The translations under genes and the position numbers were made by a program. A stretch of DNA of 62,679 nt, filler included, from a bacterium (lineage in GTDB: Bacteria; JAMORN01), in assembly GCA_027063545.1 (NCBI GenBank). It is 19 parts of 19 records of this genome, joined end to end, with 100 filler letters (N's around TTAATTAATTAA, not from the genome) between each part and the next. Parts side by side here need not be neighbours in the genome. Positions count along the whole stretch, not along the records: positions 8,753 to 11,004 come from JAMORN010000005.1; 18 more parts are not named here. One strand, given 5' to 3'. Positions 1 through 62,679 of this stretch are shown in pieces. The first letter of the stretch is position 1. Each line of letters starts with the position of its first letter. Below the pieces are notes generated by a model that was not told the origin of the DNA, did not search any database, and was given only the letters and a program-made list of their open reading frames with translations.

Positions 1-474
1 GGATATGTATATCTTATGTTACCTTTATATCTTCTTATAAAAGGTGATGTAATAGCAAGAGCTATAGGATTTGGTTATCATTTTATTTTATTTTATACCT
101 TAATTATATGGATTAATGATACTATGGCTTATTTTTCTGGAAGACTTTTGGGTAAACATCACTTTTCTTTTATTAGTCCTAAAAAAACAATAGAAGGTGT
201 AATAGGGGGGGTGTTATTTTCTATAATATTTTCTATAATTTATCACTATTATTTTAATTTTTTAAGCTTAAAACATGTAATCATTATAAGCTTTCTTGTT
301 AGCATTATTGCTGTTAGTGGAGACTTATTTGAAAGTGCTTTAAAAAGAGATAAAGGAATTAAAGACTCTAGTAATATTATCCCCGGTCATGGAGGAATAT
401 TAGATAGATTTGATGCTTTTATTTACACAGCTGCTATTTATTATTTATATTTTTATTTATTTTTGTTCTCTTAA
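1..474 (+). CDS. cdsA: Phosphatidate cytidylyltransferase (5' partial)
   Basis: DTMAYFSG, ISPKKTIEG, GDLFESALKR..IKDSS.IIPGHGGILDRFD motifs; frame open from base 1; directly upstream of dxr. Confidence 0.93.
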   Translation, partial: GYVYLMLPLYLLIKGDVIARAIGFGYHFILFYTLIIWINDTMAYFSGRLLGKHHFSFISPKKTIEGVIGGVLFSIIFSIIYHYYFNFLSLKHVIIISFLVSIIAVSGDLFESALKRDKGIKDSSNIIPGHGGILDRFDAFIYTAAIYYLYFYLFLFS

Positions 475-489
475 AAAATGGAATAAGAT

Positions 490-1559
490 ATGAAGAGAAA
501 AATAGCAATTCTTGGGGCTACAGGTACAATTGGACAAGCTGCTATTGATATAATATCAAAATATCCAGATAAATTTGAAATCTATTCATTAGCAGTAAAT
601 TCTAATATTGATAGATTAAAAGAACTTGTCATAAAATTTAAACCTAAAGAAGTTACTATATTTTCTGAAGAATATTATAATAAATTCAAAGAAGAATTTT
701 CTCCTGAATATAATCTAAAAATTTATCATTCAATTGAAGGTTTAAATATATTAGCATCAAATCCTGAAGTGGACATTGTTATAATTAGTGTAGTGGGTGC
801 TATAGGACTTTATCCTACTATTACTGCTATAAAAAATGAAAAACATGTAGCATTGGCTAATAAAGAAACTCTTGTAATTGGTGGAGAATTAATAAATAAT
901 CTCCTAAATAAATATCCTAAGGCTAAACTTCTTCCTATAGATTCTGAACATTCTGCTATATTACAATGTTTAGAGGCTGCTAATAATAATCCTATAGAAA
1001 AAATAATAATAACTGCAAGTGGTGGACCTTTTGTTGATATAGATAAAAATAAATTTAAAGATATTAGTGTTGAAATGGCTTTAAAACATCCTACTTGGAA
1101 TATGGGTAAGAAAATAACAATAGACTCATCTACATTAATAAATAAAGGTCTAGAAATAATTGAGGCCCACTATTTATTTAATATAGAATATAATAAAATA
1201 GAACCTATTATTCATAGACAAAGTATTATTCATTCTATGGTGGAATTTGAAGATGGAAGTATAATTGCACAATTAAGTATTACTGACATGAAACTACCTA
1301 TTCTTTATGCGTTAACATACCCTAAAAGATATAAAACTAATCTTAAATTAAATCTATATGAAATATCCAAATTAACATTTGAAAAAGTTGATTTTGATAA
1401 ATTCAGAGGATTAAAATTAGCTATAGAGGCTGGCAAAAAAGGTAATATATATACTATTATCTTTAATGCTGCAGATGAAGTAGCAGTAGATGCTTTTTTA
1501 AATAAAAAAATTCGTTATGACCAAATTGTAAATGTTATTGAAGAAACTTTAAATAGTTA
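490..1559 (+). CDS. dxr: 1-deoxy-D-xylulose 5-phosphate reductoisomerase (3' truncated)
   Basis: LGATGTIG, LANKETLV, PIDSEHSA, TASGGPF, HPTWNMGKKITIDSSTLINKGLE motifs. Confidence 0.97.
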
Positions 1560-1659
1560 NNNNNNNNNNNNNNNNNNNNNNNNNNNNNNNNNNNNNNNNN
1601 NNNTTAATTAATTAANNNNNNNNNNNNNNNNNNNNNNNNNNNNNNNNNNNNNNNNNNNN
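1560..1659. other. Artificial contig linker (N44-TTAATTAATTAA-N44); identical 100-nt linkers start at 3933, 6293, 8653, 11005, 13353, 15681, 29020, 31324, 33627, 35925, 42051, 49209, 51501, 53790, 56020, 58249, 60467
   Basis: Fixed-length N runs around a 12-mer giving stops in all six frames; genes are cut at each linker. Confidence 0.99.
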
Positions 1660-2315
1660 ATTTAGAATTTATAGGCGAGATGAGGGGCTTAAAAGGAAAA
1701 AAATTAAAAGAGAGAATGGATTATGTTATAGAACTTGTTGGTCTTGAAGAGAATATTAATAAACTAATAGGTCATTTATCAAAAGGATTTAAGCAAAGGG
1801 TTGGAATAGCCCAAAGTATTCTTCATGATCCAGATATTTTAATCTTAGATGAACCAACAGTTGGTCTTGATCCTAACCAAGTAATTGAAATAAGAAATTT
1901 AATAAAAGAAATAGGAAAAGAAAAAACAGTAATTCTTAGTTCTCATATACTTTCAGAGGTAGAGGCAACAACAAATAGAGTGGTTATAATAAATAAAGGA
2001 GAACTTGTTGCTCAAGGAACACCAGAAGAACTTGTTCAGACAATATCAGAAGGAGAGTATTTTATTGTAGAACTAGAAGGTGAGGATAAATCAGAAATAG
2101 AAAATAGGTTTAAAAGTTTTTCAGATATAAAAAGTTATAAGATTGAAAAGCAAGAAGAAGGGTGGTTTAGAATAACCTTATATCCAAAAAGAAAAGATAA
2201 AAATAATGGTAAATTAATATTTGAATTTATAAAAGATAATAATCTAATAATAAGAGAACTTAGACGTGAGGTAATAGATTTAGAGGACATATTTGTTCAA
2301 TTAACAAAAAACTAA
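1660..2315 (+). CDS. ABC transporter ATP-binding subunit, GldA-like (5' partial; N-terminal half at 49309-49731)
   Basis: LSKGFKQRVG signature, ILILDEPTVGLDP Walker B, SSHILSEVE H-loop. Confidence 0.9.
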
Positions 2316-2330
2316 AAATGGAGTAAGGAT

Positions 2331-3062
2331 ATGAAGAATGTAATAGATTCAACCTTATGGACTTTATTTAAAAAGGAGTTAAAAACCTATTTTATTCTTC
2401 CTATAGCATATATATTTATAACTACATATATAGTGGTTAATTTTTATCTATTTTTTAAATCATTTTTTGTTGTTAATCAAGCAGATATGAGGCAGTTTTT
2501 TGAACTTCAACCAATAATGCTTCTGTTTTTTATTCCTGCTTTAACAATGAGGCTATGGGCAGAAGAGAAGAAAGAAGGTACATTTGAATATTTAATGACT
2601 CTTCCTTCTAATGAATGGAATTTTATTTTAGGAAAGTTTTTTTCATCATGGGTATTTATGTTAATAGTAATATTTTTTACACTGCCTCTTTATATTACAG
2701 TAAGTATTTTAGGAAATCCAGATCATGGAGTAATAATAGCAAGTTATATTGGCTTAATTCTTCTATCAGGTAGTTATATATCAATAGGACTTTTTATATC
2801 TTCATTAACATACAATCAAATAGTTAGTTTTATTTTAAGTGTTGTAGTACTATTCTCTTTATGGATAATAGGTGAGAAGATTGTTTTATATACAGTTCCA
2901 AGTTCTATTGCAAATATTTTAGAGTATGTAGGATTAGGTAGTCATTATGATAGTCTTCAAAGAGGAGTGATAGATTTAAGGGATATTGTATATTATTTAT
3001 CTGTTATGGTTTTATTTCTATTCTTAAATAAGTTAAGTTTAGAAACAAGAAAATGGGAGTAG
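2331..3062 (+). CDS. ABC-2 permease, GldF-like
   Basis: Multi-TM protein; PALTMRLWAEEKKEGTFEYLMTLP and RGVIDLRDIVYY motifs. Confidence 0.85.
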   Translation: MKNVIDSTLWTLFKKELKTYFILPIAYIFITTYIVVNFYLFFKSFFVVNQADMRQFFELQPIMLLFFIPALTMRLWAEEKKEGTFEYLMTLPSNEWNFILGKFFSSWVFMLIVIFFTLPLYITVSILGNPDHGVIIASYIGLILLSGSYISIGLFISSLTYNQIVSFILSVVVLFSLWIIGEKIVLYTVPSSIANILEYVGLGSHYDSLQRGVIDLRDIVYYLSVMVLFLFLNKLSLETRKWE

Positions 3063-3066
3063 AGAT

Positions 3067-3932
3067 ATGGAATATAGAAGAGAAAATAAAAAGATAATAA
3101 GGCTTTTAGATTTAATAATCTTACTTTTGGTACTTTTTATCATAAACTTCTTTGTTTATAATAATTCAAAAAGAATTGATCTAACAAGTACAAAGTTCTA
3201 TACACTTTCAAAAGGAACAAAAAATATTCTCTCTCAACTTGATGATAGGGTAAATATTATCTGTTATTTCTCAAAGAATCTTCCACCTTATTTAAAGGTT
3301 ATGGAGAAAGATATAAAGGATATATTAGATGAATATAGAATAGCATCAAAGGGTAAAGTTATAGTTAAGTTTATAGATCCAGAGATAGACAAAAATACAG
3401 AAAACAAAGCAAAAGGTTATGGTATTCCTAAGATTCAAATGAATTATTTTGATAATGAAAAAATAGAGGTTAAACAGGGGTATTTAGGTATTGTAATTTT
3501 GTATAAGGATAAGCATGAGGTTATACCTGTTGTTAGTAGTATAGAAAATTTAGAGTATGAACTTTCTTCAAAGATTAAAAAACTTATGAGAAAAAATCCT
3601 ATAGAGATTGGATATTTAAACTTAGATGGTTCTCCAAAAATGGAAAAGCCTTCTTGGACAAACCCTAATCCTAAGGGAGGCCCCCTTTCTATTTTAAAAG
3701 ATTTTATAGAAAAGAATTATAAACTTGTTATTTTAGATAAACACAATAAAAATGGTATTCCATCTAGTATAAAAACTCTTATTATAGTAAATCCTAAAAC
3801 AATAGATGATAGAACACTTTTTGAGATTGACCAATTTCTTCTTTCGGGAGGAAATTTGATTATCTTTGATAATAGTTTTGTAAGGAATGGTATTCAAGGT
3901 GTTGTAAAAACAAATAACTTAAATAGATTATT
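3067..3932 (+). CDS. GldG-like ABC auxiliary component (3' truncated)
   Basis: N-terminal TM, RIDLT..KFYTLS..TK, LEYELSSKI, EIDQFLLSGGNLII motifs. Confidence 0.85.
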
Positions 3933-4032
3933 NNNNNNNNNNNNNNNNNNNNNNNNNNNNNNNNNNNNNNNNNNNNTTAATTAATTAANNNNNNNNNNNN
4001 NNNNNNNNNNNNNNNNNNNNNNNNNNNNNNNN

Positions 4033-5099
4033 TAGTATTGAGTGTTTTTGATGAACTTATAAGAAGGGGTAAGAATCCAAAGGATCTAAAGCCTCTTGCT
4101 AGTAAATTAATAAATGTTTTTTATGAAGTATTAAAGGATTTTAAATCACCAACCCCACCAGAGAATAGTATTATTGATATATTAATGAAAGAAAATAGAG
4201 AAATAGAAAAAAGGCTTGATAGTATAAAACCTAAACTAACAGAACTTAATAAATATAAAGATGAGGAATTCAAAAATAAGGTTGATAAGGTAATTGAAGA
4301 GATTCTAAAGTTAAAAGAGGCGGATAAGCATTATTTAAAAAAAGAGAATATTTTATTTCCAGTTTTGGAGCAGATTTGGAATAATCATAGGTGCTTTCAG
4401 ATAATGTGGAGTATTCATGATGATATAAGAGAGAGTTTAAAAAAATTAGAAAACTACTATAAGAATAAAACCTACGATAGAGCAACTCTTTATATTGAGT
4501 TTGGAAAACTCTATTTTAGTATGTATGATATGATAATAAGAGAAAATTTGATTGTTTATCCTGTAGCCATAGAAACCTTAACAAATGATTTACTTGATAA
4601 GATGTATGAGGATATGTTTGAGATAGGATTTTGCTTTATTGAGCCTCCTTCAAAAAAGAAAAGGGAAACAAAAGAGAGAAAAATAGAAGATGGAGTTATA
4701 GAGTTTGAAACAGGCCGTCTTAGTATAAAACAACTTGAAAATATGTTAAATACACTTCCTGTTGATATATCTTTTGTTGATAAAGATGATAGAGTGGTTT
4801 ATTTTTCAAATCCAAAGGATAGAATATTTTTAAGATCAAAGGCAATTTTAGGTAGAACTGTTCAAAATTGTCATCCACCAGAAAGTATTCATATAGTAAA
4901 TAAGATACTTGACGATTTTAAAAATGGCAGAAAAGATAGTTATGAGTTTTGGATAAATTTTAAAGGAAGATTTATTTATATCCAATATTTTGCAGTACGA
5001 GATGAAGAGGGAAATTATTTAGGGACCTTAGAGGTAACACAGGATGTAACCCACATAAGAGAGTTAAAGGGAGAGAAAAGGTTAATTAGTGAAGAGTAG
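4033..5099 (+). CDS. DUF438/hemerythrin-like plus PAS_10 domain protein (5' partial)
   Basis: HYLKKENILFP, MWSIHDDIR; C-terminal LPVDISFVDKDD..GRTVQNCHPPES. Confidence 0.8.
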
Positions 5100-5143
5100 G
5101 TTAAAAATTAGTATAATTTAAAATAAAATATTATTTTTTGGTT

Positions 5144-5998
5144 ATGGGAAAGAAATATATAGGAGCTCATGTTAGTGCTGCAGGTGGTGTTGAAAATGCA
5201 CCTTTAAATGCTCATGAAATAGGAGCAAAAGCCTTTGCGTTATTTACTAAAAATCAAAAGCAGTGGTTTGCCAAGGATTTAACAAAAGAGAGTATTGAAC
5301 TTTTTAAAAAAAGGTGCGAAGATTTTGGATATACACCAGATGTTATTTTACCCCATGATGCTTATTTGATAAATATAGGAAATCCAGATAAGGAAAAAAG
5401 GGAACTATCTTTAAGAAGTTTTGTTCATGAGGCTCATAGGGTTGAGGCGTTGGGTCTTAAATATCTTAACTTTCATCCGGGAAGTCATTTAAATAAAACT
5501 AAAAGTGAAGAAAAAGGGCTTAATATAATAATAGAATCTTTAAATATTGCATTAAAGAAAACAGAAAGCGTTATTTTTGTTATAGAGACAACAGCAGGGC
5601 AGGGTACAAATCTAGGATATAGATTTGAGCATATAAGATATATAATAGATAATGTAGATGACAAATCTAGGATTGGAGTTTGTATTGATACTGCTCATAT
5701 CTTTGAGTCAGGATATGATATTCGAGACAAAAACTCTTATGAAAAAACAATGGAGGAGTTTGATAGAGTAATTGGATTTAAATATTTAAAAGGGGTTCAT
5801 TTAAATGATTCAAAAACTCCTCTTGGTTCAAGGGTTGATAGACACGAATCTATAGGAAAGGGGCATATTGGTATTGATGCTTTTAGATTTTTGGTTAATG
5901 ATCCTCGTTTTAATAATATTCCATTAATTCTTGAAACACCAAAAAAAGATCTTTGGCCAGAGGAAATAAAACTACTTTATAGTTTAATTGAGGAATAG
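5144..5998 (+). CDS. nfo: Endonuclease IV
   Basis: [53 protein letters not shown]. Confidence 0.96.
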
Positions 5999-6001
5999 AT
6001 T

Positions 6002-6292
6002 ATGGGAAAGTTAGTAATACTTAATAAATCTAACAAAAAGATTTTAGAAACACTATGTTTAGAATTTTTTGATATAGAGGCTTTTGTTGAGGACTTATCA
6101 GTTGATGAGATAAAAGAGGTAATTAAGAATCTTCCTTCAGAGTGTTTAAAGTTAAGATTTACTTTTTATAATATTGAATATGGAGATAATGTAAGAAGGC
6201 TAATATTAAACCAAAAGCCTCTTTATAAAGCTGGAATAATATATGATGATATAGATTATATTGTTAATGATACAGATTTTTTTGTTTCAGAT
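6002..6292 (+). CDS. Hypothetical protein (3' truncated)
   Basis: ORF starting 3 nt after the nfo stop, GAGG upstream. Confidence 0.55.
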
Positions 6293-6392
6293 NNNNNNNN
6301 NNNNNNNNNNNNNNNNNNNNNNNNNNNNNNNNNNNNTTAATTAATTAANNNNNNNNNNNNNNNNNNNNNNNNNNNNNNNNNNNNNNNNNNNN

Positions 6393-6903
6393 AAGAAAAC
6401 TTCCCCATTCACTGGTTGAATCTTTTAAATCCACTTTAGAGGTTACAAAGGAAGCTGATTTGATTTTAGTTTTAATTGATGGTTCTGCTTCCAATATTAA
6501 TGATCAAATAAAAGTAGTAAAAAATACTCTAAAAGAGATTGGGGTAGATAATACAATAAAAATGCTATACGTATTTAATAAAATAGATAAGTTATCTGAA
6601 GAGGATTTGATTGTATTAGAGAATAAGTATAAAGATGCTGTTTTTATATCAGTAAAGCAAAAAATTAATATAGATAAATTGCTTGATAAAATAGTTGAGT
6701 TAAAGAATTTATATTATGAAAGTATTTTTGTAACATATAATTATGATTTTTACAAATATTTAGAAAGAAATAAGGATAGATTTGACGCTGTTTCAATAGT
6801 GGAAAAAGAAGGGGAGCTTTTCATTTATATCAAATATAAAAAAGAATTAAAAGAATACATATTGAATATTATTGATAAATGGGAAGTTAGAGTTGATCAG
6901 TAA
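6393..6903 (+). CDS. hflX: GTPase HflX, C-terminal part (5' partial)
   Basis: Frame open from contig start: RKLPHSLVESFKSTLE..EADL, then NKIDKL and FISVK. Confidence 0.9.
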
Positions 6904-7771
6904 AGAAATTAAATATTTAATAAATCCTATTCATAAATCTAAGCTAGATTTATATATAAAGGATATATTTTCAGGAAAATTAAGTGGGGAATTTAAAAGT
7001 TTATTATCAGGATATTCTTCCGATTTTTTAGAATATAAGGAATATAATTATGGAGATAGTATAAACTTAATAGATTGGAAAGTATTTGCAAGAAAAGAGA
7101 AGCTTTATATAAAGAAGTTTCAACATTATTCTGATAGTAATATTTATTTTGTTTTAGATTCATCAGAAAGTATGTCTTATAGAGAAAAATTTTCTAAATT
7201 TGAGTATGGATTTTTATTAGTCTCTATTTTAAGTTTAATTTTTTCCTTTTATAGGAATAGAGTATTTTTGATAACTTATATAAATAATAGATATGTACAA
7301 TTGAAAATTGATAGTATTAAGGAGCTATATAAAACAATTGATATTTTATCTAAAACTCATTATAGTGCTTCCTTTTTTTCTAACATAATTGAGAATAAAA
7401 ACTTTTTTTTAAGTATATCTTCAAATAGTATAGTATTTCTTTTATCAGATTTTATGGAAGATGAAAAAATAATATTAGAGTTTTATAAATTATTAGAGCA
7501 TAAGACCAAAAGATTTTATGGTATACAAATAATTACAAATGATGAATTAAATTTAAATTTTGATGAAAATATAAATTTAGTAGATATTGAAAATAAAGAA
7601 GAAAGTTATTTTTTAGAAAGTAAAAGTTTAAAAAGAAAATATATAGAAGAAGTAAATAGATGGATGAATAATTTAAAAAAAATTTTTACCAAAAGATATA
7701 ATCGTTTATTTATTTATAATATGGAAGAGCCTTCAATATTTGCTATAAAATTAATAAAAGAGATAAATTAA
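6872..7771 (+). CDS. DUF58 (VWA-like, MoxR-associated) protein
   Basis: G..SDFLEYKEY..GD...IDWKVFAR..KLYIKKF, LDSSESM, LSDF; true start may be TTG 6893. Confidence 0.85.
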   Translation: MINGKLELISKEIKYLINPIHKSKLDLYIKDIFSGKLSGEFKSLLSGYSSDFLEYKEYNYGDSINLIDWKVFARKEKLYIKKFQHYSDSNIYFVLDSSESMSYREKFSKFEYGFLLVSILSLIFSFYRNRVFLITYINNRYVQLKIDSIKELYKTIDILSKTHYSASFFSNIIENKNFFLSISSNSIVFLLSDFMEDEKIILEFYKLLEHKTKRFYGIQIITNDELNLNFDENINLVDIENKEESYFLESKSLKRKYIEEVNRWMNNLKKIFTKRYNRLFIYNMEEPSIFAIKLIKEIN

Positions 7772-7773
7772 AT

Positions 7774-8652
7774 ATGATAAATAAAAACAATACTTTATTA
7801 GAAGTAAAAAACTTAGAGGTTAAGTTTTTTTTAAAAAACAAGATTATCCACGCAGTTAATAAAGTAAATTTTAAAGTTAATAGGGGAGAGATAGTATCAT
7901 TTGTGGGAGAATCTGGGTGTGGAAAAAGTGTAACAGCTTTATCTATATTAAGGCTCATAAAACCTCCGGGAAAAATTGTTAATGGAAAAATTTTATTTAA
8001 CGGCAAGGATTTATTAAAACTAAAAGAGCAGGAAATAAGAAAGATAAGGGGAAAAGATATTTCTATAATTTTTCAGGATCCCATGACAAGTTTAAATCCT
8101 GTATTTAAGGTTGGCGAACAGATAAGAGAAGTAATAACAACGCATTATCCTTATATATCTAAAAAAGAAAGTAAACAAATGGTTATTGAGCTATTGGAAA
8201 AATTAAAAATTCCTAAAGAAAGATATAATTCTTATCCATTCGAACTATCTGGAGGGATGAGACAACGAATTATGATAGCTATGGCTATAATACTAAAGCC
8301 ATCATTAATTATTGCTGATGAGCCAACAACCGCATTAGATATATCTGTACAGCGGGAAATTATTGATTTACTTTTAAAATTGAAGGAAGAATTAAATTTA
8401 TCTATTATTTTTATTACTCACGATTTAAGAATAGTAAACTATATTTCTGACAGGGTATATATTATGTATGCAGGTAAAATTATAGAGGAGGGAAATAAAG
8501 ATGAAATATTTAGAAATCCTTTACATCCTTATACACAAGCCCTTTTAAATTCTATTCCCAAGATAGGTGGTAATAGGAGACTTTATTCTATACCCGGAAG
8601 TGTTCTTAATCTATGGAATTTACCAGAAAATTGTTATTTTTATAATAGATGT
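7774..8652 (+). CDS. Oligopeptide/dipeptide ABC transporter ATP-binding protein, OppD/DppD family (3' truncated)
   Basis: GESGCGKS, IFQDPMTSLNP, LSGGMRQR, ADEPTTALD, HPYTQALL. Confidence 0.92.
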
Positions 8653-8752
8653 NNNNNNNNNNNNNNNNNNNNNNNNNNNNNNNNNNNNNNNNNNNNTTAA
8701 TTAATTAANNNNNNNNNNNNNNNNNNNNNNNNNNNNNNNNNNNNNNNNNNNN

Positions 8753-10870
8753 CTGATTAAAACAGATGAATATGGTGACAATAAATATGGTCAAAGTGTT
8801 AATGATTTGTACATACATTTATATGAAAAAAAATATCAATTTTCAATAAGACATAAACCTAATATAGTATTAGTAAAAGAAAAATATAAATATGAAAAAT
8901 ATTTTATTGCTTCTATTTTTGGTCAATTTCTTGAAGATAAAGAATTTGACTATTTTGAAGAAAATTTTAATGAAATATTTGAACCAAATGAGATAACCTT
9001 AGATGGTAAATCATTAGCTGAACTTTATTCAAATCATTATTTTACACCTTTAGATATTGGACATGCAAAAATAGATATAAACTCTCATGAAAAAACTCCT
9101 GACCCTCGGTTATTTATACTCGATATTAAAGAGACTAAAGATTTAATAGATTTTTGGAATTTAAGAATTATTTATAGAGAAATAATACCTATTCCTAAAC
9201 AATGGATAGAAGAACTTTCTTCTTTCTGCAAAAATTTTATAAAAAAACATTATCGTCCATCTCCCTGGCAAAAAGATTATATGTTTCATTCTACTACAAT
9301 GTTTTCTCGATCTATTTCAGAAGAAAAAGCAAAAAATATTTATAAAGATTATATTGAAGTAGATATTCAAGGAGCAAATCATATACAATATTGGTATCCA
9401 AATATTCAAATACAGAAATCTAATTGGGTTGCTAGATTCAGAAGACCTATATTAAAATACGATGAAGTAAAAAAAGAAATAAACTTATCTGAAAGTGATA
9501 ATAATCAGATTTATTTTGATACATTATCTCCTGACTTTGCAAAAAAATATGATAATAAAATTCGTTGGGCAAATGTTATAAATATTGAAGATAGAAGTTT
9601 TAAAAATAAAATAGCTACTAATTTTCCTACCAATTATAGAGATCCTATTTTTCCAAAATTTAATTTTTATAGAGAGCTTTTACTTCCCACTACCGAAGGG
9701 TTAACTATATTTCCTGAATATATCAATGAAACCCATAGATGGAGATTAGAAAATGGAACAAAAACCATTAATCAATGGTTAGATAAATATAACATAAAAG
9801 CAGTTGTATCTGATGCCGGAAAAGCTACACAACAAATTATTGATACTATTGGTGGAGTAGCACAGGTATTTAGTCTAACAAATAAAAATGTTATTGAACA
9901 ACTTAATAAAATGGCGAATACCCCGTTAACAAGAAGTTTTCAAATCAATAAATTTGAAAATGAAATTAATAAGAATATAAAAAAAAGCCCATATGGACAT
10001 ACTCGTTCGGAGATATTAGTTTCACAAAAAATTGTTGAACTTGGCTTAGAGCTAAAGTGTTCTAAATGTGACAGTTGGAATTGGTATGCATTAAATAGTC
10101 TTGATTATAACTTAACATGTAACAGATGTTTAAAAGAATTTAATTTTCCTGTTACTAAACCAACAAAATCTGATTTTTCAAGATGGGCATATAGAGTTAT
10201 TGGAGCTTTTGCTTTACCCGATTATGCAAGAGGAGGCTATGCTGCATCTTTGGCTATTCACTTTTTTGAACGAAATATTGGGTTTTCTAATGATTTAACT
10301 ATTACTTGGTCAGGTGGACAAGAATTAACACTAAAATCAGGAGAAAAAGCTGAATCTGATTTTATTCTTTGGACTCAAAAAAAAGAAATTCTTGATTTGC
10401 ATAAGTCCACAGACATAGTATTTGGAGAAGCAAAAAGTTTCGCTAAAGATGCATTCAAAGATTCTGATATACAAAAAATGAAATTACTTGCTGAAACATT
10501 TCCAAAATCAATACTTGTTTTTGCAACAATGAAAGAATTTAAAGATTTTTCAGATGATGAAATTAATAGATTAAAAGAGTTAGCAGAATGGGGACGAGGT
10601 TATGATAATAAAAATAAAGAAATAAGAGCCTATATTATGATATTAACAGGCTTAGAACTTTTTATAGATGATTATGGTGGACTTTCAAGAACTTGGGAAC
10701 AAAAAGGTGGAAAACATCAAGAATTAATTACATCTTCCGCAACCAAATATAATATTCATAATTTAAAATTTTTAGCTGAGCTAACTCAACAAATATATTT
10801 AGATATGCCATCTTATTATGATGGATTATATATACAAAATAGACAACAAAACCTAGCACCGAACAGGTAA
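8753..10870 (+). CDS. Large uncharacterised protein (>=705 aa, 5' partial) with C4 Zn ribbon and C-terminal PD-(D/E)xK-like nuclease motif
   Basis: Frame open from contig start; CSKC-x16-CNRC; ESDFILW...IVFGEAKS. Confidence 0.7.
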   Translation: MIKTDEYGDNKYGQSVNDLYIHLYEKKYQFSIRHKPNIVLVKEKYKYEKYFIASIFGQFLEDKEFDYFEENFNEIFEPNEITLDGKSLAELYSNHYFTPLDIGHAKIDINSHEKTPDPRLFILDIKETKDLIDFWNLRIIYREIIPIPKQWIEELSSFCKNFIKKHYRPSPWQKDYMFHSTTMFSRSISEEKAKNIYKDYIEVDIQGANHIQYWYPNIQIQKSNWVARFRRPILKYDEVKKEINLSESDNNQIYFDTLSPDFAKKYDNKIRWANVINIEDRSFKNKIATNFPTNYRDPIFPKFNFYRELLLPTTEGLTIFPEYINETHRWRLENGTKTINQWLDKYNIKAVVSDAGKATQQIIDTIGGVAQVFSLTNKNVIEQLNKMANTPLTRSFQINKFENEINKNIKKSPYGHTRSEILVSQKIVELGLELKCSKCDSWNWYALNSLDYNLTCNRCLKEFNFPVTKPTKSDFSRWAYRVIGAFALPDYARGGYAASLAIHFFERNIGFSNDLTITWSGGQELTLKSGEKAESDFILWTQKKEILDLHKSTDIVFGEAKSFAKDAFKDSDIQKMKLLAETFPKSILVFATMKEFKDFSDDEINRLKELAEWGRGYDNKNKEIRAYIMILTGLELFIDDYGGLSRTWEQKGGKHQELITSSATKYNIHNLKFLAELTQQIYLDMPSYYDGLYIQNRQQNLAPNR

Positions 10871-10897
10871 ACCTGTCGGTGAAGTCAGTCGTTGCTC
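10841..10897 (+). mobile_element. Putative integron attC recombination site (57 bp)
   Basis: R'' AGACAAC, 5-nt spacer, L'' CTAGCACC (8 nt), stem GAACAGGT-AA-ACCTGTC with one extra A, L' GGTGAAG (7 nt), 6-nt spacer, R' GTTGCTC. Confidence 0.65.
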
Positions 10898-10921
10898 TGG
10901 ACGCTACGCATCCAGCCCAAC

Positions 10922-10950
10922 TTGACAAAACAATCAAATAATATTAAAAT
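10922..10950 (+). promoter_or_regulatory. Sigma70-type promoter TTGACA-N17-TAAAAT
   Basis: Consensus -35, 17-nt spacer, near-consensus -10. Confidence 0.5.
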
Positions 10951-11104
10951 ACATTGTATATATAAAAGTATTAGGATATAAATGTGTTTAAAAGTAAAAC
11001 TATANNNNNNNNNNNNNNNNNNNNNNNNNNNNNNNNNNNNNNNNNNNNTTAATTAATTAANNNNNNNNNNNNNNNNNNNNNNNNNNNNNNNNNNNNNNNN
11101 NNNN

Positions 11105-11655
11105 AAAAACTCTTCATTTGCTTTAAAACTTTCAAAAAAAATTCCTTTTATATCCTCTTTATTCTCTTTTAAATCTTTAATTCTTTTATCTATATGCCTT
11201 TTAGACTCTTCTAAAAACTCTTTTATCCTTTCAATAATTATTGTCTCATAGATAAAAAAACGAGTAATATATAAAAATCTTTCATCTAAAATTAAAAAAG
11301 GAGAGGAAAAATTAAATTCTTTTATATTTGAGTCTGTATATAAATAGGTAATAATGTTTTTATTCTCAAATTCTTTTTTTAAACTAGTATCTAATAAATA
11401 CTTTTTCCAATTATAAAGAACACTAAAATCTATATCTAAATCCTCTCCTAGAGTTGCTTCTGCTATTTTAATAAAAAAATCTAAATCTTCCAAATCTAAA
11501 ACTACATGTTTATCCTTAAAAAGTTGATAAAGAAGATAAAATAAAGTATAGAAAAAATCATTTATATCATTTTGGACTTCTTTGAATTCTATTTTATTTA
11601 AAACAAACTCATTATAAAACTTTGCATAATAACTTGGTGTTGAAATTACCCCCAT
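11105..11655 (-). CDS. recD: Probable RecD (exonuclease V alpha) N-terminal region (3' truncated)
   Basis: HVVLDL and PFLILDERFLYITRFFIYE..I resemble the RecD N-terminal domain; helicase motifs lie beyond the contig end. Confidence 0.5.
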
Positions 11656-12846
11656 TTACTTCTCCCATATATAATACTTTAATGGTGGAAAACCATTAAA
11701 ACTCACAGATGAATATGTTAATGTATAAGCCCCTGTAGATAATATAAAAACTTTATCACCTATCTTCAAATCTTCTGGAAGATAATATTCACTCTTTTCA
11801 TATAAAATATCCATACTATCACATGTTGGTCCTGCTAAAATTACTCTTTTAGGAAAGCCTTCTCTTTCACATATTATTGGAAATTTAATACTCTCATCAA
11901 TTGTCTCAATAAGACCTCCAAACTTTCCAATATCAAGATAAACCCAATTGTATGGGTCTATATAGTTTTTCTTTGATATTAAAACTACTTCAGAAACAAT
12001 TATACCTGCCTCTGCCACCAAAAACCTACCTGGTTCTATTATAATCTCAGGAAGATCCTCAAAATCTTCAAAAACAAATCTTCTAATTTCTTTAATTAAA
12101 AGATCATCTTCTGGAATTGGTTCTGTATATCTCGCAGGAAGCCCTCCACCAATATTTAACATTTTAAGTTCAATACCTTCTTCATCTCTCATATAATTAA
12201 AAATAAACCTTGCTGTTGCAATTGCCTCATCCCATTGCCCAACATCACGTTGCTGAGAACCAACATGAAAAGAAACTCCATAAGGAATAAGTCCTAATTT
12301 CTTTGCAAGTATTAGTGTATCAACAACAATATCAAGATGAGCACCAAACTTCTTACTTAAAGGCCAATCTGCTCCAATACCTGTGGTTAAAATTCTAGAA
12401 AAAACTTTACTCCCGGGCGCATATTTAGCTATATTTTTAACATCCTCTTCAGAATCTGTAACAAAAAGCCTAACCCCTTTTTTATAAGCGTACTCTATAT
12501 GAGTTCTCTTTTTTATAGTATTACCAAAACTTATTCTCTCCGGCTCAACACCTATTTCAAGAAGAAGATCAAGTTCGTAAATAGATGCTATATCAAAATA
12601 AGAACCTTCTTCTTTTAAGATCTCCAATATTTCTTTTACAGGATTTGCTTTTACAGCGTAATAAATCTTTGCTTCTGGAAAGTTTTCCCTTATTAATCTA
12701 TACTTTTCTCTAACCCTTTCTGGATTTATTACCAAAAAAGGTGTTTCTTTATCCTTAATAAAATTTTTAAATCTTTCCCAATCTTCTTTTGTTCTTATAA
12801 AACTACCTTTCTCTTTTAAAACCTCAATAATCTCCTCTTGTCTCAT
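11656..12846 (-). CDS. Group IV PLP-dependent ornithine/lysine decarboxylase
   Basis: YAVKANP (PLP lysine), FHVGSQ, NIGGG, EPGR, GPTCDSMD, GAYT. Confidence 0.92.
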   Translation of the reverse strand: MRQEEIIEVLKEKGSFIRTKEDWERFKNFIKDKETPFLVINPERVREKYRLIRENFPEAKIYYAVKANPVKEILEILKEEGSYFDIASIYELDLLLEIGVEPERISFGNTIKKRTHIEYAYKKGVRLFVTDSEEDVKNIAKYAPGSKVFSRILTTGIGADWPLSKKFGAHLDIVVDTLILAKKLGLIPYGVSFHVGSQQRDVGQWDEAIATARFIFNYMRDEEGIELKMLNIGGGLPARYTEPIPEDDLLIKEIRRFVFEDFEDLPEIIIEPGRFLVAEAGIIVSEVVLISKKNYIDPYNWVYLDIGKFGGLIETIDESIKFPIICEREGFPKRVILAGPTCDSMDILYEKSEYYLPEDLKIGDKVFILSTGAYTLTYSSVSFNGFPPLKYYIWEK

Positions 12847-12873
12847 TTCCTTTTCCCTTTATCCATTTTTTAT

Positions 12874-13352
12874 TTATCTTAAATTAGCAGTATAAAGAGG
12901 TGTATAAATAGGACCTTCTTTTGTTAAATCAGATTTAAAAATAGTTAATTTATTTAATGTTAGTTTTATAGGTTCAAATTTTAATGAATATTCTTTAGGT
13001 ATTACTAGTTTTTTCTTTACTCTTGCAATCGTAATATGAAGTTTAAAATTCCGAAACTCCTTTTCTCCAATATTTAAACTATTAAAACTATCCCTAAAAT
13101 CGTTATATATCTCCTCTAAATAAGGATAACTGGTTTTTGAACCTATCCATACAATTTTAGGATTAAATCTTGAAGGAAAAAAACCTAATTCATCTAAAAT
13201 AACTTCTTGTGATTTTCTTCCATTATAGGAAGAAAGTTTTTCTTTTACTATGTTAAACTCTTCCTCAGAAATATTGCCTAAAAATCTCATTGTTAAGTGA
13301 ATATTTTCCTTTGAAGAAAGTTTTACAGGATAAAAACTTCTCTTAAATTCTT
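12874..13352 (-). CDS. thpR: RNA 2',3'-cyclic phosphodiesterase (5' partial)
   Basis: Two HxT motifs (ENIHLTMRFLG, LHITIARVK) and C-terminal SDL..EGPIY. Confidence 0.88.
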
Positions 13353-13452
13353 NNNNNNNNNNNNNNNNNNNNNNNNNNNNNNNNNNNNNNNNNNNNTTAA
13401 TTAATTAANNNNNNNNNNNNNNNNNNNNNNNNNNNNNNNNNNNNNNNNNNNN

Positions 13453-13761
13453 TGGAATGAAAAAATAGATTTTATATATAAAGAATTGATAGAAATACAG
13501 ATAAAAAAGAATAATTGGGAACAAACTAATAAAGGTAAGCCTTGGGAGGACGAAGAGATTAAGTTCATATTACAACACGCTCCCACAAAAGAAAATATTT
13601 TAAAATTAGCAAAAATTTTTAAAAGAGGTTATGGTAGTATAGAGCAAATATATAGATGGGCTGCAGAAGATGCTAAATCTATAAAAGAGAAAAGAGATGA
13701 TGATAAATTTATAAATCAAATATTGAAAGTTAGAAAACAAATAGGTTGGAGAGCCACTTGA
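13453..13761 (+). CDS. Hypothetical protein with Myb/SANT-like HTH (5' partial)
   Basis: Open from contig start; NKGKPWEDEE...LAKIFKRGYGSI. Confidence 0.6.
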   Translation, partial: WNEKIDFIYKELIEIQIKKNNWEQTNKGKPWEDEEIKFILQHAPTKENILKLAKIFKRGYGSIEQIYRWAAEDAKSIKEKRDDDKFINQILKVRKQIGWRAT

Positions 13762-13766
13762 TATAC

Positions 13767-15275
13767 TTAATTTATTTCTATTATATTTGAAATACTTATA
13801 TTATTTTTGTTCGTAATTAAAATAGCATAAACAAAAATAGGGAAAGAAGAGTAAAAGGTTAGTTTTTCTTTTATATCAACATCTATTTCTAAATGGTTAA
13901 ATTTAAAAGTATAGGTATTTATTTTTTCAGTTGTAATTTCTTTTAGAATTAAATATTTAATATTTCCAAAGAAGTTAGATGATTTAGCATAAATTTTTAA
14001 ATTTTCTTTGTCTATTGTTATAAATCCACCTGTTGAAAAGGAAGATGAGCGAAGGTTATTTATTAATTCATTAAAGTTGCGAAACTCTTTTATAAATGTC
14101 CTATTTCTTCCAAAGAGATGAGATTTATTTGTTGAAATTTTAAAAAGAGGCATTTTTATATAATAACCAATGGAAAAATATCCATGGGAATCATTTCCTG
14201 CAACTAAAAAAGGAGGTTCTTTTTTGTTTTTTAATTTTTCTTGAAGTATTTTATCTAAAATTTTTATATCTTTTTCAAATGTAAGCCATGGAAATCTATT
14301 TAAAAACTCAATACCATCTACTTCATTTAATAGTTCATTAAAAGAGTAGTTTCCACGATTAAGAAGTATTTTATGAGCAAAAGGTATTTTTTCGGTAGGA
14401 TGTGCTGCTATTTTTATCTTTGATTTAATATCAGTTAAATAAATGTTTGGTTTATTTCTAAAAAGTTCTTCACCTCCATCACCTTTTCCAATATAAGGTT
14501 TTTCTAAATTTTCATCTAAAATAATTAAATGAACATTTTGATTTTTTGAGTTTCCAACAGATAACTCTTCTGAGAGGATCATAGATTTAACTTTTGAATT
14601 TAACTCTTTTAGTTTTTCCCATTTTTCAAAAGTTGCTGTTTTAGAAAAAAATTCTCCGATCCTGTCATCTAAATCATAACTATGATCTGTTATAACAAAA
14701 TAGTCTAAGTCAATAAAGTTTTTTATTTTATCATAACACTCAACAGAAGCACCAAACTCAACAAAATCTTCTGTAAAATTAGAATGAACATGAAAATCAA
14801 TAGAATAAAATTCAGAGATTCTAGGATAGTCTTCTAAAATATAATATATTTCTATATTTTTTGGATTTCTTACAATGTTTGTATTAATAAAAGAGATGTC
14901 TTTTCCGTTTATTGAGGCATAAATTTTTGCTTTTATTTTAAGTTTAAAAAATTGTTTTTGAGATGTAGGATTTAAAGAGAATAGAGTATAAATAAAGTTT
15001 TCTATGTTAATGTAAAAAATTTTGCATTCATAGATTGATGAGAATTTTTGATTTATTTCTATGGTGTGGGTTGTTGTCTTATTTTCTGAAGAGATAGCTA
15101 TTTCTAATTTATGAATATAAATAGGAAATTTGTGAGAGTCTTTTATTTGTAGGATAATTGGAATATATGGTTTATTAAAAACAGCCCAAATTGAATCAAC
15201 CACCACCTCCGGCTCATTTTTATATAAAAAACCTTTAAATAGTTTTGTTGGAAAATAATGAATTTCTGCAGTCAT
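13767..15275 (-). CDS. PHP-domain metallohydrolase (CehA/McbA-like)
   Basis: DFHVHS, ITDHSYD, EEL, VHL, AAHP, GNDSHG metal-ligand motifs. Confidence 0.75.
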   Translation of the reverse strand: MTAEIHYFPTKLFKGFLYKNEPEVVVDSIWAVFNKPYIPIILQIKDSHKFPIYIHKLEIAISSENKTTTHTIEINQKFSSIYECKIFYINIENFIYTLFSLNPTSQKQFFKLKIKAKIYASINGKDISFINTNIVRNPKNIEIYYILEDYPRISEFYSIDFHVHSNFTEDFVEFGASVECYDKIKNFIDLDYFVITDHSYDLDDRIGEFFSKTATFEKWEKLKELNSKVKSMILSEELSVGNSKNQNVHLIILDENLEKPYIGKGDGGEELFRNKPNIYLTDIKSKIKIAAHPTEKIPFAHKILLNRGNYSFNELLNEVDGIEFLNRFPWLTFEKDIKILDKILQEKLKNKKEPPFLVAGNDSHGYFSIGYYIKMPLFKISTNKSHLFGRNRTFIKEFRNFNELINNLRSSSFSTGGFITIDKENLKIYAKSSNFFGNIKYLILKEITTEKINTYTFKFNHLEIDVDIKEKLTFYSSFPIFVYAILITNKNNISISNIIEIN

Positions 15276-15393
15276 AAGAAGAAAATAAAAAAATTTAAGA
15301 GGAGAAGGGAATATTCTTTTGTTGTTGGAAGAGTAGAGAAGATTGTATATTTATATAAATTTTTATAGCTTAAAGGAGGATAATTTAAAAAAA

Positions 15394-15448
15394 TTAACAC
15401 TAAGTGTTAAAAAAAATACTTGATAAAAATTTAATTCTGGAGTATATT
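15394..15448 (+). promoter_or_regulatory. Operator palindrome TTAACAC-taa-GTGTTAA plus promoter TTGATA-N17-TATATT upstream of toxin gene
   Basis: Perfect 7-bp inverted repeat 15394-15410; -35 at 15420, -10 at 15443. Confidence 0.55.
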
Positions 15449-15452
15449 ATAT

Positions 15453-15680
15453 ATGGAAATATACTTTAAAGATAAAAAAATAGCAAAGATATTTAATAGT
15501 AAAAAAGAACTTATAAAAAAATACGGGAATAATATAGGTAAGAAAATTATGCAAAGATTAGATGATATGAAGGCAGCAAAAAATTTAGAAGAGTTAATGA
15601 CCCTTCCCGGCAATCATCATCCTTTAAGAGGTGATAGAGAAGGACAGTTTGCGTGTAGTGTAGGACAACCTTATAGATTA
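15453..15680 (+). CDS. HigB-type (RelE/ParE superfamily) toxin (3' truncated)
   Basis: MEIYFKDKKI...KKYG....KKI.QRL..M.AA.NL..L...PG.HHPL.GDREGQFA.SV.QPYRL. Confidence 0.85.
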
Positions 15681-15789
15681 NNNNNNNNNNNNNNNNNNNN
15701 NNNNNNNNNNNNNNNNNNNNNNNNTTAATTAATTAANNNNNNNNNNNNNNNNNNNNNNNNNNNNNNNNNNNNNNNNNNNNCATATAAAT

Positions 15790-18246
15790 CTAATCCTCTT
15801 CTTCAACTAATACCTCTGTAACTTTATCCCCTTCTTGAAGATTAATTAGTTTAATTCCTTGGGTATTTCTAGATAATACACTCACATCTTGTAATTTTAT
15901 TTTTATAACATTTCCATTTTTTGTTACTATAAATGCTATATGATTTGGTGTTGCTCTCTTAACAGCAACTACTTTACCATTTTTCTCTGTAACTTTTATA
16001 TTTATCACGCCTTTAGCACTTCGTGATGTTAATCTATAATCCTCAAAACTAGACATTTTACCATATCCATTTTCCGTAACTGTAAGTATAAAACTATCTG
16101 AAATTTTATCCTCTGGGATTGATAACACATCAATTACTCTATCATCTCCATCTAATTTTATTCCTATTACTCCTTTTGTATTTCTATTTCTTTCTGGAAC
16201 ATCTGTTTGATTAAACCTTATTGCTTTTCCATTTCTTGTTGCAATTAACACTTGAGAATTCTTTTTAGAAACAATAACAGATAGTAATTTATCATCATCA
16301 TTAATTTTTATAGCATAAAGTCCTGTTGAACGTGGTCTTGAAAAATTTTCTACCTTTGTTTTATTTATCAATCCCCTCTCTGTAACCATTATTAAATAAT
16401 CTTCTGGTTCAAAAGAAGATAAATTAATAATTGTCCTTATCTCTTCATCCTGCTCTAATTTTATAATATTTCTTATCAATTTGCCTCTGGCATTTCTTGA
16501 TCCTTCCGGTATTTGATAAGTCTTTACCCAAAATACTCTACCTCTATTAGTAAATAAAAGAAGATAATCAAGCATCTTAGCATTAACAATATTTGAAACA
16601 AAATCATCATCACTTGAGTAAGTAATATTTACACCCCTTCCTCCTCTATTTTGGAATCTATATGTTTTTAGAGGAATTCTTTTAATATATCCCTTCTTTG
16701 TTAAAATCACCATCATATCTTCATTTATAATAGTATCTTCAATTGTAATATCTTTGTTCTCATAATCCGTTATTATTTCTGTTCTTCTTTTATCAGAATA
16801 TAATTTTTTTATTTCTTCTAATTCTTCTACTACAACTACTTCTTGAAGTTCTCTTGAACCTAATAAATTTTTTAAATATTCAATTTTTTGTAAAAGCTCT
16901 TTATATTCCTCTTCTAATTTTTCTATTTCTAAAGATGTAAGACGAGCAAGTCTCATATCAAGAATTGCCTGGGCTTGTACCTGAGTAAGTAAAAATCTCT
17001 CTATAAGTTTTTGTGCCGCCTCTTGAGTATCTTTAGAACCTTTTATTATTGCAACAACCTCATCTATATTTGCTAAAGCAATCTTTAATCCTTCTAAAAT
17101 ATGAGCCCTTTCTTCTGCTTTTTTAAGTTCATACTTAGATCTTCTTACAATAACTTCTACTCTAAACTCTACAAAATTATATATCATCTCTTTTATATTA
17201 AGTAATTTTGGAACCCCATCTACCAAAGCCACCATATTAACACCAAATGTGGTCTCCATATTAGTATGTTTATACAATTGATTTAAAACTAGTTCTGGAT
17301 CTACATCTTTTCTCACCTCTATATAAATTCTTAAACCCTCTTTATCTGATTCATCTCTAAGTTCTGTGATACCATCTATTTTTTTCTCATTTATTAGCTT
17401 TGCTATATCCTCTATTAGTTTTGATTTATTTACCATAAAAGGAATTTCTGTAACAATTATAGCCTTTTTACCTTTCTTTTTTTCCTCTATATGACTTTTT
17501 GCTCTTAGTCTTATTCTACCAAGCCCTGTTTTAAAGTATTTTATTATCTCTTGTTTACCTAATATCATTGCTCCTGTAGGGAAATCTGGACCTTTTATTA
17601 TTTCTGCAAGTTCTTCAACAGTAATATCCTTATTTTTTATATATGCAATAATCCCCTCAATAACCTCACCTAAATTATGAGAAGGAATATTTGTTGCCAT
17701 TCCAACTGCAATACCTGTAGATCCATTTATTAAAAGATTTGGTATAACTGATGGAAGAACAGTTGGTTCTTTTTCTTCATTATCAAAATTAGGAACAAAA
17801 TCAACAGTATCTTTATCTATATCCCTTAAAAGTTCTTCGGCTATTCTTGAGAGTCTTGCTTCAGTATAACGCATTGCAGCTGCACTATCACCATCAATCG
17901 AACCAAAATTACCATGACCATCTATTAATGGATACCTTAAAGAAAAATCTTGAGCCATTCTTACCAATGCATCATATACTGCTGTATCTCCATGGGGATG
18001 GTATTTACCAAGAACCTCACCAACAATTCTTGCACTTTTTTTATGAGGCCTATTATGATAAAGGCCTAATTCTTTCATTGCATATAAAATTCTTCGTTGA
18101 ACTGGTTTCAATCCATCTCTAACATCTGGGAGAGCCCTTGCAACAATAACACTCATTGCATAATCTAAAAAACTATCCTTCATTATATCTTCAATATTAA
18201 CTTCTATAACCTTTTGATCTGAAAATAAATTAAGATCCTCTGCCAT
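15790..18246 (-). CDS. gyrA: DNA gyrase subunit A
   Basis: [31 protein letters not shown], GyrA-box QNRGGRG, C-terminal pinwheel repeats. Confidence 0.97.
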
Positions 18247-18359
18247 AAGAACTCCTTTTTTATAGTTGTTTTTTAAAATTAAACATTATTAAAGTTTTTA
18301 TAAAAAATAAGATTTTTTTATTTTTAAATCATTAAAAAATAAATAAAAAGGAGTTTTAT

Positions 18360-21300
18360 ATGAAAATTTTGTTTTATATTTCAAAAAGTGGCGAATATAT
18401 ACATGCTTTAAATATAGAAAGAAAACTCAATTCTAATGATATAGAAAAATTAAATTGGTTGTTTGATAACTCTTTTTTATCAGAAGATAATCTTATAGAA
18501 GGTACATTTATTGGGCCTAGAAAAGAGATGGTTACCCCTTATTCTACAAATGCTGTTGAAATTACCAAAAATATGGGTATAGAAGGTATTGTAAGAATAG
18601 AACTATTTAAAAGGGTCAAAGAAAATACCTCTCCAAATTATGATCCAATGCTTGAACAAGTCTATAACAATCTTGATCAAAATATCTTTAAAATAGAAAG
18701 AGAACCTGAACCTATAAAATTTATAGAGGACATAGAAAAATACAATGAAGAGGAAGGCCTTGCTTTAAGCAAAGAAGAGATAGAATATTTAAAAAATATT
18801 TCTAAAGAATTAGGAAGGCCTTTAACTGATAGCGAAATATATGGCTTTGCTCAGGTTAATTCTGAACACTCAAGACATAAAATATTTAATGGAAAATTTA
18901 TTATTGATGGTAAAGAAATGGAGGAATCTCTATTCTCTCTTATAAAAAAGACAACAAAGTTAAATCCAAATAGGGTTATATCTGCATATAAAGACAATGT
19001 TGCTTTTATAGAGGGTCCTAAAATAGAACAATTTGCTCCTAAAACTCAAGAAACTGCTGATTTCTTTGAAGTTAAACCAATAAAAACTGCTGTAAGTTTA
19101 AAGGCTGAAACTCATAATTTTCCAACAACAGTTGAACCTTTTTATGGTGCTTCCACAGGTTCTGGAGGAGAAATTAGAGATAGAATGGCTGGGGGTAAAG
19201 GAGGAATTGCTCTTGCAGGAAGTGCTGTGTATATGACAGCCTATCCTAGGCTTGACTCCTCAAAAAAGTGGGAGAAAAAAATAAAAGAGAGAAAATGGCT
19301 TTATCAGACACCTAAAGATATTCTAATAAAAGCATCAAATGGGGCTAGTGATTTTGGGAATAAGTTTGGACAACCTTTGATAGTTGGTAGTTTATTAACA
19401 TTTGAACATGAAGAGAATGGAAAGATTTATGCTTATGATAAGGTTGTAATGCTTGCTGGAGGTGTGGGATTTTCTAAGTTAGAAGATTCTAAAAAGGATG
19501 ATCCTGAGGTTGGAGATAAAGTTGTAATGATGGGAGGAGAGAACTATAGAATTGGAATGGGTGGGGGTGCAGTTTCATCTGTTTCGACAGGAGAATATCA
19601 AAAGACATTAGAACTTAATGCTGTTCAAAGGGCAAATCCTGAAATGCAAAAAAGGGTTTATAATGCTATAAGAGCAATGATAGAAGATGATAATAATCCT
19701 ATAGTTTCTATACATGACCATGGAGCTGGAGGTCATTTAAATTGTTTTTCTGAACTCTTAGCTGAAAAAGGTGGTAGAATTGATTTGGATAAACTTCCTA
19801 TAGGAGATCCTACTTTATCTTTAAAGGAGATTATAAATAATGAATCTCAAGAAAGAATGGGGCTTATTTTAAAGGAAAAAGATATTGAAAAATTAAAAAA
19901 AGTTTCAGAAAGGGAAAGGGCCCCTTTATATATAGTCGGAGAGGTTACTGGTGATAAAAAACTTCTCTTTATCGATAATAGAACTGGCGAAAAACCTATA
20001 GATCTTCCACTTGAATATCTATTTGGTAAACCTCCCAAAACTATAATAAAAGACGAAACAATTGATTTAAATTTTTCTGAAGGTATATATAATGAAAGTC
20101 TAATAGAAGAGTATATAGAAAATGTATTACAACTTGAATCTGTGGCATGTAAAGATTGGTTAACTAATAAAGTAGATAGATCTGTTACTGGTAAAGTCGC
20201 AAAGCAGCAAACTGCAGGAATATTACAACTGCCTATTAATAATCTTGGTGTTGTTAGCTTAGATTATACTGGAACTAAAGGAGTTGCTTTAAGCTTAGGA
20301 GATAGACCAATTGCAGGACTAATAAATCCTGAAAGTGGTAGTATTCTCTCTGTTGCAGAATCTTTAACAAATATTGTCTGGGCTCCAATTGAAGATGGAT
20401 TAAAGGGAATCTCTTTAAGTGCTAATTGGATGTGGCCTGCTAAAAATAAGGGAGAAGACTCTAGACTTTACAGAGCAGTAAAGGCTCTCAGTGAATTTGT
20501 TATTAAATTAGGCATAAATGTACCGACAGGAAAAGATTCATTATCTATGACTCAAAAATATCCAGATGGAAAGGTTGTATATTCTCCAGGAACTGTTATA
20601 ATATCTGCCGTAGGTGTAGTTGAGGATATTAAAAAGGTTGTTGAACCTGTAGTTTATCCTGATGAAAATACATCTTTAATATATATTGATTTCTCATTAG
20701 ATGATTTTAATCTTGGAGGAAGTGCTTTTTATCAAACATTAAATAAAATAGGTAAAAAAGCACCTAATGTTGATCCTGAATATTTTAAAACAGCATTTAA
20801 TACCCTTCAAAAATTAATAAAAGAAGAGAAAATACTTGCTGGTCATGATGTTTCATCTGGAGGACTTATAACCACACTTCTTGAAATGGTATTTTCTCAT
20901 ATATCTGTAGGTATGGATTTAAATCTTTCTGAATTAGGTGATGATATTGTCAAAATTTTATTCTCGGAAAAGCCTTCTGTTGTTATTCAAGTAAGAAATG
21001 AAGATTTAAAGTATATAGAAAATACTTTAAATAGTAATAATATAAAATTCTTTAAAATAGGAAAAATCGTAAATTCTAGTGATGAACTTAATATAGAATT
21101 TAGAGACAAACTATATACTTTCTCTATTTCATACCTAAGGGATATATGGTATAAACCATCTTATTTACTTGATATGCATCAAACACAAGGAAATTTGAGT
21201 GTAAAAAGATACGAGAATTATAAAAAACAACCTTTAGAATTAAAATTTCCAGATTATTTTAAAGGAAATCCTTCTCAATATAATATCTATTTAAACCTAA

Positions 21301-22064
21301 AATCATCAAAAAAGCCTAAAGCTGCTATAATAAGAGAAAAAGGGATAAACGGCGATAGAGAAATGGCTTGGAGTTTATATTATGCTGGTTTTGATGTTAA
21401 AGATATTCATATGACCGATTTAATTTCTGGAAGAGAAAATTTAGAAGATATTCAATTTTTAGTATTTCCAGGAGGGTTTTCAAATTCTGATGTATTAGGT
21501 TCTGCTAAAGGATGGGCTGGAGCATTTTTATATAATGAAAAAGCAAAAAAGGCAATAGAAAACTTTTATTCAAGAGATGATACAATATCTTTAGGTGTAT
21601 GTAATGGATGTCAATTAATGGTAGAGTTAGGGCTTATATATCCAGAGCATAAAAATAAACCTAAAATGTTATGGAATGATTCTCATAAATTTGAAAGTGC
21701 TTTTATTTCAGTAGAAGTTCTTCCAAACAATTCTGTAATGTTATCTTCGCTTGTTGGCTCAAAACTTGGGGTTTGGGTTGCTCATGGAGAAGGAAAATTC
21801 TATTTCCCTTATGAAGAAAAAAAATATAAAATACCATTAAAATATGTGTATAAGGAATATCCGGGGAATCCTAATGGTTCTATGTATAATGCGGCTGGGA
21901 TTGTATCTAAAAATGGAAGGCATCTTGCTATGATGCCTCATCTTGAAAGGGCAATCTTCCCATGGCAATGGGGATATTATCCTTTTGATAGAAGAAAAGA
22001 TGAAATTACTCCTTGGATGGAGGCTTTTGTTAATGCAAGAGAATGGGCAAAAAAATTTTTGTGA
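18360..22064 (+). CDS. purL: Phosphoribosylformylglycinamidine synthase, large single-chain type
   Basis: NSEHSRHKIF, KAETHNFPT, IHDHGAGG, ESQERM, GKDSLSM, glutaminase domain GVCNGCQ and MMPHLER. Confidence 0.96.
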   Translation: MKILFYISKSGEYIHALNIERKLNSNDIEKLNWLFDNSFLSEDNLIEGTFIGPRKEMVTPYSTNAVEITKNMGIEGIVRIELFKRVKENTSPNYDPMLEQVYNNLDQNIFKIEREPEPIKFIEDIEKYNEEEGLALSKEEIEYLKNISKELGRPLTDSEIYGFAQVNSEHSRHKIFNGKFIIDGKEMEESLFSLIKKTTKLNPNRVISAYKDNVAFIEGPKIEQFAPKTQETADFFEVKPIKTAVSLKAETHNFPTTVEPFYGASTGSGGEIRDRMAGGKGGIALAGSAVYMTAYPRLDSSKKWEKKIKERKWLYQTPKDILIKASNGASDFGNKFGQPLIVGSLLTFEHEENGKIYAYDKVVMLAGGVGFSKLEDSKKDDPEVGDKVVMMGGENYRIGMGGGAVSSVSTGEYQKTLELNAVQRANPEMQKRVYNAIRAMIEDDNNPIVSIHDHGAGGHLNCFSELLAEKGGRIDLDKLPIGDPTLSLKEIINNESQERMGLILKEKDIEKLKKVSERERAPLYIVGEVTGDKKLLFIDNRTGEKPIDLPLEYLFGKPPKTIIKDETIDLNFSEGIYNESLIEEYIENVLQLESVACKDWLTNKVDRSVTGKVAKQQTAGILQLPINNLGVVSLDYTGTKGVALSLGDRPIAGLINPESGSILSVAESLTNIVWAPIEDGLKGISLSANWMWPAKNKGEDSRLYRAVKALSEFVIKLGINVPTGKDSLSMTQKYPDGKVVYSPGTVIISAVGVVEDIKKVVEPVVYPDENTSLIYIDFSLDDFNLGGSAFYQTLNKIGKKAPNVDPEYFKTAFNTLQKLIKEEKILAGHDVSSGGLITTLLEMVFSHISVGMDLNLSELGDDIVKILFSEKPSVVIQVRNEDLKYIENTLNSNNIKFFKIGKIVNSSDELNIEFRDKLYTFSISYLRDIWYKPSYLLDMHQTQGNLSVKRYENYKKQPLELKFPDYFKGNPSQYNIYLNLKSSKKPKAAIIREKGINGDREMAWSLYYAGFDVKDIHMTDLISGRENLEDIQFLVFPGGFSNSDVLGSAKGWAGAFLYNEKAKKAIENFYSRDDTISLGVCNGCQLMVELGLIYPEHKNKPKMLWNDSHKFESAFISVEVLPNNSVMLSSLVGSKLGVWVAHGEGKFYFPYEEKKYKIPLKYVYKEYPGNPNGSMYNAAGIVSKNGRHLAMMPHLERAIFPWQWGYYPFDRRKDEITPWMEAFVNAREWAKKFL

Positions 22065-23133
22065 TTATACTAAATTTGGCAACTATTTATATGATAATAA
22101 AATTGTAAGATTAATACTTTTTATTTTTGATTTATCAACAAGTTTTTTAATATTGTTTAGAAAAAAAAAGTTGCCAAATAAAATAGAGAAAATACTAATA
22201 CTTAAAGTAGATCATATAGGTGATCTTTTGATAGCAACCCCTGCTATAAAAAGGCTAAAAGAAGAAAATCCTTCATCTCAAATAGATATAGTTGTAAGCC
22301 CTTGGGCTAAACAAATAGTTATTGATAATCCTTTTATTGATAATATATATACCCTAAGGCATTTTATTCATAATCGTCATGAAAAGAGTTTTATAAAAAA
22401 AATCTATTATTTTATTTATGATTATTTAAGATTAGTTTTTAAATTGAGAAAAAATAAATATGATCTTGTTTTAGTTTTTAAAGAATACTTAGGATCTATT
22501 ATTACTATTGGAAGATTTATAAATGCTGGATATGTAATTGGTCATTCTACCTCTGGTGGAAGATTCTTTTTAGATAAAATTGTTCAATGGGATCCTTTAA
22601 AACATGAAGCTGAACATCAATTTGAGATTTTGGAACCTTTAGGTATTAGGTATGAAAAAGAAAAGTTAGGTTATTATCTAAATTTTAAAGAAGATGATTA
22701 TAAAAAGGTAGAAAATGAATTAATAAAATATAACCTTAAAGAAAATGAGTTTATAATAATTCATCCAGGTTCAGGAGATAAAAGAAGAGTTGTGAATAGA
22801 AGTGTATGGTTAAAAGTAATAGAAGAAAATCAACTTCCTATTGTAATAACAGGAATAAGAAGGGAAGAATATTTAATAAATGAAATTATAAATAATACTC
22901 CTTATAAGGATAGGATCATTAAACTAGTAGATGTTTTTACTATAAAACAAATGGCAATATTTATATCTAAGGCAAAACATTTATATACTGTAGAGAGTCT
23001 AATAATGCACTTATCTTCATTTAGTAATACTCCTACAACTATTTTCTGGAAACTTAAAAAAACAATAAACGCCACCCACCAATGGGGGCCGCTGAATAAA
23101 AAAGAGTTGGAAATTATTAGGTTAGAAGATTAA
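22033..23133 (+). CDS. Glycosyltransferase family 9 (LPS heptosyltransferase-like)
   Basis: KILILKVDHIGDLLIATPAI, HEAE, IIHPGS; start placed at ATG 22033 behind TGGAGG. Confidence 0.85.
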   Translation: MQENGQKNFCDYTKFGNYLYDNKIVRLILFIFDLSTSFLILFRKKKLPNKIEKILILKVDHIGDLLIATPAIKRLKEENPSSQIDIVVSPWAKQIVIDNPFIDNIYTLRHFIHNRHEKSFIKKIYYFIYDYLRLVFKLRKNKYDLVLVFKEYLGSIITIGRFINAGYVIGHSTSGGRFFLDKIVQWDPLKHEAEHQFEILEPLGIRYEKEKLGYYLNFKEDDYKKVENELIKYNLKENEFIIIHPGSGDKRRVVNRSVWLKVIEENQLPIVITGIRREEYLINEIINNTPYKDRIIKLVDVFTIKQMAIFISKAKHLYTVESLIMHLSSFSNTPTTIFWKLKKTINATHQWGPLNKKELEIIRLED

Positions 23134-23137
23134 AATA

Positions 23138-24661
23138 TTATTTAATTAAAATAGCCTTTTTTTCTAAATGAATATTTTCTCCCTCTAAAACTACCAGATA
23201 CATACCTGATGATAAACCTTTCCCATCAAAAGTAAAATTATGTACTCCTTCTTTTAAATAAGAATCTTCTATAAGAACCTTAACTAACCTACCATTTAAA
23301 TCATAAACCTTTAAACTTACCTTTTCCTTTTCTTGCAAATTAAAACTAATGTGTGCCTTAGGATTAAATGGATTTGGAGATATATTTAACTCTAATTTTT
23401 TATCTATATCTTTTGTTTTTTTAACCTTTGTTGGTAAATTAAAAGGATTCCACCAATTCCCTGATATAACAAGCATATTTAAAAGTGTTAATGTTGCTTG
23501 ATAATATTCATCAGGTGTTTGATCTTTTAAGTAATTCCATCCAGCATTTAGCCAATCTTGATATTTACTATCAATCATACCTGCTGTAACAAAAGGAGCT
23601 ACAAAAGCAGGATCTCCACTGTAAGATCCAGGAATTGCTGTCCCATCTAATTTATATCCTGCAAGTATTTGAGAAGGATCTCCCCCTGTTCTTTCAATCA
23701 CCCAATCAAGCATTTTACTAACTGCTACCTTTGCTCTTTCATCTTGAGTATGTATATAATCCATGCTAAGTCTCCAAGGATCTCTACAAGCATTCCAGTA
23801 ATAATGTCCATCGTAATCTGATTCTAAAAAGTTTGGATCTGCTGGACGAGCTACCTCTCCCACAATAAAATCTGGAAGAAGTCCTGTATTAGGAGAGTAT
23901 GCTGTTTGAATCTGGTTTATTAAAGAATATATAGTATCTACAACCTCTGTCCACAAATTGTCATTTGTATAAACTTTATATAACTTCAAATGCTCTGGCA
24001 TCCAGTCTGATGATCTTGTAGAATATAAATACTCTCCATCTGTAGCCCAATCTCCAAGTCTAAGTCTTTTCAAATCATCAACTAAATACATTTTTATCCC
24101 ATTTTCAATTATAGTCTTCGCTTTTGAAAGATAATTTTCATCTCCCCATTGTAAATAGGCTAAAATCAAAGCATAGGCTACATCCATATCTCCATCTGTT
24201 GCACAATCACTTCTTTTACCATAATCTTCATCTTCTGGAAGAATCCAACTCATTAAATACCCACTTATAATACTAGGAAAAGACTGGTAAACTTTAAGCA
24301 TACCATCAAAAATTGTCTTTGCCTCAGGATCATATCCTGCCATTAAAGCCATTATAATCATTCCATATCCATGAGCCTCGGAAACTGTCTTAAAATTCAC
24401 CTTTTCATAATCAGCATAACCCTTATATTCTACATAATATCCTCCATCTATTGTTGTTGTCGTTTTTATAAATTTAGATTTCCAAGCATCATAGTAGGTT
24501 TTTATAATCTGATTTATTTCCTCAAATGTAGTATTTGAAGGATATATAACCCCTTCAAGTTTTTGATTTTGTGGGAATGGATAGTTTTGAGCAACTATAA
24601 GTTGATTTAACACAAAAACCATAGTAATAAATAGAAAAAATATTCTAATCTTAAAAAACAT
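23138..24661 (-). CDS. Secreted glycoside hydrolase family 8 with T9SS type-A/FlgD-Ig-like C-terminal domain
   Basis: Signal peptide; TVSEAHGYGM, ATDGDMDVAYAL, YYWNACRDPWR; C-terminal PNPFNP...VYDLNGRLV...LSSGMY. Confidence 0.9.
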   Translation of the reverse strand: MFFKIRIFFLFITMVFVLNQLIVAQNYPFPQNQKLEGVIYPSNTTFEEINQIIKTYYDAWKSKFIKTTTTIDGGYYVEYKGYADYEKVNFKTVSEAHGYGMIIMALMAGYDPEAKTIFDGMLKVYQSFPSIISGYLMSWILPEDEDYGKRSDCATDGDMDVAYALILAYLQWGDENYLSKAKTIIENGIKMYLVDDLKRLRLGDWATDGEYLYSTRSSDWMPEHLKLYKVYTNDNLWTEVVDTIYSLINQIQTAYSPNTGLLPDFIVGEVARPADPNFLESDYDGHYYWNACRDPWRLSMDYIHTQDERAKVAVSKMLDWVIERTGGDPSQILAGYKLDGTAIPGSYSGDPAFVAPFVTAGMIDSKYQDWLNAGWNYLKDQTPDEYYQATLTLLNMLVISGNWWNPFNLPTKVKKTKDIDKKLELNISPNPFNPKAHISFNLQEKEKVSLKVYDLNGRLVKVLIEDSYLKEGVHNFTFDGKGLSSGMYLVVLEGENIHLEKKAILIK

Positions 24662-24726
24662 AAAAACCTTCTTTGTTGTATTTTTATATTTTAAAATAAC
24701 TTCATTTTATAAAAAAGACAACAGAA

Positions 24727-25758
24727 TTAGCGATGTATTTTATGTATTCTTAAAGAATCCAAATTTCTTTTAGCTATAATTCTATATTTATTATGCTCTT
24801 TATTACTTTTACTAAAAAAATGTTCTCCAGAACCATCAAATTTAGCTACAAAAAAAAGATAATCAACTTTTGCTGGATAAAAAGCCGCATAAATAGATTT
24901 TTTACCAGGATTACAAATAGGAGTTGGTGGAAGCCCTTTTGTAACATAAGTATTATATGGAGAATTAAATCTTAAATCTTTTTTTGTTATAGGTTTTTTA
25001 AAATTTCCTGTTGCAAATCTTACAGTTGGATCTGCTTGAAGAAGCATTCCCTTTTTTAATCTATTATAAAAAACTCCTGCAATAATTGGTCTTTCTTTAT
25101 CAACAACTGCTTCTTTTTCTATAATTGAAGCAAGAATTATTATATCGTAAATTGAATATTTTTTTATCATAGGAGAATTTTTACTTATTTTATTCACATA
25201 TTTTACAAACTCCTGAGTCATTTTTTTTATAACATCCTCTTCTGTAGCATCTAAAGGAAAATAATAAGTTTCAGGCATAAGAAAGCCTCTCAAATTCTTG
25301 CCAAATCCAATTTTAAATTTATAAACACTATTTGAATCTAAAACTATTTTCATAAATTTATTATAACTTAACCCTAACTTTTTTTTAAAGATATAGGCTA
25401 TTTCTTCTGATCTTGCTCCTTCTGGAATTGTAACCTTTATTAATTTTACTTTTCCTCTTTCTATATATTTAAATAAACTATCAATTGTGATATTCTGAGG
25501 GATCTCATAAACTCCAGTTTTCAAAATAGGAGGATTTATTTTTATATAAACCTTATAAAGATAAAGATCTAAATTATTTCTTAAAACTCCATGATTAATA
25601 AAAAAGGCCTTTAGTTTATGGGCATTATCCCCTTCTTTTATTTTTATAGTACTGAAATTAAACTTTTTTTTGTAAAACAATGTGTTATAATAATTGTAAA
25701 GAAAAACAAAAATTAAAACAAGACCTGAAAATAAAAGAAAAATTCTAATTTTTTTCAT
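24727..25758 (-). CDS. mltG: Endolytic transglycosylase MltG
   Basis: VTIPEG, GFLMPETY, LASIIEKEA, NRLKKGMLLQADPT, SPYNTY...GLPPTPICNPG. Confidence 0.93.
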   Translation of the reverse strand: MKKIRIFLLFSGLVLIFVFLYNYYNTLFYKKKFNFSTIKIKEGDNAHKLKAFFINHGVLRNNLDLYLYKVYIKINPPILKTGVYEIPQNITIDSLFKYIERGKVKLIKVTIPEGARSEEIAYIFKKKLGLSYNKFMKIVLDSNSVYKFKIGFGKNLRGFLMPETYYFPLDATEEDVIKKMTQEFVKYVNKISKNSPMIKKYSIYDIIILASIIEKEAVVDKERPIIAGVFYNRLKKGMLLQADPTVRFATGNFKKPITKKDLRFNSPYNTYVTKGLPPTPICNPGKKSIYAAFYPAKVDYLFFVAKFDGSGEHFFSKSNKEHNKYRIIAKRNLDSLRIHKIHR

Positions 25759-25880
25759 GTCTTATACTCCTATAAAGTGAGTAAAACACATAAACTACAT
25801 ACAGGCTAAAATATAAAATATAGCCAAGAATATTTAAAAATAAAAGTATTATAAAATTAAAAATTAATTTTAATAATATC

Positions 25881-26945
25881 TTAAACTCTTCCATTTTTGT
25901 AATCTAAAAATCTTTTAAAAACTATATTGAAAACCTCTTTGTTTTCTATTAAATAATCTATTACATAAAAGTCTTTTTTCATATTATCAGTTATAATTTC
26001 TTCTAATTTATAAAAATCTTTCATTGTAGTTATAATAATAAAATCATCATTTATTAAATTAAGAAATTTTTCAATTTTTTCTATATCTTTTTCTGTGTAA
26101 TTATAATGATCTCTATATACAAAATCCTTTATAATTACAATTTTAAATTTATCTTTTAATATATTTTTTAAATAGGAAACATCTCCTATAGCTGCTATTA
26201 AAATTGCTTTTTTTCCATATATAGATTGAATTTTCACTTTTAATAAATCTTTTTTCTCATATTTAAAAAAAAGATATCTCTCTTCTGAAAAGAAAATATT
26301 GGTATTTAACTTCTTTATATATTCTAAGTATCTAGTAGTATTTTTTAAATAACTATACTTTGTCAAAAGTACTATATCAGCTCTTCTAATAGCAAATAAT
26401 TCTTCCCTATAAAATAAAGAATCTGCTCTTGATAAATTAAATATTAAAATATCAATTTCTCTCTTTATATATAAATGTTGAAAACCATCATCTAAAATAA
26501 TGATTTTATTTTTTAGATCAATAGAGTTTTCTTTCAAAATAGAGATATAATCCTCTATATTTTTCCTTCTATTTTTACCAATAAGAAATTCTATTTTAAA
26601 TTGCTTATAAAGCATATAGTTTTCATCTCCCAATTCTTCTAGAGAAAAATTTCTTGCATCCTTTATATATTTAGATATAATTAGTTCTCCATTTCCTTTT
26701 CTTCTATAACCTCGGGATATTAACACTATATCTTCTTTTTTTATATTATGTTGGAGTAGTTCATTTATCAAATATTTAATAAAAGGTGTTTTCCCTGTTC
26801 CCCCAATTTGGATATTACCAACAGAAACAATAAATAAAGGATAACTCTTTTGTAATGTTAATTTTATTATTTGATTTCTTAATTCTACTCCTAGATAATA
26901 AAGCTTTAAAAACTTTTTTATTACCTTTAATAAAAATTTTTTCAT
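25881..26945 (-). CDS. lpxK: Tetraacyldisaccharide 4'-kinase
   Basis: SVGNIQIGGTGKTP, SRGY, GDE, LDDGFQH, RDHYNY, TTMKD. Confidence 0.88.
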   Translation of the reverse strand: MKKFLLKVIKKFLKLYYLGVELRNQIIKLTLQKSYPLFIVSVGNIQIGGTGKTPFIKYLINELLQHNIKKEDIVLISRGYRRKGNGELIISKYIKDARNFSLEELGDENYMLYKQFKIEFLIGKNRRKNIEDYISILKENSIDLKNKIIILDDGFQHLYIKREIDILIFNLSRADSLFYREELFAIRRADIVLLTKYSYLKNTTRYLEYIKKLNTNIFFSEERYLFFKYEKKDLLKVKIQSIYGKKAILIAAIGDVSYLKNILKDKFKIVIIKDFVYRDHYNYTEKDIEKIEKFLNLINDDFIIITTMKDFYKLEEIITDNMKKDFYVIDYLIENKEVFNIVFKRFLDYKNGRV

Positions 26946-27056
26946 AATAAATTTAATTTTTATATTTTTAATTTACATTATAATATCAAAAGATAATTTT
27001 TTAAAAAAGTTTTATTTAATTTTATTTTTAATTAAATAAAATTAGGGGAGTTAGAA

Positions 27057-27893
27057 ATGAATTGGTTAAAGGTTATAAAAAAAGGATTTAAATTTGAGAA
27101 AAAAGAAGTAAAAAATGTTTGGACAAAATGTGAAAAATGTGGAGAAATATTATATAATCCAACATTAGAAAAAAATCTCTGGGTTTGTCCTAAGTGTGGA
27201 TATCACTTTAGAGTAAATAGTAACTTTTATATAAAACTATTAGCCGATGAAGGAACTTGGGAAGAGTTTGGAGCAAATATAGAAAGTATAGATTTTTTAA
27301 AATTTAAAGATAAAAAGAAATACTCTGATAGATTAAAAACTTATAAAGAAAAAACAGGAAAAAATGATGCTGTTACAACAGGAGAATGTAAAATAAACTC
27401 CATTCCTGTTATTTTAGCTGTTATGGACTTTTCCTTTATGGGTGGATCTATGGGAAGTGTGGTTGGAGAAAAAATAAAAAGGGCAATCCAAAGGGCTATT
27501 GATAAATATATTCCTCTTATTATAATCTCTGCAAGTGGCGGAGCTAGAATGCAAGAATCAATAATGTCATTAATGCAGATGGCTAAAACTAGTGCTTATC
27601 TTGCAAAACTTTCTGAAAAAAGACTCCCATTTATTTCTATACTTACTCATCCAACAACAGGAGGCGTTACAGCTTCATACGCCAGCTTAGGTGATGTAAT
27701 ATTAGCAGAGCCAGGTGCATTAATCGGCTTTGCAGGTCCCCGTGTAATAAAAGAAACTATAAAGCAAGAATTACCAAAGGGATTTCAAAGGTCAGAATTC
27801 TTACTAGAACATGGATTTGTAGATAAAATTGTAGATAGACATCAACTCAAAGATACAGTTACAAAACTATTAGAATATATGTATAATAGATAA
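27057..27893 (+). CDS. accD: Acetyl-CoA carboxylase carboxyltransferase beta subunit
   Basis: WTKCEKC..VCPKC zinc finger, FMGGSMGSVVGE, SGGARMQE, GFAGPRVI. Confidence 0.96.
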   Translation: MNWLKVIKKGFKFEKKEVKNVWTKCEKCGEILYNPTLEKNLWVCPKCGYHFRVNSNFYIKLLADEGTWEEFGANIESIDFLKFKDKKKYSDRLKTYKEKTGKNDAVTTGECKINSIPVILAVMDFSFMGGSMGSVVGEKIKRAIQRAIDKYIPLIIISASGGARMQESIMSLMQMAKTSAYLAKLSEKRLPFISILTHPTTGGVTASYASLGDVILAEPGALIGFAGPRVIKETIKQELPKGFQRSEFLLEHGFVDKIVDRHQLKDTVTKLLEYMYNR

Positions 27894-27894
27894 A

Positions 27895-29019
27895 TTGAAA
27901 ACTGAAGTAGAAAAATTTCTGAATAACTTTTCTAAATTTAAAGGTGAATATACCCTTGATAATATAAAAAAAGTTAGTGAAGAGTTATTTATTCCATATT
28001 CTTTAAATTCATTTATTATCCAGATCATTGGTACAAATGGTAAGGGAACAACCCTTCATTTGCTTGAAGAATATTTAAAAGCAAATAATGTAAAAGTAGG
28101 CTCTTTTAGTTCTCCCCACATTTTGGAAGTAAACGAAAGGATAAAAATTAATGGTAAAAAAGTATCTTATGAAGAAATCTCGGAAATAATTAATTATATA
28201 AAAGAAAATTCTTTATTTTATGTTAATCTATCTTATTTTGAAATAATTACTATTATAGCCATGCTTGTGTTCATAAAAAATAATGTGGATTTTATCATAT
28301 TAGAAGCTGGTCTTGGAGGAAGACTTGATGCAACAACTATATTTGATAAAGATATATTAATCTTAACTCAAGTAGATTTTGATCATACAGAAATATTAGG
28401 AAATACATTAGAAAAGATATTAGAAGAAAAAATTGCTGCTATAGAAAATGCAAAAAGTTTCTTATATTTACCTCAAAGCTACAAAGAACTTAATTTAATA
28501 ATAGAGAATAAACTTAATAAAAAGTATCAAGATAAAGAAAGGATACCTTTTATTTTTTATAAATCCTCTAAAGAAACATATAGAGGTATTGGTTTTATAA
28601 AAAATATTTCTTTAGTCTATTCTATTGCTAAGTATTTAGATAAAAAAGGTATTATAAAATTCTCTAAAGAAAAATTTCAAAAACTTGAAGACACTTTTAT
28701 CCCTGGACGATTGAATATATTTGATATTTACAATAATACTTTAATTATTGATGTCAGTCATAACCCTAATTCTATAAAGAATCTATGCAACTTTATAAAG
28801 ACAAAATTCCCCTATAAAAAGTTTCATATAATATTCTCTACCTTAGAAGACAAAGATTCTAAAAATATGATTGAGATTTTAACAAATATAGCTGAAAAAT
28901 TTTATATTATTCCTATACAGGGAAAGGATAGAGAAATAAATAGTAATCTAGAAAAATTAAGAAACATTATAAGAGATTATGGATTTAAAGCTTCTCTTAT
29001 AGAATATGATGAGGAAGTA
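27895..29019 (+). CDS. folC: Folylpolyglutamate/dihydrofolate synthase (3' truncated)
   Basis: IGTNGKGT, SPHI...ERI, EAGLGGRLDAT, DHTEILG, PGR, DVSHN. Confidence 0.9.
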
Positions 29020-29119
29020 NNNNNNNNNNNNNNNNNNNNNNNNNNNNNNNNNNNNNNNNNNNNTTAATTAATTAANNNNNNNNNNNNNNNNNNNNNNNNN
29101 NNNNNNNNNNNNNNNNNNN

Positions 29120-29581
29120 CTCTTAGGCGTTATTAATATTCTAAAAGAAATTTTAAAAGATTTTAATCCTATAATTTATAATAGAAATCCTTCAATAAGA
29201 CCTAAATATTCATATCTTAATTTTTTATATAATAGTAGATTTTTCTCAAATAGATTTTTTCTTTTAAAATCTCAACTAGAATCTTTTTTTAGGATAGGTT
29301 TTTATGATAATTCATTTAAAGACTATACTAGTCTTGATTTTATGGATACTGTTATTTTTGCTGGAACTCCAGAATGGTTTGGAGCAAGACTTTTACCATT
29401 ATATAAAAAATTACTTAATTATGAAAAACCTATTTTGTTTTTAGGTATAGGTACAGCTCTAGAAAATAAAAAAATAAAACCTATTTATGATAAAGTTTTA
29501 AATAAAGCAAAGTTAATTACAACTCGCGATGAACTTACATATAAATTTTTAAGGAAAAGATATAATAATGTAATAATGTAG
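29120..29581 (+). pseudogene. Polysaccharide pyruvyl transferase-like fragment, ending prematurely
   Basis: IFAGTPEW, FLGIG, ITTRDELT, then an abrupt stop and a switch to unrelated coding sequence. Confidence 0.5.
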
Positions 29582-29738
29582 TTTATGTAGGAATAGGTGA
29601 GCCAACATTAACAGAAAACGGTGATTTAGTATTTGGAGTAATTTATGGAGATCTAAGCTCTGAGGATTCTACTGATGTTTTTGATTCAGATGTATGGTAT
29701 TTACCAAAAAAAGATAAATCTTAAAAAAGGAATGTATT

Positions 29739-29960
29739 ATGAGAAAAATAACAACTATTATATTATTTTACTCAGTATAATGATTATATTAAGTGGGATT
29801 GTTTTATATATAATGCCTCATGGTAGAATTGCTTATTTTATAGGTTGGAAGTTTTTAGGCCTTAATAAAGATCAATGGGAGAATCTTTATATTTTTTTAA
29901 ACTGGAAACCAATGAAATATTATTTAACAAAAAAAGAATTACTTATATCATTTATTATGC
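29739..29960 (+). pseudogene. DUF4405-like (cytochrome b-type) membrane protein remnant
   Basis: SD plus MRKITTIILF, frameshift, then SGIVLYIMPHGRIAY..GWKFLGLNKDQWENL..LNWKP with an apparent internal deletion. Confidence 0.55.
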
Positions 29961-30240
29961 TACAGGTACAAATGGAGGACTTTCAATAGAAGTAGGAGAA
30001 ACTTCATCTTTAGATGGATACGTAGGAGCAGAAAATAATGGGTATAAAGATGCCTGGATTGTAGCTTCTGAAAATGGGGGAATAATCTGGAAAATTACAT
30101 TAGGATATTTATATGATGATGTTTTATATAAAATTATCCGTGTTTCTGATGGAGTATATATAGGTGTGGGATATTCTAAAGGGAAATATGAGGTTGAGCA
30201 ACCAACTAACTTTTGGATTGTAAAATTTGTAACTCCATAG
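29955..30240 (+). pseudogene. C-terminal fragment of a beta-propeller-repeat protein
   Basis: DAWIV..G.IIWKITLG...DD......SDG.YIGVG...NFWIVK; no credible start. Confidence 0.4.
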
Positions 30241-30276
30241 TTTTTGATTATAAAAATAAAAAGGAGAAGAAAATAT

Positions 30277-31233
30277 ATGATAAAGAAGTTGAGAACTGTA
30301 AGCCTATTTTATTTAATATTAGTCGTAAATATTTATGGACTAACTAATGAAATTGATAAATTTATAATTTCATTTATTGATTCTACCATAGTTAAGATAG
30401 ATACTACAAAAACTATAGCTGTACTTCCTTTAAATTCTAAAGATGGTGATGAAGGTATATTTGTTGCTGAAAGAATTATATATTTCCTAAATAAAAATAA
30501 TATAAAAATAGTTGAAAGGAATGAAATAAATAAAATTTTAAAAGAAATTGCATTATCTCAGACAGGAATAACAGAAGAAGAAATCCCTATGGGAAATATG
30601 TTGTCTGCTAATTATTTAGTAATGGAAGATATATCAAATAAAATGGGGCAGAATATTATTTCTCTAAAATTAATAGATGTTAATACTTCTCAAATTTTAT
30701 ATACATCTCAAAAAGTTTTTAATACACAAGAATTTTCTGTTTTTATAAATACAATAACCTCTGAAGCTGCAAGTTCTTTGACATATTTAGCAAGAAGTAG
30801 TTTATTCCCAGGATAGGGTCAAATATATGGAGGAAAAAAAGTTAAAGGAATATTTTTTAGCTTTGTTTCATTTTCTATGTTAAGGGGAACATTTTATTTA
30901 TGGTATAAGACTAATACTTCATGGGACGATTATGAAAGCTTTAACTCTATGTCTTTAAATAGTTCATTATATGAAGAATGGCTTGCAGAAAACAATTTAG
31001 AAAGAGGTCCTGAAGCTGATTCTGTTTTTACAGAACAATCTGCAGAGTTTTATAATATATATTCCGATAATTATGATAAAGCATTATATTTTTCTATTGC
31101 CACAGGAGCTATTTGGGTAATTAATATGATAGATGCATATATTGTTGGAAAAAATAGGAGTAAACAGATAAAAAGATATTTTATTTCTTTTAACATAAAT
31201 CGAACTAAATTAGAGCTAGTACTAAATTTTTAA
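30277..31233 (+). pseudogene. Secreted CsgG/FlgO-like plus DUF5683-like protein interrupted by in-frame TAG at 30814
   Basis: IAVLPL..IVER.EI.KILKEIALSQTG; SLFPG*GQIYGG continues in frame into ORF 30877-31233. Confidence 0.7.
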
Positions 31234-31423
31234 AAAAATTTTTTTAAATTTTTGTATTATTCTTCATTGAAATGAAATAATAAATATATTATCTTAAAAA
31301 ATAATAAAATAATTAGATAATAANNNNNNNNNNNNNNNNNNNNNNNNNNNNNNNNNNNNNNNNNNNNTTAATTAATTAANNNNNNNNNNNNNNNNNNNNN
31401 NNNNNNNNNNNNNNNNNNNNNNN

Positions 31424-31492
31424 TTAAATGGAAGGTTAATAAAAGTAATTTTATGGGAGACAGAAAATAATAGAATAGAATATATGGAGTAA
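31424..31492 (+). CDS. queD: 6-carboxytetrahydropterin synthase C-terminal end (5' partial)
   Basis: IKVILWETENNRIEY* directly before queE. Confidence 0.6.
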   Translation, partial: LNGRLIKVILWETENNRIEYME

Positions 31493-31494
31493 TT

Positions 31495-32226
31495 ATGACT
31501 ATTAAAGGATATATATCAGAGATTTTTGCTTCTTTTCAAGGTGAAGGAATAAATCAAGGAGTTATAGAATACTTTATCAGATTTTCTGGATGTAATCTAA
31601 GGTGTCAAGGTTGCGATACACCTTATGCCTTAGAAAATAGTTCTTCCTTTGAGTTTGAAGGACATAAATATAACAATCCAATTACAGCAAAACAATTAAG
31701 AGACATATTTGATAGACTTTTTGTTCAATATAAAGAAATATATCCTATAAATTTAACAGGAGGAGAGCCTTTATTACAGGCTGAGTTTATAAAAGAATTT
31801 CTAGATACATTAAATTATCCAGGAAAAATCTATTTAGAGACAAATGGAACATTACCAAAGAATTTTTTAATTATAAAAGATTATATAGATTTTATTAGTA
31901 TGGACTGGAAATTAAGTTCTGTTTATAAGATAGATAGAAGTATTTGGGAAGCTCATAAAGAGTTTTTAAAATTAACTAAAGGTATAAAAATTCAAGTTAA
32001 GATTATTGTATCAAAAGATATGGATATAGAAGAATTTGAAGAAGCTTTAAAGAATATTCATAAAATTCGAAAGTCTATTAGTCTTATAATTCAACCATAC
32101 ACAGATGGAAATAATAATTTTATAGGAAATTTTGAGTTATATAAGAGTTTGTTTATAAAAGCAGAAAAATATTTTTCTAGAGTATATCTTAAACCCCAAC
32201 TTCATAAGTGTTTAGGTATAAAATAA
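31495..32226 (+). CDS. queE: 7-carboxy-7-deazaguanine synthase (radical SAM)
   Basis: EIFASFQGEG, RFSGCNLRCQGCDT, TGGEPLLQ, ETNGT, PQLHK. Confidence 0.92.
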   Translation: MTIKGYISEIFASFQGEGINQGVIEYFIRFSGCNLRCQGCDTPYALENSSSFEFEGHKYNNPITAKQLRDIFDRLFVQYKEIYPINLTGGEPLLQAEFIKEFLDTLNYPGKIYLETNGTLPKNFLIIKDYIDFISMDWKLSSVYKIDRSIWEAHKEFLKLTKGIKIQVKIIVSKDMDIEEFEEALKNIHKIRKSISLIIQPYTDGNNNFIGNFELYKSLFIKAEKYFSRVYLKPQLHKCLGIK

Positions 32227-32236
32227 GGAGAAGAAA

Positions 32237-32602
32237 ATGTTGTATACAATGTTAAGAGCTAAGATACATGGTGCAACAATAACAGACCTTCAACTATATT
32301 ATGAAGGTTCTATAACTATTGATAGAGAATTAATAGAAAAAGTAGGAATTAAACCATATGAAAAGGTTCAAGTTTTAAATTTAAACAATGGTTCTAGAAT
32401 AGAAACTTATGTAATTCCAGGAAAAAAAGGAGAAATATGTTTAAACGGACCTGCAGCTAGAACTGGAATGTTAGGAGATAAACTTATAATAATAGCATAT
32501 TCTACTATTACAGAGGAAGAACTAAAGGATTTTGAAATTAAGGCAATATATTTAGATGAAAATAATAGAATAAAAGAGGAAAAAAAATGGAAAGTTTTGT
32601 AG
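32237..32602 (+). CDS. panD: Aspartate 1-decarboxylase
   Basis: KIHGATIT..L.YEGSITID, NNGSRIETYVI, CLNGPAAR. Confidence 0.95.
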   Translation: MLYTMLRAKIHGATITDLQLYYEGSITIDRELIEKVGIKPYEKVQVLNLNNGSRIETYVIPGKKGEICLNGPAARTGMLGDKLIIIAYSTITEEELKDFEIKAIYLDENNRIKEEKKWKVL

Positions 32603-33312
32603 CAGTAATTTTATCAGCAGGTAAAGGCACACGAATGAAATCTGATATTCCTAAAGTACTACATGAGATAAAAGATAAACCTATAGTTGAGTATGTAATT
32701 GATTCTTCTAGAAAAGCTGGAGCAAAGGATATATATGTTGTGGTTGGATATAAAAAAGAATTAGTTATTGATAGATTAAAAGAAAAAAATGTAATATTTG
32801 TTGAGCAGTATAAGCAGTTAGGTACAGGTCATGCATTAATGATGGTAGAACCTTATCTTAGAAGTTTTTATGGTACTATTGTAGTATTGGTAGGAGATGC
32901 TCCTTTAATTAGTTGTAAAACAATAAAAGAAATTGTAAGACTAAGAGAGGAAAATAAAGTTTCATGTGTAGTTGTAACATTTGAACTAGATGAACCTGGT
33001 AGTTATGGTAGGATAGTGAAAGATGAAGAGGGAAAAGTTTTAAAAATTGTAGAGGCAAAGGATGCTTCCAAAGAGGAACTAAAAATTAAAGAATTAAACT
33101 CTGGTATTTATGCTTTTGAGAGTCCTTATATCTTTGAAGCATTAAAAAGATTAAATAAGAATAATGCTCAAGGGGAATATTATTTAACAGATGTTATAGA
33201 AATTTTTATAAATAATAATAAAAAGGTTCTTTCTTATAAAGTTGAAAATCCTCAAGAAGTTTTAGGTGTTAATACACCTCAAGATTTAGAAGCAATAAAA
33301 TCTCTTATTTAA
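32587..33312 (+). CDS. GlmU-like nucleotidyltransferase, N-terminal domain only
   Basis: LSAGKGTRMKS..PKVLH, QLGTGHA, GDAPLI, YGRIV, NAQGEYYLTD; stops before any left-handed beta-helix domain. Confidence 0.85.
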   Translation: MESFVAVILSAGKGTRMKSDIPKVLHEIKDKPIVEYVIDSSRKAGAKDIYVVVGYKKELVIDRLKEKNVIFVEQYKQLGTGHALMMVEPYLRSFYGTIVVLVGDAPLISCKTIKEIVRLREENKVSCVVVTFELDEPGSYGRIVKDEEGKVLKIVEAKDASKEELKIKELNSGIYAFESPYIFEALKRLNKNNAQGEYYLTDVIEIFINNNKKVLSYKVENPQEVLGVNTPQDLEAIKSLI

Positions 33313-33329
33313 AAATAGAATCAAAAAGT

Positions 33330-33626
33330 ATGACAGAGCTAAAAACAATAGGGTTACTTTTAGTTTTTAATATTATTTTAGGAATTTTAATTTATAATCA
33401 GAAACAAAGTTTAAAAGAAAATAAATCAAGAAATTTTGAAAATACTATCATACCTTATAAGGGAAGAATACAAATTCAAAATGGTTCTTCTTATACCGGT
33501 ATAGCTGCAAAATTAGCAGAGTTTCTCAGAAAACGAGGCTATGTGGTTTATTCTCCAGAGAATGCTAGATTTTGGACGCATAAGTATACTGTAGTATTAG
33601 CTCTTGATGGAAATTTAGATTTTGCA
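33330..33626 (+). CDS. LytR C-terminal domain protein (3' truncated)
   Basis: N-terminal TM; IQIQNGS..TGIAAKLAEFLRKRGY.V...ENA. Confidence 0.7.
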
Positions 33627-33726
33627 NNNNNNNNNNNNNNNNNNNNNNNNNNNNNNNNNNNNNNNNNNNNTTAATTAATTAANNNNNNNNNNNNNNNNNN
33701 NNNNNNNNNNNNNNNNNNNNNNNNNN

Positions 33727-34956
33727 ATAACCAGTAGCCAACTCTGATTTGTTTCCTGTTGTTAAAAGAAGTTTTGAATACTTATTTGAATAATACATTA
33801 AAATCGTACCTCTAATCCTTGCCTGAAGATTTTCTTCGGCTAAGGTAATAGCTATTGAATCATCATAACCCAAAGTATCCAAAAAACTATTATAAACCTC
33901 TTTTATAGGCACAATTTTATACTTAATACCAAGATTATCAGATAACTTTATTGCATCATTAACAGAAGATTTAGAAGAATATTTACTAGGCATTAAAATA
34001 CCCCAAACCTCATCTTTACCCATAGATAGTGTGGCTATAGTTGCCACCAATGCAGAATCTATTCCTCCAGATAACCCTAAAACAACTCCATTCTTGAAGT
34101 TTAATTTATTTAAATAATCCCTTATTCCCAACTTTATAGCCTCTAAAACATCTTCTTCAAAAGAAATATCTCTCAACTCAATTTTTTTATCATTATCTAC
34201 ATCAACAACTCTAATATCCTCTTCAAAAGATCTTCCTAAAAATATTAAATCCGAATTTTTATTAAATACCATTGATCTTCCATCAAAAATAAGATCGTCA
34301 TTTGCTCCCACCTGATTAACCATAACCACAGATATTCCATATGAAGAGCAGATAGATTTTATCATATCATATCTCAATTTATATTTTAAAGCATAAAAAG
34401 GAGAGGCAGATATATCTATAAGTAAATCAATACCTTTCTGAGCTAAATCTCTAACAGGATTCTTTTTATATCTCCTCTTATCCCAAAAATTCTCATCATT
34501 CCAAATATCTTCACATATGGTAAGCCCAATCCTTTTTCCCTTAAACTCAACTATATCTGTTTCATTCTCTTCAATAAAATACCTTTGTTCCTCAAAAACA
34601 TCATACTCAGGAAGCAAAAATTTGTTATGTATTTTAAATACCTCTCCATTATATGCAAGAATTAATGAATTATATAAATAAAAAGGATTTTTAGAAGAAG
34701 ATATTGTTCCAAATATTAATCCTGTCTCAGAATTATTGGTAAGCTCAACTAACTTATTTGAATATTCATGAATCTTCTTTATAAAAAAATGATTAAACAG
34801 CAAATCCCGTGGAGGATAACCTATTAAAGACAATTCTGAAGTGATAACTAAATCAACACCTTTATCTTTGAATCTAAGAAAACAATCCTTAATCTTTTGA
34901 TAATTATATTTTAGATCACCTACTATAGGATTTAATTGACATATAGCAATCTTCAT
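33727..34956 (-). CDS. nadE: Glutamine-dependent NAD+ synthetase (3' truncated)
   Basis: Nitrilase domain (EL...GYPP, K..LP.Y.VF.E, ICEDIW) plus GLSGGIDS, ENLQARIRG, TGNKSE. Confidence 0.95.
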
Positions 34957-34962
34957 ATTTTA

Positions 34963-35142
34963 TTACCCTAATAGGTTCCCTCCAACACCCCAATCTTCTC
35001 TATCATGCTCCTCAATTAATATATAAATAGACTCATTTGATTTTCCAGTAATTTTAGATAAAGAATCTGTAAACTCTTTAACAATCTCTTGTTTTTGTTC
35101 CTTTGTTAGTTTACCTGCAACTTTTATATTAATAAAAGGCAT
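34963..35142 (-). CDS. 4-oxalocrotonate tautomerase family protein (59 aa; absent from ORF track)
   Basis: MPFINIKVAGKLTKEQKQEIV...IEE..REDWGVGG with N-terminal catalytic Pro; AGGAGG SD. Confidence 0.88.
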   Translation of the reverse strand: MPFINIKVAGKLTKEQKQEIVKEFTDSLSKITGKSNESIYILIEEHDREDWGVGGNLLG

Positions 35143-35200
35143 TTGACATCCTCCTATTTAGATATATTAAGAAATATAGAATAATATATTCTTTATAAAT

Positions 35201-35236
35201 AAAAAATCCCGATAGCAGACATGCTGCTATCGGGAT
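35201..35236 (-). terminator. Rho-independent terminator after tRNA-Phe
   Basis: 13-bp perfect stem ATCCCGATAGCAG/CTGCTATCGGGAT, 5-nt loop, U-tract on minus strand. Confidence 0.9.
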
Positions 35237-35237
35237 A

Positions 35238-35310
<73 letters not shown>

Positions 35311-35338
35311 ATTTCAAACATCTTAATTTACGATGAAA

Positions 35339-35367
35339 AAAATAATAAAAAAAATTCTATTTGTCAA
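35339..35367 (-). promoter_or_regulatory. tRNA promoter TTGACA-N17-TATTTT
   Basis: Consensus -35 with 17-nt spacing about 30 nt upstream of the tRNA. Confidence 0.6.
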
Positions 35368-35375
35368 TTATTTTT

Positions 35376-35924
35376 TTAAGCTCTCTTTGCTAATTCAATT
35401 AAAGGTCTTTTATTTTTACTTAACTTTTTGAATTCTTTTAATATTATTTCTCCCAGCTCTTTATTTATTGTAAAGAAAATAAATTTATCTTTGATTACTA
35501 CATTTTTTAAATCAAATCTATCTCTTATTTTTAAAATATTAACTATTAAAGATTTCAATTTTTTTATATTCATCCCATCTCTTCTACCTAATCCAACAAA
35601 CAATCTCAATTCACTTTTATTATTAACTACTTTGCTATTGATATTATTTATCTTCTTATGATAGTAAAAATATCTTCTCCTATCTTTTTCAGAAATAAAA
35701 TCAATAACTACACCCTGTCTAGAAGCTCTAGCTGTTCTTCCTGTTCTATGAATATATTCATCAAAATTTGTAGGTAAAGAATAATTTATTACATGAGATA
35801 AATTATTAACATCTATACCCCTTGCCATTACATTTGTTGCTATAAGTAAATTTACCTTTCTTTCTTTAAAAATTTTTAAAGAAAAATTTCTCTTTCTTTG
35901 AGAAAAATCTCCATGTATTGATAT
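35376..35924 (-). CDS. DEAD-box RNA helicase C-terminal part with DbpA-type RNA-binding domain (5' partial)
   Basis: IHGDFSQ.ER, ATNVMARGIDV, YIHRTGRTARA, RLFVGLGRRDG. Confidence 0.9.
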   Translation of the reverse strand: MSIHGDFSQRKRNFSLKIFKERKVNLLIATNVMARGIDVNNLSHVINYSLPTNFDEYIHRTGRTARASRQGVVIDFISEKDRRRYFYYHKKINNINSKVVNNKSELRLFVGLGRRDGMNIKKLKSLIVNILKIRDRFDLKNVVIKDKFIFFTINKELGEIILKEFKKLSKNKRPLIELAKRA

Positions 35925-36024
35925 NNNNNNNNNNNNNNNNNNNNNNNNNNNNNNNNNNNNNNNNNNNNTTAATTAATTAANNNNNNNNNNNNNNNNNNNN
36001 NNNNNNNNNNNNNNNNNNNNNNNN

Positions 36025-36287
36025 TCAATCCATTTTCTTGTTCCAGCACTTGATTTTTTACCTATTTCAGGGAATTTTTCAATTGTATAAACTAAATTAA
36101 CCTGATATACTCCAACGGCATCGCAGGTTCTAAATATTGCACTCACGTTATGAGGATCATGAATATTTTCAAGCACAACTGTTAGGTCATCTTGCCGATA
36201 ATTAACAACTTTTTTTATTTTTTCAACTCTTGATTTTGTCTTTTTTTCTAAAAGTTTTTTGATTTCTTCAACCTTTTCTATTGTCAT
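36025..36287 (-). CDS. trmH: SpoU-family RNA methyltransferase, TrmH-like (3' truncated)
   Basis: RQDDLTVVLENIHDPHNVSAIFRTCDAVGV, SAGTRKW. Confidence 0.85.
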
Positions 36288-36294
36288 ACTCTGA

Positions 36295-36338
36295 AAATTA
36301 TTTTATATAATAAATTAAATTATTTTATATAATAAATT
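36295..36338. repeat. Perfect 22-bp tandem duplication AAATTATTTTATATAATAAATT x2
   Basis: Direct inspection; divergent trmH/lemA intergenic region. Confidence 0.85.
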
Positions 36339-36388
36339 AAGTTTTACAAAAAATAAGTTTTTTAAAATAAAAATAAAAGGAGGAAAAA

Positions 36389-36937
36389 ATGATAGTATGG
36401 ATAGTATTAGGAATTGTTTTATTAATAGTTATATTATTTATTAGCTATTATAACAAATTTATGGTATTAAAAAATCAAATAGATGAAGCATGGAGTAGTA
36501 TAGATGTGCAATTAAAGCGAAGATATGATTTAATACCTAATCTAGTCGAGATAGTGAAAGGATATGCTTCTCATGAAAAAGAGACTTTAACAAAGGTAAT
36601 TGAGGCTAGAAGTAAAGCATTAGGGGCAAAAACGATAGATGAAAAAATAAAATTTGAGGGAGAATTAACAGGTCCTTTAAAATCGTTACTTATGTTAACA
36701 GAAAACTATCCTGATTTAAAGGCAAATGAAAACTTTATACAGTTGCAAAAGGAATTAGTGAATATAGAAGATCATATTCAAAATGCAAGAAGATATTATA
36801 ATGCAGTTGTTAGAGATTATAATACAATGCTAGAGACATTTCCTAGTGTTTTAGTTGCAAATATGTTAAAACTAGAAAAAAGACCATATTTTGAAATAGA
36901 AGAGCAAGAGAGAGAGAATGTTAAGATTAAATTTTAG
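36389..36937 (+). CDS. lemA: LemA family protein
   Basis: AWSSIDVQLKRRYDLIPNLV, ENYPDLKAN.NF, RRYYN. Confidence 0.93.
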   Translation: MIVWIVLGIVLLIVILFISYYNKFMVLKNQIDEAWSSIDVQLKRRYDLIPNLVEIVKGYASHEKETLTKVIEARSKALGAKTIDEKIKFEGELTGPLKSLLMLTENYPDLKANENFIQLQKELVNIEDHIQNARRYYNAVVRDYNTMLETFPSVLVANMLKLEKRPYFEIEEQERENVKIKF

Positions 36938-38648
36938 TTTAGTAGTTCTTTTTTTATTGATAATTAAAATAAGTTTATACGCAAATAGTTATATCATAGA
37001 AGAGTTAGATATATATATTACTATAAATAAAAATAACACTATTGATATTGAAGAAGAGCTAGAAATAAATTATAAAGCTTATAAACATGGGATATATAGA
37101 ATAATACCTTTTACCCGTTATCCTATTTCTGATATAGAGATTTATAGAGATGGTAAAAAAGAAAAATTTAAGATTTTTAAACAGAAGAATAGATATAAGA
37201 TAAGAATAGGATCTAAAAGTAAGCTTATTACTGGAATTCATAAATATACATTAAAATATAGAATAAACTTTCCAATAGATTTGTCTGTAAAAAGTGATAC
37301 TTCCCGTTTCTTATGGGAGGTTATAGGAAAATATAATACTTATATATATAAATGGTATATAAAAATAAAAACACCTAAATTTTATAAACTTCGTTTGACC
37401 TCACAAAATAATAAAGATTATACACAAAAATTATTAAAAGATTTAAGGGAAAAAGGAGATTATATTGAACTTTCCTCATTCTTTAATGATCCTTTATATA
37501 ATACGCCAATTATATTAGAAATATTATATCCTAGAGAGATATTTAAAGATAATTTACTACTTAAGCTTTATGTTCTATTTATAAACAGCTATATTATATA
37601 TGCAATATACTTTGGATTAATATTATTAATATTATGGTTTATTTTCGGGAAGGATGAAACACCTATAAAGGTTGTTAGATATTATCCCCCACCAATACCT
37701 CCAGCTGAGGCTGGAATATTGATAGATGATACACTAGATGGAAGAGATATAGCAAGTATTATATTTGATTGGGCAACAAAGGGATATATAAAAATAATAC
37801 AAAAAGATAAAGGTATTGGAAAGTATTCTGAGGATGTTTGGATAGAAAAGATAAAAGATTTACCAGAAGAGGCAAGAATATATGAGAGAAGTCTATTTCA
37901 AGCTCTTTTTAGATATTTAGGCAAAGATATAAAACGAAAAATTGTTTCTTTAAAAGATTTGTCTAAAGATGAATATTTTTTATCAATGTTATCAGCAACA
38001 AGGGATATTTTATTAGATTATACATCTGAAAATTATTATAGGGGATTTACTCTAAAGATTTCCGATTACTTAAATAGAAATATAAAGCCATTAATGATAT
38101 TTATATTATTTGAATTATCATTAACAGGTTATTATCTTTATAAAAGTTTTATCAAATTGGGATATATTGATTATGATAAACTACAAATATTTAATATCTT
38201 TTTAGCAATAACATTAGCTACAATATTTTTATTATTTTTTGGGAAATATATAGGAAAAAAATCTTCTAAAGGTTTGAAATATTATGGGGAACTTTTAGGA
38301 TATAAAGATTTTTTAGAAAGGGTAGAAAAGCCTGTTTTGGAAAGACTAATCAAAGAAGATCCTAATTATTTAAATAAGAATATAGCCTATTTAGTTGCTC
38401 TGAATGTTTTTGATAAGTGGGCTGATAAGTATGGAGATATATTAAAATTTTTCAATTTTACTTGGTATGAACTAAGGGACTCATCGGATACTATTAGAGG
38501 ATTTGGAAATATTTCAGATTTAATGATAATTTTACCTTCATTTTATATAGGCTCTATCTCTTTTTCTTCTGATAGTTTTGATGATTTTTCTGATTTTATA
38601 GATGGAGATACTTCATTTGGTACAGATGGAGGAGGAGATGTTTGGTAG
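36918..38648 (+). CDS. DUF2207 membrane protein
   Basis: Follows lemA; HGIYRIIP, PPAEAG, GYKDFL, Gly-rich C-terminus ending in W. Confidence 0.8.
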   Translation: MLRLNFSLVVLFLLIIKISLYANSYIIEELDIYITINKNNTIDIEEELEINYKAYKHGIYRIIPFTRYPISDIEIYRDGKKEKFKIFKQKNRYKIRIGSKSKLITGIHKYTLKYRINFPIDLSVKSDTSRFLWEVIGKYNTYIYKWYIKIKTPKFYKLRLTSQNNKDYTQKLLKDLREKGDYIELSSFFNDPLYNTPIILEILYPREIFKDNLLLKLYVLFINSYIIYAIYFGLILLILWFIFGKDETPIKVVRYYPPPIPPAEAGILIDDTLDGRDIASIIFDWATKGYIKIIQKDKGIGKYSEDVWIEKIKDLPEEARIYERSLFQALFRYLGKDIKRKIVSLKDLSKDEYFLSMLSATRDILLDYTSENYYRGFTLKISDYLNRNIKPLMIFILFELSLTGYYLYKSFIKLGYIDYDKLQIFNIFLAITLATIFLLFFGKYIGKKSSKGLKYYGELLGYKDFLERVEKPVLERLIKEDPNYLNKNIAYLVALNVFDKWADKYGDILKFFNFTWYELRDSSDTIRGFGNISDLMIILPSFYIGSISFSSDSFDDFSDFIDGDTSFGTDGGGDVW

Positions 38649-39342
38649 AATTTTCTTAGTTTTAATATTTCTATCTTTTGTTTTAAAATTATCATATTCC
38701 AATGAAATTAATAAAAATTTATTGTTTTATAGTGCTTATATATTAGGTTCGGGAAGTTTTGTCATAGATAAGAATGTAAATTTATATATAGAAGAACATA
38801 CTAATGAATATATTTTAAAATCTTCAGAATATATGGATATAATTTTTCATCCTTTTTCTTTAGCTTCTTTTGATATTATGCTAATTTTATATTCTAAATA
38901 TAAAAAAGATTCTACATTATATAAAACATCCTTTAAAAGTTTAAAATCTCTGGGGTTTAACTTAGTTATAGTCAGTTTATTAAAGTTTTCTATTGGTAGG
39001 GAAAGACCATATCAAACAGATGATCCATTTAAATTTGATATGTTTAGATTTGAAGATACTTCTTTTCCCTCAGGACATACATCTTCTATTTTTTCATGGA
39101 GTTATCCTTATATAAGAGCATATAATAAAGATATTTTTTTTATAACAATTTCAACAATGGTAGCAATAAGTAGAGTAGTAGGAGAGTATCATTGGGTAAG
39201 TGATGTTATATATGGAGCAATAATAGGTCTTCATATTGCTGATAGATTATATGAAAAAGAAGATAAAAATAACTATACTATATTTTTAAATCCTTATTTA
39301 GATAAGAATATGATTTCATTTAAATTAGATATAGTTTATTAA
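38638..39342 (+). CDS. PAP2-family phosphatase
   Basis: K..IGRERP, SFPSGH, SRV...HWVSDV; start ATG 38638 behind GGAGG. Confidence 0.85.
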   Translation: MFGRIFLVLIFLSFVLKLSYSNEINKNLLFYSAYILGSGSFVIDKNVNLYIEEHTNEYILKSSEYMDIIFHPFSLASFDIMLILYSKYKKDSTLYKTSFKSLKSLGFNLVIVSLLKFSIGRERPYQTDDPFKFDMFRFEDTSFPSGHTSSIFSWSYPYIRAYNKDIFFITISTMVAISRVVGEYHWVSDVIYGAIIGLHIADRLYEKEDKNNYTIFLNPYLDKNMISFKLDIVY

Positions 39343-39402
39343 ATTAAAATTTTAAAAGTTAATATTTTTTTTAAATACAATCATGAGGATAAATTAATAG
39401 AA

Positions 39403-40752
39403 TTAAAAATTACTATAAACTTCAATAAGTGTTTTTCTAGTTGCTTCAAAAAGTTTATCTATCTCAGCGTATGTTATATGTAAGTAAGGAATAAAATAAA
39501 CAACATTCCATAATGGTCTAAGCATAACACCATATTTAAAACCTGTTTTATATACCTCTCTATATACTATCCAATTTTCCTCTGGAGTTAAATCCCTTTT
39601 TCCGTCTTTGTAAATTAGTTCTAAGGCTCCAATTAATCCAATTTGCCTTATATCACCAACAAATTTTAAATCACTAAAATATTCAAAGATTTTTTTCCTA
39701 AAATATTTGCTTTTTTCTTTTACTTTATCAATAAGATTTTCCTCTTCAAATATATTTAAACTTTCAATACCACTTCTGGCAACAATCGGATTTGCTGTAT
39801 ATGTATGGCCGTGATATAAATAAGGATATTTTCCATTTTCAAATGTTTGATAAATGAAATCTTTTACACAAGTCATACCAATTGTTAGAGGTCCGCCTCC
39901 TAATCCTTTTGCTAAAGCAATAATATCAGGAGAAAAACTTAGATGTTTAAAAGCAAACATTTCTCCTGTTCTTCCAAAACCAGTTGCAACCTCATCAAAA
40001 ATAATAAGAATATCCTTATCTATATCTTTGACAATATTATATAATTGTTCTAAATACTCTTTAGGATATACAATAAATCCGCTTGCACCCTGAAATAGAG
40101 GTTCAATAAATATTCCAGCAATTTTTCCTTTATTTTCTTTTAAAACTTTAATTAAATTATCCAAACATTCAAAATTACAATTTCCCTTCTTTTTCCCAAC
40201 AGGACATCTATAGCAATAAGGAGCAGGGATATGAATAGTTTTGAATATAAAAGGTTTAAATATCTTATGATACTCATCAATATTACCTAAAGCAATACTT
40301 CCAATTGTATCCCCATGATATGCCCCAGAAAGCGAGATAAATAGATTTCTTTCCTCTTCTTTATTTAAGAAATACTGATATGCAATTTTTAAAGCAACTT
40401 CTACAGCTGTTGACCCATCATCAGAATAGAATGCCTTTGTAAAGCCATTCCCAAGAATTTCTAAAATCCTTTTTGCAAGTTCTACAGCCCATTTGTGTGT
40501 ATTTCCAGCAAAATGTATATGATCTAAAATATCAAGTTGTTCTTTTATAGCTTTTACAATTCTTGGATGTCTATGTCCATGAATGGAAGACCACCATGAT
40601 CCTATAGCATCCATGTATTTGTTTCCATCTTCGTCATAAACATAAAAACCTTCACCTCTTACAATATTTTTAAGAGGTAGTTGATCCTGCTTTTTTAAAT
40701 TAGTAAAAGGATGCCATATGTATCTTCTATCAAGTTCTATTATATTTTCCAT
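39403..40752 (-). CDS. bioA: Adenosylmethionine-8-amino-7-oxononanoate aminotransferase
   Basis: IWHPFT, SWW..HGH, SDDGSTAVEVALK, YHGDT, DEVATGFGRTG, HGHTYTANP. Confidence 0.95.
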   Translation of the reverse strand: MENIIELDRRYIWHPFTNLKKQDQLPLKNIVRGEGFYVYDEDGNKYMDAIGSWWSSIHGHRHPRIVKAIKEQLDILDHIHFAGNTHKWAVELAKRILEILGNGFTKAFYSDDGSTAVEVALKIAYQYFLNKEEERNLFISLSGAYHGDTIGSIALGNIDEYHKIFKPFIFKTIHIPAPYCYRCPVGKKKGNCNFECLDNLIKVLKENKGKIAGIFIEPLFQGASGFIVYPKEYLEQLYNIVKDIDKDILIIFDEVATGFGRTGEMFAFKHLSFSPDIIALAKGLGGGPLTIGMTCVKDFIYQTFENGKYPYLYHGHTYTANPIVARSGIESLNIFEEENLIDKVKEKSKYFRKKIFEYFSDLKFVGDIRQIGLIGALELIYKDGKRDLTPEENWIVYREVYKTGFKYGVMLRPLWNVVYFIPYLHITYAEIDKLFEATRKTLIEVYSNF

Positions 40753-41438
40753 TCTATATCTCCTACTTTTTTAATTTCTTCTTTAGAATAATATCTATTT
40801 ACAAGAACATTTTTAAAAAAATTTTTGAATAGATTTATATTATCCTGTATTACCAGTGAATTTTTTAAATTTTCATAAAAATTTATAACAATAATAATTT
40901 TATCTTCATTAAAAAATTTTAATAAGAAATCCATAGAGAATAGTGTATGATTAATTGTTCCAAGTGATGGACGTGTAACAAGATATATTAAATCAGGATT
41001 TGTATCTACTATAATGTTATACATATACTTTATTTCTTTAAACTCTATTCTATTGTATGGATAGTTAAAATAAAATTTGGGGATTTCTATAGGAACAAAT
41101 AAACCTCCAGCTGTTTCAAGAAGATAGTAATCATAGTTAGTAGTTTTAAAAATAGTATCAATATTTTTTAATAGAGCAGAATATATAATAGTTTTATTCT
41201 CAAGTTTTGCAGCTAAGTGAGGACTAGAAGGATATCGAAATTTTAATATAGTTTCTGTTTCTGTATGTGGAGAAATATTTTTTATAGTTTTTGCATCATC
41301 ATCTTCTGGATAACCAGTTTGTATAGGTTTTATATATAAATTAGAATAGTTTTTACTGCTTATGTATTTAGCTAATAACCCACTAATAATTGTTTTACCA
41401 ATCCCTGTATCAGTTCCTGTTATAAATATTTTTTTCAT
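40740..41438 (-). CDS. bioD: Dethiobiotin synthase
   Basis: FITGTDTGIGKT, KPIQTG, SPHLAA, ETAGG, LGTINHT. Confidence 0.93.
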   Translation of the reverse strand: MKKIFITGTDTGIGKTIISGLLAKYISSKNYSNLYIKPIQTGYPEDDDAKTIKNISPHTETETILKFRYPSSPHLAAKLENKTIIYSALLKNIDTIFKTTNYDYYLLETAGGLFVPIEIPKFYFNYPYNRIEFKEIKYMYNIIVDTNPDLIYLVTRPSLGTINHTLFSMDFLLKFFNEDKIIIVINFYENLKNSLVIQDNINLFKNFFKNVLVNRYYSKEEIKKVGDIEWKI

Positions 41439-41576
41439 TTCGTTCCCTTTTTCAATTTTTTGTAAAGTTTTATCAAAAAAAAGTTGTTCTTTATTTTATT
41501 GAAAAAATAATTTTTTTATATTTTAATTGTTAAATTAAGATATAATTATAGTATATAAAAAGGGGAAAAATAGAAT

Positions 41577-41843
41577 ATGAGTGAAAAGAAATTTTTTATG
41601 ATAATATTGGTAAAAGAGAGAGAAAATGTAGCAGTTAAAATTCAAGAGTTGTTAACGAAATATGGTTGTATAATAAAAACTCGTTTAGGAATTCATGATG
41701 TAGTAAAAGATAAATGTTCAAATGTAGGAAGTATTATTTTAGAGTTATTTTCTGAAAAGCTCGAAAATCTGTATAAATTAGAGGCAGAATTAAATAGTGT
41801 AAAGGGTGTTAAGGCTAAGTTGATAGATATGGAGATAGATTAA
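41577..41843 (+). CDS. TM1266-like small protein (putative iron-only hydrogenase system regulator, ACT-like)
   Basis: R..VA.KIQELLT.YGCIIKTRLGIH.....CS..G.I.LE. Confidence 0.7.
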   Translation: MSEKKFFMIILVKERENVAVKIQELLTKYGCIIKTRLGIHDVVKDKCSNVGSIILELFSEKLENLYKLEAELNSVKGVKAKLIDMEID

Positions 41844-42050
41844 TGAATAATGATATATTTTTTAGATTATTTTTGTATTTAGGTATAATCTTTATATTAA
41901 TAGCTTTTTTAATAAAATTTAATGTTTTTTCTTTTTTTGGTAAGTTACCATTAGATTTTAAATATGAGTCTGATAACGTAAAAATTTATTTCCCTTTTGG
42001 TAGTTCTATTGTTATTAGTATTATTTTAACAATAATCTTTTATTTTATAT
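41843..42050 (+). CDS. DUF2905 family membrane protein (3' truncated)
   Basis: FGKLPLDF.YE..NVKIYFP.GSSI.ISIILT. Confidence 0.8.
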
Positions 42051-42169
42051 NNNNNNNNNNNNNNNNNNNNNNNNNNNNNNNNNNNNNNNNNNNNTTAATT
42101 AATTAANNNNNNNNNNNNNNNNNNNNNNNNNNNNNNNNNNNNNNNNNNNNAAGTAAGAAAGGAGAAGAT

Positions 42170-43444
42170 ATGTTAGATTTAAAATTTATAAGAGAAAATT
42201 TTGATTATGTAAAGAGTAAAGTAGAAACAAAAAAAATAAAAGTAGATTTAGAAAAATTTAAAGAGTTAGATGAGAAAAGAAGAAAATTACAAACAGAAGT
42301 GGACTCTTTAAAAGCTGAAAGAAATAGATTATCTAAAGAAATAGGAAAGTTAAAATCAAAGGGAGAAGATATAAGTGAAATTACAAAAAGTGTAAAGGAG
42401 ATATCAGCCCAAATTAAAGAGAAAGAAGAGAAATTAAAAGAAATAGAAAAGGAATTTTATTATTTATATAGTTTTATACCCAATCTTCCCCATAATAGTG
42501 TTCCAATAGGGGTATCTGAAGAGGATAATGTTGTTGTTAAGGATGTAAATATTAAGGTAGAGAAGAAATATAAGGTTTTAGATCATATTCAAATAGCAGA
42601 AAAATTAAATTTAATAGATTTTAAAAGAGGAGCAAAGATTACAGGAAGAGGATTTGTTGTTTATCGTGGTTTTGGAGCAAGGCTTGAAAGGGCTTTAATA
42701 AACTTTATGTTGGATCTTCATACAAAAGAGCATGGATATGAAGAGATTTATCCTCCATTTTTTGTAAATAGGGATTCTGCTTTTGGAACAGGACAACTTC
42801 CTAAATCTGAGGATCAAATGTATTATATAGAAAAAGATGATCTTTTTGCTATTCCTACAGCAGAAGTACCAGTTACTAATTTATATAGAAATGAGGTGTT
42901 AAGCGAAGATGAGCTTCCTAAAAAATTTGTGGCTTTTTCTCCTTGTTTTAGAAGAGAGGCTGGTAGTTGGGGAAAGGATACAAGAGGACTTTTAAGACTT
43001 CATCAATTTAATAAAGTGGAATTGGTAAAATATACTCTTCCAGAGAATTCTTATGAAGAGTTAGAACTATTAAGAGAGAATGCTGAAAAGGTTTTAAAGC
43101 TATTAGAACTTCCTTATAGAGTTGTTGAGTTATGTACAGCAGATTTATCGTTTGCTGCTGCCAAGTGTTATGATTTAGAGTTATGGGCTCCGGGAACAGG
43201 AAAGTTTTTAGAGGTTTCAAGTATATCTAATTTTGAAGATTTTCAGGCAAGAAGAATTAATATTAAATACAAAAGAAAAAATGGAGAAAAGGGATTTGTT
43301 CATACATTAAATGGTTCTGGGGTTGCAACAGCAAGACTTATGGTTGCTATTTTAGAGAATTATCAAAATGCAGATGGTAGTTTAACAATACCAGATGTAT
43401 TAAGAGATTATGTAGGTGGAATCTCAGTATATAAAGGAGAATAA
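42170..43444 (+). CDS. serS: Serine--tRNA ligase
   Basis: MLDLKFIREN, IPTAEVP, CFRREAG, LRLHQFNKVE, EVSSISN, HTLNGSG. Confidence 0.97.
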   Translation: MLDLKFIRENFDYVKSKVETKKIKVDLEKFKELDEKRRKLQTEVDSLKAERNRLSKEIGKLKSKGEDISEITKSVKEISAQIKEKEEKLKEIEKEFYYLYSFIPNLPHNSVPIGVSEEDNVVVKDVNIKVEKKYKVLDHIQIAEKLNLIDFKRGAKITGRGFVVYRGFGARLERALINFMLDLHTKEHGYEEIYPPFFVNRDSAFGTGQLPKSEDQMYYIEKDDLFAIPTAEVPVTNLYRNEVLSEDELPKKFVAFSPCFRREAGSWGKDTRGLLRLHQFNKVELVKYTLPENSYEELELLRENAEKVLKLLELPYRVVELCTADLSFAAAKCYDLELWAPGTGKFLEVSSISNFEDFQARRINIKYKRKNGEKGFVHTLNGSGVATARLMVAILENYQNADGSLTIPDVLRDYVGGISVYKGE

Positions 43445-43452
43445 ATATATAA

Positions 43453-44670
43453 ATGAATAGACTAAAAAAAGATTTTAATTCATCAAAGTTTTTTTGGTTT
43501 TTAGCCTATATAACAATTTTTTCTTTTGTTGTTATATTATTTATATGGAGTAAAAAAATAGAAGACGAGTCATATAAAATAGCAAATACATATGCAAGAT
43601 TATATCCTTTACTTTTAGATAACAGATTACCTGATGATATAAGAAGTTTTTTATTTGATGAGATACTAAAAAATTCTGTAGTTCCCTTTATTATAACAGA
43701 TAAAGATGGAAATATTCAAACATGGAAAGGTTTTAAAATTACTGTAGAGGAGGCTAAAAAGGATAGTTCTAAATTGAAAAAGATAAAAAAGATATTAAAA
43801 CGAATAGATAAAAAGAACCCACCAATACCTCTTTATTATAATTTTAAAGATACAACAATAGTTATTGGATATTTACACTATGAAAACCTAACTAATATAG
43901 GTATAGTAGAATCAATGCCTATTATTTTATTTTTTATTACATTAATATTTGCTTATATTACTTTCACTGGATATAGAATTCTTCAGGAGAGGGAAAAAGA
44001 AATAATATTTCAAGCTTTAATGAAAGAAACAGCACATCAATTAGGTACTCCTATATCATCTATTCTAGGTTGGATTGATATTTTAAGGGAGGAATTTAAA
44101 GAAAATAATATAATAGATAAAGAAAAGATTCTTGAATATTTAGATGAAATTCAAAAAGATGCTGATAGATTAAAGACAATAAATCATAGATTTGAATATA
44201 TAGGTTCATTACCTGAAAAGAAAGAAGGAAATATCAATAAAACAATAACAAAAGTTTGTGAGTATTTCAAAAAGAGAATACCTAAAAATATTAGATTATA
44301 TACATCTTTAGCAGCTGTTCCTAATTTATATTATAATGAAGTATTGATTGAGTGGGTATTTGAAAATTTGATAAAAAATAGTATAGATGCTTTGTATAAA
44401 GTAAAGGATGCTGTTATTTATATTGAAACACTTTACGATGATAAAAAGGATGAAATAGTTATAAATTTTTGGGATAATGGTGTTGGTATTCCTTCTGATA
44501 TAAGAGATAAAATTTTTGATTCTGGTTTTACAACAAAAAATAAAGGTTGGGGATTAGGGCTTACACTTGTAAAAAGGATAATAGAAGATTATCACCATGG
44601 AAGTATTGTATTGAAAGAGAGTATTCCTTATAAAAAGACACTTTTTGAAATTAGATTAAAGGTAAGGTAG
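43453..44670 (+). CDS. Membrane sensor histidine kinase
   Basis: Two TMs; H-box ETAHQLGTP, ENLIKNSIDA, DNGVG, GFTTK..GWGLGL. Confidence 0.92.
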   Translation: MNRLKKDFNSSKFFWFLAYITIFSFVVILFIWSKKIEDESYKIANTYARLYPLLLDNRLPDDIRSFLFDEILKNSVVPFIITDKDGNIQTWKGFKITVEEAKKDSSKLKKIKKILKRIDKKNPPIPLYYNFKDTTIVIGYLHYENLTNIGIVESMPIILFFITLIFAYITFTGYRILQEREKEIIFQALMKETAHQLGTPISSILGWIDILREEFKENNIIDKEKILEYLDEIQKDADRLKTINHRFEYIGSLPEKKEGNINKTITKVCEYFKKRIPKNIRLYTSLAAVPNLYYNEVLIEWVFENLIKNSIDALYKVKDAVIYIETLYDDKKDEIVINFWDNGVGIPSDIRDKIFDSGFTTKNKGWGLGLTLVKRIIEDYHHGSIVLKESIPYKKTLFEIRLKVR

Positions 44671-44671
44671 A

Positions 44672-46225
44672 ATGGGAAATAGGATTTTATGGGTTGATGA
44701 TGAGGCAGATTTTTTAAGACCTCATATTATTTTTCTCGAGAATAATGGATACAAAGTAGATGTTGTTTATTCTGGGGAAGATGCTTTAGAAATGATTCAA
44801 AAAAATACATATGAATTAATATTTTTAGATCAGAACATGCCCGGAATAGATGGACTTTCTTTAAATAAAGAAATAAAAGCTATTAATCCTAATATTAATA
44901 TTGTAATGATAACAAAAACACAAGATATAGATTTAATAAACTCTGCTATAGGAGCTAATATTGATGATTTTATAGTAAAGCCTATAAATTCGTATCAACT
45001 TTTAAGTATTGTAAAAAAGTATATTGATTCATGGAAAATAAAAAAGGATTCTTTGATATCAAATTATACAATGGATTATCCAAATTTAGATATAGACATA
45101 TATAATTCGACATTTGATGATTGGGTGAATTTATATCTTAGAGTAATACATTGGGATACTCAAATTATAGAAAATAATGAAGAAGAAATAAAACAAATGC
45201 ATGAGGAGAAAAAAAGGGAATTAAATGATAAGTTTACTTTTTATATAATAAAGAATTATTTAAAATGGATTAATGATGAATCAGAAGACGCTCCAACAAC
45301 ATCTGTAGATATTTTTGTTGAATATATAGAGCCATATTTAGAGGTGAAGAAGAAAGTATTTTTTCTTTTACTGGATTGTTTAAGATTGGACCAATGGATT
45401 TTTATAAAGAATATATTGAAGGAAAAATTTATAATCAAAGATGACTATTATCTTTCTTTACTTCCAAGTTCGACACCATTTTCTAGAAATGCTATTTTTG
45501 CTGGACTTTATCCTATAGAAATTTTTAGACGTCATCCTGAAATTTGGGATTTTGAGACAGAAGAGAATATGGGAATGAATACATATGAAGAAGAACTTTT
45601 TTCTCTTCAACTGAAATTGTTTGGCTATGATACAAGTAAAATGAAATTTTTAAAAATTTATTCAAATACTGCATATCATAAGATGTTTGATGAAATAAAA
45701 ACATACGCGGATAAATACGATATAATAGCAGCTGTTTTTACTTTTATAGATAAGTTATCTCATGAGATACGAAATTCATCTATTTTAATAGAGTTAGTAA
45801 ATGATGAGTATGGATATGTAAATTTAACTAAAGCATGGTTTGAAGCCTCTATTTTGAGAAGGGTTATAGAATATTTAGGAGAAAAAGGATTTACTATTAT
45901 TGTTACAACAGATCATGGTTCTGTATGGGGGAAACGTCCATTAAAGATAGAGGGAGGAAGGAATATATCAAGAAATTTAAGATATAAACATGGAAGTGTT
46001 TTTTATACTGATACAAAAAAAGCTTTTATAATAGAGAGACCTGAAGAATATAAACTACCGGTAAAAACCCAAGATTTTAAATATGTATTAGCTACTAATG
46101 ATTATTATTTTGTTTATCCATCAAATTATAATATCTATAAAAAATATTATCAAAACTCTATTTATCATGGTGGAATTTCTATGGAGGAATTAATACTTCC
46201 AATATCTATTTTAGAATACAAATAG
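44672..46225 (+). CDS. PorX-like response regulator with PglZ/alkaline phosphatase-superfamily domain
   Basis: Receiver ILWVDDE..LDQNMPG..KP; LDCLRLDQW, LPSSTPFSRNAIFAG, TDHGS, HGGISMEE. Confidence 0.88.
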   Translation: MGNRILWVDDEADFLRPHIIFLENNGYKVDVVYSGEDALEMIQKNTYELIFLDQNMPGIDGLSLNKEIKAINPNINIVMITKTQDIDLINSAIGANIDDFIVKPINSYQLLSIVKKYIDSWKIKKDSLISNYTMDYPNLDIDIYNSTFDDWVNLYLRVIHWDTQIIENNEEEIKQMHEEKKRELNDKFTFYIIKNYLKWINDESEDAPTTSVDIFVEYIEPYLEVKKKVFFLLLDCLRLDQWIFIKNILKEKFIIKDDYYLSLLPSSTPFSRNAIFAGLYPIEIFRRHPEIWDFETEENMGMNTYEEELFSLQLKLFGYDTSKMKFLKIYSNTAYHKMFDEIKTYADKYDIIAAVFTFIDKLSHEIRNSSILIELVNDEYGYVNLTKAWFEASILRRVIEYLGEKGFTIIVTTDHGSVWGKRPLKIEGGRNISRNLRYKHGSVFYTDTKKAFIIERPEEYKLPVKTQDFKYVLATNDYYFVYPSNYNIYKKYYQNSIYHGGISMEELILPISILEYK

Positions 46226-46247
46226 CATCATAAAGAAAGGAGAAATA

Positions 46248-46682
46248 ATGGAAAGAAAAAAGTTCGATGGAATAGTGGAAGATAGTATTCATATAGTTGT
46301 AAATTATATTGTAGAGAATTTGAATAAAGGGGATAATGTTCTACTTTATGGAGACTTAGGTGCTGGGAAAACTACCTTAATAAAAAAGATTTTATCAAAA
46401 TTAGGATTTGATGAAAATAAAATTCTTTCTCCAACGTTTACTCTTATTAACGAATATGAGAAAAATGGATTAAAAGTGTATCATATAGATGCATATAGAA
46501 TAAATGATGATGAAGCAGAATACCTTGATATTCAATCACTTATGGAAAATGAAGATTTTATAGTTTTTATAGAATGGCCTGAAAATATAGAAAATTACTT
46601 GTCAGTTTTTTTTAAAAAAATATATATTAGTTATAGCAAGGGTGATATCAAAAAAAGAGATTATATATTAGAGGGGTTTTAA
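46248..46682 (+). CDS. tsaE: t6A biosynthesis ATPase TsaE
   Basis: GDLGAGKT, SPTFTLINEY, HIDAYRI, IEWP. Confidence 0.93.
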   Translation: MERKKFDGIVEDSIHIVVNYIVENLNKGDNVLLYGDLGAGKTTLIKKILSKLGFDENKILSPTFTLINEYEKNGLKVYHIDAYRINDDEAEYLDIQSLMENEDFIVFIEWPENIENYLSVFFKKIYISYSKGDIKKRDYILEGF

Positions 46683-46683
46683 T

Positions 46684-47532
46684 ATGAATCCAGAACAAAA
46701 AGTAAAAGAATTTTTTAAAAATATTGATGAAAACAAGGTTTTAAAATTACTAAATTATAAATTAATAGATTTAGCTAATAATATTGATTATCTAAGTGTT
46801 GATGAAATTGTAAAATATCTTAGTACAGATGTAAATTTAGTTTCAAAGATTTTAAAGATTGTAAATTCACCATTCTGGGGATTAAAGTATAATGTAACTT
46901 CTATTAAACAGGCTATAGTTTTATTAGGAAGAGATGAGATAAAGAGAATTATATATACTTCTATGTTAATAGCTTCATCAGATAATGCAAATTTAGAAAA
47001 AGAGGATAGATTATTTTTACTAAAACATTCATTTATAACTGCAGAACTTAATAGAATATTTTATAAAGACGTAGATGCATATACAATATTTTTTAAGAAT
47101 GAACTATTTTTATTAGGATTATTACATGATATTGGTAAAATATTAATGCTAACATACATACCTAATTTGAAGGAGCTTATACCTGAATTTGTACAAAACA
47201 AGGATATTACATTAGAAAGAGAAAAATTAGGACTAGATCATGCTCTTGTAGGTGGTTTTTTCATGAGAATAATAGGATATCCTAACTATGAAGAAGTTAT
47301 AAAGAATCATCATTCAACCAAAGTTGACCAATCATCGACTATATATAGACTTTTAGGGTTATCTGACTTAATAAGTTATTTATTTTTGACTAATGAATCT
47401 TCAAATGAGCTTATTGATAAATTAGATTTTGAAGAGTGGCCTTTAAATGAATATATATCTATTAATAAAGATAAAATTTTGGAGACAATTTCAGAATTAT
47501 ATATGTTAAATATAGATAGTCTTTTTGAATAA
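46684..47532 (+). CDS. HDOD domain protein
   Basis: KILKIVNSPFWG....VTSIKQAI.LLG, HS, GLLHDIGK, DHA..G, HH. Confidence 0.85.
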   Translation: MNPEQKVKEFFKNIDENKVLKLLNYKLIDLANNIDYLSVDEIVKYLSTDVNLVSKILKIVNSPFWGLKYNVTSIKQAIVLLGRDEIKRIIYTSMLIASSDNANLEKEDRLFLLKHSFITAELNRIFYKDVDAYTIFFKNELFLLGLLHDIGKILMLTYIPNLKELIPEFVQNKDITLEREKLGLDHALVGGFFMRIIGYPNYEEVIKNHHSTKVDQSSTIYRLLGLSDLISYLFLTNESSNELIDKLDFEEWPLNEYISINKDKILETISELYMLNIDSLFE

Positions 47533-47763
47533 TTGATGGTATATATTAGAAGACTCTGGACAAAGGAAGAAATAAATTTTTTAAGACAATTTTATCCTCG
47601 AATGGGTCCAAATTGGTGCTCGTGGGTGTTGAATATTCCTATTTTTTTAGTTGAAAAAAAATCCAAAGAATTAGGGCTTGTTTATAGGAGAGTAAAAGAA
47701 AAAGACTATAAGAGAGTTAGTGATAAAGGTGTAATATTAGATATAAAAAAAAGAAAAATTTAG
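47533..47763 (+). CDS. Small hypothetical protein with Myb-like motif
   Basis: WTKEEINFLRQFYP..G...C...L.......KK..ELGL; abuts the HDOD stop. Confidence 0.55.
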   Translation: MMVYIRRLWTKEEINFLRQFYPRMGPNWCSWVLNIPIFLVEKKSKELGLVYRRVKEKDYKRVSDKGVILDIKKRKI

Positions 47764-47879
47764 TTTATTTAGTGTTTATAAAAATATATGTATAATTTAC
47801 ATGCTAAACAAAAAACCAAAAAATATTTCAAGACTTAGATTTTTTTCGAGTTTTTTGTGAAATTTTTTATTTTTAAAAT

Positions 47880-49154
47880 ATGAGTTTAAACCAAACCCCA
47901 AAGGCGAATCGTCTTCATATAGTACTTCTTGGAAGAACAAATGTAGGTAAATCCTCATTTTTAAATTTTATTTCTGGCCAGAATTACGCTATTGTCTCAA
48001 ATATAGCTGGAACAACAACAGATTTAGTTTATAAAACAATGGAGTTTTTACCAATAGGGCCTGTTGTTTGGATAGATACTGCAGGACTTGATGATGAGAG
48101 TATATTAGGAGAGTTAAGAAAGAAAAAGACACAAGAAGCAATAAATAGGGCAGATGTAGGAGTTTTAATCACAGAGGCAGGCAATTGGACTGAGTTTGAT
48201 CAAAACATATTTGATTTACTTCAGGAGAAAAAACTTCCATTTATAATAGTTGTAAATAAGATTGATTTATTTGAAGGGGATCCTAAGGAGTATGTTAGGG
48301 GGTTAAAAGATAAATTAAATTTTGATAATATTATTTATTTTTCTACAGAGTTAAAGGATAGAAGAGAGGAATTTTTAAATAATTTTAAAGAATATTTAGT
48401 AAAAATTGTTCCAAAGGAGTTTATATCTCAGCCTCCTTTAATTGGAGATTTAGTTCCAGCAGGTGGGCTTGCTGTTTTGGTTGTTCCTATAGATCTTCAG
48501 GCTCCAAAGGGACGTTTAATACTTCCTCAGGTTCAAACTATTAGAGATGCTTTGGATAATGATGCGTTTGTTATGGTTGTAAAGGAAAGGGAATTACCAT
48601 TTGCTTTAAGTATTTTAAATAAAAAGCCTGATATAGTTATAACCGATTCTCAGGTTGTTTTAAAGGTATCTTCCGATGTACCTAAGGATGTTAAATTCAC
48701 AACATTTTCTATTTTATTTTCTAGATTAAAAGGTGATTTAGTTGAGCAGGCAAGAGGAGCAGCATATATTGATGCATTAAAATCAGGAGATAAAGTTTTA
48801 ATAGCAGAGGCTTGTACTCATCATGTTATGGAGGATGATATAGGAAGGGTAAAGATTCCAAGGTGGATAAGACAATATGTTGGCGGAGATATAGAGTTTG
48901 ATGTTTATAGTGGATTTGATTATCCAGAAAATTTACAGGAATATAAACTTGTTATTCATTGTGGTGGTTGTATGTTAAATAGAAAGGAGATGCTTTATAG
49001 GCTTCATAAGGCCAAATCATATAATGTTCCTATAACAAATTATGGGGTAACTATATCAAAGGTTCATGGGCTATTGGAGAGGACTCTTTCACCTTTTCCA
49101 GTAGCATTGATGGCTTATAAAAAGGAATTAAATAAAATAAGAAATGGAAAATAA
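47880..49154 (+). CDS. hydF: [FeFe]-hydrogenase maturation GTPase HydF
   Basis: MSLN.TP.ANRLHI, GRTNVGKSS, DTAGLDD, APKGRLILPQVQ, EACTHH, HCGGCM. Confidence 0.95.
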   Translation: MSLNQTPKANRLHIVLLGRTNVGKSSFLNFISGQNYAIVSNIAGTTTDLVYKTMEFLPIGPVVWIDTAGLDDESILGELRKKKTQEAINRADVGVLITEAGNWTEFDQNIFDLLQEKKLPFIIVVNKIDLFEGDPKEYVRGLKDKLNFDNIIYFSTELKDRREEFLNNFKEYLVKIVPKEFISQPPLIGDLVPAGGLAVLVVPIDLQAPKGRLILPQVQTIRDALDNDAFVMVVKERELPFALSILNKKPDIVITDSQVVLKVSSDVPKDVKFTTFSILFSRLKGDLVEQARGAAYIDALKSGDKVLIAEACTHHVMEDDIGRVKIPRWIRQYVGGDIEFDVYSGFDYPENLQEYKLVIHCGGCMLNRKEMLYRLHKAKSYNVPITNYGVTISKVHGLLERTLSPFPVALMAYKKELNKIRNGK

Positions 49155-49208
49155 GATTAAAAAGATATATTGGGAACAATTAGGTTGTCCTAAAAATCAG
49201 GTTGATGG
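49144..49208 (+). CDS. rimO: Methylthiotransferase N-terminus, RimO-like (3' truncated)
   Basis: MENKIKKIYWEQLGCPKNQVD. Confidence 0.65.
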
Positions 49209-49308
49209 NNNNNNNNNNNNNNNNNNNNNNNNNNNNNNNNNNNNNNNNNNNNTTAATTAATTAANNNNNNNNNNNNNNNNNNNNNNNNNNNNNNNNNNNN
49301 NNNNNNNN

Positions 49309-49731
49309 AACCCTTTGCTTAAATCCTTTTGATAAATGACCTATTAGTTTATTAATATTCTCTTCAAGACCAACAAGTTCTATAACATAATCCATTCTCT
49401 CTTTTAATTTTTTTCCTTTTAAGCCCCTCATCTCTCCAATAAACTCTAAATACTCCCATACCATTAAATCAGAATAAAGGGGATTTGTTTCTGGAAGATA
49501 CCCTATTTTCTTCTGAGCATAAGTTGGATCCTCTATAACACTTCTATCATCAACAAACACATCACCACTTGTAGGTGGCATATAACCTGTTATTATCTTC
49601 ATTGTTGTTGATTTTCCTGCACCATTAGGACCTAAAAAACCCAATACATCGCCCTCTTTTACCTCAAATGAGATCCCTTTTAGGGCATACTCCTTGCCAT
49701 ATTTTTTGACAAGATTTTGTACTTTGATCAT
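49309..49731 (-). CDS. ABC transporter ATP-binding subunit, GldA-like, N-terminal half
   Basis: GFLGPNGAGKSTTMK; last 126 nt identical to 1677-1802. Confidence 0.9.
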
Positions 49732-49845
49732 CTTTAAAACTCCTTGTTTATTAGAAAATTATTGATTATAAATGATATCTTTAGAAATTTCATATAATAA
49801 ATAAAAAAATTTTAAAAAAAAAATCAAATTTTTGTGAAAGAAATT

Positions 49846-51500
49846 TTAATGAGCATCAAACCAATTTCTGCCAACACCCCAATCAACGATTAATGGGACC
49901 TTTAGTGAAACAACCCCTTCCATTATGCCTTTAACATTTTCTATAATGATCTCCTTTTCCTCTGGAGGTGTTTCAAAAACCAGTTCATCGTGAATCTGCA
50001 TTATAAGTTTTGATTTTAGATTATTTTTGTGCAAAAAATCAAAAACCCTATTCATTGCAATCTTTATAATATCAGCAGCAGTACCCTGAATTGGTGAGTT
50101 TATGGCCGCTCTTAATGAATATTCTCTTAAATTTCTATTAGTAGAATCTATCCATTTTAAATACCTTCTTCTTCCAAACAGAGTCTCAACATACTTATTA
50201 GTTTTGGCAAACTCTTTTATACTTTCAATATACTCTTTTACTTTTGGGAAATTCTCAAAATACTTATCAATAAACACCTTTGCTTCATGGACATCTATAC
50301 CTAAACTCTTAGAAAGCCCATAAGGTTGCATTCCATATATTATTCCAAAATTAATAGTTTTGGCAAGTTTTCTCTCCTCATCTGTTATTTCATCAATAGT
50401 CTTATTATAAATCTTTGAGGCTGTTAGTTTATGCACATCAATATTCTCTAAAAAAGCTTTTATTAAATAAGGATCCTCACTAAAATGAGCAATTATTCTA
50501 AGCTCTATTTGAGAATAATCAAAAGATACTATTAAATTATCCCCTTCTCCTATAAATGCTTTTCTTATTTCTTTTCCTTCTTCTGTTTTCACCGGGATAT
50601 TCTGTAAATTAGGATTTGAAGAGGAAAGTCTCCCTGTTGCTGTTCCTGTTTGATTATATATAGAATGTATTCTTCCAGTGGTAGGATTTATCATTGAAGG
50701 TAGTCCATCTATGTATGTACTTTTTAGTTTTTGAATCTTTCTATACTCTAAAATAAGTTTTGGTACCTCATAATCTTTGGATAACTCCTCTAAAACCTCT
50801 TCATCTGTAGAATAACCTTTTGTTTTTTTTGTTTTTTTAATCACAGGGAGTTTTAATTTTTCAAATAAAATTTCTCCCAGTTGTTTTGATGAGTTAATAT
50901 TAAACTTCTCACCTACTTTTTTATAAATCTCCTCAGTAAGTTCTATTAAACTCTTATCATATTTTGCTGATAACCCCTTTAAAAAACCTATATCAATCTT
51001 TACACCATTCTTCTCTAAATCAATAAGAACCTTAATAAGAGGCATCTCAATATTATAAAAAACCTCTTTATATTCTTTATCAATAAAAGGTTTATAAAAT
51101 TTATACAATCTTAATGTATAATCTACATCCTCCACTGAATACTCAACTGCTGAATCCAGATCAACATATTCAAAAGAAAGCTGTTTTCTATTTCTTCTTT
51201 TCTCTCCAATTAAAGATGTTATTGATATCATATTATGATTGAAAAGTTTAAGTACCAAATGATCTAAAGAATAATGGTTATCATCAGGATCTAATATCCA
51301 ACTTGCTATCATTGTATCAAATATATTATCATAATTATAATCAAAACCATACTCTGTTAAAACCTCAAAATCATACTTTATATTATGGCCTATAAAAAGA
51401 ATATTGTCTTTTTTTAACCTCTCAAAAAGGTCAATTATATATTTTATATCTATTTTTCCTCTATTATCATAATGAGAAATATTAAAGTAAAACCCTGTCC
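49846..51500 (-). CDS. polA: DNA polymerase I (5' partial)
   Basis: GHNIKYD, TGRLSSSNPNLQNIP, DYSQIELR, AKTINFGIIYG, QGTAADIIK, QIHDEL. Confidence 0.96.
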
Positions 51501-51600
51501 NNNNNNNNNNNNNNNNNNNNNNNNNNNNNNNNNNNNNNNNNNNNTTAATTAATTAANNNNNNNNNNNNNNNNNNNNNNNNNNNNNNNNNNNNNNNNNNNN

Positions 51601-51700
51601 TCTTATCTTCAAATAATTTCAAAAACTGCTTTGGCATTAATTTTCTGCTCAACGGCCATAATCGTGTACCGCTTCCCCCGCTTAACAGTATAGTTTTCAA
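51601..51700 (-). CDS. manC: Mannose-1-phosphate guanylyltransferase N-terminus (3' truncated; absent from ORF track)
   Basis: TTG start overlapping upstream [29 protein letters not shown]. Confidence 0.85.
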
Positions 51701-52809
51701 TCCCATCCCTTCCATTTATGATATTCTATTTCTACAAAATTTTTAATTTCATCTTCAAACCTACTTCTACTAAATTTTAAAGCATGCTTTCTTATAAAAT
51801 TATAATCAAAATCTTTTTTTTCAAATAAGTTAACAGCTGAAATTATATCATCTACTGTTTGATTATAAAAATATATCCCTGTTTTATTGTTTATAACAGT
51901 TTCTGTCGCTCCACCTTTTCCATAACATATTACAGGAGTTCCACATGCCTGTGCTTCCACAGGAGTAATCCCAAAATCTTCTTCAGCAGCAAAAATAAAA
52001 GCTTTTGCTTTTTGTATGTAACTTATAGCTTCTTTATCACTTATAAAACCTAAAAATTCAATATTATTGCCAGCTAATTTTTTAATCTTTTCTTCATCTG
52101 GTCCAGTTCCAGCAACAAGTAGTTTTTTATTAGTTTTGCTAAAAGCTTCTACAATTAAATCTATCTTTTTATACGGCACCATTCTTGACATAGTAAAATA
52201 ATACTCTTCTTTTTTTTTACATAATTCAAATTTATCTACATCTACCGGTGGATATATAACTGTAGCCTCTTTCCCATAAACTTTTTTTATTCTTCTTGCT
52301 ATATAGTGTGAATTTGCTATATAATGATCTACTCTATTTATAGTGCTTATATCCCACATACGAATTTTATGTAAAAAATATTTTGCTAATATTCCTTTAA
52401 ATCCTTTATCTAGACCACTTTCTTTTAAATACTGATGATATAGATCCCAAGCATATCTTATAGGAGTATGAATATAGCTGATATGCAATTGATTTGAATG
52501 AGTTAAAACACCTTTTGCTACCGCATGAGAAGATGATAAAATTACATCATATTCGCTTAAATCAAATTGCTCTATTGCAAATGGAAATAATGGTAAATAA
52601 TTACGATATTTTGTTTTTGCTTTTGGTAACTTTTGTATAAAACTTGTATTAGCCTTTTTACCTTTTAAGATAATATCTCTATCTTTATCGCTTAAAAAAT
52701 CTATTAAACTATAAACATCAAAATCATCCCAAATATTAGTAAAACTCTCTACACATTTTTCAGCTCCTGCATATACTGAAAACCAATCGTGAACTAATGC
52801 TTTTTTCAT
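51697..52809 (-). CDS. Glycosyltransferase family 4 (WbaZ-like mannosyltransferase)
   Basis: ALVHDW...[33 protein letters not shown]. Confidence 0.9.
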
Positions 52810-53789
52810 TTTAAACCTTTTATTATTCCTATAAGTTTTTTAGCTGATTTTTCCCAGCTAAACCTTTTAATATTTTCAAAACCTTTTTGTATTAACTCAT
52901 TTTGTAAATCTTTATCATTTACAAGTAATTCAATTTTTTCTTTTATATCATCTGTATCATAAGGATTGCAATATAAAGCACTATTACTACAAACTTCTGG
53001 CAGACTCGCTACATTTGAAACTATTACAGGACAACCACAAGCCTGAGCCTCCAAAGGTGGTATGCCAAAACCTTCATATAAAGATGGATATATAAAACAT
53101 ATAGCATTTGAATAAAGATTTATTAATTCATTATCGCTAACTCTTCCTTGAAAAAGGATATTTTTATTCTGCTCTATATCTTTTAAGAGTTGAGTATCTG
53201 CAAAACTTTTATTTATATCTCCTACAAGATATAACTTTATATCTTTATTTTTTAATTTGTTAAAAGCTTTTATAAGGGAATGAAAATTTTTCTGATAATT
53301 CAATGATGATACTGCTAAAATATATTCGTTATTAAAATCTTTTTTTATAAGTTTAAAAATTTTATTTACAGCATTATAAACTACCGATATTTTATTTTTA
53401 TCTACTTTGTAACACTCTATTATTTCATTTTTTGAAAATTGACTAACAGTAAAAATATGTTTAGAAGTTTTAATAATACTTGGAACAAGAAATTTATAAA
53501 AATATCTAAATTTCCAATCAAAATTTTTAGGAAATTTCTCATAGGCTATATCGTGAATGGTAACTATTTTATTTTTATAAAATAGTGGTGCAGTGTTAGC
53601 TAAATTTAATAATAATGGACTTCCAACAGATTTTAAATATCTTGGTAAATCTATTTGCTCCCATAAATGTCCAGTATGATTTCCTACAATTTTAACATTT
53701 AACTCTTTTGCTAAATCTATATGAATAATATTTTTAGGACTTACAAATAAAATATTATCTTTATATAGCTTTTTTAATTCTTTTGATAT
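52806..53789 (-). CDS. Glycosyltransferase family 4 (5' partial)
   Basis: Open from contig end; GHLWEQ, TIHDIA, PSLYEGFGIPPLEAQACG. Confidence 0.9.
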   Translation of the reverse strand: MSKELKKLYKDNILFVSPKNIIHIDLAKELNVKIVGNHTGHLWEQIDLPRYLKSVGSPLLLNLANTAPLFYKNKIVTIHDIAYEKFPKNFDWKFRYFYKFLVPSIIKTSKHIFTVSQFSKNEIIECYKVDKNKISVVYNAVNKIFKLIKKDFNNEYILAVSSLNYQKNFHSLIKAFNKLKNKDIKLYLVGDINKSFADTQLLKDIEQNKNILFQGRVSDNELINLYSNAICFIYPSLYEGFGIPPLEAQACGCPVIVSNVASLPEVCSNSALYCNPYDTDDIKEKIELLVNDKDLQNELIQKGFENIKRFSWEKSAKKLIGIIKGLK

Positions 53790-53889
53790 NNNNNNNNNNN
53801 NNNNNNNNNNNNNNNNNNNNNNNNNNNNNNNNNTTAATTAATTAANNNNNNNNNNNNNNNNNNNNNNNNNNNNNNNNNNNNNNNNNNNN

Positions 53890-54042
53890 TTCTAATGAAG
53901 ATATCAAGTTATCTGAACAATAAAAACTTCCACCGATTTTCTCTGGAGCACCTTCTAATGAAGTTATCTCACACTCACTAACATCAAAATCTTCACCATA
54001 TATGAAATCATAATATTCAGTATTGTTAAATCTCATTTTCAT
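53890..54042 (-). CDS. Phage leucine-rich-repeat-like protein (3' truncated)
   Basis: ITSLEGAPEKIGGSFYCSDNLISSLE repeat unit. Confidence 0.65.
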
Positions 54043-54071
54043 CTTTCTATCCTTTTCTCTTTATATAATAT

Positions 54072-54093
54072 ATTATAGTATAATAAGACTTAA
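54072..54093 (-). promoter_or_regulatory. Phage sigma70-type promoter TTAAG-N11-TATAAT
   Basis: Minus strand TTAAG tcttattatac TATAAT upstream of the 54042 start. Confidence 0.55.
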
Positions 54094-54109
54094 GATCAAA
54101 TAAAATAAC

Positions 54110-54355
54110 CTACCATTCCTCGATATTTTCCGTTCTATTTAATATCTTTTTATATTTAGGATCATTAATTATGTTATTATTGACACAATCGTCATATAAT
54201 AATTGTTTGAATTCTTTATTTTCTTCTAAAATATCACCTATTTCTTGAACGTCTTTATTGAATGTTTCACAATAGTCTAGAATTTTTTCTAATAGGCTAT
54301 TTCCTTCCATTTTACTAATATCATTAAATAATTTTAAAAAATCGTTACTTTCCAT
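54110..54355 (-). CDS. T4 gp33-like late transcription coactivator
   Basis: 81 aa; LLEKILDYCE..NKDVQEIGDIL...K..L..DC..NNII pattern; TAATG overlap with gp55-like gene. Confidence 0.6.
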   Translation of the reverse strand: MESNDFLKLFNDISKMEGNSLLEKILDYCETFNKDVQEIGDILEENKEFKQLLYDDCVNNNIINDPKYKKILNRTENIEEW

Positions 54356-55302
54356 TATCTCTCTCTAACTAAACTTAAATTTAAATCGTTTTCTTTAGAA
54401 AATTCTGTGATTGATTTATATTCTTTCATATCTACTCTATAATTTTTAGGATATTCTACTAATATATCTTTTTGATCCAGAGAAATCTTTTTAATTTCGT
54501 CTATTAATTTGTTTTTAATATTTACTAATTTAACTTTCTTTCCTATTTCTGAATGGTCTGGAATTATTTTTGAAGATTTTACTGTAGAGTATTTAAATTT
54601 TTGAGTTTCTAAAAAATCATCTTTAGATTTTTTAGATTCTTTATTTTGAGAATTGATAGTTGCTACGAAAGCATTAAAAGAAATAGTACTAATGTACGTA
54701 AATGCTGATACATATTGTCCGGAAATTTTAGATTGTTTATACGGAGCAAATCTCCAAGTATATTTTAAAATATGTTCTATGGCTAAAGATTTCATTTCAT
54801 TCTTATACGAATATCCTGAAAAGTTAGGCCTAGTAAGTATATTATTAATAATTATCAAAACCATCTCTCCAAAAATATTAGGATCTCTATAAATGAAAGT
54901 AGCAGAGCTTAAATCTTTTATTCTATCTCTAATATATCTTTTTTTCTTTTGTAAACCTTTTTCTATAGATCTTTCTAAGTCACTATACTCATCTCTCAAA
55001 TTCTCTATTTCTTGTATATATTCATCATTATATTTAGGAATAGATTTTAAAAAAGTAAATTTAGTATATAAATTTGGTAGTTTTTCCGTAGGTATCTTTT
55101 TTTCATTTTTAGAAGCATTTATTAAACCGTACGGTGTAGAATTCTTCATTAATTTATTAATATTATATTTTCTTATATTTTTGATTATTTTAGAGTTGTT
55201 GAAAAGTATTAATTCTGAATTTATGATAGGTTCAGGTAGATAGCTATTTAATCTTTTTTCTAAATCTTTTTCTAATTCCTCGATAGAGGTTTTATCTATC
55301 AT
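54355..55302 (-). CDS. T4 gp55-like late-transcription sigma factor with long N-terminal extension
   Basis: FGEMVL.I..NI..RPNFSGYSYKNEM.S.AIE.ILKY..RF.P....SAFTYISTI.FNAFV..I. Confidence 0.8.
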   Translation of the reverse strand: MIDKTSIEELEKDLEKRLNSYLPEPIINSELILFNNSKIIKNIRKYNINKLMKNSTPYGLINASKNEKKIPTEKLPNLYTKFTFLKSIPKYNDEYIQEIENLRDEYSDLERSIEKGLQKKKRYIRDRIKDLSSATFIYRDPNIFGEMVLIIINNILTRPNFSGYSYKNEMKSLAIEHILKYTWRFAPYKQSKISGQYVSAFTYISTISFNAFVATINSQNKESKKSKDDFLETQKFKYSTVKSSKIIPDHSEIGKKVKLVNIKNKLIDEIKKISLDQKDILVEYPKNYRVDMKEYKSITEFSKENDLNLSLVRER

Positions 55303-55332
55303 TACGTTTCCTTATTTCATATTATATAATTT

Positions 55333-55375
55333 ATTATATATGAAATTACTTAATTTAACCTTAAATTAAGCTTAA
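55333..55375 (-). promoter_or_regulatory. Phage promoter TTAAG-N6-TTAAG-N6-TTAAG-N10-TATAAT upstream of gp55-like gene
   Basis: Direct reading of the minus strand; a divergent TTAAG-N10-TATAAT lies on + at 55366-55386. Confidence 0.6.
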
Positions 55376-55393
55376 TAATATATAATGCAGACA

Positions 55394-55401
55394 TATAAAT
55401 A
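55394..55401 (+). promoter_or_regulatory. T4-type late promoter TATAAATA (second copy at 55685-55692)
   Basis: Exact octamer ahead of each + strand coding unit on a contig encoding a gp55-like sigma. Confidence 0.55.
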
Positions 55402-55425
55402 ATATAAAGGGAGATAAATAAATAA

Positions 55426-55668
55426 ATAAAAGCGTTTAAAAGATATTCTACAGAAGGAAAAAACATTAAGGTTGATGTTTCTGAATTAATTGATGCGTAC
55501 TCGGATGGTGGAGAGCAAGAGCAAGATGATTTTTTCTATTTCTTAAACTCTTCAAAACAATTTGGTTTAAAAGATAAAGATTGGAGTTGATTAGATGATA
55601 TTATGATTGAACTTCCTGCTAAGTTTAAGAAATTTATTAAAAGCTGGAATGTAGAAGTAGTAAACTAA
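55426..55668 (+). pseudogene. Phage small ORF with ATA in place of a start and internal TGA at 55588
   Basis: SD AAAGGGAG; (I)KAFKRYSTEGK...DKDWS*LDDIMIELP...VEVVN*. Confidence 0.45.
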
Positions 55669-55790
55669 TTAGAATATTTAGATTTATAAATAATTAGTTA
55701 GAGATTTAAATAAAAAGCATGAATATTTTATATAAACTACAAATTGTTAAATTAGAAAAGCAACTTAAAAAAACTAAAGGAAGTATAATA

Positions 55791-56019
55791 ATGAAATTTA
55801 CAGAATTATTTAACGAATCAAAGACAAATTTTAATAAAATTGAAAATATTTTATTAAAAGCGGAAAAATCCAAAGACGAAATAACTTTTCTTAATAATAT
55901 GATAGAAATATTGAAAGCAACAACAAACGATGATATTTTAAATGGAGTGAAACTTATGATATTATCTGCAGATAAAAACGGTAAAAATGATGAAATTATA
56001 TTGAATTTTAGAAAATTAT
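55791..56019 (+). CDS. Phage hypothetical protein (3' truncated)
   Basis: AAAGGA SD then MKFTELFNES; frame also open from ATG 55719. Confidence 0.6.
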
Positions 56020-56119
56020 NNNNNNNNNNNNNNNNNNNNNNNNNNNNNNNNNNNNNNNNNNNNTTAATTAATTAANNNNNNNNNNNNNNNNNNNNNNNNN
56101 NNNNNNNNNNNNNNNNNNN

Positions 56120-56173
56120 TTTTAAAACTCTTATTACTTCTAAAGCTATGAGCTGGGTTTTAGGGTTAGTCAT
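56120..56173 (-). CDS. Probable type II restriction endonuclease N-terminus, TdeIII/MjaII-like (3' truncated)
   Basis: ATGA overlap with AIPR stop; MTNPKTQLIALEVIRVLK; only 18 codons visible. Confidence 0.4.
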
Positions 56174-57903
56174 TGCTTTTGAATAGAATTTATAATTATA
56201 TCTTTGGTTTCTACTTTATATAACTGCTTTTGATCTAAATAGTTTACTCCACTGTTTTTAATGAAAAGTGTTGCATAATGAACATACTTTAGAAAATTTT
56301 CTTCTTTACTTATTACATTAAACATATCTTCACAGTATTTATCTATTTTTTTACTTCTTAAATCTGGAATTTCCTTTCCATAAATATAAGGAATCAGCAT
56401 TAAAATATGAAATTTAGATTTTCTAAAACTTTTATCTAATTTTCCCCTATTAAAAGCTTGCATTAATTTAAAGAATATAAAACTACTTAGGTAATATGGA
56501 TAAGGTCTGTGCTCTTTATTGAAAATATCTTTTCCAAATCTTTTCGTCAATTTTCCATAATATCCTGATGCTTCATGTGGTAATCCTAAAAACATAGAAG
56601 CAAATGTTTTAGCTTGTGTTTTCATATCAATTATTCTGTTTTTTTGAACATCTTGATATAGATATTGATTTTTTCTTCTTTCATAATAAAGTTTTTCTTT
56701 TACTTTTTTATTCATTGCCTCATAAAAATCTTCTAGAATTTTTTGAAAATCTGATAAAGCTGACAATTCCTCTTTATCTATTCTAGTTTGGTTATTTGTG
56801 GCCTTGATAATATCATTCTTTATTAAATCATTTTTCGTAGAGATAAATTTGATAGGTATATATACATTTTTAATTCTTTCATCTTCCTTAAATTCATAAA
56901 GAATATGTGTAGTCTGACAACCATTAACTATTTGAAAATTTTTAAGGTATAAACTCCTTCTTTTGTAATTAAGATCTTCAGATACTATAGTTAATCCATT
57001 ATTTAAGACAGGAAAATTTCTATGTTTTTCACTTTCTAAAGTCATTTTTATTTCTGAATTAACATCATTGAAACCTAAAAAATCTCTTGGGTTATCATAG
57101 AATAAAATAGAACCTCTGAAGTTTCCTTGCTCGTCTTCTATAATTTTTAAAAATTCTTTAAATGAAATAAATCCTAAATAAGCATCTTCTATATCATCCA
57201 TTTGAGGAAATGGAAGAAGATCATCTACATAGATGGTAACTTCTATATTTTTATTTGTTTTATCATAAAATCTTTTAATATCAGGAAGTCTCCAAATTTC
57301 TAAATCAAAACTGCCCATATTTTGAAATATATTAGAAAAGTAACCTTTAGTATCATTTTCTAATTTCTCTTTATCATTATCATTTATATTTGACAGTGTT
57401 GCATAAATAGCTTTTATTTGAATATTTTTTATTTTACCCATATAAAATTTAAAGATAGAGGATATAATTTCACGAAAATTTTTTACCTTTTGATTTTCAT
57501 TGGTTAACTCTTTGTCTAATTCAAGAATTTTGCCTAAACCAACTAAGAAGTGATTTATTTCGCTATTTTCTATTTTTTCTGAACTTTTCACTTGTGTGGA
57601 AATAATTTTTATATCAAATTTATCATAACTTTCTGCAAATTCTTCTAAAACATCTACAGTATCTACAACTTTCCCATTAATTATGACTGCTAATCCATCC
57701 ACAGATTCTGTATTTTCTACATTTAGATTATCTAGAACCTCCCAAGAAATTATGTCATCCGTATTTAAAGATAATGCTATATAGTTTATTAAATATTCAA
57801 GCTTTTTTGCAAAGTCTTTATTTGCATCCCTATCAAAACTAAAGTCTGTCATATCAAATTTTTTTAGAAAATCGTTAATCAAACCTTCTATAATTACTTT
57901 CAT
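56170..57903 (-). CDS. AIPR family protein
   Basis: LFYDNPRDFLG..VN.EI..TL, FPVLNNGLTIV, NFQIVNGCQT, KATNNQT, YYERR. Confidence 0.88.
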   Translation of the reverse strand: MKVIIEGLINDFLKKFDMTDFSFDRDANKDFAKKLEYLINYIALSLNTDDIISWEVLDNLNVENTESVDGLAVIINGKVVDTVDVLEEFAESYDKFDIKIISTQVKSSEKIENSEINHFLVGLGKILELDKELTNENQKVKNFREIISSIFKFYMGKIKNIQIKAIYATLSNINDNDKEKLENDTKGYFSNIFQNMGSFDLEIWRLPDIKRFYDKTNKNIEVTIYVDDLLPFPQMDDIEDAYLGFISFKEFLKIIEDEQGNFRGSILFYDNPRDFLGFNDVNSEIKMTLESEKHRNFPVLNNGLTIVSEDLNYKRRSLYLKNFQIVNGCQTTHILYEFKEDERIKNVYIPIKFISTKNDLIKNDIIKATNNQTRIDKEELSALSDFQKILEDFYEAMNKKVKEKLYYERRKNQYLYQDVQKNRIIDMKTQAKTFASMFLGLPHEASGYYGKLTKRFGKDIFNKEHRPYPYYLSSFIFFKLMQAFNRGKLDKSFRKSKFHILMLIPYIYGKEIPDLRSKKIDKYCEDMFNVISKEENFLKYVHYATLFIKNSGVNYLDQKQLYKVETKDIIINSIQKQ

Positions 57904-57904
57904 C

Positions 57905-58248
57905 TCATAACCTACCTATCACAAAAATACTCTCATAATAAGCGTTTTTATCCCTTGATGTTCTATTTAATACTGGTCTTTTGTATTCTTTTATTATTTT
58001 TAAACCGCTTTTTTTTGCTATTTCAGGATATAGATTAAACTCATCATTTGCAACTATAAATATTTGTGGATTATCAACCATATACTTTAAACAATTTCTT
58101 AAAACCTGTGAGATACCTTCTATATAACTTTCTCTTGCTTCTTTGCCTTTTCCTTTGTATAAAGGACCTATTTCAAGTTCATCTCTTCTCTGTATTCCAA
58201 AAAGCTCGTAAGCATAAGCATGTTGCTCGTGGTAGTCTATTTGCCCAA
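57905..58248 (-). CDS. DNA methyltransferase C-terminal part (5' partial; absent from ORF track)
   Basis: 114 open codons GQIDYHEQHAYAYELFG...IFIVANDEFNLYPEIA..SGL.I..EYKRPVLNRT..D...YYESIF; recognised from memory as the segment following an SPPY motif. Confidence 0.65.
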
Positions 58249-58348
58249 NNNNNNNNNNNNNNNNNNNNNNNNNNNNNNNNNNNNNNNNNNNNTTAATTAA
58301 TTAANNNNNNNNNNNNNNNNNNNNNNNNNNNNNNNNNNNNNNNNNNNN

Positions 58349-59125
58349 GATGATGATGAAGTAATTGAACATGAAGATTTTATAGAAAGAGCTTTATATA
58401 ATATGAGAGAAGATAATTTATATGCTAAAGGGGGATATTATATTCAACCATTTGGAGGCTACAAGTTTCCAGGAAAGAATGTATGGTGGAAAAGACCTTT
58501 ATGGGATAATCAAAAATATATGAATATGGCTTTTGAAAAAGTGATAGATGGGGAGCCTAGATTAAAGGATACGTCTTTTGTTTTTGGCGGAAATATGGTT
58601 GTAGCAAGGGAGTTAATAAATAGAGGTTTATGTTTTGATCCTTATATTACAAGGGGAGAGGATATTGATTACTTATTTAATGTTAAAAGAGAAGGATATA
58701 AATTTATGCTTGATAACCAACTAACAATTAAACACCTACCACCAGCAGGGCATCATCCTCAATGGGTAAAATTTAGAGAGGATGTAAAGAGATTTTTATA
58801 TATGAAGGCAAAGTTGGATACATGGGCAGGTGGAATATTAAAGGCAGAAGATTTTGATCCATATCCAGGATATTTCTTAAAAGATAATTTAAAATTAAAG
58901 ATAATAGTAACAACTATTTTACTCTTTATAGATTACTTAATAAAAGCAGATTTTATATCAGCAATTAAGACTTTATCAATATTCAAAGAGTTATTTGTTA
59001 ATTATAACAGCAGAGTAAATAAATTTATAGATTTTTATAAACTGTTTAAAGAGAATATTAATAAGTTTGAAGATGCAGAATTAAAGAGATATATAGAAAA
59101 TAATTGTATAGTTAATAAATCATAG
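58349..59125 (+). CDS. Glycosyltransferase, GT-A/GT2-like (5' partial)
   Basis: Open from contig start with DDDE; FVFGGNMV, FDPYITRGEDIDY, HLPP. Confidence 0.7.
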   Translation, partial: DDDEVIEHEDFIERALYNMREDNLYAKGGYYIQPFGGYKFPGKNVWWKRPLWDNQKYMNMAFEKVIDGEPRLKDTSFVFGGNMVVARELINRGLCFDPYITRGEDIDYLFNVKREGYKFMLDNQLTIKHLPPAGHHPQWVKFREDVKRFLYMKAKLDTWAGGILKAEDFDPYPGYFLKDNLKLKIIVTTILLFIDYLIKADFISAIKTLSIFKELFVNYNSRVNKFIDFYKLFKENINKFEDAELKRYIENNCIVNKS

Positions 59126-59220
59126 GAAGAAAATAAAAAAATTTTAATATTTGGAATTTTAAAATTTTTAAAAAAAATATTATATTTAATAAATAGGATA
59201 GTAAAAAAGGAGAGCTTTTA

Positions 59221-59694
59221 ATGAGTAACGGAAAAATTGATGTTAAATATATTAATCCTTTTATAGTATCAACAGTAGAAACGTTTGATAAAATGTTAGG
59301 AATAAAATTACAAAAGGGAACACCTTATTTAAAAAAGAAGGATGAACATAGTGATATTACAGGTATAATAGGCCTTTCAGGTGATGCAAAAGGAATTATA
59401 GCAATTACTTTTAGTAGAATTACAGCTTTAAAAACAGTTAGCAAATTTTTAGGTATGAAAGTATTAAGTATAGATGATACAGTTGCAGATGCTGTAGGAG
59501 AATTAATAAACATCATAGCGGGTAATGCAAAGCAATATTTAAAGGATTTAAAGGTAGATATATCTTTACCAAAGGTAATAATAGGGCATTCTCATTCTGT
59601 TTCAGACTTAACAGAGATACCTACAATAGTAATACCTTTTGAAAGTGAATTAGGACAATTTAAAATAGAAGTGGCATTAAGAGAATCAAATTAA
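59221..59694 (+). CDS. cheX: Chemotaxis phosphatase CheX
   Basis: YINPFI, ITGIIGLSG, DAVGELINIIAGNA (ExxN), ISLP.VI.G. Confidence 0.9.
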   Translation: MSNGKIDVKYINPFIVSTVETFDKMLGIKLQKGTPYLKKKDEHSDITGIIGLSGDAKGIIAITFSRITALKTVSKFLGMKVLSIDDTVADAVGELINIIAGNAKQYLKDLKVDISLPKVIIGHSHSVSDLTEIPTIVIPFESELGQFKIEVALRESN

Positions 59695-59736
59695 ATAGTT
59701 AATATCAATTAAAATAATAAAAGGAGATAGATTGTT

Positions 59737-60108
59737 ATGAAAATTCTTATGGTAGATGATTCAAAAACAATGTTAAGAATAGAGAAGAATGTTTTACAAA
59801 AATTAGGATTAAATGCCGAAATTGTTGAAGCTTATGATGGGGAAGATGGTTGGGAAAAGTATCAGCAAGATAAATACGATTTAATAATGGTAGATTGGAA
59901 TATGCCGAAGATGACAGGTATAGAACTTGTAAAAAAGATAAGGGCTGTAGATAAAGAGACAAAAATAGTAATGGTGACATCAGAAAGTGAAAAGTCTCAT
60001 ATTATTGAAGCTATAAAAGCCGGTGTTAATCAGTATATTGTAAAGCCTTTTGATGAAAATACAATGAAAAGAAAACTTCAAGAATTAAAGATTTTACCCC
60101 CGGATTAA
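59737..60108 (+). CDS. cheY: Single-domain response regulator, CheY-like
   Basis: VDDS, DWNMP, MVTSE, YIVKPF; downstream of cheX. Confidence 0.82.
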   Translation: MKILMVDDSKTMLRIEKNVLQKLGLNAEIVEAYDGEDGWEKYQQDKYDLIMVDWNMPKMTGIELVKKIRAVDKETKIVMVTSESEKSHIIEAIKAGVNQYIVKPFDENTMKRKLQELKILPPD

Positions 60109-60151
60109 TATAGAATTAATTAAAATTAATGAAATAATTTTAGTAGTTGAT

Positions 60152-60466
60152 TTATTTTTTATTTTCTTTAAGAATTATATTAATAAATATATCTGTAAGT
60201 TTAGGGTCAAAATATTTACTTTTTTCTTTTTTTATAATTTTTAAAGCTTCTTCTATGGACATGGCCTTTCTGTAAGGCCTGTCTGTTGTTAATGCGTCAT
60301 ACACATCGCAAATAGCAATTATTCTAGATCCTAAAGGTATTTTTTCACCTTTTAATCCATCAGGATATCCTGTGCCGTCCCATTTTTCGTGGTGATGAAG
60401 GACAAGATCAGATATCTCGGTAAAAAAAGGTACATTTTTTAATATATTTGCACCTATAATAACATG
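60152..60466 (-). CDS. HD-GYP domain protein C-terminus (5' partial; absent from ORF track)
   Basis: HHHEKWDGTGYPDGLKGEKIP..SRIIAICDVYDALT.DRPY, FDP. Confidence 0.9.
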   Translation of the reverse strand, partial: HVIIGANILKNVPFFTEISDLVLHHHEKWDGTGYPDGLKGEKIPLGSRIIAICDVYDALTTDRPYRKAMSIEEALKIIKKEKSKYFDPKLTDIFINIILKENKK

Positions 60467-60699
60467 NNNNNNNNNNNNNNNNNNNNNNNNNNNNNNNNNN
60501 NNNNNNNNNNTTAATTAATTAANNNNNNNNNNNNNNNNNNNNNNNNNNNNNNNNNNNNNNNNNNNNGATTTTTATATATACTTTAAGATCTTTGGTAAAA
60601 TTTAAGATAATAATAAAAAAATGGTATATGATAATGAAAGTATAGATTTTAATAGGAAAGGTGAAATTGAATACATTGCAACTTCTATAAATAATAATA

Positions 60700-60963
60700 G
60701 TGAGAAAGTTAATTATCCATTTAAATTATACATTATACAATAATAAAAATAGGAATACGAAAAAAGATTCCCAAAGTGAGGTTTCTTCCCGATCTATTTT
60801 TAATGCTTTTGTATATGTTTGTATATATCAAGATATGTATATGGGATATTTTATGAATTCAGGAGAAACTAATATACTTGATTACTTATAGATAATAGTA
60901 CCAGTATTAAAATCAAATGGTGGATGGTGTCTAGTTGGTAGAGAAGAACAAATGAACAAATAA
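60700..60963 (+). pseudogene. Degenerate copy of the Cys-rich membrane domain found in the two downstream genes
   Basis: NAFVYVCIYQDMYMGYFMNSGETNILDYL*...KSNGG versus ASVCLGDIRVGYYMNQG..VDYL...KSNG. Confidence 0.45.
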
Positions 60964-61207
60964 TGAGAGTAACTTCAGGAGGTTTATTAGATAATAGAGT
61001 AACATATCAATGTTGTAATAGGATGTGTTTGGTATTAGCTCTTTATTATGGTTTCTCAAATATAGCAATTTTTTCTGCATTAGTTGACTTACAATTTATG
61101 ATATATTATTTTGTTGATGTAACAAGAGGAACAACAGGGACGATTATGTTAATAGAGAGAAGCTTAAAGTTTTTGGGAAAGAAAATTAAATTATAAAGGA
61201 GGGAGGT

Positions 61208-62215
61208 ATGAGAGTTGTATTATTAGCTTTTATTTTTTTGATAATTAATTTTAATTTGACTTTTTCAAGTTCAGATAAGGAAAAAATAAATATAGCTGTT
61301 ATGGAACTTACTGGACAGGGTATTGATAAATCTGCAAGAATTGGGCTTACTAATATAATTATATCTACCATAAGTGAGAATTATAAAGATAGATATAACA
61401 TTTTAGAAAGGGATCAAATAGATTATATATTAAAGGAACAAGGTTTTCAACAGGCAGTAGGTTGTAATGATGTTTCATGTGCTGTTGAAATAGGTCAGTT
61501 ATTAGGTGTGAGCTATTTAATTATAGGAAATGTAGAAAAAATTGGACAACTTTATATTATTACTTTAAAAATAGTTAATGTTTCTTCTGCAAAGATAGAA
61601 AAGGTTATAACTAAGGAGTTTAAAGGGAGAAAAGAAAAGCTTGTTAAATTGATAAAATTCATGACAATCTATTTAATAGAAGGAGATGAGGGGGTAAAGG
61701 AACTCGTAAGTAAATATAAAGGGAATGTAAATTCATTTGCTGAAACTCAAAAAGGATTAAGTTTTGAGACAATGCAGCCACCTAAAAAAATAGTTTCAGC
61801 GAATGAGGCATGTGCAAATGCAGTGTTTAGTATATGTTGTTTAGGAGATATCAGATTAGGATATTATCTAAATCAGGGCTATGAGTTAAAATTTAAAGAT
61901 GTTATTCAAACTCCATTTTTTCCTTTAGGAAGGTTATATACATCTGTTTGTGTGGCAGGTTCTAAGGGAGGAGTTGAGGGTTGCTGTGCTGCATGGGTTT
62001 TAGGTCTTAAAGCAGGGGAAGATATAAGAAAATATAAATTAAGAAAAATAGAAAAATTAGTATGTGCTACTCAGATAGCTTATTTGATTCCTACTTATGG
62101 ATATTTTATAGCATATCCTTTACAGATGATAGTAGAAGTATATATACTTTATGAAGTTTACTCTGGAAAAACTTGGTATGATGTTGTTAAAAGTGAAAGT
62201 TTAAATAAAATTTAG
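61208..62215 (+). CDS. Secreted/membrane protein: CsgG/TolB-N-like domain plus Cys-rich C-terminal domain
   Basis: Signal peptide; NIAVMEL, ILERDQI..ILKEQGFQQ..GC.D.SCAVEIGQLLGV; CCLGDIRLGYYLNQG. Confidence 0.75.
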   Translation: MRVVLLAFIFLIINFNLTFSSSDKEKINIAVMELTGQGIDKSARIGLTNIIISTISENYKDRYNILERDQIDYILKEQGFQQAVGCNDVSCAVEIGQLLGVSYLIIGNVEKIGQLYIITLKIVNVSSAKIEKVITKEFKGRKEKLVKLIKFMTIYLIEGDEGVKELVSKYKGNVNSFAETQKGLSFETMQPPKKIVSANEACANAVFSICCLGDIRLGYYLNQGYELKFKDVIQTPFFPLGRLYTSVCVAGSKGGVEGCCAAWVLGLKAGEDIRKYKLRKIEKLVCATQIAYLIPTYGYFIAYPLQMIVEVYILYEVYSGKTWYDVVKSESLNKI

Positions 62216-62225
62216 TAATATTTTA

Positions 62226-62254
62226 TTGAAAGATTGAAATTATGTATTTATTTT
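62226..62254 (+). promoter_or_regulatory. Promoter TTGAAA-N17-TATTTT
   Basis: Correct spacing, upstream of SD GAGGTG and ATG 62309. Confidence 0.45.
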
Positions 62255-62308
62255 AAAGTAAAAAGAATTTAAGTTATTGTTTTTATTTAAACAAAAAAAG
62301 AGGTGTCT

Positions 62309-62679
62309 ATGAAGAAGCCTTTAAGTATTTTTTTAGGTGTTTTTATATTAATCATAGCAAATACTAATATAATTAATGGAAGTGTAAAGTCATGTTGTGC
62401 TTCTGTTTGTTTAGGAGATATAAGAGTTGGGTATTATATGAACCAAGGATATGAACTAAGAGATGTTGATTATTTGGAGAGTATACCTCTTAGTTGTTGT
62501 ACTTTTTCTGTTTCAAGACTTTACGCAGCTTATCAAACAGGTTACAAATCTAACGGCTGTATGGGAGGTATTATATCTTTCTTTTTGGGAAATAAAGCCG
62601 GAGAAGAGTTGGATAAATATACTTTTAGACCTTTAGAAAAGATAATTATGAGAGTGATAGGATTGGGATTATTAACAGG
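62309..62679 (+). CDS. Stand-alone paralog of the Cys-rich membrane domain (runs off window; absent from ORF track)
   Basis: MKKPLSIFLG...SCCASVCLGDIRVGYYMNQGYEL...GNKAGEELDKY.FR.LEK. Confidence 0.75.
   Translation, partial: MKKPLSIFLGVFILIIANTNIINGSVKSCCASVCLGDIRVGYYMNQGYELRDVDYLESIPLSCCTFSVSRLYAAYQTGYKSNGCMGGIISFFLGNKAGEELDKYTFRPLEKIIMRVIGLGLLT

What the first reader, a model, noticed from the sequence alone, without database searches (positions are those of the whole stretch)
8753..10897. Candidate integron cassette encoding a large Zn-ribbon plus PD-(D/E)xK nuclease protein (possible undescribed defence gene)
Seen: a >=705-aa ORF I cannot assign to a named family. It carries CxxC-x16-CxxC (about 10058-10129) and an E-S-D...G-E-A-K motif (about 10352-10435), and its stop codon lies in the loop of an attC-like hairpin. 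Established: cassette ORFs often end inside attC, PD-(D/E)xK domains are common anti-phage effectors, and integron cassettes are known to carry phage-defence genes. Inference: a single-gene sensor-nuclease defence cassette, unusually long for a cassette. This is the best candidate for a new system in the window. The N-terminus and any integrase are off-contig.
Basis: partly seen in the sequence, partly recalled or inferred. Interest (0 to 1): 0.72.

Follow-up and report, generated by a model that had tools for sequence, protein, structure and literature searches.

The report
Oversized integron cassette, unnamed nuclease family
This is a mobile integron gene cassette, about six times the usual gene size, carrying one gene from a widespread unnamed family whose predicted DNA-cutting half resembles CRISPR helper nucleases and whose other half matches no known sensor, so it is likely an undescribed single-gene defence against phages.

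Summary
Observation confirmed. The ORF is residues 105-809 of an 809-aa protein. Its stop lies in the loop of a 57-bp attC (10841-10897). Near-identical copies switch neighbours exactly at G|TT on both sides, giving a 2,491-bp cassette.

The family is large (803 clusters at E<=1e-30) with no significant Pfam, PADLOC or NCBIfam match. Four Cys and E638/D640/E663/K665 are near-invariant. The predicted C-terminal half matches the post-CARF part of Cdn1/Card1/Can2 (Z 9-10). The three-lobed N-terminal half matches nothing specifically.

Homologues have no fixed partner and are enriched beside defence genes (16 of 65 loci vs 2 of 38 controls).

Two corrections: the family is mostly not cassette-borne (0 of 67 complete genome loci), and the contig may be misbinned (no IntI, coverage does not follow the host).

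Best reading: an untested single-gene defence nuclease (about 0.7), probably gated by its N-terminal module (about 0.4).

The parts
8753..10870 (+). 3' 705 codons of an 809-aa single-gene ORF (residues 105-809); 5' end cut by the contig edge
   Evidence: full gene in L082
8753..9415 (+). In-window part of the predicted three-lobed alpha/beta N-terminal module (residues about 10-325); putative sensor, no specific fold match
   Evidence: AlphaFold models; fold searches
9443..9745 (+). Predicted beta-rich domain (residues about 335-435), unassigned and barely tested by the fold searches
9749..10210 (+). Predicted helical/beta-hairpin segment aligning with the extra pre-nuclease motif of Can2/Card1, carrying the zinc ribbon
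   Evidence: Can2 description in PMC7969007
10058..10129 (+). CxxC-x16-CxxC zinc ribbon (C540, C543, C560, C563)
   Evidence: 130 of 130 conserved
10223..10810 (+). Predicted PD-(D/E)xK nuclease core; catalytic E638, D640, E663, K665 at 10352-10435
10841..10897 (+). attC site, 57 bp; ORF reads into its left arm and stops in the loop; crossover G|TT at 10891/10892
10891..11004 (+). Start of the next element after the crossover: a 31-nt hairpin, then a sigma-70-like promoter (10922-10950, 11 of 12 matches); very high depth in metagenomes; not part of this cassette

Best explanation
The gene is a complete one-gene integron cassette that likely encodes a stand-alone anti-phage or anti-plasmid nuclease, predicted to stay switched off until its N-terminal module detects infection. 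Shown: cassette boundaries and reshuffling, the 809-aa ORF, the conserved zinc ribbon and E-x-D...E-x-K set, no cognate methylase or partner gene, and enrichment of homologues beside defence genes. Predicted: a Can2/Card1-type nuclease half whose CARF sensor is replaced by a three-lobed alpha/beta module plus a beta domain. Inferred: because the cassette moves alone between hosts without a methylase or antitoxin, the nuclease must be harmless by default. The simplest arrangement is sensor-effector gating. A phage-derived ligand, or a sign that the host restriction system is blocked, would bind the N-terminal lobes and license DNA cleavage, destroying phage DNA or arresting the infected cell. 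Odds: defence role about 0.7; this gating mechanism in particular about 0.4.
For: Cassette: L082 matches the window through the attC and diverges right after GTT. L082 and L084 share upstream sequence only from a GTT 41 bp before the ATG, and those 7 bases are the exact reverse complement of the R'' box. L084 has a full attC there and a second attC further upstream. Public contigs show many different sequences entering and leaving this attC type. Nuclease: Cdn1 9u49 Z 10.4, rmsd 4.5, 219 aligned (model 396-779 on chain 149-399); Card1 6wxw Z 9.5, rmsd 4.6, 183 aligned; Can2 7bdv Z 9.1, rmsd 5.0, 198 aligned; Foldseek E 3e-4 to Card1. Can2's catalytic pair is E276/D278 (PMC7969007), the same E-x-D spacing as E638/D640. 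Stand-alone: no neighbour family recurs in more than 2 loci among 319 ORFs from 66 loci. Defence context: 16 of 65 loci against 2 of 38 random loci, Fisher one-sided p 0.0097; lenient count 18 of 65 against 4 of 38, p 0.033. RM-type genes lie within 10 kb in 17 of 80 loci, and in 8 of 16 Poribacteria loci the gene sits between hsdM and hsdS. One copy lies in a prophage between portal and terminase genes (L014). The distribution is patchy across many phyla. Integron cassettes carry defence systems 2.2 times more often than expected (10.1101/2024.07.02.601686).
Against: No functional data. About three quarters of loci (49 of 65) have no recognisable defence gene within two genes, and some copies sit among housekeeping genes (Psychrobacter between two methyltransferases, Sulfuricurvum after dnaE). 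The control genomes are not taxon-matched, and I dropped generic hits by judgement in both sets. Fold Z-scores of 9-10 with rmsd 4.5-5 are only moderately above the tool's stated background of 7-8. The N-terminal half has no Foldseek hit at E<=0.001. Its only matches spanning all three lobes are clostridial cell-wall-binding trefoils at Z 7.0-8.3, rmsd 4.3-5.2, so a sensor role is inferred from position alone. No cas or cyclase gene was found among the 218 scanned neighbours, apart from one CBASS E1-E2-like hit at L060, so a cyclic-oligonucleotide trigger has no support.
Confidence: 0.55

Rival explanations
1. It is a type IV-like, modification-dependent restriction endonuclease. The N-terminal lobes or the beta domain read a modified base or sugar on phage DNA and the nuclease cuts nearby, without killing the cell.
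For: No cognate methylase in the cassette. Frequent residence in or beside RM and McrBC loci. The only three-lobe fold matches are CWB2 repeats, which bind a sugar-phosphate polymer (recalled). A weak Atlas lead to an Mrr_cat cluster (score 0.87, family on 15% of members). END nucleases are a precedent for a methylase-free nuclease with a fused modification reader (PMC12191111, abstract).
Against: MspJI and AspBHI score only Z 5.6-5.8. No known modified-base reader appeared among the top 50 rows for the N-terminal model, though that search is inconclusive for absence.
Confidence: 0.22
2. It is a non-defence or selfish accessory nuclease, for example a DNA-repair or recombination helper or a neutral passenger, which was captured into a cassette by chance.
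For: 49 of 65 loci lack a defence neighbour within two genes. The PD-(D/E)xK fold also occurs in repair enzymes (EndoMS comparison in PMC7969007). Sequence is well conserved (about 50% identity across phyla).
Against: No conserved synteny. Sporadic presence: not found in 30 sampled genomes or in E. coli at the DNA level. Defence enrichment. Repeated insertion into type I RM operons.
Confidence: 0.18
3. It is an orphan second-messenger effector, activated like Card1/Can2 by a cyclic oligonucleotide made by a distant type III CRISPR or CBASS system, with the pseudo-three-fold N-terminal module as the receptor.
For: The best structural matches are all cOA-activated effectors.
Against: Those alignments start after the CARF domain (chain residue 139 or later for the top six rows). 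No cas or cyclase neighbours among 218 scanned ORFs. A single mobile cassette could not rely on a specific host cyclase.
Confidence: 0.07

Closest known systems
Card1 / Can2 / Cdn1 / VC1899 (CARF plus PD-(D/E)xK CRISPR ancillary nucleases; PDB 6wxw, 7bdv, 9u49, 1xmx)
   Same: Predicted fold of residues about 396-780 aligns with their post-CARF part, including the extra pre-nuclease motif; E-x-D...E-x-K catalytic spacing.
   Different: No alignment to their CARF domain; twice the length; a zinc ribbon is inserted; no type III CRISPR context; 12-16% identity.
Single-gene defence cassettes of sedentary chromosomal integrons (Epona, Divona, Damona, Shedu cassettes; 10.1101/2024.07.02.601686)
   Same: One gene per cassette, nuclease fused to another domain, ORF ending in attC.
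   Different: Those are described as streamlined and small. This gene is 2,430 nt against a cassette median of 402 nt, sd 308 (PMC7370490). Different domain content by the paper's descriptions; no sequence comparison was made.
Type IV and END modification-dependent nucleases (Mrr, MspJI, END-PaCF1)
   Same: Methylase-free nuclease with a fused partner domain, found near RM and defence genes.
   Different: No recognised reader domain; weak fold scores to MspJI and AspBHI; no Mrr_cat Pfam hit in 54 members.
Restriction-linked accessory nucleases inside type I RM operons (PrrC, RloC; recalled)
   Same: Position inside an hsd operon in 8 of 16 Poribacteria loci.
   Different: PrrC and RloC are ABC-ATPase/HEPN tRNases (recalled). 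This protein shows no ATPase or HEPN match and has a DNase-type fold.

Membership tests
Integron gene cassette | attC with R''/L''/L'/R' boxes, 5- and 6-bp spacers and extrahelical bases directly after the ORF | tested here: met
Integron gene cassette | 5' end begins at G|TT complementary to its own R'' box | tested here: met
   7 of 7 bases complementary in L082 and L084
Integron gene cassette | Neighbours change at the crossover points | tested here: met
   window vs L082 downstream, L082 vs L084 upstream; loose ends in public contigs
Integron gene cassette | Integron integrase and attI in the same genome | tested here: inconclusive
   none over cut-off in G000, which is 82.7% complete; contig may be misbinned
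PD-(D/E)xK nuclease superfamily | Restriction-endonuclease core fold | tested here: met
   predicted model matches Card1/Can2/Cdn1, AF1548 (Z 7.8, rmsd 2.9, 113 aligned) and FokI (Z 7.4)
PD-(D/E)xK nuclease superfamily | Conserved acidic and E-x-K catalytic residues | tested here: met
   128-130 of 130 members
PD-(D/E)xK nuclease superfamily | Metal-dependent cleavage of nucleic acid | not testable with these tools
   needs an assay
Card1/Can2 CARF nucleases | N-terminal CARF domain | tested here: inconclusive
   alignments exclude the CARF region and no CARF protein is among the top 50 rows for the N-terminal model; a family not listed is not excluded
Card1/Can2 CARF nucleases | Linkage to type III CRISPR loci | tested here: not met
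   no type III cas hit among 218 immediate neighbours from 65 loci; only two genes each side were scanned
Known PADLOC 2.0 defence systems | HMM match to a system protein | tested here: not met
   0 families at E<=1 for the 705-aa window protein; the library dates from 2023 and the first 104 residues were not scanned
Type II/IIS restriction-modification | Cognate methyltransferase consistently adjacent | tested here: not met
   the cassette holds one gene; neighbouring methylases are of mixed types (I, II, IIG, III, ISP) and absent from most loci
Type IV modification-dependent restriction | Modified-base reader domain and modification-dependent cleavage | tested here: inconclusive
   no reader fold listed; activity not testable here
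CWB2 cell-wall-binding trefoil (Pfam PF04122, accession recalled) | Three homologous CWB2 repeats | tested here: inconclusive
   weak three-lobe fold match (Z 7.0-8.3); no Pfam hit; no significant repeat between lobes by hhalign

The most novel reading that the evidence does not exclude
This is the first noted member of a large, cross-phylum family of single-protein immune effectors. In it the Card1/Can2 nuclease module has been uncoupled from CRISPR signalling and joined to an undescribed three-lobed receptor, distantly like cell-wall-glycan-binding trefoils, that senses a new infection signal. One vent lineage has loaded it into an integron cassette near the upper size limit for cassette mobility.
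Probability: 0.3. Interest if true: 0.75.

Novelty: new variant of a known kind. Interest (0 to 1): 0.52.

Why it matters
A family of at least 803 sequence clusters across many phyla has no name in the libraries searched, yet carries an intact nuclease and a possible new sensor domain. It can be tested as one 2.4-kb gene. If it protects against phage, its N-terminal module would point to a new infection signal or DNA modification. The locus also offers close cassette and non-cassette versions of one gene (78-86% identical), which bears on how large chromosomal genes become cassettes and lose that state.

Tried and rejected
Library searches with no significant match: Pfam, PADLOC and NCBIfam on the window protein; Pfam on 54 family members, one chance hit; PDB sequences with the family profile; ESM Atlas named clusters for residues 1-330.

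Distribution searches: no homologue in GenBank phages; one in plasmids (Photobacterium, 41%); no DNA match in E. coli genomes using the L042 gene; none in 30 sampled genomes. No fused form of 1,417 aa or more, which is weak evidence. Shorter forms and alternative effectors were not searched.

Structure: no CARF, SRA or PUA-type protein was listed for the N-terminal model, which does not exclude them. Internal repeats between lobes were not significant.

Rejected readings: (1) The hairpin as a REP element or terminator, rejected by the G|TT breakpoints. The second hairpin just downstream belongs to the next element and had no plasmid match. (2) A single origin of the cassette form. The four sequences with the attC read-through tail need at least 3 changes on a quick tree of 41 rows; the careful tree and the clade test did not finish. 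(3) A link between L082's upstream DNA and G000:C68, which is an AT-rich 32-bp match only.

Host and expression: tetranucleotide composition cannot decide the host (19% of G000 pieces are more deviant). No RNA holder was listed.

Literature: searches turned up no description of this family. These are word searches of open-access papers and cannot exclude one. bioRxiv supplements were closed and PMC supplements were not opened; validated-system lists there could contain a homologue. No complex prediction was run.

Full report
Setting. The window is a string of short contigs joined by N-linkers. The finding occupies one whole contig, 8753-11004 (G000:C5, 2,252 bp, 27% GC), so the flanking window genes say nothing about its context. 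G000 is a 1.57-Mb, 355-contig genome, 82.7% complete. The relatives offered by the tool share only the domain with it.

The ORF. The frame is open from 8753 to the stop at 10868-10870 (705 aa) and is residues 105-809 of P0002. Locus L082 holds the full gene in near-identical form. The cysteine and E-S-D...G-E-A-K motifs are at the stated coordinates. In an alignment of 130 sequences (P0002 plus the 129 of the 150 listed representatives that are 750-870 aa long), C540, C543, C560, C563 and D640 are invariant, E638 is kept in 128, and E663 and K665 in 129. The family is large: 2,652 clusters at 50% identity score E<=0.001 and 803 score E<=1e-30. Genome loci come from Campylobacterota, Proteobacteria, Poribacteria, Acidobacteria, Planctomycetes and others. 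Pfam, PADLOC, NCBIfam and PDB sequences give no significant match.

The attC is real. Positions 10841-10897 have the full box-and-spacer geometry at 57 bp, with the stop codon in the loop. It was the only strict hit in the genome. My detector is a pattern plus a folding filter, not IntegronFinder; it did recover plausible attC sites in L084, L066 and L074. The strongest evidence is comparative. L082 matches the window through the site and diverges immediately after GTT. L082 and L084 agree upstream of the ATG only from a GTT 41 bp before it, and those seven bases are the exact reverse complement of the R'' box. L084 has a complete attC at that junction and another further upstream. The cassette in L082 spans 2,491 bp. 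L086 (86% identical protein) has the same left arm with a decayed right arm. In four public runs the gene has depth 3-21, while the attC and downstream bins reach about 90-3,300 with many different loose ends, so this attC type is shared by many cassettes. The 2,430-nt gene compares with a median of 402 nt (sd 308) for metagenomic cassette genes (PMC7370490, passages). Longer cassettes are recovered less efficiently (10.64898/2026.03.17.712381, passages).

Results against a simple reading. First, the family is mostly not cassette-borne. None of 80 genome loci had an attC within -60 to +200 bp of the stop; 67 were complete at the 3' end. Two truncated or short loci (L066, L074) have attC sites upstream. 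Close homologues at 63-78% identity (L083, L085, L087) lack an attC. Four sequences carry the attC read-through tail and do not form one clade on a quick tree. Second, the host is doubtful. G000 has no integrase over cut-off and no second strict attC. The cassette is assembled at depth 21 in X2, 10 in X3 and 3-7 in X4, where G000's gyrA region is at 2-5 in fragments (X2) or has no long piece listed (X3, X4). Only in X1, the possible source run, are the two similar (5.3 against 7.9-9.3). The closest named homologues are Aliarcobacter (80%) and Sulfuricurvum (about 70%). A Campylobacterota carrier with misbinning is therefore plausible but not shown.

Predicted structure. The full-length model is confident (pLDDT 85.6, pTM 0.85). 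Residues about 396-780 align with the post-CARF part of Cdn1 (Z 10.4, rmsd 4.5, 219 residues), Card1 (Z 9.5, rmsd 4.6, 183), Can2 (Z 9.1, rmsd 5.0, 198) and VC1899 (Z 8.6, rmsd 5.1, 213). The nuclease core also matches AF1548 and FokI. Can2 has CARF at 3-151, nuclease at 166-366, catalytic E276/D278 and an extra four-helix, two-strand motif before the core (PMC7969007, passages). The present protein has a corresponding segment with the zinc ribbon set between its two strands (my reading of the model's secondary structure). The N-terminal 435 residues fold confidently on their own (pLDDT 89.4) into alpha/beta lobes plus a beta-rich domain. They give no Foldseek hit at E<=0.001. Single lobes match generic Rossmann-like domains, and the only matches spanning residues 10-310 are C. 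difficile SlpA, Cwp8 and Cwp6 at Z 7.0-8.3, within the tool's background range. This half holds many near-invariant residues (W38-G39-G40, N43, P78-D79, G161, D234, W239-N240), so it is under strong constraint, but its ligand is unknown.

Neighbourhoods. I kept 66 of 80 loci, leaving out 14 of 16 Poribacteria loci to limit redundancy; 65 had flanking ORFs. Among 319 neighbouring ORFs no family recurred in more than two loci. I scanned the 218 ORFs within two genes on either side with PADLOC (150 at E<=1e-8, counted at 1e-12; 68 at E<=1e-20) and the first 150 with Pfam. The control was 141 ORFs around a central gene in 38 arbitrary stretches of other genomes. After dropping generic matches in both sets (ABC ATPases, small-molecule methylases, helicases, sigma-54 activators, a desulfurase, QueC, a transposase, a lone HTH), 16 of 65 test loci and 2 of 38 control loci had a defence neighbour (p 0.0097). 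Counting ambiguous cases gave 18 of 65 and 4 of 38 (p 0.033). Neighbours include type I, II, IIG, III and ISP RM genes, McrBC, AbiE, AbiU2, PD-T4-7, HEC-03 and PDC-S02, S05, S31 and S60. Across all 80 loci, 17 have an RM-type gene within 10 kb, and in 8 of 16 Poribacteria loci the gene lies between hsdM and hsdS on the same strand; these loci are related and not independent. The enrichment is moderate and the control is not taxon-matched.

Mechanism. Shown: a mobile single-gene cassette, conserved catalytic and zinc ligands, no partner gene, and a defence-leaning context. Predicted: a Can2-type nuclease with a different N-terminal module. Inferred: the enzyme is inactive or self-sparing until triggered, since it travels without a methylase or antitoxin. 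I favour gating by the N-terminal module (about 0.4) over direct reading of modified DNA (about 0.22) and over cyclic-oligonucleotide activation (about 0.07). A non-defence role remains at about 0.18.

Known systems and novelty. Defence cassettes in integrons are established and typically small (10.1101/2024.07.02.601686, passages and section 5; 10.1101/2024.07.02.601719, search listing only). Methylase-free nucleases with fused readers are known (PMC12191111, outline and abstract). A word search of the DefensePredictor paper showed nothing on this architecture (PMC13092281, passages). Eight paper searches found no description of the family, but supplements were not seen. Two notes describe much smaller nuclease/zinc-ribbon cassettes in other genomes. 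The kind of system (a single-gene nuclease defence, in a cassette) is known; this family and its N-terminal module appear undescribed. Verdict: new variant of a known kind, function untested, interest 0.52.

Noticed in passing
window 10891-11004: The element after the crossover starts with a 31-nt hairpin and a near-consensus sigma-70 promoter. It reaches depths of 120-1,900 in public vent contigs and also follows other attC variants. It may be a very common promoter-bearing cassette, such as a toxin-antitoxin cassette, or an attC-targeting mobile element.
   Followed up: partly
window 56120-58248: 577-aa AbiU-like protein (E 2.7e-96) directly after the 3' end of a type II methyltransferase.
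   Followed up: no
G000 as a whole: The tool offered no relative closer than the domain level, which suggests a very isolated lineage.
   Followed up: no
L011, L022, L028, L030, L031, L032, L049, L050: In Poribacteria the homologue sits inside type I RM operons, 20-410 bp before hsdS, often with other cargo between it and hsdM.
   Followed up: partly
L014:1746-4136: Homologue inserted on the opposite strand between prophage portal and terminase genes, like a prophage moron.
   Followed up: no
L003, L004, L085: Psychrobacter-type copies sit between two methyltransferase genes that look like a housekeeping tRNA-modification pair (cmoA/cmoB names recalled).
   Followed up: no
L082:1-124: No attC precedes the cassette here, so this junction may be an attI or a secondary insertion site.
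   Followed up: partly
window 15453-15680: Short ORF cut by the contig end that looks like a HigB/RelE-type toxin (resemblance recalled, not searched).
   Followed up: no
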